Part shown: in pieces, positions 1 through 64,000 of the stretch
Layout of the letters: each line of letters opens with the position of its first letter
How positions within the stretch are numbered: the first letter of the stretch is position 1
From: Neoconidiobolus thromboides FSU 785
Lineage: Eukaryota > Fungi > Entomophthoromycota
NCBI GenBank assembly: GCA_025603075.1
Contig: MU626315.1
Location: 47,840-111,839 of the forward strand
Direction: 5' to 3'
DNA length: 64,000 bases
Program-made: the position numbers and the translations under genes
The notes under the pieces: generated by a model
What the model saw: only the letters and a program-made list of their open reading frames with translations
Database searches by the model: none
What the model was told of the DNA's origin: nothing

Positions 1-1
1 C

Positions 2-253
2 CAAATTATAGTACAATATTTCAATCCAGAAACAAAGATTGGGCTACTAAGAACGAACAGAGAGAATGAAAAGATGGTATGTGCATCTTTGACGTTGCTC
101 AATGAAATCAAAGGGACCAAGTGCTGCTTTACTGTGCTTAAAACTACAGCTACAATCAAAAAACTTATGCATGCCAGTATTAAGAGAGATAAAAAGTTAT
201 TATTATTAATTCATAAGTTCAAGTATCAAGAGTTGATTGAAGAAGAGGAATAA
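2..253 (+). CDS. POP5: RNase P/MRP subunit Pop5 (Rpp14/Pop5 family), 3' part; gene begins before the window
   Basis: Frame 2 reads QIIVQYFNPETKIGLLRTNRENEKMVCASLTLLNEIKGTKCCFTVLKTTATIKKL...EEEE* (TAA 251-253), matching the Pop5 pattern YFNP.T..G..R...V.A.LTL...TIKK. Not in the ORF track because it has no start codon. Confidence 0.8.
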   Translation, partial: QIIVQYFNPETKIGLLRTNRENEKMVCASLTLLNEIKGTKCCFTVLKTTATIKKLMHASIKRDKKLLLLIHKFKYQELIEEEE

Positions 254-1354
254 AAAATACATGAGAAAGATCATAGAATAAAGACAATGAAAAGGAGAAT
301 TGGCTTATTATTTAAACTACACCTTTTGAGCTTTTATATAAGTAGGTTTATTTCTATATATTATACTTTTTAATGTGATTCAAATCCCTATATAATTAAA
401 TTGAATAATCATACATTAGCTACTTTTACCTATCAAAGCTAAAAATATTCCAATATGAGGGGCCATTTGTTCAAGATATAGATAAAATGACCCCTAATTA
501 CAAAAAGCTTTCAATAGTAACTATTAAGCAAATATAAGCAGACTTATTCTATTTTATTTAAAGCATATGGTTAAAAAGTAACAAATAGTTTTGATGCAAA
601 TTAAAATATACAATTTGTTAGCTTTAGCTTTTATACTCAGGTAATTGTTTGATAGTAACTTTGAAGTGAATTAAAGTTTATAATCAAAAGGTATTTTCAT
701 TTATAAACTTTAAATGTATAGTACTCTAAACAGCAAGTAATTTCAAAATCTAAACTTAATAAGCAGATGGTAGTGTATTAATAATTGAATAAATAGATCA
801 TTTATTTAAAATAACCAGACAATTTTTGTTACGATTTTTTTAATAGTAACTCAGAATTACTCGGATCCAAAGCAGGTTAAGTCAAGAGTTCAACTGAAAA
901 TAGTCAATTATTATAGTGTAGCTTTTCTAAATAAGGAAGCAACTGTTATTTTTATTATTCTATCAAATCTGTAGCTTTAAAACCCGTATTTATATTATTT
1001 TTTAGGGATAAGTATTTTTACAACATACTAGAGCTTAAACTGTACACACATTCTATCTAAACATTAAACCAGCTAAAAACTATGATATACAATCAAGGAT
1101 TTAATTTGATTTATTGTTCAGAGATTTGGACCAATCATGTTGGTAAAATATGTTTAAGGATAAATTAAGTGTTGGATTGCAATGATGACATCATAATCAA
1201 AGGAATCAATCAATCAGTGTAAAAAGACAAACAGACTCTGTGGTTGGACAGAAACAATTACCTATTTTTAATCTTCATTATCCTTTTATTGCGTAATTCA
1301 AATAGTATTTATTTTTCAAAATGATATATATGACACTAACCTTTTTTGAAAGCC

Positions 1355-2021
1355 ATGAATCCTAATAAGCCTAACGCCAGAAGGCTAGTCAAAATCGCAC
1401 CAAATAACATGGTCACTTCAAGTATTAGAAATGGAAGCGAATTTTCTTCAAAGCTGGCCTCAGAAAGTGACGGTCAGTATCGTCGTATTGCTCCCAATAA
1501 TATATTTTTACCCCCGATTTATAATATACCAGTCATAGACCAAGTGCGCTGTATTGTAAGAAACTGTAATAAGTCTTATGACGATAACTCACGTCTATTT
1601 ACACACTTAAAAGCAAAACATATATTACCAGATAACGGTACCTGTGCCTGTGTGTGTCCAAAATGTGGCTTAGAAGAAGATCAAGTGCCATTATTATTCT
1701 ATCAGAATCATTTTAAAATTCATTCAAAAAGACCGCCATCAATACGGAATCGAATGAATAGGTACTTATAATTCTAAAATCTTAAGTTTAAGCTAACTTT
1801 TAATAAGAAAAAGAAAGAGTAAGGAGGAGGTAAAGCCAGATATATTAAGAGAAAAGGATAGTTTGCCAACCCTAAGCTCAATAATGAAACCAAATGAAGT
1901 AGAGGAGGATAATATAGCAGAAGAGACACTAAATAAAGAGTTAAATTCATTGAAAACAAAAGAAGAAGACGAAGAAGATCCCTTTCAATATATAACAAAT
2001 ATACCTACAGGGGATTTTTAA
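1355..2021 (+). CDS. C2H2-type zinc-finger protein, two exons (1355..1761, 1808..2021)
   Basis: CIVRNCNKSYDDNSRLFTHLKAKH finger plus a second CPKC...HFKIH finger. GT at 1762, GCTAAC branch site and AG at 1806-1807 splice in frame to an acidic tail RKRKSKEEVKP...PTGDF*. Confidence 0.7.
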
Positions 2022-3061
2022 ATTATGTAGATATAATGAAAAAGTTTGGTACTTTTTATCTCTTATTAACTGTAATTTTATTTAAGAACATCTCTTTAAA
2101 AAAACTATTTCTATTTTGAACCTTAACCTTTTAATAAAATTTTATCAACTATCTATAATTGATTGTGCTTGTTTGACAAATTTTTAAAACTTATTGGTTA
2201 TTTGGAAAAAGGTATATAGGAATCATTCTCAATGCCTTGTCTTTAATTTAGACTTGGAATGCTTTGCTAATAAATAAAATGTAAATACTTTCAACCATTC
2301 TCCTTCATCTTCCAATCTAACTTAATTATTTTTTCCCAGATTAAGGGTTAAAATTGTTTCGTCATTCATGTAATTTTATGTTTAAAATTCAGTCTTAAAA
2401 AGACTATTTTTTAAAATTTGGTAAATTAACTTTTGAGCCAATAATATTTACTAAATTGATTTGATATAGAACTACTTTTAGGCTTATTATAATCCTTTTG
2501 GTTTTATTAAGCTAAGTTGAGATTATACTTGTTAAGCGAAAATATCTGTGCAGTCTTCAAAATGTGTCTTTAAATCTATTTGGCTAAATTTTAGTGTACT
2601 TAATTTATATTGTACCATTATTAGCACATTGAAACTCTAAAGACTTTTAATTATCACAACTCTAAATTAATTGTAATATAAAATTTATTAAATTTAAATA
2701 TTGAGACACACTAATGAATTTTTAATATTTCAAAGTTATAATTTTTCAAGAATAAACTAATTTCTTAAACTTTGTGTTAAAAAACATGAAAATAACAATT
2801 TATAACTAAAGTATATTTTGAAGTAAACGCCAAAGCTACATATAAAAAATTAGCATCGTTCCTATCTAAAAAAACATACAACTGGATATTTTATGCTCAT
2901 TATTATTGGCAATAAAACAAAAAGTTTATTTGCTTGGAACAACATGAACTTAACATACATACTATCCTTCAATAATATAGAAAAGTAATGATATTAGGAA
3001 ACCAAAAGCAGTAGTGCCATAGAAACGTTGACTACCAGTATTTTTCAAGTAAAATCCTACT

Positions 3062-6000
3062 TTAAAATCCCAATTCGTCAAAAAAATTAGGGTCATTAAT
3101 TTCTTCATTAATAAATTTGGCTATTTCTGGGTCTATCTCATCGTTTGTTTCAGTTGCTGTTGTATTGTTTTCTACCTTATTCTCAATAGTAGCATTATTG
3201 GATTTAGTATGATTGTAAGCATCATTCAAGCCTTTCTCTTCTGCAATACTATCGTGATTATAACTATTATTATTCATATCAAGCGCAGTAGCCTTAATAG
3301 AATTCTTGATAGATTTAGGAGTAATAGATTCAAACAAATAAGGATCGAGTCGTAGTTGCTTCATGAAATAATCCATTAAACTTTGAATAAAAGTTTTTAA
3401 AGAGCCAAAATAATTTAGCTTTGAAGGAAGGGTACCAACTAACCTCTTATAATTGTCTCTCTCAATAGAATCCTCTAAGACGTCTATATCAGTACCACTT
3501 ACCTTGCTCAGTTTATACTCTTTTTCCATCTCATTTATTAGCTCAAGAATCGTGTATAATGAATGTAAATAAGAGATTCTAAAAAACATTTTATAATCAC
3601 TGGGATCTAACAAAATATAACTAAACAGAGTAACAATGGGTCGCAACCTTGAGTTGATCCTCGAATGTGAATAAGTTTGTTTTATGAAAAACCTGACTGG
3701 CTGGATACTGTTAGTTATAATCTCTAGTTCGATTATATGGGATTTTATTATACTGTCATTACAATAATTCTAAATAGCCAATTAATGTATTATTAGTATT
3801 GTTGTTTTATTTACCTTAATATATCTTTGAAATGTAATTACTCGATCATCATACTCTTCTTCTTCGCTATTTTTTTCACTCTCACTTTCATTACCATTTA
3901 TTCTCTTATTCTCACTTTGAGTTTCATTATTTTCAAGGTCATAGGACAGTATAAGCTCGTCAGGATTCAATAGATTCATTTTCTGATTAAAATCATCTTC
4001 TAGTTGATCTAATTTACTTTTTTTGTTACCTTGATTTTTTCTACTTCTAATCCTCTTCTTTTTAGCTGTAATACTTGTCTGAGTCTTGAAAAAAGCCTTA
4101 ACCATCCTATTCATTACATAAGTGAATTCGATTAAACTACTTGAAATGGAGGGATGAAAATAAACATTATATAAGTCATGTACTGGTTTTAATAAAGCAT
4201 AATCATATATAAAATTATGAATGTGATGTTCTGCCACTTGTACTAGTTTTTCATTTTCATTTTCATTTTTTATTGGGTCTAATCTACTCATTTCATACAT
4301 CAAAGCAATCCATGCTTGTAAACCATTTAAACAAAAGTTTAATACCTTGTATTGCTTTGCTGCTTTAAATTCATTAATGTTGTTAATGAAATAATGGTAT
4401 AATCCTTCCTTATTGATTAATGAAATGGACTTATTAATTAATTTATATTCTCCTTTAATAAGATATTGTCGGATTAAATTGATGCAATTAGTTAATAGAA
4501 TTAGCTGCTTTACTTTATCATCCATGTTGTGATTTATCTTTTTTTGACTTAAATCAAATAACATGTTGGCCACATTGGCGCAATACTTATATAAGAAATC
4601 TATTAATATTGTTTTACATTCATCCTTTTGAACTTCATAAACAATAATAGAATCTACCTTTAATAAATACTTTTTATTATGCCCATCTTTTCCGGTGATT
4701 GGCAATAACTTTAATACATGCCCTACATTGTGAAATTTAAATGATGCTAATTCTCTTCCAGTAGGTATCTTATGGATATAATCTTTAGGTTGAGTGAAAT
4801 AACTCTGAACTTTTCCTCCAAAAATAGTTTTATTATCGTCCTTCTTAATAGTGTTATCGGTTGTGCTGTTGTTATTATTTTTGAGTAGATTATTCATGTA
4901 GTTGTTATCTAAATTAAATACATGCAATTTTTGCTTGGACCCATTTAGTAGTAGATTAGTTCCACCGAATCTAGAATGCCTTGTGTTTTGTAAATGGAGC
5001 TCATTTAATGCTTTAATATTGAATTCTTTAAGTTCCTGTTTAATTTTATCAGCAGTTTTTTTCTAGAATATAAATTAAATCATTTCTCTAAATAATGAAT
5101 GAAATAGTGTTACCTCAATTCCACCATTATCAGTAATACTAGATATTAAATGTTGCATATCTACATATTTGAAAATGGAATAAACAAGATCAGAATAGAG
5201 ATAAAACAGTGACTGAAACTTTGCGAGATTTAAAAATTTAGAAAAGTAGATTAAATAATCAAAGATAAGCAATTTTTTCATTGTAATGAAAAGCTCTTCA
5301 TTGAGCTTAGGGACGCTCAAAAGTGATTTCAGCATGGTGAATGTAATAAATAAAAAGTGTTCATCTTCTGGGCTTACTTTTTCCTGACGAGTAATTTGAT
5401 TGACTTTAATCATACTTCTTCGAATGATCCATGGGTTTTTTAGTATCTCTTTCTTATACCTAATCAAGTGTTCATTGTACTCTTGAATATTTAACTCAAG
5501 ACTGCTCTTTATTTCTACTTCCTCCTCACTTTCTTCATCTTCGGTTACAAGATCATAACCTCCATCCAACTCCATCTCTCCTTCGCTAGCTGAACCTCGA
5601 TCTACATCACTAAAATAGTCCTCTTGCTTGCCACTTTCTTTATTCTCCTTTCTCATCTCCTGTTCTTCTCTCAAAAAATTGTAGAAGCAATTAACAAAGG
5701 GTTTATCTTTAATTGGAGTCAATAAATAAACGATTAACTCATCTAAATTATAAGAACAAAATTTAATTTAATAGAAGGTATTCTAATAGTAGCTTACAGC
5801 AAACCCTTCCAATGCTATCATTATCAAGACTTGAGTTTAACTCTAATATAGGGATCAAATCTTTTGTCAATGTATCCCATCGGGCCAAAGAAAACCGAGT
5901 TATTTGGTTACTATCACTTTCCTCATTTCTTAACATTCTTTTTAAGTCTTTAAGACACTCTACAAAATAAACACACTTAACACTTTATTGGAGAAATTCA

Positions 6001-6220
6001 AACAGCCATTACCTATACACTCATCTCCCTCGACATAAACCAAATCTCCTTCAATTGCCTGACTATCTTTAGATAGCGCTCTAGGACCATCTTTTAGGTT
6101 ACATCCCTCCTTATTATCATCTCCTCTATTATCATCGCCAGGGTTTCCTTTTTCCCTCTTTTGGTATCCACCAAGTGCCGCTACCACACTATGTAGATAC
6201 TCTTGGTAGCCTTTATTCAT
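3062..6220 (-). CDS. TOF1: Timeless/Tof1/Swi1 family replication-fork protection protein, multi-exon
   Basis: After splicing intron 5960..6012 the N-terminus reads MNKGYQEYLHSVVAALGGYQ...VYVEGDECIECLKDLKRMLRNEE...RFSLARWDTLTKDLIPIL, the Timeless N-terminal pattern. ORF-track segments 5075-5722, 3782-4927 and 3062-3646 are the downstream exons. Confidence 0.75.
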
Positions 6221-6794
6221 TTTTTTACAAAAATAGTTCACTCATTTTATCAAGGTTTCTTTTATAATTTGTTTAGTTTAATGTATTGGCTCTAATCTTT
6301 TTAGCTTTTGAAAACGCGCATTTGGCTACTACCAATTAAAATGCCTTTACTGCTGTTAGCTTTTATGAATTGTTACTGGAAATTGTATGGGATTTGAGCC
6401 AATGATATTTTAGAGGATAGAAGCAAATCATATTATATAAATGAATTGGTTTTGTTTTCAGATGATTGTTGCTAATATCGAAAGCCCATCTTCTAGTTTA
6501 ATATACTTTTGCAGAAAAATCTGCAGTTTAAAATTGAATGGGGATTAATTTATCACCCCAATTAATATTGCAAAATTGTGCTACTTTTCTCATCTTCAAT
6601 CTTATTGAAGTTTAAAACTGTGACTGTTAATAAACCTTCTAATCAGGTGACTATTATTAATAGATGAGCAAATCATTCCTCACTATTCTCAAGTATTTTG
6701 GCTAAATAAAAGCACTATAAAAAACAAGAATGACGTACAAAAAGAGAAAAAGGAATCTAATATTTTATTTTATTTTATTTTATTTCTATTTTAA

Positions 6795-8057
6795 ATGAAG
6801 CCACAAGTCGTAAATTTATTAAGATTAACCAGAGGTATAAGAAGAGTTGCTTTAAGCCCAAGAAGTTTACATTCAGCTGCATTTCAACCTAGCTTGAAAC
6901 TCAGAGAGGAGGGAAAGGATGACAAAAAAGGGAAGGGGATCTTGAGCTCCATTTTACATGGGTCGCAACAAGGTCCTAGTATCATCGAGCAAGAAAAAAA
7001 TACGTTTTCTAAAATGTTGGCAAGGGGGAAGTATGTGCATCAGATTGAAAGTAAGTCTGATTTTCATATTATTTTTTAATATTAAAATTTGTTAGTGCAC
7101 CATATAAAGCCTGAGGCTCAAGAAGATTATGCTAAGCTACTGTAGGTATAAAGTTATTTATAAAGTTTTAGCTTTACTTAGAATTTATAGTGGAAGCTTT
7201 TACCCCAAGCATCTCAAAAATTATGGCAATGAAGGATTAAAACTTTGTGGAAGTTGGCTTTCAGAAATTGGAGAGTTGGATAAAGCAGGTAACACCTTTT
7301 TATCATCAATTTGGAAATTATTAACAGCTCGAAAAAGTTCATATCTGGGAATACGATGGATACGCTGCATATGATAAGATCAATGCTAAACTTGCAGAGG
7401 ACTCTGTAAGATTCTGTTTATGTAAATATTTTTTTAAATTTAGCTATTTAGAATTATCAAAGTTATCAAAAAGAATTGCGTCCAATGTTGAATAAGAGGG
7501 AAAATCAATTTTGTTTGGAGTTTGCCTTTTGGGCTACTTCAGCACCAAAATTTCATGGAGGAATTTATGAGCTTAGATCCTATCTTTTGAAAGTATTATT
7601 ATTCAATTTTCTTTTAACTGAGTTAAACTTATATTTATAATAGCCTGGTCGCCTTTTAGAATGGGAGCAAAATTGGTAAGCAAATCAGTTAATATATGTA
7701 GGGCAACTTATTTTATTTAGGAAAGTCGGGCTAGAATGTCGTCGTCAATTTACCGAACCGGTTGGGGCTTGGTTCTCTCAATTAGGGGATTTGAATTATG
7801 TTCATCATATGTGGGTTTATCCGTAAATTTTTTCAGTTTCATTTCTTTTTGATATTAACTTATTTAGTAATTTACAACAACGTAAAGCCACACGTGAAGA
7901 AGCATGGAAAGTGGATGGGTGGTCTGAGACGGTGTATAATACAGGTAGATTTATTATAAATGTGTAGAATTTGTGCTTATTTTTATTTTTAGTTCGTTTA
8001 ATTGAACGTATGCAATCCACTATCCTAGTTCCCATGGATCATTCCCCTCTCAAATAG
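6795..8057 (+). CDS. NIPSNAP: NIPSNAP family mitochondrial protein, multi-exon
   Basis: Basic presequence-like N-terminus, then SKMLARGKYVHQIE, LCGSWLSEIGELDKA.HIWEYDGY, GIYELRSYLLKPGRLLEWEQNW, VGAWFSQLGDLNYVHHMW and ...TILVPMDHSPLK* (TAG 8055-8057). Confidence 0.93.
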
Positions 8058-8527
8058 TGGGTCATTACCAGCTAATTTCTTCGGCTCTATCAGTTTTGAG
8101 TGGAGATAGATAAAATAATAAACTTTTATTCTTTTTTAGTTTATGAAATATAAGCCTTTCTTTTAAATTTATTGTTATTGTTATTGTATGTTTTCGCTAT
8201 TTGAATAAATTGAATTTTATTAATATGGTTTGATTTATAGTTTAAACTTATTTTTATCATTTGACATTATAAATACAATCATCATCTACAAGTCAAGTAG
8301 ATATACTTTAGCTCAATTTTAATCAAATTTTAATAGATAATAATAATGATATTCCGCAAAATAAATCCTAAATACATTACATTTGTGTTTAATCAGAAAT
8401 ATCACCTAATAACTATATCAATAAAAGTAATGATTAAAAACACACTAATTAAGCTTTATTAAGCAATAAATAAAACGCAATCTATATATAAAACCCAAAA
8501 TTTCAACTTAGCATCTCTATTAAAAGT

Positions 8528-9448
8528 CTACTTCTTTTTAAGAAGCAAATTAATTGTCTGCATATCAACCTCAGCCCCTTTGCTAATTAGATGTTCGGCT
8601 AAAGGGAGGTGCCCATGCTTAATAGCTAATCTAACAGCTATGGGCACCAGTTTTGCGTTATATCTGATTAAAATATCAGCTAGTCCTTTATCACCAGACT
8701 GACAAGCAATGCGTATGGGTAGCGACTCTTTATAATCAGGATCTACCCCATTATCTAACAAGAGTTCTACTAAAGTATAGTTGGCCTTTTTACAAGCCAT
8801 AACAAGCCCAAATGGGCCATTTTTTTGAAGAGAAAGATTACGAAATAGTAGATTTTGTAGTAAAGCCATTTTACTTTCGATGTTAAAATCAAGCTGGAAG
8901 ATATGCTTTGGAATTGATAGCTCAGTATAATTGATGACATGGGTCTCCTGAATATTCAATATTCTCTTTTTTGTCGCATTTTGCTCAAAGTTAGAACTAG
9001 TTTGCTCACGGCTTCGTTTATTATTGGCAGTCAAGATCGAATCATCCTTTGTATCACTTTTTTTATTTTTGTTTGCCTCTCCTTTTTCAAAGTCGGTCAG
9101 TTTTGAGTTCTCTAAAGTTTTGGCCTTTCCATCCTTATTTTTCTCAGTCAATCTGCTCATTAATATCTCAACTGAAATCTTGGGTTCATTACCCTGGATT
9201 AGCCTTTTTTCCAGTATTTCCAAAACTTTAGTGTTAAAAAAGGGCCATCTAATCCCTTTTTCGATAGCTGTTGAAACACAATTGTTGTACCTATTTAGCA
9301 GCCACTCACAACGCGTAGTTGGGTTCAATGAGAGCAACATGAATATTCTACTAACTTGGGGAAAGCTTGGATTGTTACTTTCTACAAAAACGCGCTCTAA
9401 TAATTCGGTTGGAAGTTCGTTCAATGATCTTTCGGGTGAGTCTTTCAT
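8528..9448 (-). CDS. Ankyrin-repeat protein with F-box-like N-terminus
   Basis: 306-aa intronless ORF. C-terminal ankyrin repeats (LVMACKKANYTLVELLLDNGVD, IRIACQSGDKGLADILIRYNA, VRLAIKHGHLPLAEHLISKGAEV); N-terminal LNELPTELLERVF resembles an F-box start. Confidence 0.8.
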   Translation of the reverse strand: MKDSPERSLNELPTELLERVFVESNNPSFPQVSRIFMLLSLNPTTRCEWLLNRYNNCVSTAIEKGIRWPFFNTKVLEILEKRLIQGNEPKISVEILMSRLTEKNKDGKAKTLENSKLTDFEKGEANKNKKSDTKDDSILTANNKRSREQTSSNFEQNATKKRILNIQETHVINYTELSIPKHIFQLDFNIESKMALLQNLLFRNLSLQKNGPFGLVMACKKANYTLVELLLDNGVDPDYKESLPIRIACQSGDKGLADILIRYNAKLVPIAVRLAIKHGHLPLAEHLISKGAEVDMQTINLLLKKK

Positions 9449-9997
9449 TATTACTAATCAGAATAAGCAAGGTTAAACTTGTAATTTACGTGATATAATT
9501 TGTAGCAACAAATTTTATCAAATTAAGTATTTATGGGACCTGTTTTAAAAATCAAAGAAATTATACTGATTTTAAATTACTCTTAAATAAAATCGAAAAC
9601 GAAACTTAGTAATTTTGTTAGTAAAGCGGCATTTGATATTAAAATACTTACCCAGAGCTTTCAATATTCAATTTTTTTATGACTATTAATAATGCCATCA
9701 TCACATAAGCTCATCTCACATTAAATTGAAACTATTTAGGGCATTGCCTAATTAGGGAAACGCAAACTTTAGATACCGAAAGTTGGATGGGTCACTTTTT
9801 GCTTGGTGAGTTGAAAGTCAACAAACTTTTTTATAAAAATTTTAAAGGATTCTAGTACTAATTAACAAACTAGGATTTTTATCTTATCATTAGAGCTTCA
9901 AGAATAATAAACAAAGAGATTGTTCAGTTTCAATAAACATCTTTTAAATCTTATTAATTTAACTTAAGTTTTATTTTGTTACCTTTGAAAAAAATAA

Positions 9998-12900
9998 ATG
10001 GAGCAGTTTGAACAAGCTATTCAAGCTTGGGTAAACCCAACCATCTCTGGGGATATCAAACTTCAAGTAAATAGTTATTTTAAATTTAGAACTCAAAAAA
10101 ACTAATTTTTTAAGGCAAAACAATACCTTGATGAAATTAAAACCTCCCCTCAAGGTTGGCAACTTGGCTTAGAGCTTTTTCTAAGGCAACCAAAGAGGTA
10201 AGTAGCTAATTTTCAACATTTTAATTGGTTTTGTTTTAAATAATTTAGTTTCCCAGAAGCACGACTATTTTCCTTGCAAATTCTAGATTACTCGTTTAAT
10301 TATAGGTATAAAACAGTAAAATGAATTATTTATTTTTAATATTATTTTTAGATACAAAGAGTTATCCTTGGAACAAGCATTACTAATCAAAGATAATTTT
10401 TGGAAGTATATAACATCAACTTACTTAAATGAAAGTGAGGAGGAACCGATTTGTATGTTTAACTATTGCTTATAAATAAAATACTTATTTTTTTTAAAAA
10501 GATATGAGAACAAAAATGGCTACAACCCTTTCTACCATCTTTCGCCGACTCTACTTACAACATTGGAGAAGCTTTTTTGATGAACTTATTAATGTATTAA
10601 GTCATGACTCGAGTACAAAAGCCACCGACTTTTTCTTGAGAGTTATTAAAGCTATTGATGAAGAAGTAGTTAATCCAACGGCCATCATTAACAAGGAAGA
10701 AATTGCTTTAAATACTGATCTGGTAAGGTTCACATATCTGTTTCTTAAAAAAAATAAGCCTTAAAAAAGAGTATAGAAAGATTATATGCGAGAAAGAGAC
10801 ATTACTAATTTAGTTGCAGTCTGGAATAAAATTATCGTTGGATATCAAAATAGTGAAGTTGAGTTTTCAGCCATGGCTCTAGAAATTATGGGAGCGTTCG
10901 TAGGTAAATTTAGCCTTTCTTTAACTTAAACATGCTTATTTTTATTTAGACTGGATTGATATTGGTTTGGTTGTAACAGAACCTTTTATGAACTTACTTT
11001 ATCAATTTATAAGATCCTCGAAGCAAACAATTAGTTCGCTTACTTTGAGAAATACAGCATGCGACTGCTTTAATTCAGTAAATTTATTTTTATCTACAAG
11101 ATACTTTATTCATTTGTTTAGATCATTTCAAAAGGAATGAAGAGTAAAGAGAAATATCAAATGCTTCAAATGTTTAATACCGTGGAGCTTATTTCGAACC
11201 TTCCATTAGATGATGCTGAATATGTTATTCATGTTGCTAGACTCACTAATAAGGTTGGACTGGAATATTTTATGATATGGAAAAATGTAATTAATATTTT
11301 ATTCTACTTTATTCAACTCACTAAAATCACTTTTTGTAGTCTGAGCAAGATTCTGAGCTTCAAAGTAATATAAATATATCATACTCTTTGTTTCTGTACT
11401 AACATTTGTAGTAAATGCTTATAACCAACTATACCAATTGATGTCGTTAATTCTTAAGTTTATGGGAAATGATGATAAAGAAATATCTATCACAGTATTT
11501 CCAATTGTGAATGAGATGATAAACTTAGTAAATTTAATCCTAGCTATATAAAATCCAATTAACAAAATATAGTTAAAACAACAAACTTCGAAAATGAAAC
11601 GCCCCCTTGATGAATCTCAAAACTCCCTTTTTTCTGAATTATTAAAGACCATTATCAGTAGACTCAAATATCCCGAGGATTTTGAATGGGACGAAGAGGA
11701 TGAAGAGGATGAGGAAGATAATTTCAGTACAATGAGAAAGGTAATTTATACTATTGTTATTGTTATCATTTATTAATTATTTTTTAAAATAGAGTTTAAA
11801 CATCTTCTTTGATAACATGAGTTTTATAAATAAACCTTTGTTTGATGATTTAGTACATTCTGTTGTTACTTCTATTTTTGCAACCCAAAATTCAAACTTA
11901 GAATGGACAAAGATTGAGCTTGCCTTACGTATACTTTATCAATATGGCTCTACCAATAATAAATCACTTGTATTTTTAAATGATCCTAATAATTTAAATT
12001 CTCTTAACCACTTGGGTGATATGGTTTTTAAAATGGTTAAAAGCAGTAATTTAGTAATACTCTTTCATGAATTTATTAATCATTTTTAAGATGTTTTGAA
12101 TTGTTCCCACCCTTCATTAGCTCCGATCTTTTATGAAAATTGTGTTCGCTATTATCAATTTTTTGAGTTACGCCCAGACCTTATCCCAGATGTTTTATCT
12201 TGCTTCTTAGACCAAAGAGGTATCTATCATGAATCCAAATTTGTTCGTTGTAGAGTATGGTACTTATTCCTTCGCTTTGTTAAACTATTAAAGGAGCACA
12301 CAGCTAAGTTTATTCAAGAAGTAGTTCCATCACTTGAAAAAGTACTAGTTATTACGGCAGAACTTCCACCAAATTATAAACCAGATGTCCCATTAACATC
12401 TCAAGATATTTCTTCAACTACCTTTGATGCCCATCTTTACCTTTTTGAAGCTGTTACTACACTTCTAAATTATGCTTCAACTATGCCAAATGATCAAAAA
12501 GTAGAAGCCTTAAAGGTATATTTATTATGTTTAGTTGCACAATAACTTATGATTTAGATGGTCCTCACTCCATTAATTTCCGGTATACAACAAGGGATCA
12601 CCCAAGCGAAGGCTGGCCCAATCAACGACCCACTTGCTATCATCCAATTACACCATTTAATTATGGCTGTTGGTAGTGTATCTAAAGGTATTTTAGCACT
12701 TACTTTTGTTATTCATTCTAATCAAATACAGGTCTTCCGGATGTCCCAAAAAAGGATCATATAAATTTCCCATGGACTGACTTACTTGTACAATCTACAC
12801 AAATCATTTTGACTTTACTAGAGCTTACCAATCAATATAAAGTCATTCGGGATGCTGTAATATTTTTATATTTCTGTTATTGTATCAACTGAATATTTTT

Positions 12901-13921
12901 TAGGCAAGATTTACTTTTTCACGACTCCTTACTGCAACTGGGGCACCAATCTTACCCCTTCTTATTGATCTCATACGTGGTTTTGTATTAGCTTGTGAGC
13001 CTTCAGAGATGCTTGATTTTTTCCAATTTATGACTTTGCCTCTCCATATGTTTGAGGTAAGCAATTGTTCTTAATTATTATGTTTATACTAATATTAATT
13101 TAGAGTCAAATATTCCCTTTTGTAAATGAAATTTTAGGTCCTTTGCTTAATAAAGCATTTACCTTTTTAGATTATAATCCATCTGGAACAGATGATTACA
13201 TGCTTATGTTGAATCTACGTAAAGCATATGTTTCTTTCTTGGCTTCCTTAATAAATGCCAATTTAGATGGAGTCCTTTGCTCAGGAAGTAATAAGATTAT
13301 TATTATTATATTTATAACCAACTTATAATGCTATAGTGAACCAAAATAATCTTCCAAATATTTTAATGAGCTTGATCATGTTCTGTAAAGACAATAGTAA
13401 CGCACAAGTACAAAAAATGTCATTCAACATTTTATCTAAAATGATAACTTCATGGCTTATCAATGATCCATTGCAAAATCCATATACACGAGATACAATC
13501 GCGCCACAATTCAAAGAAAATTTTGTTGAGTTTACATTTCAAAATATAGTTCCTACCTCATTTGAAGTTCCATTATTAAAAAGCTTTGATCTCACCGATG
13601 GACAATTTGTTTTAGTAAGTTCACTAACAATAACATATAGTAATTATCTAATTCAACTTGTAGATCTTTGGAGAAATTACTGTAATCCATCAATTACTTT
13701 TGCGCGCCACCGGTACCCGATTTATCGACTACCTAACTAACCAATTTTTCCCCTCTATCAACTGCCCAGTACAAATACAACAAGAGTATTTAACTGTTTT
13801 ACAACAAGGAGATGCCAAAGCGTATCGTAAATATTTCCAAGTAATTTAATTTTAACTTTTATCTATTAGAAACTAATATAAATCTTAGAACTTTGTTTCT
13901 CAAGCCAAATCTTGGAATTGA
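9998..13921 (+). CDS. LOS1: Exportin-T (tRNA export karyopherin), many exons
   Basis: MEQFEQAIQAWVNP...YLDEIKTSPQGWQLGL, FLRVIKAIDEEVVNP, FYENCVRYYQFFELRPDLIPDVLSCFLDQRGIYH...VRCRVWYLFLRFVK, TFDAHLYLFEAV; ORF-track pieces 10504-13740 are its exons; the last exon ends at TGA 13919-13921. Confidence 0.92.
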
Positions 13922-14952
13922 AGTTTGAAAAATTCTTAGACTTGATTTCATACTATCAAATCACCTCAAATAGAAAAGTTGTAACCAAAGGTTGGAAATT
14001 AATAGTTAATGTTAGTATTAAATCTTTGGCTCATTCCTCTTTATATTTCTAAAATCAACTAATAAATATTATTCGTTTAGTTTGAGTTTATGATTTTAAT
14101 AAAATTTAGAATAACGTGATTTCAGATTTACTGCTTAATTAATTGTAATTTATAAAGAAGAGTTTTAGTTTTAACTATTAAGTAAAAACATTCAATATTA
14201 TCTCAAGCTTTCAAGTAAAGTTTTTCAGCTTAAAACAAAAAATCTTAATATAGCTATTAATACAGTCAAAGATGGCTTTTTTATTTTTATTTTTACCTAT
14301 AAATTAATGAGCTAGTTATATTAATATAAAAATATCTGAAAAGGTTTTTAGTTTCTTTTTTCTGTTTTAATTCATAAAAGTAAGAGTGCTTTAATTCTGA
14401 AAAAACCACACTTTATTTTGACATGCCTCATTTTACTTTGACCCTGTTAAAAGATGTATAGAGATGCTACAATACGAGCACGCCTCGTTTATTATTAATT
14501 TGATTAATGACTTTTTCAGCTTATGGCTTCAATAAGCGAAAACATCTTTTAAGTGTTTTTATATATTGAAATAAAGTACAACAGTGGTCCCTTCCTTTAT
14601 TTTGATTTTTTAGCTGCTTTCGATAAATTTTAAACTTTAATTTTCGTATTTACTTTATCCAAAGTTATACTGTAAAATGCTATATACTTCGTTTACTGAT
14701 TATAGAAAGAGGCTAAATGCCACACTTCTTTAGCTATAGATCCTTTACTGCTTTTAGAGATAGCTACTATGTTCAATTGTTAGAGCAAAAATATCAATTA
14801 AATACAAAAATTCCCAATAAAAGGTGATTCAAAATAGTAGCTTAACATTTCATTAATATTATTGCGTTATTCAAAGCTTTATTATTAGTATTAATACAGT
14901 ATCAGTGTAATGAAATTGAAATTAACTCAACTAATATTTATTAATAAAACAA

Positions 14953-16341
14953 TCATAACATATATCTAAAACCTTTAATTCCATCACCCAATGCACCTAA
15001 GTCCTGATCAGTTGATTCAGTAAGTATCAATTTATCATTTTCTTTTTTGAATCTATATTTAAGAATAAAAGCACAAATAATAGAAATCAACATGCAAGCA
15101 ATATTGGCGCCATGAGAATAGTAAAAGTTAGGTGCTTCTTCTAATCTATAAAATTGTCCCGAAATTGCACCACCTACATTACCAAATGAAATGGTAAGAG
15201 CTGAAACGGTAGCTAACTTAGTAGCACCAATGGTATTGCTATTTGACCATGACATTGAAGTAGGTAAAGATGTATTGAGTCCAATCGAGGCAAATAACAA
15301 ACCTACATACTTTACTACGCCTGAATTACCAAAGATTACTATAAACAGTCCAGCTATTGCAACTACTGCCCCAGCTATCATATGTGTTCCTCTATCTCTT
15401 GTACGATCTGAATTCCACCCAACAGTTGGAGTGATAAATAATGCAATCCCATAAGCAGGTACCGTTAATAAAATAGTGGTTAATGGAGAAAAACCAAATT
15501 TACTGATAATAGTTGGAGCTAATAGAGAGAGAGAATAGATGGGAGTATAAATACCAAAATAACAAAGCATATACAAATAAGTATTAAAATCTTTTAAAGC
15601 ATTTATAAGTTGTTGTTTATCTATTTTTGCAGTTTCAACTTCCGAATGTGATTCAAGTAACCTTTGTTTTAATATCTCCTTTTCCCTCTGGGTTAAAAAT
15701 TTGGCATCTTCGACTGTTGATGGCAAAAAGAAATAAACTAACACTCCAAGAAGTACAGTAGGTATTCCTTCAATTATAAATAACCATTGCCAAGCTTTTA
15801 AAGCACCAACATTATGAAGATAAGCCATACCATAAGCAATTAAGCCACCAAAAGCACCAGCCAATGAAGAGGCAGTAAAAAAAATTGAGATGCGTACCCC
15901 TTGCTCATCTCTTACATACCAATTATTTAAATAATAAACAATCCCAGGTAATAAGCCAGCTTCAAAAACACCTAAGAAGAATCTAGCTGCCATTAAGCCA
16001 GAATAATTTGTAACAGCCGAAAAGCACATAGTAATTACACCCCATGTAATCATAATCCTTGCTAACCAAGTGGCTGGTGATGTCTTTTTAAGCATCAAAT
16101 TGGAGGGCAGTTCAAATAATATATAACCAAGGAAAAAGATGGATAAGGCAGAGGAGAATTGACTTGGTGTCAAGTTCAAATCTTTTTCAATTTCGAAAAT
16201 TCGAGTGTAGCCTATATTTACTCTGTCTAAGAAGGAGAATAAATATAATACAGATAAAAATGGTATCAATCGGATATCACATTTCCATAGTATTCTTTTT
16301 ACTTCCTTTTGATCATAAACTAATTTTTTTTGTTCATCCAT
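14953..16341 (-). CDS. MFS transporter, anion:cation symporter (Dal5/Tna1-like) family
   Basis: 462-aa intronless ORF with KCDIRLIPFLSVLYLFSFLDRVNIG, FELPSN, RFFLGVFEAG, WQWLFIIEGIPT motifs and about 12 hydrophobic segments. Confidence 0.93.
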   Translation of the reverse strand: MDEQKKLVYDQKEVKRILWKCDIRLIPFLSVLYLFSFLDRVNIGYTRIFEIEKDLNLTPSQFSSALSIFFLGYILFELPSNLMLKKTSPATWLARIMITWGVITMCFSAVTNYSGLMAARFFLGVFEAGLLPGIVYYLNNWYVRDEQGVRISIFFTASSLAGAFGGLIAYGMAYLHNVGALKAWQWLFIIEGIPTVLLGVLVYFFLPSTVEDAKFLTQREKEILKQRLLESHSEVETAKIDKQQLINALKDFNTYLYMLCYFGIYTPIYSLSLLAPTIISKFGFSPLTTILLTVPAYGIALFITPTVGWNSDRTRDRGTHMIAGAVVAIAGLFIVIFGNSGVVKYVGLLFASIGLNTSLPTSMSWSNSNTIGATKLATVSALTISFGNVGGAISGQFYRLEEAPNFYYSHGANIACMLISIICAFILKYRFKKENDKLILTESTDQDLGALGDGIKGFRYML

Positions 16342-16489
16342 TTTTTTATTATACTTTGACCTTGAAGCTTTCCTTTAACTTTTCTTTTTATACTTTGCTA
16401 TGTCTATCATGCTTTCGTGTTTATTAAACCTAATGACTATGTATAAGCTAATTTTTCTAAATTTTTGATCAGTTACCTTTTTAATTTCC

Positions 16490-17680
16490 TTCTATTCTGA
16501 TAATTTCCTAATTAATACACTGCCATCCATGAACTTAAAAGAAAAATAAATTTAAATTCTAAGAACATGATTAATCATGTTAATTATTTTTCTATTATTG
16601 AAAATTTATAAACTTGAGATAATGAAATTACCATAAAAATATATTTATTTTAAAATAAAAAACTAAACATTATATTAGTAAACTATTTTAGTCTTAAATA
16701 ATAATAACAAAATAGCGAGAATATCGTATATATTATAATTTCTACTAAGTATTTATTATTAATGAATATTAGAAATGTTAATTTTAAATGGCGATATTTA
16801 TAAGGAAATTCCAATAAATCGGTGGAATTAAAGCATAAGAGCATTGAGACTAAATATGAATTTGCTTGTCTGAAAAGCCAAATTAAATTCCAGTTCTACT
16901 TTTATGGTATTAGTTTTCTTATAGTCAATTAAACTATATCAATTTACCTTCACTATTTCTTATGATACAGTAAAGTATGTAAAATAGTTTAAAGCATAAT
17001 TAATCAGAGTGTAATAAAAGAATGCCTTTTTATCAATTTGAAATAAATAATACTACAATGCTCTTTATTAAAAGTAATGACATTTCTGATTTTATATTAT
17101 TTACCTTTTATTCTCATGACTTTATAATGAGTTATCAAGTGTTGTAACTTCTATTTTAATACATGCTGGAAAAATTTATTATATCATAAGAGTAACCTAA
17201 TAGAATTATTAATATTTTATTAAACAAATTTCTAAAAATTATTGTAATTTGTAAGGAATTAATAATTGAATAAAAATAACATATATAATATATCGATAAT
17301 AAGTGCTCAAGGAATCATCTATCAGTTTTATATCATAAACATATAGCCTAACTCGCAGTCAAACAACAAGTAAAACAAAATTAAATGTACGAAAGATATT
17401 ATTTTGTAAGTTCTAAATAAGCGCGCTAACACTCGTAGCTCCAAAAGGAAAATAAATATTAAATTCTAAGAACATGGTGAGTTATATAAACTGCTTTTTA
17501 ATTATCGAACATTTACAAAGCCAAGATAGTTAAGTTACTATGAATATCTAACTACATTTTAGATTAAGGACAAAACGTTGAATTAGTGTGCTATTTTAGT
17601 CTTTAGCAATAATGAAAGAGAACAATGAGAATATTGTATATATTACACTTTAAACTAGATACTTGCTATTAATAATTGTA
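16490..17680 (+). repeat. Diverged ~280-bp direct duplication (about 16490-16770 and 17400-17680)
   Basis: Shared collinear blocks AAATTCTAAGAACATG, CTATTTTAGTCTT, GAGAATAT.GTATATATTA and ACTA..TA.TT..TATTAAT in both places. Confidence 0.7.
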
Positions 17681-17886
17681 AGGAATAAAACTTACTTTTT
17701 CAGATAAATAAATTCTTATTTTAAGTTATAGTAAATCTATGTTTTAATATCACCAAATTATTAGAGTTTTTCTATAAATATGAATGTTTAGAGTATCATT
17801 TGTTTATATCAATCAAAATAAGGTACAAATATAGGGTTTTATTTTTCTTAGTGGTACTAAATAACTTTAAATAAAATTGAATATAT

Positions 17887-17932
17887 GGGGTTGTCTGAAT
17901 TAGTTTCATTATTTTATCCAATTTTTGAAAAA
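17887..17932 (+). mobile_element. Putative terminal inverted repeat of the Sola-like element (related to the MITE end)
   Basis: ATAT|GGGGTTGTCTGAATTAGTTTCATTATTTTATCCAATTTTTGAA aligns with the MITE start GGGGATGTTTTTTTTAGCTTCATTATTTTTTCCATTTTTTAAG; lies ~500 bp downstream of the transposase 3' end. Confidence 0.6.
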
Positions 17933-18382
17933 TTTTGTATTTTAAAAACTTCGCTTAAAATTCCATAAAATCAAATCTTTATTAAAATAAAAGTACCCAG
18001 ACACAGTTCTAAATCATTCTATTATAGTTTATACTGTAAGTTAGTTGAATTTCTACTAGATCTTAAATACATATTCTTATAAAACTTTATTGAGAAATAT
18101 TTATTATCAACTGCTTTATAACCAACATTGTAGATTTGTTATCAAATAAATAAACTATTTTAATGTTGTAATTACATTATTAATATATTGCCAAGTTAAT
18201 AAATAGCTGCATGGGAGGGAGTGGTCAGCCCCAAAACTATAATTAACCATCCCTATATAGTACAAGTAATAATAGTTTTTACATATTATTACAGTTACTT
18301 GTTCTTTGACTATTTATTAACTTAGCTATTAATAACTTAAGTAATAGTAACATTTAACAATCTATTTCTATCATTTAACAAA

Positions 18383-19580
18383 CTACTTAGTAAACATCGA
18401 AATTTTTAAATTCTCTGTTATTTTCGTAAGATAAGCTGGGATTGATCTTTTAATTTTTCTATTTTCTATAGACTCTATAACTCTAATTGGAACTATATTG
18501 CTTTTTTTTGATGTATCAGATACTGGATAACAATGTAGTTTATTGTTACATTTAACAAAATGTAAATACTTTTTAATGCCTTATATTTTTATCATTTTTT
18601 TTGTATTTTTGTTTCTTTCATAGTTTTTAAAAATTATAACTGTTTTTGTATTATTAACAGTTGAGTTATTAATTTTATTATGCTCGCAAATAAAAGCCTC
18701 AAATCTTGAAATTAATTGATTGATATCTTCTATTTTACCTAACGCTTCAAAACTACTTTTCCATTTTGAAAGGTTTCCGAAATGTCCATCAACTATACTT
18801 TTTCCATGATGCTCAACAAAAAAATTAACATCAATATTTAAACTACTATTTATTTTAGAAACTTGTTTAAATATATAATGTAGGAACTCTTGGGATCTAA
18901 AATGGCTTCCTGTATCTGCCCATATATTAATTTTTGTGAACTTTTTAAATAAAAGCTCTGTAGAGATTAAATCGATTAAACAATCTCCTGCATATCCTGA
19001 ATCATGATTTAATATTTCAGATAAATAATCAAAGTAAACTTTACCTATTGTTTTATCATCTTTTAAATATAAAACACCAAAACCTAATGCCGATATAGCT
19101 TGTTTATTATAATGATCTAAATTTATTGAATCTGGTCTTGTTCCTATTTCCATATTTTGTTTAAAATCTAAAATTATTATACAACTTTTATTATTTAATT
19201 TTTTAATAGCTTTATTAAATGTGTTTTTTTAAGTATCAACACAGAATTTATGTAATTTGTATAATTTTTCTTCTTCATTGAAAATTTCTTCTATCTCTGC
19301 TTTGTTTTTTATTGCTGTATTTATTTTCAAATAACTTTTTTCTAACTGTATACTGAGCACATATATTACATAGATCTGTTTTTATTGCTGGATTTTTGAA
19401 ATTACTTGGTATATATTTAAAAAATGTTGACCTAGCTACCACTTTATCTCTTAAATCATTAAAATATTTACTATATATCATTCTTCTACTTTTATTTAAT
19501 ATATATATTATCTGATGAATATTTACTATCATTATTTTTTTTATTAAATCTTGATGAAATAGTTGAATCATTTAGTAAAT
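18383..19580 (-). pseudogene. Decayed Sola-like (Sola2-type) DDD transposase, 5'-truncated
   Basis: Joined frames give STFFKYIP.NFK...TDLCNIC, then H......*...F...I..L...CIIILDFKQN, INIWADTGSHF, FFVEHHGKSIVDGHFG and KI*GIKKYLHF. One frameshift near 19300, in-frame TAA at 19229-19231 and 18581-18583; cut off at 19580 by a MITE. Confidence 0.75.
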
Positions 19581-19680
19581 GGGAGTGTTTTTTTTTGACT
19601 TCATTATTTCTTGCATTTTTTAAGCACTATTTAAGTGGAAAATTTGTTAGTAAAATTCTTAAACACAAAAATACATCCCC
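19581..19680 (+). mobile_element. ~100-bp MITE copy (orientation A); flanks AAAT / ATAT
   Basis: GGGAGTGTTTTTTTTGACTTCATT...AAACACAAAAATACATCCCC; imperfect ~15-bp TIRs. Confidence 0.9.
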
Positions 19681-19684
19681 ATAT

Positions 19685-20540
19685 ACTGTTTGGGACATCA
19701 TAATTTCCAATGGTAATCTTCTACTTTTCAAGGGTAAAACAGCCATTAATGGCCTTTTTATGGTCAAGGACTGTATCATTCCATTTCTAACACCCGTTTA
19801 ATATACTACATTTTACATTTGGTTAAGATTCACCTTTGATTTATTTAGAATCTTTTTAATTTTTAAATTTACCTACCTAAACAAACTTTATCTATGACTA
19901 GTTGAACTATCACACTAAAATATTCATTTATCGTTTTGATAATATCTAAATTAGTAAGAAAATATTCAGATTCATTATCTATAAGTATCCTTTGACTATC
20001 TTAATGTGAATGAAATTATTCCAACTTAATATTTACTTCAAAGCATAGTTGATAATATACAATGGCTTTTGCTTAATATTACTTTTGTAAATTAATGCTT
20101 CATATTTTATCCTTCTTCCACCATCTATCTGTATATCCATTTTTCTACATCGGTATTTTCCTTTGGTTTTATTTTATTTCGACAAATCATTTGTATTATA
20201 CTACTATATTTAATATTTAAATGCTCTGCTTACTTTCTCACTGATTTTCCTTCTTTATTTACCAATTTAGATAAATTCTTTTTGGCTTTGTCGCTTATTA
20301 CACTACACTTTTTTAGGGGGACTTTTTAATTCATTGATTTCTTATATACTTATTCCACCTTCATCCACCATACTTGCTTTTTTTGACTTTGTAATTTTAG
20401 TTAATATCTTTCATCACGAATAATATTCTGAGCAATGCTATATTTAGTAAATAAATGTTATGCTGCTTCCCTTATATTCATTGTCCCTCCACTCATTATC
20501 TTAATCAATTTCTTCATAATTTCTATCTCTTTTAGGAAAT
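19685..20540 (-). pseudogene. Decayed duplicate of the 3' end and downstream flank of the six-HTH gene (matches ~36153..37025)
   Basis: Reverse complement contains ATGAATATAAGGGAAGC, TATTATTCGTGATGAAAGATAT, AAAAAAGCAAG.AT, GTTAGAAATG.AATGATACA.TCCTTGA.CATAAAAA.GCCA and CCTTGAAAAGTAGAA, collinear with 36153-37025; contains stops and indels. Confidence 0.88.
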
Positions 20541-20718
20541 TTTATTTCTTTTTTTGGACCATTATAGAGTTCACTAAAAGTTTCTGCAACAATTTAATAA
20601 CCTTTTAGCTACTTAGTAAGAATTTATAAGTTCTTTTTTTTAAACTATGTAAAACAAATTTCCTTTAATATATAAAATATAGTATATATTTATATGAAGC
20701 TTAGGTCTGGAAATATAT

Positions 20719-20816
20719 GAGGATGTGTTTTTGTATTTAAGAATTTACTAACAATTTTTCTGCTTAAATAGCGCTTAAAAAATGGAGAAAATAATGAAGT
20801 CAAAAAATACACTCTC
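20719..20816 (-). mobile_element. MITE copy (orientation B); ATAT on both sides
   Basis: GAGGATGTGTTTTTGTATTTAAGAATTT...GAAGTCAAAAAATACACTCTC, flanked by ATAT 20715-20718 and 20817-20820. Confidence 0.9.
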
Positions 20817-20954
20817 ATATAATTAAATTATTAATTATTAAAGAATTTTAGTTTAATATTTTAAAAAATATCTGAAACATATTTATAGACAAAAAAGTAA
20901 GGGTTTTTACAAAAGTTTAAAAAAGTAGTGTTTTTTTTAGTCATATTGAAATTT

Positions 20955-21095
20955 AATATATATAAATATAAATATAAATATAAATATAAATATAAATATA
21001 AATATAAATATAAAATAAAAATAATAATAAAATAAAAATAATAATAAAATAAAAATAATAATAAAATAAAAATAATAATAAAATATAATAATAAT
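20955..21095. repeat. AT-only micro/minisatellite: (TATAAA)n followed by a 17-bp AAAATAAAAATAATAAT repeat
   Basis: Directly visible tandem units; they generate the spurious LYLYLY ORF 20861..21124. Confidence 0.85.
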
Positions 21096-22337
21096 AAAAT
21101 GTTTTTGAATTCATTATTATACATTATTTACTACCTTTTAAAAATCAAATAAGTTAATAAAATAACCTTTGAAGCCTTTTTAAAAGTTAATTTTTAAAAA
21201 GATTATTAAACTATATTTTTACATTGTTTTTAGTTATTTTTTAGTTGATATTTCTTTTATCTAATTAAGTCTATTATAAATATAAAAATTATTATTTTTA
21301 AAATTATTCTATTTCAATTAAAAAGATTATAAACAAAATAATGATATTTATATAAATTGAACAAAGAAATCTTGAAATTAATTTATATTTTTAACAATTT
21401 TAAATAATTTGCCAAAGTAATTCAATTATAAAAAACAATTTTATAGCTTATATTTTAACTAAAAAAAAATAGATATTAACTTTATAAGCATAAGACTTTA
21501 TTAACTAAAAAATTGAGTGTTTTAATTTGAACTGTTAAAGTTTTTTTATAAATATCAAAACAATTATATTCTTCTACTTAGTATTTATAATTTTTTATAA
21601 ATAATAAACTCTAGTCATGTTTTTGATTATAAGAGTTTAGGAAAAATTGTTTTAATTATATTAATGTAAGCATAAGTGTTTAAAAAATTAGTTTTTAATA
21701 ATATAAAATTAAAATTAAAAATATATTAACATAAAATAAGATTTAGTTATTTTTTCATTAAGTGTATTGATTAAGATCAAAATTAAAGCTAAGGGTAAGT
21801 TAATGTTAAACTAAAATTAAAAATGACTTATAAAATAGCAATTTGATTTTTTAACCTAGTTAGTATTTTTTTTGAATTTTTATAAGTTTTATTCTTTCAA
21901 ATAAATTTTTTTACTTAATCCTTTTATATTAAGCTATTATTTTTATTAAGCTAATATCAAATAAATAAAGACAATTTATTTCTATAACTAATAAACTTGA
22001 TAAATCTCAATACTAAATAGCCTTAGCAACTTTAACGTTAATAATGCCTATTTTTCTTTATAAAAATCCTTTTTCATCTTCCAGCCATCAAATTAAGGTA
22101 ATAAAACCTAACAAATAAAAGTCTTTTTTGATCCACTAATAACCTTAATAAAATAGTTGGATGGCTTAAATTTCAACTAAACTTAACTAAAGTCTCAGGG
22201 TTTGATTGGTTAATTTTATAATTTTTATACGTATCATCAAGAATAATGAATTTCGAAAATCAAGTAAAACATTAAATTAAAAAAATAACAATTAATATCT
22301 TTTTATTATTATTTATAATAACTTCAAATAAATAAAG

Positions 22338-23844
22338 ATGACTTTTATAAGAGGAAAAAGGCTGGTATCTCAATTAGTAACCAAATCACAAGTAAAAGAT
22401 CCTATACATCATCTTTTTGAAAGCTAATTCTGTACTGTATAGTTCCGTTGTCTTAGTAACACTAAACCAATTTCCATGGCTAGTAGTGGTAGTCCACCCC
22501 CAGCAGAGGGATTTCTTCCTGGTGTAGCACATTCTAAATTTATTAAAAGTAGCCCAGAACAAGCCCTAAAAAATCCAGAATTAAGGGAAGTTGGCATGGA
22601 ATATGGTAAGCAATTCATATTTAAAATAATATCAATAAAATTATAATATTTAATTTTTTTATATTCTATATTTATTAATTTAGCTGAAACTAAAAAAATG
22701 AATTATTTTACTGCATTAAATGATGCTATGGGGATTGCTTTAGCAACGGATGAAACTGCTTGTATTTTTGGTGAAGATGTAGCTTTTGGTGGGGTTTTTA
22801 GATGTACTTCAGGATTAGCTGATAAGTTTGGTAAGTTTTAAAGAAACCAAAACAAGGAGACTTTTATTTTTAATTAATAAAATAAATAGGCAAAGATCGA
22901 GTATTTAATACCCCATTAACTGAACAAGGTATAGCTGGATTTGGTATTGGTATGGCAGCTATGGGCCATACAGCCATTGCTGAAATTCAATTCGGGGATT
23001 ATATTTTCCCAGCTTTTGATCAGGTAATATTAACAAAAAAAAATCAATTATTTAATCCATTCTTATTTTTTTTAAAAAGATCGTTAATGAAGCTGCTAAA
23101 TATCGTTATCGTTCTGGTGGCATATTTAATGTCGGTGGATTAACTATCCGAGCCCCAATATCAGCAGTAGGACATGGAGCTTTATATCATTCCCAATCAC
23201 CTGAATCTTTTTTCCCACATGCAGCTGGCTTGAAAGTAGTCATCCCTAGATCTCCAATTCAAGCTAAAGGTTTATTATTAGCTTCCATTAGAGACCGTAA
23301 TCCGGTTTTATTTTTTGAACCTAAAATTTTATATCGTGCTGCTGGTAACTTAAATTAATATAATGGAATTTATATAATGGAATTTAATACTTTTATTATT
23401 TTAGTCGAGCATGTACCCATTGGAGATTATGAATTACCATTAGGAAAAGCAGAAATATTAAAAGAAGGTAAAGACGTGACTGTATTGGGGTGGGGTAGTC
23501 AAATTTATGCATTAGAAAATGCGATTCAAATGGCAGAAGAAAAACATCCTGGATTAAGCTGTGAATTAATTGATTTAAGAACCATTTTCCCATGGGATGT
23601 AGAAACTATAGTTAAATCAGTCAATAAAACTGGTCGATTGGTAATTGCTCATGAAGCTGCAAAAACTATGGGTTTTGCTACTGAAATTGCTACTACAATT
23701 CAAGAACATTGCTTTCTCCGACTTGAAGCACCAATTCAAAGAGTGACTGGATATGATACTCCATTCCCATTAGCTTTTGAAAAATTTTATGTACCTGATC
23801 TTACCCGTTGTTATGAAGGTATTCGTAAAGTTATTGAATATTAA
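22338..23844 (+). CDS. BCKDHB: Branched-chain 2-oxoacid dehydrogenase E1 beta subunit, multi-exon
   Basis: [91 protein letters not shown]. Confidence 0.97.
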
Positions 23845-23929
23845 CATTATTTTGAAATAAAAGTAATGTTTGAGATTATAATTGAGATAAATAAAATATA
23901 GGATTAATTTTTGTTGAATTTTTAAATTA

Positions 23930-24687
23930 TTAGTTTGTTTTATTGATTGGTAAGGTACTCATTTTAAAAAAATTGGGTAGCATATTCTTTAATAAACCTG
24001 ATCGACGATTGTCATTATTATTATCAGCTAAAAAATTAAATATTAATATTTAATAACAAATAACAATATAAACTTCATCTTACCATTATTTGTAGGTAAC
24101 ATATCACTGGGAGATTGTAAAGCTAAGAAATAAGCAATTGGTACGGACCAAATAATTAAAATAAAAAAAGCGAGAAATTCTAAGTTAGCATTATAAATAT
24201 GTGGTAAATTTAAAAAATAAAAAAACCAAACAAAATGGTTCACTATACATGTTACTATTAATAACACAAACTTAATAGAGGTTGGTGATAATAAAGGAAA
24301 TGAAGTTTGATTGTTAAGGTAAATAAGTTGGCTAATTAAACCAACAATGGTAGGTATCAATGGATATCCATCAAATAAACAGAGGAGGATGTGGAATAAA
24401 ATAATTATCTATATATATATTATAAAATTAAGATGTGTTAATTTATTTTAAAATAATAATTATATACTTACATAGCTTAAATAAACTATAATTTTTTTAC
24501 TTAATAAAGTATATTCTTCTATTAATTCACTTGCTTTAACTACACCACAAGCTAAATAAATCAATAAATTAAAAATATATTCTTTATATTATTATTTTAT
24601 AGTAAATTATTACCAATACAAAATAAAGTTAAAAATAAAATAAGAACTACACCTAATGCTGTTATTATTTCACTTATTATTAACATT
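23930..24687 (-). CDS. TEX261/Svp26 family Golgi-ER membrane protein, multi-exon (exact start uncertain)
   Basis: TALGVVLILFLTLFCI|ACGVVKASELIEEYTLLSKKII, TSFPLLSPTSIKF, CIVNHFVWFFYF, IWSVPIAYFLALQSPSDMLPT are typical of this family. Confidence 0.8.
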
Positions 24688-25140
24688 TTAATTGACTTTT
24701 AGATTGAATTTTAAAATGATAAAATGTTGAGTTTAAAAATTCAAAGAAAAAGTTTTTAAAATGACGTAAAATAGATTTAATCTTAATAATTAGCTGCTTC
24801 TTTTAATAATAATATAAAGAATAGAGAAATGAAAACTAGAAATAAAATAAATTTGAATATTATTATATTAATTTAATTAATTAATTAGAACTAAAAATAT
24901 GTTATAATTAATATAACAACATTAGTTTACCATAATAATTTCCTAACTAATTTAAGTTATGATTTTTTATATTTTTTATAATAACATTATCCTTCAGTTT
25001 AATTTACTTTCAATTAGTCTAGCCAATGATAGTTAGCCAACTATTAAAATTAGGAATAATCTTATGTATAATAATATAAAACATAAATCAAATTAACTTT
25101 TTTCAAAACTCAATATTTTCTAATTTTAAGAAATAAAAAT

Positions 25141-26399
25141 ATGGCCGAACGTGAACTTAAAGATACAATTGTATTGTTTGATGTTGATGGTACTCTTACC
25201 CCATCTAGATTAGTAAGTTCTAAAAAGAAAAAAGAAAAAAAGAAAAATTTAATTAAATCTAATTAATTAGTCAATTGAAAATGATATGCTTGAAACATTA
25301 AGGGCATTAAGAAAGAAAGTAACTATTGGTTTTGTTGGTGGTTCTGATCTTAGTAAACAAGTTGAACAAATTGGAGATGATGGTTAGTAGAAATTTAATC
25401 GAAAATTTACTATTAATATTAATTATTTTATTTTTTAAAATTTAGTTTTATCTTTATTTGATTATTCATTCCCAGAAAATGGTCTTCAATTTTATAGGGG
25501 TAAAGAATTAGTTTCTAGTGCTGTAAGCTTTAATTATTATTGAATTTGAATTTTATAAATAATAATTTATAATTTTAATTCTTTTAGAAATTTATTGAAG
25601 TTATTGGTGAAGAAAAGTATAAAAACTTAGTTAACTTTATCTTAAAATATATTGCTGATTTAGATATTCCAGTTAAAAGGTAACTTTAAATTAGTTTATT
25701 TTATATGTAAACATTATATTAATATATTAAATTTATTAGAGGTACTTTTGTTGAGTTTCGTAATGGTATGATTAATGTATCACCAATTGGTCGTAGTTGT
25801 AGGTAAATTAGTTATTATTAGAATCAAAATAATTGAATATTAATATTAATATTTGTTAATTTAGTCAACAAGAAAGAAAAGCATTTTTTGAACTTGATAA
25901 AGTAAATTTATTATTATTATTATAAATATTAATAATTAATATTAATAACTGATAATAATAGGTACAAAATATTCGTAAAAAAATGGTAGAAGCACTTAAA
26001 GAGAAATTCAGTGATTACAATCTTACTTATTCTATTGGTAAATTATTAATATAATAATCTAGAATAGTTTATTTTAATATTCATTTTATTTATTAAATTA
26101 AATTAATTAGGGGGTGAAATTTCACTTGATATTTTCCCTAAAGGTTGGGATAAAACTTATTGTTTAAATCATGTTAAAGGAGAAGGTTTTAAAACTATTT
26201 ATTTCTTTGGTGATAGAACTGAAATGGTAATTAATAATAATGATAATAATAATAAATTAATTAATATATAATAAATTAATTAATATATAATTAGGGAGGA
26301 AATGATTATGAAATTTATAGTCACCCAGAAGTTATTGGGCAAACAGTCAAAAATCCAAATGATACTATTAATCATCTTAGAAAATTATTTCTCAGTTAA
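25141..26399 (+). CDS. SEC53: Eukaryotic phosphomannomutase (HAD IIB), many short exons
   Basis: [84 protein letters not shown]; TAA 26397-26399. Absent from the ORF track because exons are short. Confidence 0.97.
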
Positions 26400-26577
26400 A
26401 TTTTAAATAAATAAAAATTTAAGGTTTATGAATTATATTTTAGTTAAATATTATAAAAAATAATCATTATTATTTCTATTAAAGATTAAAGATTGAAGAT
26501 TTATTTAGCCTATGTTTTATTTTATATTTTATTTTATATTTTATTTTATTTTATTTTGTAAAAATAATACAAAATAC

Positions 26578-26668
26578 GGGGATGTATTTTTAAGAATTTT
26601 ATTAAATTTCTCCACTCAAATAGTGTTTAGAAAATAGAAAAAATAATAAAGCCAAAAAAACATCCCCC
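26578..26668 (-). mobile_element. MITE copy (orientation B, small internal deletion)
   Basis: GGGGATGTATTTTTAAGAATTTT...AAAGCCAAAAAAACATCCCCC; flanks ATAC / ATAT; lies between the convergent SEC53 and UBZ-protein genes. Confidence 0.85.
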
Positions 26669-26947
26669 ATATATTACTCAATAATAACAATAATTAATAG
26701 AAGGAAGATAATTTTCAACTTTAATAATATTCAAAAGTCAAAATAATTGAAATAAGTTGAAATTTCGTTATATTTTCGGGTTTCATTTAATTGTCCATTA
26801 CTCTAAACATTATTGAGTGAAAAGCTTCTCTTCTTACTTCATCAAATTCATTAACAAAAAAAGATATATCTTTTTGAATCTCATTAATACTATTTAAAAA
26901 CAATCTCTTAATTCAGTTAAGCCTAAACATTAATTAAAGTTAATAAA

Positions 26948-27795
26948 CTATAATGAAGTTAAATACCATAATGATTGATGTTGATTATTTATTATTGTTG
27001 CTATTGTATTATTTATATTATATTGTTTAATTTGAATTTTTCTATTATTTTTATCAACTATTGAATCTAACAGTAATCTCTTTTTATTATCTATTTTCCA
27101 TTTATTATCCCAGTACTTTTCTTCAAAATAGCACCTTGCTTTTTTCGGATTCCATAAAATGGATGTTTGATTTAATAAATAATTGATGATAAAGTCCTCT
27201 TCTTTATTACTATTTTTCTTTTTATTATGATATTCAAATAAAGAGATCTTTTTAGCTTTATTGATGAGTGAAATCTCTCTAAAATCCATAAAGTTTACTT
27301 TGGGACTTTGAAATAGTTCATCTTCTGAATTATTATTATTGATTATATCATCTTCTATTTCAAAATTATTATCATATAATAAATTAGCATCAAAGCACTC
27401 ATTTTCATTTAACAAAAATTGATCTTGTATACTCCGCTCCTCACTTGGCTTCCTTTTCTGTTTATAATCTTCTTTAATCACCTCCAACGTTTGAAACAAA
27501 ACTTCATAATCCACTTTGTTTTTTATAGAGCATTGTTTAATATGTTGAAACCTCAATATTGTGTTCTCAACTATAAATTTATTACCAATTTTTAACTGCT
27601 TCCAAAATTTGTTACAAATAAGACAAGTATCTAAAATACTAAGGTAATCATAGTCAGTAGTATCAATTAAATTATTTTTACGTTTATTAGCAAGAGAAGT
27701 GGAAATGGGAGTATTAAGACAATTGTTAATGTGTTTGGATTGGGAAGTTAGATTGAAAAAAGTTAAATTTTTCAAACAAATGGGACAAGTCACAG

Positions 27796-27847
<52 letters not shown>

Positions 27848-28177
27848 TACAAGGATATATTTCTTATTAGCACTAGTAGTATTATCATTACTATTATTCC
27901 CTTCTGTCCTTTTCCTTTTCTTTTTAATCCTATTTAGTAAAGATAAACAAGAACTCATGGATTGATTAATTTTCCTTTCTTTTTCCTCATTAAAATCGAG
28001 TAAACTTAATTCTCTTCGTATACTTTGATCGGAATAACTACTATTGAATGAAAGCGAAGTGCTAAGGCTAGTGCTGTGTTCGCTATTAACGATGGCATTT
28101 GAGGCGGTATTAGTTTTAATATTGTTATTGTTATTGTTATTGTTATTGTTATTGTTATTGTTGATAGTTGAATCCAT
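26948..28177 (-). CDS. Protein with two UBZ4-like zinc fingers and poly-Asn tracts (SLX4/SNM1 N-terminal-like)
   Basis: CPICLKNLTFFNLTSQSKHINNCL and CLICNKFW...RFQHIKQC motifs in a 409-aa intronless ORF. Confidence 0.6.
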
Positions 28178-28739
28178 GGGTATATATAATTAGATTATAA
28201 TTGAATCAATAGTTTTAAGTTCTATTTTTATATAGGGTATTTTTTCGGGATTTTACTTTGAATTGTTGTTAGTTGTATTATGTTATATTCTCTTGAAACT
28301 TCTATTGTTTTGTAATCTTTTTTTAATAGAAATGTAAAATAAAATATTCATTTCATTTTTTAAAATTAGAAAATTACGGCAATTGAAATTGGAACTCAAT
28401 GAATGAATGAATAATTAGTTTAATATTTGAAATAAGATGAAATTGTTTTTTAATTTTTATAGATTTAAGCTTTTATCACATTGATTATAAAATTAAATTG
28501 ATATATAAGATCAACATTATTAATAAAAACAATAGTTATTATTTATCTACTAATATTAATAAAAAAACCAGCTTTTCATTTTAATAATAAATAGAATCAA
28601 ATTAAATTTAATCTACCAATCAAATTTGAAATATCTATTCACCTTAATTATTTTAAAAAATAATTTACCATTTTATTTTATTTTATTTTTATAATTTAAT
28701 ATAACATTAACAATTTGAATCCAGATAAATTTGTATTAT

Positions 28740-29424
28740 ATGCAAAAGCGAACCAGTTCAAGTATCCAACCGAATCTAAGTCATTATTATTCTGTTATAA
28801 AAACACAATCATTTCAATCTACCCAACCTATTCATAATACCAACAACAATACAATACAATCTAATTCAACATCAAATCTTCCTAATCCTTATCAATCTAC
28901 TTTATTACCCTTACCATTTCGTGCATGTGATGAATGCCGGTATCGTAAAGTTAAGTGTCAACGTCAAGATGAATTAATGAATTGTGAATTATGCGTTAAA
29001 AAGGGCTTAAATTGTAAGTTTAATAATCCAGTATTAAAAAGAGGTCCTAAGGTTAATAAAGAAAGGGAGAAAGAAGTAGTAGAAAATGAAAATGTATTCA
29101 AGGAGCGGGATGGAGGGCAAAATAAAAGTAATAAGAGGAGTAAGAAAAAAAATACTGAAAGTGAAAAAAAGTTAGAATTTGGGAATGATAACAGAGTTTA
29201 TTATAATAATAGCAATAATAATAGTAACAATAATAGTAATAACAATAATGAATTTAATTTGTCAAAATTAAAACTTAATAAAAAGATAACAATGAACAGG
29301 TCATTATCAACGAATCTAGAATTATTGAAGCCAATGACATCAATGTCAATGAAGAATGGTAATAATAATAATAATAATTTAAAAACAATGATGAATAGTA
29401 TGAATTTAATAAAACCAATGGCAA

Positions 29425-29489
<65 letters not shown>

Positions 29490-29711
29490 TTCAGTGGATT
29501 TAATAATATTAATAATTATAATAATATATATTTATCTTCAACAAATAATTCAAATACAAATACTATGGATTTAAGGTCAAATAAACCTTGCATTATATCT
29601 ACAATAAAAGAAGATAATTTCGGTAGTTTAAAAATTAGTATTAATTGTAATGGAAATAAAACTGGACATTTCTTAATTTTATCAAAACAATCTCAACAAA
29701 TAGGAAAAGAA

Positions 29712-29771
<60 letters not shown>

Positions 29772-30224
29772 TATCAAGAAATAGCTAGTTTGAATTTAAA
29801 TAATCATCCATTTAATTTCCTAACTACAACAACACTGGAAGACTATCCAATATTAAAAGAAAATTTAAGTAGTCAACAAATCTATATAATATTAGTATAC
29901 TTTGATCGTATAATTCAACAATATCCACCACTTGATATAAATTCCTTTTTAGAACAATTAAAAAATAAAATGAGCATTTCTTTTTTATTCTTATTAAATT
30001 GTTTATCAGCAATAACTTGTCAATGTATGAAAAATATGAATGTAAGGTTTGATTGTACTCAATTTTATTTTAAAGCATTAGAAATTTGGTTCTTTTATTT
30101 TCAAGAGAGAAAGGAAAAGGTAGAAAAGAAAGGGACTGATGATGTTGAAATAAATAATTGGATGTATGGGAAATTGTTGTTAATGTCTTTAAAGCCTAAT
30201 TTAACTACAATACAAAATCAATGA
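28740..30224 (+). CDS. Zn(II)2Cys6 transcription factor with long poly-Asn tracts
   Basis: RACDECRYRKVKCQRQDELMNCELCVKKGLNCKF...KRGPK binuclear cluster; C-terminal YFDRIIQQYPPLDINSFL middle-homology-like segment. First ATG at 28740 (ORF track starts at TTG). Confidence 0.93.
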
Positions 30225-30469
30225 ATCAATTTAGTATTATCATATAATATGAATATTATTGGTTAATTTGAAATTTTAAGTTATCAATTATTTTTGCTTA
30301 TTTTTGAGTATTTTTTTGAACTTACTTAATTTGTTGAAATTCAGATTTGAAATTAATTGAATTTTTTATTAAGAACAATAAATCAAATATTGCAATTTTG
30401 TTTAAATAAATCTATTTTTTTCTCTTTTTTATTTAATTTATTTATTAATTTAATTTTAAGATTTTTAAT

Positions 30470-31099
30470 ATGTAAGTTTATTTAAATTTTATTTTATAAT
30501 AACTGATATTAATATCAATATTAATATTATTAATAATAGGACCCTAATAACTTCAACCTCAACCTCAACCTCAACCTCCATTTCAACATTACCTCGGGAA
30601 GGCAAAGATACAGAAAATGAAGAACAAAAAACGTTATTAATAAAACAACAATTAGATGAAGTGACATTAATAATGCGAGAAAATATCTCTAAAGCTTATA
30701 ATAATTTAGAAATTGTTGAAGAATTAGACAGAAATATTGGTAAGTTAATATCATTTATTTATTATTTTTATAATGATGAAAAAGATATGATTTAGATGTT
30801 GAATATGAGTGAATTTATTAATTTATTTTTATTGTTAGAGGATATTGAAGCGAATTCAACAGACTTTAGAAATACGGCTAAAGAATCTCGATTAAAAACA
30901 TTTATGAAAGAATGGAAATTAAAATTAATAATTGGTGGTAGTATTTTTTTTGTTTTAGCTTGCATTATAAGTAAGTTAAATTGCTCTATATTCTATGTTA
31001 TATGTTATTTATATTAATTTTTAACTAATAGCTGGTTTTACTTTATATGCGGTTCATCATGAATATATTAAAAATGAGAATAATAAAAAAAAAGGTTAA
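30470..31099 (+). CDS. Synaptobrevin/VAMP-like SNARE, four exons
   Basis: IKQQLDEVTLIMRENISKA...IEANSTDFRNTAKESRLKTFMKEWKLKLIIGGSIFFVLACII TM segment; introns at 30472-30539 and near 30740-30838 and 30971-31031. Confidence 0.8.
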
Positions 31100-31149
31100 A
31101 ATTAACTATAAGAATATAATAAAAAAGAATATAAAATTAATATGTTTAT

Positions 31150-32387
31150 TCAAATTGTTCCTTTAATTAAGCAAAAGCCAATATAAGCAGCAATTACTAG
31201 GAGATAAATGGAACTAGGAATATAAAAAATGGTATGAAATTTTTCTATATTACCAACAAAATAAAATAATATAATATTCATCCCAATTAATATACTTTTC
31301 CAATATTTTCCCAGATACTTCTGATAACACTCTGCATAAGAATAATTGATTAAAAACAAACATAAATAACCAAAATAAAATAATTGAAAATTCATTTTAG
31401 ATTGAAATAAACTTGTAGTTGTACTATGTAATATAACTAATAATTCCAATAGAATAAGATTCGAATTATGTTGTTGAGTAAATGAGGTTGAGGTTTGATA
31501 AATTAATATTAATTGATAATAATAGCCAATTAAAAAGGCAATATTGCAACCTATTGGATGATACCAAAAGTTAAGTATACTACCAAAACTACATAAGTAC
31601 GAATGAATTTGGAAAACAAACTAATTAAAAATAACTATGTTAATAGGAACAAGTGGGAAATAGTTATTACCTGTTTAAAATTTAACCAGGAAAGGGTAGT
31701 TGGTTTATAAGACAAAATTAAACCACGTTCATTACTTTTTAATATTACAATAATTATCAGAATTAATGTTACTGAAAATAAAGCTATTATTTCATGTAAA
31801 TCAATAGCTAAACCTAAATAAATATTAATATTAATATTAATATTAATGTTAACTTTATTTTTATTTTATTTATTATTTATTATTTACCATCATAATATTT
31901 AATATTTAAATAAAATTTCATACAAATAAAAAAGAAATTAATAAATTTCATCCGATTATTATAATAATTAATTAATGATTGATTATTTTGTTTATCTTTA
32001 AATTTAGTTAATTTCATTAATTTAAATATAAAGATAAATTGAATTAATTGGTGACTTAGATAACCTAATAAAATAAATTTAATAAATTAATTTATTTTAC
32101 ATTTTGAATAACTAATATTCATTACCTAACCATAAATATCCTCTAATAAACGAATGAGGCGTAACTGATTGCCATGGGTATATTATTTGGCCTTCAATTT
32201 TTCCTAAGATTGGATGACCCTTTTTAAAATAAATATTATAAAATAAATATTATAAAATAAATATTATAAAATATAAATTATAAAATATTAATTAATTTAC
32301 CAAATAATTTAAACTATTTCTCATTGGTGTTAAATTAGTTAAATTAAAATAATGTGATTGAGTATTATCATAAGTAATATAATACAT
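31150..32387 (-). CDS. Uncharacterised multi-pass membrane protein, multi-exon, with an apparent frame disruption near 31620-31640
   Basis: Spliceable exons read MYYITYDNTQSHYF..., GHPILGKIEGQIIYPWQSVTPHSFIRGYLWLG, YLSHQLIQFIFIF..., GLAIDLHEIIALFSVTLILIIIVILK..., then FVFQIHSYLCSFGSILNFWYHPIG... into ORF 31150..31449. Confidence 0.45.
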
Positions 32388-32600
32388 TAATAAAACTATA
32401 ATGAAATTAGATATTAATATTATATTATATTCTTTTGACAACATAATTTTATAAATTTAATTGATAAAAATAAAAAACAACCACTTTTATATTAATTTTT
32501 TTCAACTTTATTTATATCCCTTTTCGGGTAATAGTAAAACTCTGTGAGCACATTAAAAAATTAAGCCTCAAAATTTATTTTCTTGTCTTCAATTCCCTTT

Positions 32601-32993
32601 TCAATATTTCCCATATACTCTATTCAAGTTAAACTTGATTAATTTTTTAGTTAATGTTTGTGCTTGATGAACCAAATCCATTACTTTATCATTAATATCT
32701 TCATATTGCTTATCCTCCTTATCTACAACTAATCTTTGCATACATAATAATTGAATTTCTTGTTTAATTAAACTTAATTTAAATAATAAATGCTGTTCTT
32801 TAGTATCAAATTGATATTGAGAAAGGAGGGTAGAGAGTTTATATTGAGAAGTTTCTAATTCACGCTCTTTAAGGAGATAGTTGATAGGGGTTGGCTGACG
32901 GAGGAGGTGCTCTAAAGCAACAGTGTGATGTAATACTTGATGAAGCAAATCAAGGGTTTGTTGAGTTTGGGAATCTGGATTGAAATTCATCAT
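32601..32993 (-). CDS. Hypothetical helical/coiled-coil protein
   Basis: 130-aa ATG-started ORF with coding-like composition in a very AT-rich background; no family recognised. Confidence 0.55.
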   Translation of the reverse strand: MMNFNPDSQTQQTLDLLHQVLHHTVALEHLLRQPTPINYLLKERELETSQYKLSTLLSQYQFDTKEQHLLFKLSLIKQEIQLLCMQRLVVDKEDKQYEDINDKVMDLVHQAQTLTKKLIKFNLNRVYGKY

Positions 32994-34532
32994 ATTTAGT
33001 TAAACGTAGACGTTTTTTTAATAAAATGTTATAGTGAATGTAGGAAGTTTTATTTATATACTTTTTTTTGATTTTTTTTAAGGGATGAAACCCTTTTTTT
33101 AGCTGTTGACATCATCGCTTTTGGTAAGTGATTAATTGCCTTTATTTTTAAGGGAGTAGTAAAAATAGTTTTAGGCTTTTTTTGGGTAGGCTTAAGTTTA
33201 TTTTGAATTTATTTTATAGTCCTTATTTATTTTATATTTAAATAGTAAACAAAAATAATATATCATTTAAAATTGATGACTACTTTATTTTAAACAATCA
33301 GCTAACCTTATTTGAATTTATAATATTTATTTAAAATAAGATTGATTCAACTATTAAATTTAATATAAACTTTTAAAATAGCTAAAAAAACTGAATATTA
33401 ATAAAATATCTAAATAATTAATTACCAATAATATTGTCACGTTGATGTTAATTCATATTATACCGATTTCTTTTTCTGTTTTATATACAGTAAATCAATT
33501 AACTGATAGTATTGTGTATGTAAATCATAAGGACTTTCAGACTTTTAAGTCCAATGACGTACCAACTGATATGTTGGTATAAGGCAAGGCAAACCAAATG
33601 CCTAATCAAAGTAGTGGAAAATTTTAAACTATTTCTAAATAAGTTTAATATAAATAATATACTTTAGACTAAGTTAACTATACTAATAGAAATAATAAAG
33701 TTAAAAAGCATAAATTCATTTCAGAAAGTAAATAACAAAAACTTTCAATAAAGAGAGATTCCAGAGGAAGAAATTCAATCGCTTATATACTTTCTATAAG
33801 TGTAAAACGCATTAACTTATTACATTGTCTGTTTAAACTTAATGCATATCACCAAAGTTAGTAATAACTTTGATATTAGTCTTCTTCACATCGCTCTCTA
33901 AAATGGATTCGACTCGTAATAAAAACCTTATTTGATTGTAGCATCCAACTTTGGAAAGTAAGGAATTTAATTAATGGTACTAGTAGCAACTAACAAATAA
34001 AAAATACATCTATATAATCAAATGAACTCTTTTTATAAAAAATTGACGGTGAACAAAAGAATTGTTTCTTTCGCATTATTAATAAAACACTATTATAGTA
34101 TATGCTATATTTCAGAGATCTATCGATATGTCTTATACCTTTTTCTTTTATCTCTTAACCTTCTTTTTTTGTTTATTAAATTAGCCATAGGCAAATGTTT
34201 TTTCTAATTCAGTATTTAACTAATAACTATTTGAAATTCTATTCTAATACTCAATTTAGCAAATCAAAATTGAACTTCAAGGATTGTGAAACAGTGCTTA
34301 AATTTAGTTTTTATAATTTAATTTCCTTTGTTTTTTAAGCGTAATTAACAAAAAGGAAACCCTTTAATTCATTATTAATAAGAATTAAAAAAAGTTAGAT
34401 AGGAGAGCAAGCTTGTTTTGATATTAGATAGGTAAGAAAAAAATTTAATTAATCTATTCTTTTTTAAATACTACAATTTACAAAATAGAAACTGATAATT
34501 ATTTGACTAATTGGCTTTCATTTTAATACTCA

Positions 34533-36554
34533 ATGTCAAAAAAATCACTCAAACAAGATAAAAAGCTAATGAATACTCGGTCTCGAGGCTATGAAGCATC
34601 AAGTAGTAAGAGTAAAGCGTTTAGATTCGTACTAGCAACAACTGAACATATTGTCAATGGTGTACCAAAGGTCAATATCCCCGAAGCTTCTACCGTAATA
34701 AACGATGAAAATAAAAATAAATTAATGGAGCTAGTAGAGGATCAAGGAAAATCTGTAATGAAAGCAGCCAAAATATTAAATGTTAATTATGATAGTGCAA
34801 GAGAATTCATTAAACAAGAGAGGTTAAGGATAAGAGAAGCGATAAAAGAAGATAAAATTAAAAAAAAGATACAAGAAAAAATCGATAAAATAAAACAAAA
34901 AGAAATTGAATTGATTAATAACTATCAAACTAATACAAAAATTAATGTTGAAACTAAAAATATATTGATTATGTTAGTAAAGGATAATAAGATATCTATA
35001 AATGATGCTGCTCAAAGGCTATGTATTAATTATGATACTGCAAGGATAATTCTTGATTATGAGAAAAAAAGGCTAGAAAAAGAAACAAAAAAATTAAAAG
35101 CAATTCTACTAGAGGATCAGATAGCTTTACAAGAAGGTAAACAATTGGAAAGTTTTATTCCTCAGCACCATAATACGGTATATAATCAGTTGGATGAACT
35201 TATAACTACAGAAGAAAGGAATAACCAACGTAATGATAATCCAACTTATAGTGATATTAACTATTCTAATAAAATTGATAGTGGGAACAAACCAAATTCA
35301 TTGTTACCTATATACAATCAGAGAAAAAATATGGGAGAGGTGATGAACATGAAAACAGCAACTCTCGAAGGTGACACCAGTTTAAAAGATTTAGTCACTC
35401 AATCTAATGATATAATAAACAGTGAAATTAAAATGAATTTAATAAAATTAGTAAATGAGAAAAAAAAGTCGATAAAAGAAGCAGCAGAAATACTATCGAT
35501 TGATTTCATTGATGCGGTTCATATTATTACTCAAATAAGAAAAGAATTAGAAGGCATAACAAGTGTACAAAGGGACGAAGAAATAAATTTAGAAGAAGGC
35601 TATGGATCGACAAACTTTATTCTAAAAAGTAATAATATAATAATTAATGGGGTCGAAGATAACTTAATTAAGACATTAAATGAACAAGGAAGACCTACAA
35701 AGGAAATAGAAAAACCGCTATTTTTGAATTATAATACTGGAAAGGATAGTACTTCTGAAAAAAGAAAAAGGACGATAGAAGATAATATACAAGAAATACG
35801 GATGCGAAAGCAAGATGAAATGAATATGGAAATAGCGGAATTGATAACAATTCAAATGGAGGAAGAAATAAAGAGACAAATAGCAGAAGGAATAAAAAAG
35901 GGCAATAGCCCTCGAAAACGTATTGAAATAAAAGATGGAACAAAAGCAGAATTGATTCAATTAGTAAGTGAGCAAAAAATGAGCATCAAAGCAGCAGCAG
36001 AGCAATTATCGATTAGTTATAATAGTGCAAAGACTATCGTCTTTCGCGAAAAAGAAAGGATAAAGAAAGAATTAAATGCAAAAAGATCAAAATCACAAAC
36101 ACAAGATGAAATTGATAGTTTAAAAGAAATTAGGTTAGCTAATTTGCAAAGAATTCGTAAAAGAGATGGAGAAGTTTCAGAAAAATTAGTCAAAATAGTA
36201 AGTGAAGGTAAAATGAATATAAGGGAAGCTGCAGAACACTTATCTATTAGTTATAACAGTGCACAGTCTATTATTCGTGATGAAAGATATAGGTTAGTTA
36301 AAATTATAAATACAAAAAAAGCAAGCATAATGGATGGTAATGAAGTAAGTATAGAAGAAATTGATAAATTAAAGAGTATCCCTAAAAAAAATCGTGGTGT
36401 AATAAGTGATAGAGCTAAAGTAGCATTATTTAAATTGGTAAACGAGCAAGGAAAACCCGTGAGGGAAGCAGCTGAATTGTTGAATATCAAATATGGTAGT
36501 GCAATGCAATTGATTCGTAGAAGTAAAAAAAATCAAGTAATAATAAAGATGTAG
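34533..36554 (+). CDS. Protein with six dispersed helix-turn-helix repeats (transposase-type HTH), no catalytic domain seen
   Basis: 673-aa intact ORF with six copies of a K..L..LV.E...S...AA..L.I.Y.SA..I pattern, e.g. NKLMELVEDQGKSVMKAAKILNVNYDSAREFI and AELIQLVSEQKMSIKAAAEQLSISYNSAKTIV. Confidence 0.85.
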   Translation: MSKKSLKQDKKLMNTRSRGYEASSSKSKAFRFVLATTEHIVNGVPKVNIPEASTVINDENKNKLMELVEDQGKSVMKAAKILNVNYDSAREFIKQERLRIREAIKEDKIKKKIQEKIDKIKQKEIELINNYQTNTKINVETKNILIMLVKDNKISINDAAQRLCINYDTARIILDYEKKRLEKETKKLKAILLEDQIALQEGKQLESFIPQHHNTVYNQLDELITTEERNNQRNDNPTYSDINYSNKIDSGNKPNSLLPIYNQRKNMGEVMNMKTATLEGDTSLKDLVTQSNDIINSEIKMNLIKLVNEKKKSIKEAAEILSIDFIDAVHIITQIRKELEGITSVQRDEEINLEEGYGSTNFILKSNNIIINGVEDNLIKTLNEQGRPTKEIEKPLFLNYNTGKDSTSEKRKRTIEDNIQEIRMRKQDEMNMEIAELITIQMEEEIKRQIAEGIKKGNSPRKRIEIKDGTKAELIQLVSEQKMSIKAAAEQLSISYNSAKTIVFREKERIKKELNAKRSKSQTQDEIDSLKEIRLANLQRIRKRDGEVSEKLVKIVSEGKMNIREAAEHLSISYNSAQSIIRDERYRLVKIINTKKASIMDGNEVSIEEIDKLKSIPKKNRGVISDRAKVALFKLVNEQGKPVREAAELLNIKYGSAMQLIRRSKKNQVIIKM

Positions 36555-38935
36555 AAAAGTGAAGATGTAGAAAAATGTAAATGTAAAAAGATAGTAGAAG
36601 TATTAAATGTAAAGGCTTAATTCACAGAAGTGTGTTTAAATAAAAGCGATTGTATGTTATCAAATGAAAAATAAAGCAAACATCAGGTTAAAATATCTCG
36701 TTAGTATCAAGATGACCAAGGATATCTATAATCGATGGATTCAAATTCTTTGGTATTAGTTTAAAAAATATTAAAGTGATAAATAAATCATTTTTTAATG
36801 TGATAATTCAGTTAAATATGAGAATACCTTAATAAAGTAAGTAACTTTAAATATTGAAAAGATTTTAAATAAACCAATGATACATTATAACTAAACACAA
36901 AAGATAATATATTGAATAGTTGTTAGAAATGAAATGATACACTCCTTGAACATAAAAAAGCCACTTGTAGTTGCTTTGTCCTTGAAAAGTAGAATGTTAG
37001 TATTGAAAACTATGATATCTAAATGTTATGTTTTGTTAGATTTATTTGATACGGTGAATTTTGGCGAAAATCCTTATGTTCATTAATAATTAGCTGCTAT
37101 CTTTGATCAATATCAAAATATAACTAGACCTGGTTAATTTCAACTAAATCAAAGATTTACAAAGCCTTATAAGCAAGATGTAAATATCCAGCTTAAGTTA
37201 TCAATTAGAATTTCAATGTTCTATTTTTTATATTGAACTGAACTAAATATTTTATTGGTATCATTTTATCTATAATGCTCTGTTATTATATATATTTACT
37301 TCAGTTATAAAATTCGACACAAATGGTATTATTAAGTGTGTGATTCTAATACTAAGTAATTTAGATTAATATATTATTTTAATAGTGTATAAAAAAGGTT
37401 TTATAAAGCTATAAAATAATTTCAATTAGGTTCTAAATAAAATCATATAAATCAATACCTTGGACAGTATTTTTCTATATAATGATTCATTTTACTTTTT
37501 AATCATTGTCCATTTTTGGGTTTAAAATTTGAAAAATAAGGTGGATTTTAAGCAAAAGAACACTCTCATAAAAATCAACTTTACTTTTTGTTCACACACA
37601 TTCGTTTAAAAGTGGTCCTACTTTTAAATTACCTTGTAAAAATCTTTTATTAAATATCAACCTATGACTCTTTAATGATGATAAAGTACACTAATGGATT
37701 GAATAAAAAATCAAATTAATATAATCTTTAAACATTTTCTATTAATATCACTATATAATACATATCAACAGCGCAAAAAGAAAGTAAGAATAGTTACAAT
37801 TATTTCTATCTTAAAAGGGAAGGAGATGGATGGGTTTGTTGAAAACTTGTGCGCTATTAAGAATGCGAATATCAATAATATAAGGCTTGAAGAATTTTCA
37901 ATGCAACCATATTATATAAACTTATTCTATCATTTATAATCTATTTTTAAATATTATAATGTAATAAAAAATATAAGAAATAAAATGTTATAAACATCAT
38001 TGATAACTTTTTGAATTTTTCGTAATTAATCAATTATTATATTATAATCAAATTTTACAACTAAATAAATAATGTTAAAAAAGATTTATTTGCTTAAAAA
38101 ATTAAAATATATTATATCAAATAAACTAATAAAATCATTTATCTTTAAAGAATCAACATATTGGTAATATTATAAAAATAGTCAATATTTTCACATTGAC
38201 CTGAGTATACGATACGTTGATGAGTCAAGCTGAAAAAAAGATATCATCGAAAAAATTTAGTCATATATACAATCATAAATCGAATCTAGAATTCAAATTT
38301 TTTCTGTATTACAAGCTAATACAAATATTAATTCTTTAAATACTGGGAGTTGGATATTGAGGATAAGTTGTAATTAAAGATTTTTCTATTATTAAATTTT
38401 TCGGATAGTTATTTTAGTTATAGAATTATTATAATAAGTTCGTCATAAACGAATATTCTGAGCGGAGATGGATACAAATAGATATAAGCTTTTTTGGCAT
38501 AATACTTTTATGTATTGAATAATTATGTATGTGCTAATTATAGATATAATTACTATGCAAAATTTTAACAAAGTTTATTTAAAGGAATTTGATCAATGTT
38601 CTACACCTGCTAATTAAAGCTTTAAAGAATAAGATTTATTATTTATAAGTACTTCAATAGTCGTTGATATTCATAAGTATTACTAATAGCTTATTTTTTT
38701 TAGTTTAAAACCTTTAATAAAATCAATGCTAAGCAGTCTTTAAGCTTATTTTCTATAAGCACTTTAGCTATATTTTCGATTCTAGTTTTGATAAATTTTA
38801 TCAAACTACAATTAACTAAACCAAACCACCGCCAATCAAGCCACCCAATCAATTTCCTAGAATTGAATAGTTGATTTTTAAACAAAGTCTAAGCAATTAA
38901 TATTTTTAAATTTTTTATTTAAAAACTAATAAGAG

Positions 38936-39667
38936 ATGGGCGATTCATGGGTAACAATTAATTCACATAAGACAAACGGTATTAAAAGCAAGCCTAAAAA
39001 CCAAGTAAAATTTATATTTGGAGATGATGATTCAGATTCTTCACGTAGTTATCAAAATAGTCCACAGACAAAAAAGAGTAGTAGTAAACCTTTATCCAAA
39101 TCCCCCTCAGTAAGTAATAAATTTTTATCCGAAACTAATGGCTTAGATATTTTAAATAATATCAAAACAAAACCAAAGCCGAGTTCGCCTTCCATACGTA
39201 TCTCTTCTGAGAAAGCTGTTGGTAGTGCTATCCTACCCAATTTGGTTAAACCGGAAGTAGAAAGCTCAAACACAAAACTACCAATCACTTCTCAGTTTCT
39301 GATGAATAATAAACTGACGGCAACCCAGATACAAGCTACTTTAAGAAGTAGTAAAAGCAAATCAAACGAGTTAACTCAAGAACACCAACACCAGCAACCT
39401 TTAACTTCTAGTCAAAATCCAATAGGACGTAGTAATGCAGGTTCAACTATCTCTAGAACACAAGCTAAACTAATGTTACAAAGACAACATAGCTATAATG
39501 AAGACGAAAGTTCACTAAATCATCCACAGAATCAGATTAAATTGTCAAAAGAGCTGGACAAAATCAATAGAGAGTTTTTATGGCTTAGAAAATATCATAA
39601 CCCTGTTCAAGACTCATTAACTAGAGTTATGGAAAGAAAAAGGATGCAGTTAGCTAATAGTAAATAA
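38936..39667 (+). CDS. Tco89-domain protein (TORC1 accessory subunit-like)
   Basis: Ser-rich N-terminus followed by SRTQAKLMLQR...LDKINREFLWLRKYHNPVQDSLTRV, the conserved Tco89 C-terminal pattern. Confidence 0.7.
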   Translation: MGDSWVTINSHKTNGIKSKPKNQVKFIFGDDDSDSSRSYQNSPQTKKSSSKPLSKSPSVSNKFLSETNGLDILNNIKTKPKPSSPSIRISSEKAVGSAILPNLVKPEVESSNTKLPITSQFLMNNKLTATQIQATLRSSKSKSNELTQEHQHQQPLTSSQNPIGRSNAGSTISRTQAKLMLQRQHSYNEDESSLNHPQNQIKLSKELDKINREFLWLRKYHNPVQDSLTRVMERKRMQLANSK

Positions 39668-40656
39668 ATAATAATAATCTTTTGATCGTTTGAGAAAGTG
39701 GAAAATATATACTCAAGGTGATTTTCTATTGTACTAAGATACGTTTTTTGAATAAAGAGAAGTTGGTTTTTCTACTTTGCTAATGTAAGGCTTTAAATGG
39801 TAAATTCTTTTATTTGAATAATTAGCATCATACTTAAAATATAGTGAAAGACTATTGTTTATAGCCTATATCTTTTAATAAATATTGGATATCTGTTGTT
39901 TTAATCTAGTAAGTTGGGCTACAATCTTATTTTAAAGTATTAGATATAATGTTTAGTTAATATTAATGTGATATATAACAGTGATCCCATTTTTCTTAAC
40001 ATTCATTAAATCTATCCTTAAATCTCAACACTAATAGTTATCTTTATAAAGAAATAAATCTACAAAAACTGCAATTTAATAGCTTTCAAAACTTTATATT
40101 TTGTACTGCTTCATGGTTTTAATACTACCTTTAGCTTTGATACAAAAAATAGTTGTTTTTGATTTGTATAATTATGAGTAATATTTATAATATTTGAATT
40201 ATTTAGAAAATTAATCATTTTTAATTTTTAATTTTTAACTTTAATTTTTAATAAACTAAATCTTGAATTTAATTTTATAATCAAAAGATAGTTAAATAAT
40301 TTGATTTTATTTATACTTAAAATATACAAAGTATTTATAAAAATAATTAAGTTTAACCATTTATTAAATGTAATTTTATATATTATTAGTACTAAATAAA
40401 GTTAATATTGAATTAAGATCAATGTAATTATAATATCAGAGTTGCACTTTAGATAAATTAATATAATATATTACAATTTAAATGTTATAAACAAAAGTAA
40501 CACATTTTATAGAGACCAACACTTTATTAAAAAATGAAGTTATTATTGGTTTGAAAATCTAGTTTTAGTAATATCAATTAATTGTTGGAACACGAAAGTT
40601 ATAAATTCAATTTTATCTAAACATAGCATCAGTTTTCTATTTTTTCGATAAAAAAG

Positions 40657-41625
40657 ATGAATATCGCGGATACAATGGAGATAATAGGCACTATTCTGGC
40701 AGTAGCAAGCCTAATAATAAATATAATGGTAGCAGCTTTATTGATATCTTTAGTTCGGAATTCCACTTCAATATTAGGCTTAAAGTTTATATTTTTGACT
40801 TTATTTTTTGATATTTTCAGTCCAATCGTGGGTTTAGTACAAGAATTTACAGCTATAGCCTCATTTAACCCAATGACAACAGTAGCTGGATGTCAAGCAT
40901 TTGGCTTCTTTCATAATTTTATGCCTATTGGTAGTTCTTGCTGCGTGGCCTATGTATCCCTAGAACGCTATCTCAAAGTCCATAGTATTCAACTTCCAAG
41001 GTATATGTTGACTTTAGGTGTAACAGCAATTATTGGTATAACATTTGTTTTAACAGTTATTTCAGCTTCAACTAATCAATTTGAATATACCCCATCGAGA
41101 ATGATATGTATGACTGATCCCAAAAAATATTTAGCTGGGAGTTTTTTATTTCATTTTATGATTATTGTATTATTTGTTAATACTATGGCTATATTATTTT
41201 GTTATTTTAGTATGTTAAATAAAAGGAAATCCACCAAGTTAGCTCTAAGTGTGCCTTTAAAGCCAATGGGAAATAGTGTAGTAAAAACAGAGATGGGATA
41301 CAAAATGTATAAACCGATAGAACCAGTTAGTACAAACAAAAGAGAGGAAAAAATAATATTAACCAAAACTATAGCTTTTGTTTTATGCTATGTATTCTTT
41401 TTGTTCCCAGCTATCTCAGTCATGATTTATCATAGTATTATGAGAAACTTAGATCCTAATTTTAAATTGGATCCTCTCCTCTCTACCATTAATTTTGCTT
41501 CCCTTTTCTCTTTCTCTTTTATTAATCCCATCCTTTTACTATTCTTACACAATCGAATCTATGCTAAGTTTAAAGAAGTTTTAAATAGCTTTTTAAACCT
41601 ATTTCAGTCTAACAGCAGAAGGTAA
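40657..41625 (+). CDS. Rhodopsin-like (class A-type) seven-TM GPCR
   Basis: 322-aa intronless ORF with seven hydrophobic segments, Cys at the top of TM3 (GCQAFGFF), SLERY (DRY-like), ECL2 Cys (PSRMIC) and INPILLLFLH in TM7. Confidence 0.85.
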   Translation: MNIADTMEIIGTILAVASLIINIMVAALLISLVRNSTSILGLKFIFLTLFFDIFSPIVGLVQEFTAIASFNPMTTVAGCQAFGFFHNFMPIGSSCCVAYVSLERYLKVHSIQLPRYMLTLGVTAIIGITFVLTVISASTNQFEYTPSRMICMTDPKKYLAGSFLFHFMIIVLFVNTMAILFCYFSMLNKRKSTKLALSVPLKPMGNSVVKTEMGYKMYKPIEPVSTNKREEKIILTKTIAFVLCYVFFLFPAISVMIYHSIMRNLDPNFKLDPLLSTINFASLFSFSFINPILLLFLHNRIYAKFKEVLNSFLNLFQSNSRR

Positions 41626-41859
41626 CCTGTATGAACATCAAGCCATTTATAAAATAAATTAATTTATCACTTATACTTTTAAGCACATTCTCAAAATTAA
41701 CCTTGTGGTAATGTTATGATATCAAAGGGGATTACTTGATAATAATTGATAAAGTAAATGTCTAAAAGATTTTTGAGAAAAGACAGGAACGTTTCTTTTA
41801 TTGATTTGTAAGCTTTAATGAACTATAAAAATTAGTAATACAAAAAATAGATGATAATA

Positions 41860-41932
41860 TGCTCCCTGTGGGGATCGAACCCACGACCTTGAGATTATGA
41901 GACTCACGCGCTGCCAGCTGCGCCAAAGAAGC
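41860..41932 (-). tRNA. tRNA-Met (CAT), elongator type
   Basis: GCTTCTTTGGCGCAGCTGGCAGCGCGTGAGTCTCATAATCTCAAGGTCGTGGGTTCGATCCCCACAGGGAGCA folds as a 73-nt cloverleaf with anticodon CAT; G1-C72 and GTTCGA T-loop indicate elongator rather than initiator. Confidence 0.97.
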
Positions 41933-41967
41933 TTGCAAGTTAAGTAGTATATAATATATATATAAAT

Positions 41968-42057
41968 ATTTTTTTGGTCTCATTACTTTTTTCATTTTTG
42001 AGTACTATTTAAGCGGAAAAATTGTTAGTAAAATCCTTAATACAAAAATATATCCCC
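41968..42057 (+). mobile_element. MITE copy (orientation A, left end eroded), ~35 bp upstream of the tRNA
   Basis: TTTTTTGGTCTCATTACTTTT...AATACAAAAATATATCCCC|ATAT. Confidence 0.8.
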
Positions 42058-42273
42058 ATATTGTACTTATAATTATATTCAATATCAAAATTAGCACTGA
42101 CTGTTAACAATTGGCGTTTTGTCTTAATATTCATCCTAGATTATAATTATTTTATTACTTCACAAGCACTATACATGTACTTTGTATAACTATATTAATA
42201 TTTATTTACAACTACCACTATTTATATTCCTTATGAAATAAAAAATTTATGAAGTTATGAAACTTTTTAATAT

Positions 42274-42366
42274 GGAAATGTATTTTTTGTTTAAGGATTT
42301 TACTAATAAATTTTCCGCTTAAATAGTGCTCAAAAATGGAAAAAGTAATGAAGCTAAAAAAACATC
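42274..42366 (-). mobile_element. MITE copy (orientation B); ATAT on both sides
   Basis: ATAT|GGAAATGTATTTTTTGTTTAAGG...GAAGCTAAAAAAACATC|ATAT. Confidence 0.85.
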
Positions 42367-42547
42367 ATATTAAAATTTCCAATAGCTTTCAATAGATTGA
42401 TAATATTATTACAAAGTTATATTAAACAAAACAAATAGATGAAATTAAAATATTTAGTATAGGCTTTAATCATAAAGTTAATTTATGAGTACCTTCGTAT
42501 ATTAATACAAAGTAAAGTTACAAAGTAGGAATATTCAATAAACATAT

Positions 42548-42646
42548 GGGAGTGTTTTTTTTGATTTCATTACTTTTTCCACCTTTTAAACGCTATTCAA
42601 GCGGAAAGATTGTTAGTAGAGTTCTTAAACACAAAGATACATCCTC
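42548..42646 (+). mobile_element. MITE copy (orientation A); ATAT on both sides
   Basis: ATAT|GGGAGTGTTTTTTTTGATTTCATT...ACAAAGATACATCCTC|ATAT. Confidence 0.9.
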
Positions 42647-42739
42647 ATATATCACCTTGTTATCTAATAAACTTTCAACCATTTTACCTTTATCCTTACT
42701 TTAATGTTTTAAAATATTAGTTTTGATTTAATTTTATAT

Positions 42740-42936
42740 GGGAATGTATTTTTGTATTTAAGAACTCTACTAACAATCTTTCCACTTAGACAGTGTTTAA
42801 AAAATGGAAAAAATGGGGATGTATTTTTGTGTTTAAGAATTTTACCAACAAATTTTCCGCTTAAATAGCGCTTAAAAGGTGGAAAAAGTAATGAAATCAA
42901 AAAAATCATCCCCAAATGATGAAACTAAAACATCGC
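42740..42936 (-). mobile_element. MITE copy (orientation B) interrupted by a second MITE
   Basis: GGGAATGTATTTTTG...AAATGGAAAAAAT (to 42814) resumes at 42918 as GATGAAACTAAAACATC, the missing end of the consensus. Confidence 0.8.
42815..42913 (-). mobile_element. Nested MITE copy (orientation B); AAAT target duplication
   Basis: AAAT|GGGGATGTATTTTTGTG...AAAAAAATCATCCCC|AAAT. Confidence 0.92.
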
Positions 42937-43040
42937 ACGTCTTTGTTTTCAGAATTTACACTACATAGAAAATGGACAAAAAACCAGAATAGAAAATTTT
43001 ATCCTTAATTTTAACTAAGCTTTTATATTTACTAATATAT

Positions 43041-43130
43041 GGATGTCTTTTTTGACTTACATTGCTTTCTCCATTTTAAGCACCATTTGAGCGATTGTTA
43101 GCAAAATTCTTAAACAAAAAAATACATCCC
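43041..43130 (+). mobile_element. MITE copy (orientation A, degenerate)
   Basis: ATAT|GGATGTCTTTTTTGACTTAC...AAACAAAAAAATACATCCC. Confidence 0.8.
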
Positions 43131-45257
43131 TATACACCTTATCATTATTTTATATAAAAGTAATTTTTATTAGTATCAAGTTTAATGTATTAGTATCAAG
43201 TTCATAAAAGTATTATCAAACGGTAATATACAAAAATATTAAAAACAAGAAACTTTCAAAAATAATAAATAATAAATTTATTATTTTTTTTAATTTAAAA
43301 CTAATTAAACTATTTTACTAGCTTAGATTTTGTTTTTAGATTTAAATTAAAAGTAGCTTATCTAATAAATATATTGCTCCATGATCAATAAAATATAGAA
43401 GTTCTTATTAAAAAAATGGAAGTTTCACCTATATCCCGTTGGTTATATAATAGAAGAAAGACACATAAAGCATTATGTCACTACTTCCCAGAAAAATAAA
43501 ACAATTAGATACTAGATGAACAATATATACCTCATAATAGCAATATTTATGCATAAAGAGAATATTCTAGTATTTAGCGGCCAATCTTAGCAATCAACTT
43601 AAAAATATGGATCTAATTGAAAACTATGAAAATATCAATTGGCCGCCTTTGAGCATTTTATTTAATGTAAACTGTAAAAGTAGTAAATTATTTTTAATTA
43701 TAGATCAATTGATGGTAAGTTTAAAAATAAACATTTGTTAATTTATCGCTTTAATCTATTTTAAAGCTTATAAATAAAATCTAATTATAGAAACTGTTTA
43801 CTTTTAAGTTAATGAGTAGGGTGTCAGATAAATGGTAATAATGGTATTATGGCCCATTTAATACTATAATATAACTTATATTTTAGTTATCATTTTCTGT
43901 AATATAGAATAGAACCAATGTGACTTTAAAGAAATACATTGTTGTTATTGAAGAGTGGTGCAGTAGTTAGTAAAAGTGAATTGCTTTTTCTTACATTAAC
44001 AAATAGGTGTAGCGTAATTTTACTTGATTTACTTAAATAGGAAATTCGGCTTCTTAGAATTTGCGAGAAAACAGGAACAATAATTAAAGTCTAGAATTAT
44101 TCACTCAATTAAAACCCTTGAAATAGCACTTGTATTATTGAATTGCAATTTGATCACTTATTGTATTAAAAGTATAGAACATCGATTAATGATTCTCTTG
44201 GCACTATTCTGAAAGGAATATTTATAAATAAATATCGATTTTGCTATTACTTTGTATATTTATATAAAAATGAAGAGTTAGCAGACTTACTTTTAATTAT
44301 TTTTAGTCATTCCCGTACCTAAAGTATAATATTTTATTAAAGTTTGTAAATAATAATGAGTATTAATTCTTAAAGTGACTACTTGGTAATAGTTCTTATC
44401 GCATTTAATAAGGGATTAGCAGGAATTTTAAACCAATGAAATAATTCAGAATTTAAACTAAGATCAATTTTAATTATAAAATATTTGAATATTTTGAAAA
44501 AGCTAATGATGATATTATATTATATATATAATAATGCTTATATATTAATAAATGTCTAATATATGACTTTAATTTATAATGGGTTATTAACCCAAATATT
44601 CTGTTTACGCAGTTACTTTCTGAAAAACGGTCAAACTATTAAGCTGGTTTAGAGCACTTTTATTAAATCTACAATTATGCACCTGGTACTTAACTTTTAT
44701 ATTCTTTAATATCAAATAATATTGCTTTGATATTATTAGAGATAACATTATAAACTTTTATAAGCTCTGAATATACAAATTTGGTAAGAGCGCTTACAAA
44801 TTGAGAAAGAAGGATAGAATTTAAATTAAATGTTTTAGCAGGTGATATAATTCTATACGTTGTATTGTAACCAATATTATTTATAATCACTATTCTTAGA
44901 TATAAGTAATTTTATTACACTTGAATAAGGCTACTTTGAAATTATCTTGAATCAAGATAAGTTTGAAATGGAATTTCTATGTAGCGCTATACTAATCATA
45001 ACAATGTTTGCTCTATATACTTTACTTGATATAGCGTTATAAAATGTAAGAGAGCATTTCAATTTGATTAAAGTAGTTGTTATTTATAATGTGAAATCAC
45101 CAATAAATCTAAAGGGTTATTTTTATCAAGTTTATTCCTCAACTCTGAAAGAACAATTTTAAAATGGTATTTCCGATTTTAGTTTAATAGAAACATATAT
45201 AAATAAGAAATTGAATTTCATTTTTTTTAAATTTTAGTAAACTTGATTCATTTGAAA

Positions 45258-46070
45258 ATGGAATTTATAGGTTTCATTGATACTGTCTTGGACGCATTTA
45301 TTATTAGCGAAGCAGCAAGAAGAGGCGAAATCAAAATGATGTCAAAGAGACCTAATGTAACGAGAAGAAACTCTATATATGATGGTATGACTATCATCTT
45401 TGACGAGACGATGACTGGTATGAAGCGTTGGACTGATGGAAAAGTATGGGCACCATCAAAGTTATATAATGGGTTTTTCCTTTATGAAGAAAAAATAAGC
45501 TCCTCGAGATCTAGTAAAGTGGGTAATAATACATATATACAATCTGAAGACAATAACCAAAACACGGACAGATGTCTATTAAAAAAAGTAATTACTGTGA
45601 TAACCCCTGATCTTCATACACTCCATGTCATCAACTATTTTTACCATGACAGCCCAAAAGGACCATATATAAAAAACAACTTACCTCGTCCTACGAACCT
45701 AAATTTACCATCTTTAGTTTCTATTATTGAAACTGCTAAAAAATATCAATATTACAAATGTTTTAGAACTAAATCGCGTGCCTGGAGAAAATTATACTAC
45801 GCCCCAGAGGTAGAATCTTCTGACCAAGGCAAACTTTCTCATTCTAGCGAACCCACACCCAAGACAAATCCTTTTGGGGCAGTATTTATTGAAGATGGTG
45901 ATTGCTTTTCCAAGAGCCATTCTAAGGCTCTTTCTTTACCATCTGTTTCAAACATTTTTCAATACTCTGATTACACGTTACCTACGTCGCCAGTTAGTAG
46001 ATACATGTTACCAAGGCATAGCGAGAGCCGACGTCAGCTTTCTATTTTAGACAGATTTTCTTTTTTATAA
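45258..46070 (+). CDS. Gti1/Pac2 (WOPR-domain) transcription factor, paralog 1
   Basis: FIGFIDTVLDAFIISEAARRG...IYDGMTIIFDE..TGMKRWTDGKVWAPSK...LLKKVITV...LHVINYF; ATG at 45258. Confidence 0.93.
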   Translation: MEFIGFIDTVLDAFIISEAARRGEIKMMSKRPNVTRRNSIYDGMTIIFDETMTGMKRWTDGKVWAPSKLYNGFFLYEEKISSSRSSKVGNNTYIQSEDNNQNTDRCLLKKVITVITPDLHTLHVINYFYHDSPKGPYIKNNLPRPTNLNLPSLVSIIETAKKYQYYKCFRTKSRAWRKLYYAPEVESSDQGKLSHSSEPTPKTNPFGAVFIEDGDCFSKSHSKALSLPSVSNIFQYSDYTLPTSPVSRYMLPRHSESRRQLSILDRFSFL

Positions 46071-47199
46071 GGTTAGAACTTTAATTTATATATTATCCCT
46101 TGACTCGAAGTCAATATTATTATTAATAAATGTATTATTTTTTTTTAAAAAATATTGTTTGAATACTTTAATATCAGCTTTCAATTATGAAGTTTTTACT
46201 TTTAATCGAAACAATCATCATTAATATCACCATTACTATATAGAAGTATACGGTTAAAGAAAGGACGGATAAATACCTTATGATCTATCATCTAAGCCTA
46301 CTGCGGTAAAATTATCATCAAAATAGTAATTTAAATAGTAAATCCAATCCCCTTTCAGCACAGCCAATACTATAAGAACATTTGGAATCTCATAGTTGAT
46401 TCATGCATTCTGTTGTAAATTTAAGTTTTTGTAATTATTAAATTATCAATCATATTCAGAGAATTGTTTGTAAATTTACAAAACATTCTTTTACTATAAT
46501 AGGGATGTTTGACATTTTATGTCTACTATAGAAAAAGTTAAGGAAATTCTTGAAAGGGAGCTTTATGGTAAAGAATCATCAATGTGGATAATAAAGTAAA
46601 GGTACTAAATTTGACTAATGTAAAAGTGTAAAAACACAAGAGTTAACCTTTTAACAGGATCAAAACATCTGCTGTAAATTATTATTTTACTTAATATGAT
46701 TGAAAAAGTATGAGTGAATTCTAGAGATTAAACATTTACCCAATGACTATATATAGTAATGTGATATTTAATGATATATTAAATTATTGTTTCTTCATTA
46801 ACATGTGTAAATTAATAAGGTAAATTTCAATATTTCGCTTCTATTATCAAGGTTGATAAAATAAAGTGTATTAGCTACGTTTTTGTTGATTTATTCTTTA
46901 TTAAAGCGGTCCAAGGATTCCAAACCCTCTAATTGGTATAAAGAAATACTTAGTGTTATATAATTGTAATTACCAGTACAATTAAGATGAAAGGCTCTAT
47001 CTTAAAACTTTATGAATGAATGATTTTAAGCATAGTATTATTACTCATAATTAATTCGACAACACTTTTTAGTTTGATTTGCAATTACTTTATGAATTAT
47101 GTAAATTTTGATATATTTGATCATGATAAACTATTAATCTGAATTAACTTCAATTGAAGCTCATCAAGTTCAATATAAACATAAACTATTTAAAAAAAA

Positions 47200-47620
47200 A
47201 TCAAAAGGGTATTGGGACTCCGAAGTAGTTTATTATTAGAAGAAAAAATTATTGTAATTAATAGAAAATGGATATGGGGTTTAAAGGATCAGAAGAACTA
47301 GGGAATTAAAAGGAACTAAAGTTCAAGGACTGGTCAAAATTTGGTGTGCTATTTTTATTAAAGGGAAATCTGTACTGAGTGGGTATATATTCCGTTTTAT
47401 ATAGATTGGGTCATAAATGAAAAAAAATCTGAAGGCTGTGAAAGAAGCTAAGTCATTTTTTTGAAGACATTAACTAAATAACTTTGTTCATGGCTTAGGA
47501 TGATATTTGGCTTAAACAATAATTCTATTTATATAAGCTTCACCTACAAAAATTCAAAAGGAATATAAAATTAAAAGGTTGGTTAATATGGTAGCTTGTT
47601 CGCTTAGTCCATAACTTAAA
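47200..47620 (+). pseudogene. Possible Tc1/IS630-like transposase relic
   Basis: One frame reads KGTKVQGLVKIWCAIFIKGKSVL, resembling the V..WGAI...GK..L block of Tc1/mariner DDE domains; a later piece LVNMVACSLSP weakly resembles WP..SPDLNP. Heavily decayed. Confidence 0.3.
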
Positions 47621-48062
47621 TTATATTAGTAATTTAAAATTTAAAGTTTAAAAGGCTTTGCATTGTTAATTTGTTAATTCGTTAATTGAAGGGATACAGC
47701 AGTTATAGCTTTTTGCGATCTGATTAACGAGTCATTTATCTGAAAAAATAATGTCTAAATTTGGTTAAAATATAAAAATTCAAGCTTCAAAAAAAAGCTA
47801 CAAAAATAATTTGTTAAAAACTAAAGCTAAGAAAGTTACAAAGGAATTACAACAGTTGTACTCCCTCATTTGTTCACTAATCATTTAAATTGCTTTTATT
47901 CGCATTATTTAATTTCTCAAAGTTTGGCTTAAATTCAAAGCACTTGAATATAATATCATTAAGCCAAGTATTAGAAATTGGATAGTGAAGCCTTTTTATC
48001 TGTCGTGTATATATAAAGAAGATAAATATTTTTTGCTATCTTATATGATAATGTTAAAGTAG

Positions 48063-48605
48063 ATGAACAAAACTAAAGAAAAGCTATATATTCCTAGTAT
48101 AACCGAAGCTCTAATATTATTAGAGGCAAGCAGAAGAAATTTATTTCCAATAGAAAAAAGCAGGTTGAGTGTAATAGAAAGGGATAACATAACTTCTGGA
48201 TCTGTGTTTATTTATAATGAAGAAGAAAGCGGTATTAAAAGGTGGTCAGATGGTAAAACATGGTCTTCATCTAAGCTAAAAAAAGGATTTTTTCAATACC
48301 AACAGTTGAATGGAAATAGGAAGTTAACCAAAAAGGCTATTACAGTAACCGCGCCAGATGAGAATTTGTATCATATAATAAATTATATAGATAAAGACGA
48401 CATAGCCTCATTCAAATTTAACATACCCTCACAATGTGATTTTCCTGGTATTGATTCAATCAAAGATGCTATAACACACTATAAATTTAAAACTTCTTTC
48501 AGGAATAAAAAACTCTCTAAATCCCATTCGAGACATATAGAGCATTCTTTGAATTCAGAAGATAAAAGGCAACTGAATCTAATTAACTGTTATATAAAAT
48601 TATGA
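48063..48605 (+). CDS. Gti1/Pac2 (WOPR-domain) transcription factor, paralog 2
   Basis: EALILLEASRRNLFP...RLSVIERDNITSGSVFIYNEEESGIKRWSDGKTWSSSK...LTKKAITV...YHIINY. Confidence 0.94.
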   Translation: MNKTKEKLYIPSITEALILLEASRRNLFPIEKSRLSVIERDNITSGSVFIYNEEESGIKRWSDGKTWSSSKLKKGFFQYQQLNGNRKLTKKAITVTAPDENLYHIINYIDKDDIASFKFNIPSQCDFPGIDSIKDAITHYKFKTSFRNKKLSKSHSRHIEHSLNSEDKRQLNLINCYIKL

Positions 48606-49975
48606 TGTACATATATAGATATAGATATAGATATTCTGTTTCTGGTTTTTCTGTTATTAAGTTTAATAAAGTAGACAGTAAATTCAAGTTCTAACATCCT
48701 TTTTTTCGAATCCACGTTAGTATAACTAGTAGAATATTTCTTCAAAGTTTCGATTTTCTAATAACATAATTAGTGATAAGTGTTGCTGAAGAAACTTGTT
48801 TTTTGTTTATAATCTAATATTAAAAAAGTTAAAGATCTACTATTTAAAGACATGAATCAGTATGATTACACGAGTCATTTAGCTAGTAGTTACTAGTAAT
48901 TATCAAAAAATGGCTAGTAATTGGGGAAATGGTTTGTACGCTTATACTGGTTCATGTCTTCAAATTCATATTAGATTGTTTTGAAAAACTGGGTTATAAA
49001 AGCTACTCTCTCATTAGAATGATTATCTTTGTTATTCAAAAATAATCAACAAAAAATGAACTACAACTCAGTATAATTGTGGGGCTTTGCGTTGTACCAA
49101 AAAAACTAGTAATTTTACAAATGTTAATACAAAATCCCCAGAAATTAACTTTTGCACTAATTATTTTAGTCTTAATGTTGCCTGTAAAAGACATTATATA
49201 AATAGTATAAGAGTCATTATCAGATAGGCTCTTAAATATTGGACCTTTAATAAATAAACAAAGCACCAGTTGAAACAAAACGTGCTTTTTGTGTCTAAAA
49301 ACAATAACTAATTTAAGTTAAAAAACATTTTTTACAATAACTTCATACTTTTACAGCATGAATTCGGCCAAAAAAACCTCAGGGTTTATAGATCTACCTA
49401 GTATAAGTATCAATATTTCTACACAAATTTATTCCATCTCATCCCTTTGTTATATATGACTCTAGATTAGGTTCAGATAATCAATTTCTAATAGTTAGGT
49501 TGTCTTCATATTAAACTACCAGGATGTTATATACCGATAGATTAATAATCACCTATGTATAAATACACACAGGTTTTAATTGTAAATAGTGTTTGCCCAC
49601 TTTCATGATAAACAAATCCCCACGAGTTTAAATTACGTCAATAACATAAAAACCACCTTTTTCTGGTGCTTGATTATATTTGTCCCAATAATTAGAAATG
49701 ATATGTGTGTGGTATAAACAAAAAATGAAGGCGCAGACTTCAATATAAGCAATGTTACTAAAAAAACAGTAATTGATTTCAAGCAAATTATGCCCAAATT
49801 TCAACAAAAAATCGAGGCAATTAAAGCAATTAGAGTAAAGCATAAAGAAGTAGATATTTAAGGCAACAAACGTCAAAAAATTAAAATTTGGTAAAAAGCA
49901 AGCTAAAAATTATATAACTCTATCAAAATTTTGATTCATACATTGAGTAATTATTCTTCTTTATTGCTTACATAT

Positions 49976-50079
49976 GGGGATGTTTTTTTTAGCTTCATCA
50001 CTTTTTCTATTTTTTAAGCACTATTCTATTTGAGTAGAAAAATTGTTAGTAAAATTCTTAAACACAAAAATACATCACC
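49976..50079 (+). mobile_element. MITE copy (orientation A); ATAT on both sides
   Basis: ATAT|GGGGATGTTTTTTTTAGCTTCATC...AAACACAAAAATACATCACC|ATAT. Confidence 0.9.
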
Positions 50080-50638
50080 ATATTATGATGAGAAATGTAA
50101 AAAAGGGCATAATTATTAAGTTAATTTAGAAAGCTGATTTAATCTTTTTAAAACTCAGCGTTTTTTATATTAAAACTTTAAAGTCAAATGAAATAATTAT
50201 ATTTAAATGTAATTTATACCATTTTTGTAAATTTAAAGATAGAGAGCCTTCTTTTATTGGTTGTCCTTCTCAGTATCAAAATTTCCTTTCTTTATACTAC
50301 CAATTAAACATTCGAAAGCACAATGTTTCAAAAGTACCCCAAGAAAATCATAAACACCCAATATTAAATTTAGTTTCTAAAAATACATGTAGAATGAAGG
50401 CAAATTATAACCCACTGTTAAATACTAATAACTGATAGATATTCACTACGTCATGAAAAAAGAATAGAAAAATAAAGGGGTTTAGGTCAATATGGGTAGT
50501 AGAATTAGGAGTTATTTCAGGGATCCTATAAATCAACACTTATTGATTTTGCATTATTATTGACAAACTGTTAGCTACTTAATGGTAATATTTATATTTT
50601 TAGCTTATTAATTAATCAATAGCATAATTTATATATAT

Positions 50639-50735
50639 GGGAGTGTTTTTTTTGACTTCATTATTTTTTCCATTTTTTAAGCACTATTTGAGTAGAAAAA
50701 TTGTTAGTAAAATTCTTACACAAAGATACATCCCC
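50639..50735 (+). mobile_element. MITE copy (orientation A); ATAT on both sides; ~50 bp past the stop of WOPR paralog 3
   Basis: ATAT|GGGAGTGTTTTTTTGACTTCATT...CACAAAGATACATCCCC|ATAT. Confidence 0.92.
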
Positions 50736-50787
50736 ATATGTTAAAAATTAAATTTAATAATATATATATATAAACTTTAATTTTACA

Positions 50788-64000: not shown

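Follow-up and report, generated by a model that had tools for sequence, protein, structure and literature searches.

The MITE-bracketed gene fragment at 19581-20816 is most probably a product of ordinary genome decay in a transposon-rich fungus, Neoconidiobolus thromboides, and not of gene capture by a transposon, because the two bracketing MITEs (A on the left, B on the right) came later, each separately. The stretch in which it lies, called the window throughout, is 64,000 nucleotides of AT-rich eukaryotic DNA (18-32% GC), and all coordinates count from its first letter. Between the MITEs sits a decayed copy of the 3' end of a gene with six HTH repeats, here called the cargo; to the left of MITE A stands the relic of a putative Sola2-like transposon (Table 1). 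The initial annotation had read this arrangement as Pack-like capture or composite transposition; in our estimate the MITE pair very probably captured or moved nothing. The whole is best explained by an old, dead partial duplicate, later transposon insertions and a deletion between two MITEs, an account that we hold with moderate confidence.

Table 1. Features of the locus and of the parent gene segment, in window coordinates
Feature	Position	Strand	Remarks
Truncated Sola2-like (putative) transposon	17887-19580	- (transposase remnants)	positions 1-1658 of a 2.37-kb element
Transposase remnant ORFs	18581-19153 and 19275-19571	-	in the relic
MITE A	19581-19680	+	complete family member; nhmmer E 1e-25, full model
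Nine ambiguous bases	19685-19693	.	between the ATAT of MITE A and clear source homology
Cargo, decayed inverted copy of the six-HTH gene 3' end and downstream DNA	19694-20538	-	71.5% identity
Cargo part from coding sequence	~20140-20538		
Cargo part from non-coding downstream DNA	19694-20139		
Unmatched AT-rich spacer	20539-20714	.	176 bases, cargo to target duplication of MITE B
MITE B	20719-20816	-	complete family member; nhmmer E 2e-22
Parent segment	36154-37019	+	401 bp at the 3' end of the six-HTH gene (34533-36554), then 465 bp of downstream DNA

The cargo had been described as a decayed inverted copy of part of the six-HTH gene, and this is borne out by alignment: 19694-20538 and 37019-36154 share 71.5% identity across 874 alignment columns (E 6e-118). 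One collinear alignment covers HTH repeats 5-6 (401 bp of coding sequence) together with the 465 bp downstream. The cargo is a DNA-level duplicated gene fragment, that is, an unprocessed pseudogene of the six-HTH gene. A processed (retro-) pseudogene was considered and rejected: the copy lacks an A-run or poly(A) tract at its 3' end (19685-19700) and ends at the MITE. At least eight frame-breaking indels and three in-frame stops disable it, and its differences from the source are even over the codon positions (0.23, 0.21 and 0.23). Besides the MITEs, only two repeats of 180 bp or more occur in the window: the cargo with its source, and 16537-16776 with 17443-17686. The latter, just left of the transposon relic, form a direct duplication of ~240 bp whose halves are 72% identical.

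The six-HTH ORF itself (673 aa) is intact and matches HTH_23 and HTH_28 in Pfam; the region downstream of the gene has no match in Rfam. A search of 5.8 billion proteins with the whole protein, or with its C-terminal 139 aa, returned no relative besides the protein itself. Since the six-HTH gene is without relatives in the protein database, no closer parent of the cargo is known, and the search brought up no full-length paralog that could take the place of the gene at 34533-36554 as parent.

Homology to the source breaks off at both ends of the cargo. Past the left end (16400-19580 compared with 37000-39000) and past the right end (20539-20718 and 20817-22400 compared with the DNA upstream of the source) we found only AT-rich chance matches. 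When the transposon and the MITEs are removed, the host flanks score z values of 0.1 and 0.8 against shuffles in comparison with the source continuation, and the spacer 20539-20714 has no significant match to the source upstream DNA or elsewhere in the window. On the left, homology had been said to reach the edge of MITE A. Clear homology does come nearly that far, the local alignment ending 9 bp short of the ATAT that adjoins the MITE, but the last 9 bp are ambiguous. Bases 19685-19693 and the ATAT agree with the source at 7 of 12 positions when a 1-bp gap is admitted, over a stretch too short to decide; with the transposon continuation, too, there is agreement at 7 of the first 9 bases (counting from the ATAT), again over too short a stretch to decide.

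Both bracketing MITEs belong to a family whose alignment defines an element of ~99 bp, with termini GGGGATG.../...CATCCCC and a 4-bp target duplication, in most cases ATAT. The duplication is genuine, because copies with the non-ATAT flanks ATTT/ATTT and AATT/AATT exist. An nhmmer profile finds 18 members in the window, and there are 11 more in other loci. MITEs A and B are each 98-100 bp long and each has its own two ends. As described in the initial annotation, they face each other: the arms 19591-19654/20744-20807 and 19653-19685/20714-20746 are 89-91% complementary, and MITE A on the forward strand and MITE B on the reverse are 84-91% complementary across ~100 bp, with inverted outer termini. 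The window alone contains seven neighbouring inverted MITE pairs no more than 1.1 kb apart, and for this reason we regard the bracketing as a product of crowding.

The flanks of the two elements differ. MITE B has a perfect ATAT/ATAT duplication (20715-20718 and 20817-20820), and its distance from the cargo, given earlier as ~175 bp of unmatched sequence, measures 176 bp. With this gap and a target duplication of its own, MITE B is better read as an independent insertion than as part of a capture, a caveat that the initial annotation had already entered. MITE A is flanked by AAAT on the left (19577-19580) and ATAT on the right (19681-19684), so that the mismatch reported there is confirmed by the sequence. 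A one-base mismatch within the 4-bp duplication is found in 4 of the ~13 scorable MITE copies in the window, however, and AAAT/ATAT at MITE A alone is therefore no sign of rearrangement. MITE A is most closely related to the copies at 50642 and 53761 rather than to MITE B.

The cargo is far older than either MITE A or the transposon copy. The Jukes-Cantor (JC) distance between it and its source comes to 0.31 for all sites and 0.36 for the 454 non-coding ones, which amounts to ~0.16-0.18 per lineage. From the family consensus, MITE A is 0.05 distant (5 of 99 positions, 5.1%) and MITE B 0.11-0.12 (11 of 98 positions); the transposon relic differs from its sister copy by 10%. With a 99-bp element, an 18-copy consensus and equal neutral rates assumed, a MITE coeval with the duplication is expected to differ at ~14-16% of positions, and 5 or fewer differences in 99 have a probability of 0.0008-0.004, so MITE A is significantly younger than the duplication. 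MITE B, judged on the same basis, is not significantly younger (P 0.12-0.27). RIP-like hypermutation, which would inflate the age of the cargo, was rejected: the changes are symmetrical (G>A plus C>T 69, A>G plus T>C 71), the source ORF is intact and the cargo has no directional GC-to-AT bias. The ratio of transitions to transversions between cargo and source is 1.8 to 1. Among the transposon and MITE copies in 18000-19583 the differences are mostly transitions, ~109 as against 24 transversions in sequencing run X1 (see below).

These ages bear on the idea that the fragment is filler DNA, a templated insertion from 16 kb away made in the repair of a transposon-induced break that also truncated the transposon. 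The source does lie on the same contig and in inverted orientation, and one end of the fragment abuts the transposon junction, but the fragment, at 0.31-0.36 from its source, long predates both MITE A and a transposon copy 10% from its sister. A second copy of the cargo in another data set, described below, moreover seems to have the fragment without MITE A. We consider a filler origin barely credible.

To the left of MITE A the transposon relic has an intact left terminus, GGGGTTGTC, preceded by ATAT (17883-17886). Over 17972-19580 it is 89.6% identical to a full copy on another contig of the same genome (L001, 9520-11890). The L001 copy is apparently complete at 2.37 kb, with the ends GGGGTTGTC... 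and ...GGACAACTCC and ATAT on both sides, and is usable as a family reference. The match to it ends exactly at 19580, where L001 goes on for another 709 bp; the earlier observation that the relic is cut at the edge of the MITE thus stands. The missing transposon positions 1659-2367 (709 bp) are nowhere in the window, and hence not to the right of MITE B.

The longer remnant ORF (18581-19153, 190 aa) has 766 unnamed relatives at E<=0.001 in the representative library, and proteins 86-89% identical to it are encoded on other contigs of assembly GCA_025603075.1. The relic transposase has no match in Pfam, which is without a Sola2 model. Sola2 elements reportedly make a 4-bp target duplication, a finding attributed to Bao and colleagues in 2009, and this fits the family of the relic. 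In a 2017 survey of fungi, Sola2 was almost absent, being found in one single case (PMC5751038), which makes this a transposon family of some note. Two assembly contigs, L003 (1469 bp) and L004 (1207 bp), consist wholly of transposon fragments, which points to difficulty in assembling these repeats; in L004, positions 153-1438 of the transposon are replaced internally by 464 unrelated bases.

MITEs nested in this transposon are common. At three other places, two in L002 and one in L003, a nested MITE has transposon on both flanks. MITE A resembles them in that its left flank is also transposon interior; in the L002 and L003 copies the transposon resumes after the MITE, whereas at MITE A it does not. 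If the assembly is right, the interior of the transposon (position 1658) is here joined to a pseudogene fragment, and the left MITE stands at a junction of unrelated DNA, which supports this part of the initial annotation. In several contigs of the Logan collection, a MITE end with its ATAT is joined through 31-36 other letters to the transposon at window position ~18064 (18064-18068), which points to a subfamily of the transposon that carries a nested MITE near the left end and has gone on to multiply.

The history that we propose for the locus runs as follows. The tail of the six-HTH gene, together with the DNA downstream of it, was duplicated at the DNA level and inverted, 16 kb away, the landing site being the long intergenic region from an MFS transporter gene to the next gene. 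That region would later have gathered transposons, as do all other intergenic regions of the genome: MITE B presumably entered an ATAT that lies 176 bp past the duplicate, and the Sola2-like transposon inserted to the left of the duplicate. MITE A would have started as an ordinary nested insertion in the transposon at position 1658; such a beginning is most likely because other transposon copies carry nested MITEs. A second MITE in the same orientation may then have landed inside the duplicate, which would have been longer at the time, and unequal recombination between it and MITE A would have deleted the last 709 bp of the transposon along with the rest of the duplicate. What would be left is one hybrid MITE, whose flanks, AAAT and ATAT, were never partners.

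With a deletion between MITEs, no coincidence is needed to account for the end of source homology at the MITE: the proposed event would have removed what lay beyond. We put forward such an event at the left junction tentatively, as the likeliest cause, and the particular form given to it here, unequal recombination of the nested MITE with a second MITE in a once longer duplicate, is likewise possible rather than probable; neither a second MITE nor an allele from before the deletion was seen. Unequal recombination between dispersed repeats is known to cause deletions, for example between Alu elements or between LTRs. As in those cases, one hybrid repeat would be left, its flanks are not a matching target duplication, and it joins stretches of unrelated DNA; the difference is that the repeats here are only ~100 bp long and ~10% diverged, which makes recombination inefficient. 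Recombination of the nested MITE with the right terminus of the transposon itself is excluded, because the right half of MITE A is near-consensus MITE sequence, unlike that terminus (...GGACAACTCC), which is only ~60-65% like the right half of the MITE.

Independent sequencing data come from Logan contigs of four runs, X1-X4, under three labelled organisms, which we aligned to 18000-20940. Each run has one contig that leads from inside MITE A (19660/19661) to inside MITE B (20740-20751), with 0, 1, 11 and 16 differences from the window in X1-X4, respectively. As the same inner junctions recur in four runs, both are real and predate the split of the isolates; nor is there any presence/absence difference of the MITE-cargo-MITE unit between the four runs. 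The cargo is single copy at a likeness of at least 80% in X1, X2 and X4 (cargo-bin depth 449 in X1), and the 44 kb of other loci of the genome hold no further copies of the unit. Relative to single copy, summed depth is ~10,000 times in the MITE bins and ~1,000 times in 18000-19583.

Run X3 has a second cargo copy, which is 13-17% diverged and lies on a contig of 1918 bp. Letters 1443-1863 of the contig match 19688-20105, so that the match starts three bases beyond the ATAT of MITE A, with 1442 letters upstream. Because contigs break at MITEs, this copy is probably without MITE A, which suggests a lineage that has the fragment but lacks MITE A at this place. Over 19688-20348, X3 (organism C) contains two cargo versions at equal depth (~24 each), 1% and 13-17% from the window. 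Contig totals are 46.6 Mb in X3, compared with 25-29 Mb for X1 and X4, and X3 may represent a hybrid, a genome that has been duplicated or a sample of two strains.

The join of relic to cargo across MITE A is seen in the deposited assembly only, as Logan contigs break inside MITEs, and this raises the matter of a collapse or misjoin through the MITE. The real transposon with its nested MITE would then continue for the missing 709 bp, while a different MITE would lie in a longer duplicate; the assembler would have merged the 100-bp repeats and dropped the interval, or joined two loci. Both sides of the join are repeats at the summed depths given above, no independent contig spans MITE A, and contigs of 1.2-1.5 kb made of transposon alone (L003, L004) are what a short-read assembly would give. 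A collapse also accounts for the homology stop free of coincidence, and it predicts the same sequence as the deletion between MITEs. Of three 31-mer junction words sampled, which are unable to link both flanks to one MITE, only one occurs in any run, X3. On the other side, the window is without N and the contig extends for tens of kb both ways, the right-hand junction of MITE A with the cargo is confirmed in four data sets, and missing spanning contigs prove nothing, given that Logan contigs drop low-depth connectors between high-copy repeats. All told, we find an assembly error at this point unlikely, whether it collapsed one locus or joined two.

Another route to the same junction needs neither an assembly error nor a deletion. 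In it the block 17887-19680, running from the left terminus of the transposon to the far end of the nested MITE, transposed as a shortened element into an ATAT at the end of the duplicate. Such a move would account for the cut at the MITE edge and for the AAAT/ATAT mismatch; the block has ATAT on both sides (17883-17886 and 19681-19684), both of its ends start with a common GGGGNTGT motif, and for Ac/Ds there are documented cases in which termini from two separate elements are used together (PMC4270019, PMC9910405). Matching ATAT flanks weigh little, however, ATAT being the usual target. The insertion would have had to fall within ~10 bp of the natural end of the duplicate, a coincidence that we estimate at 1-2%; the host DNA left of 17887 has no homology to the source continuation (z 0.1); and none of four other transposon copies has a second junction of position 1658 with a MITE. 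This makes the block movement improbable in our view.

Alternative transposition and macrotransposons of linked Ac/Ds elements are described in maize and rice (PMC4270019, PMC9910405, PMC3239180). By analogy, a similar process is a conceivable origin of the block 17887-19680. The Ac/Ds cases were shown genetically with active elements, whereas here the parts are 5-12% decayed and fixed, with no evidence of movement. More generally, we doubt strongly that Sola2 drove the movement of any block whose two ends come from different elements, be it MITE-cargo-MITE or the truncated transposon with its nested MITE. If true, block movement would be the first macrotransposition or gene-fragment shuffling by the rare Sola2 superfamily in an early-diverging fungus.

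The reading that the initial annotation had favoured, a Pack-like or composite element in which the two MITEs and the DNA between them captured and moved the gene fragment, is not supported. The inverted MITEs do form, with their outer ends, a long terminal inverted repeat, three of the four bases are alike in the outer flanks AAAT and ATAT, and plant Pack-MITEs with gene fragments are known (PMC2817404). As a target duplication of the whole unit, however, three of four bases are uninformative, since the family prefers ATAT as a target. Three of the four runs have a single copy of the unit (at a likeness of at least 80%) and its inner junctions are fixed in all four; MITE A is younger than the fragment, the interrupted transposon does not resume to the right of MITE B, and MITEs A and B do not pair as nearest relatives. 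On its right side the duplicate breaks off 176 bp from any MITE, which would place as much unrelated DNA inside the supposed element. At the donor site, nhmmer finds no MITE within 5 kb of the parent segment 36154-37019, and the source gene is intact. Capture by a Pack-like or composite element is, on these grounds, very improbable, and a duplicate older than MITE A and the transposon copy is the reading that we retain.

Pack-MITEs and Pack-MULEs are transduplicating non-autonomous DNA transposons, mPifvine-2 of grapevine among others (PMC2817404). The present locus is like them in that a non-coding host gene fragment lies between inverted repeats of a MITE family. The fragment of a Pack element, however, is within one element, between its two terminal repeats, whereas here there are two complete MITEs; and Pack elements are usually multi-copy with a target duplication of their own, unlike this single-copy unit. 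The two MITEs are of unequal age: MITE B (0.12) is compatible with terminal repeats as old as the fragment, and MITE A is not. The flanks were, moreover, never contiguous: taking the unit out would bring transposon position 1658 on the left against DNA of near single-copy depth on the right of MITE B.

Outside the Neoconidiobolus thromboides genome the significance of the locus is small. It serves as a worked example of how a dense MITE population (~1 per 3.5 kb) makes gene fragments seem 'bracketed' by chance, and of how relative dating tells capture apart from later insertion. Contigs of this assembly that run across MITE or transposon repeats are not to be trusted without long reads; if long reads confirm the left junction, a MITE-associated deletion or rearrangement will have been documented in this fungus.

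The MITEs also stand close to one another and to transposon ends elsewhere. At L002 9412-9545 a MITE abuts a transposon terminus with a shared ATAT as the sole separator, Logan contigs contain tandem MITE-MITE joints, and in the window the copies at 42740-42813 and 42815-42907 adjoin. The ATAT that each MITE insertion regenerates is apparently a preferred site for further insertions. On the right of MITE B, 20950-21100 holds two adjoining microsatellite arrays, one with the 6-bp unit ATATAA and one with a 17-bp A/T unit.
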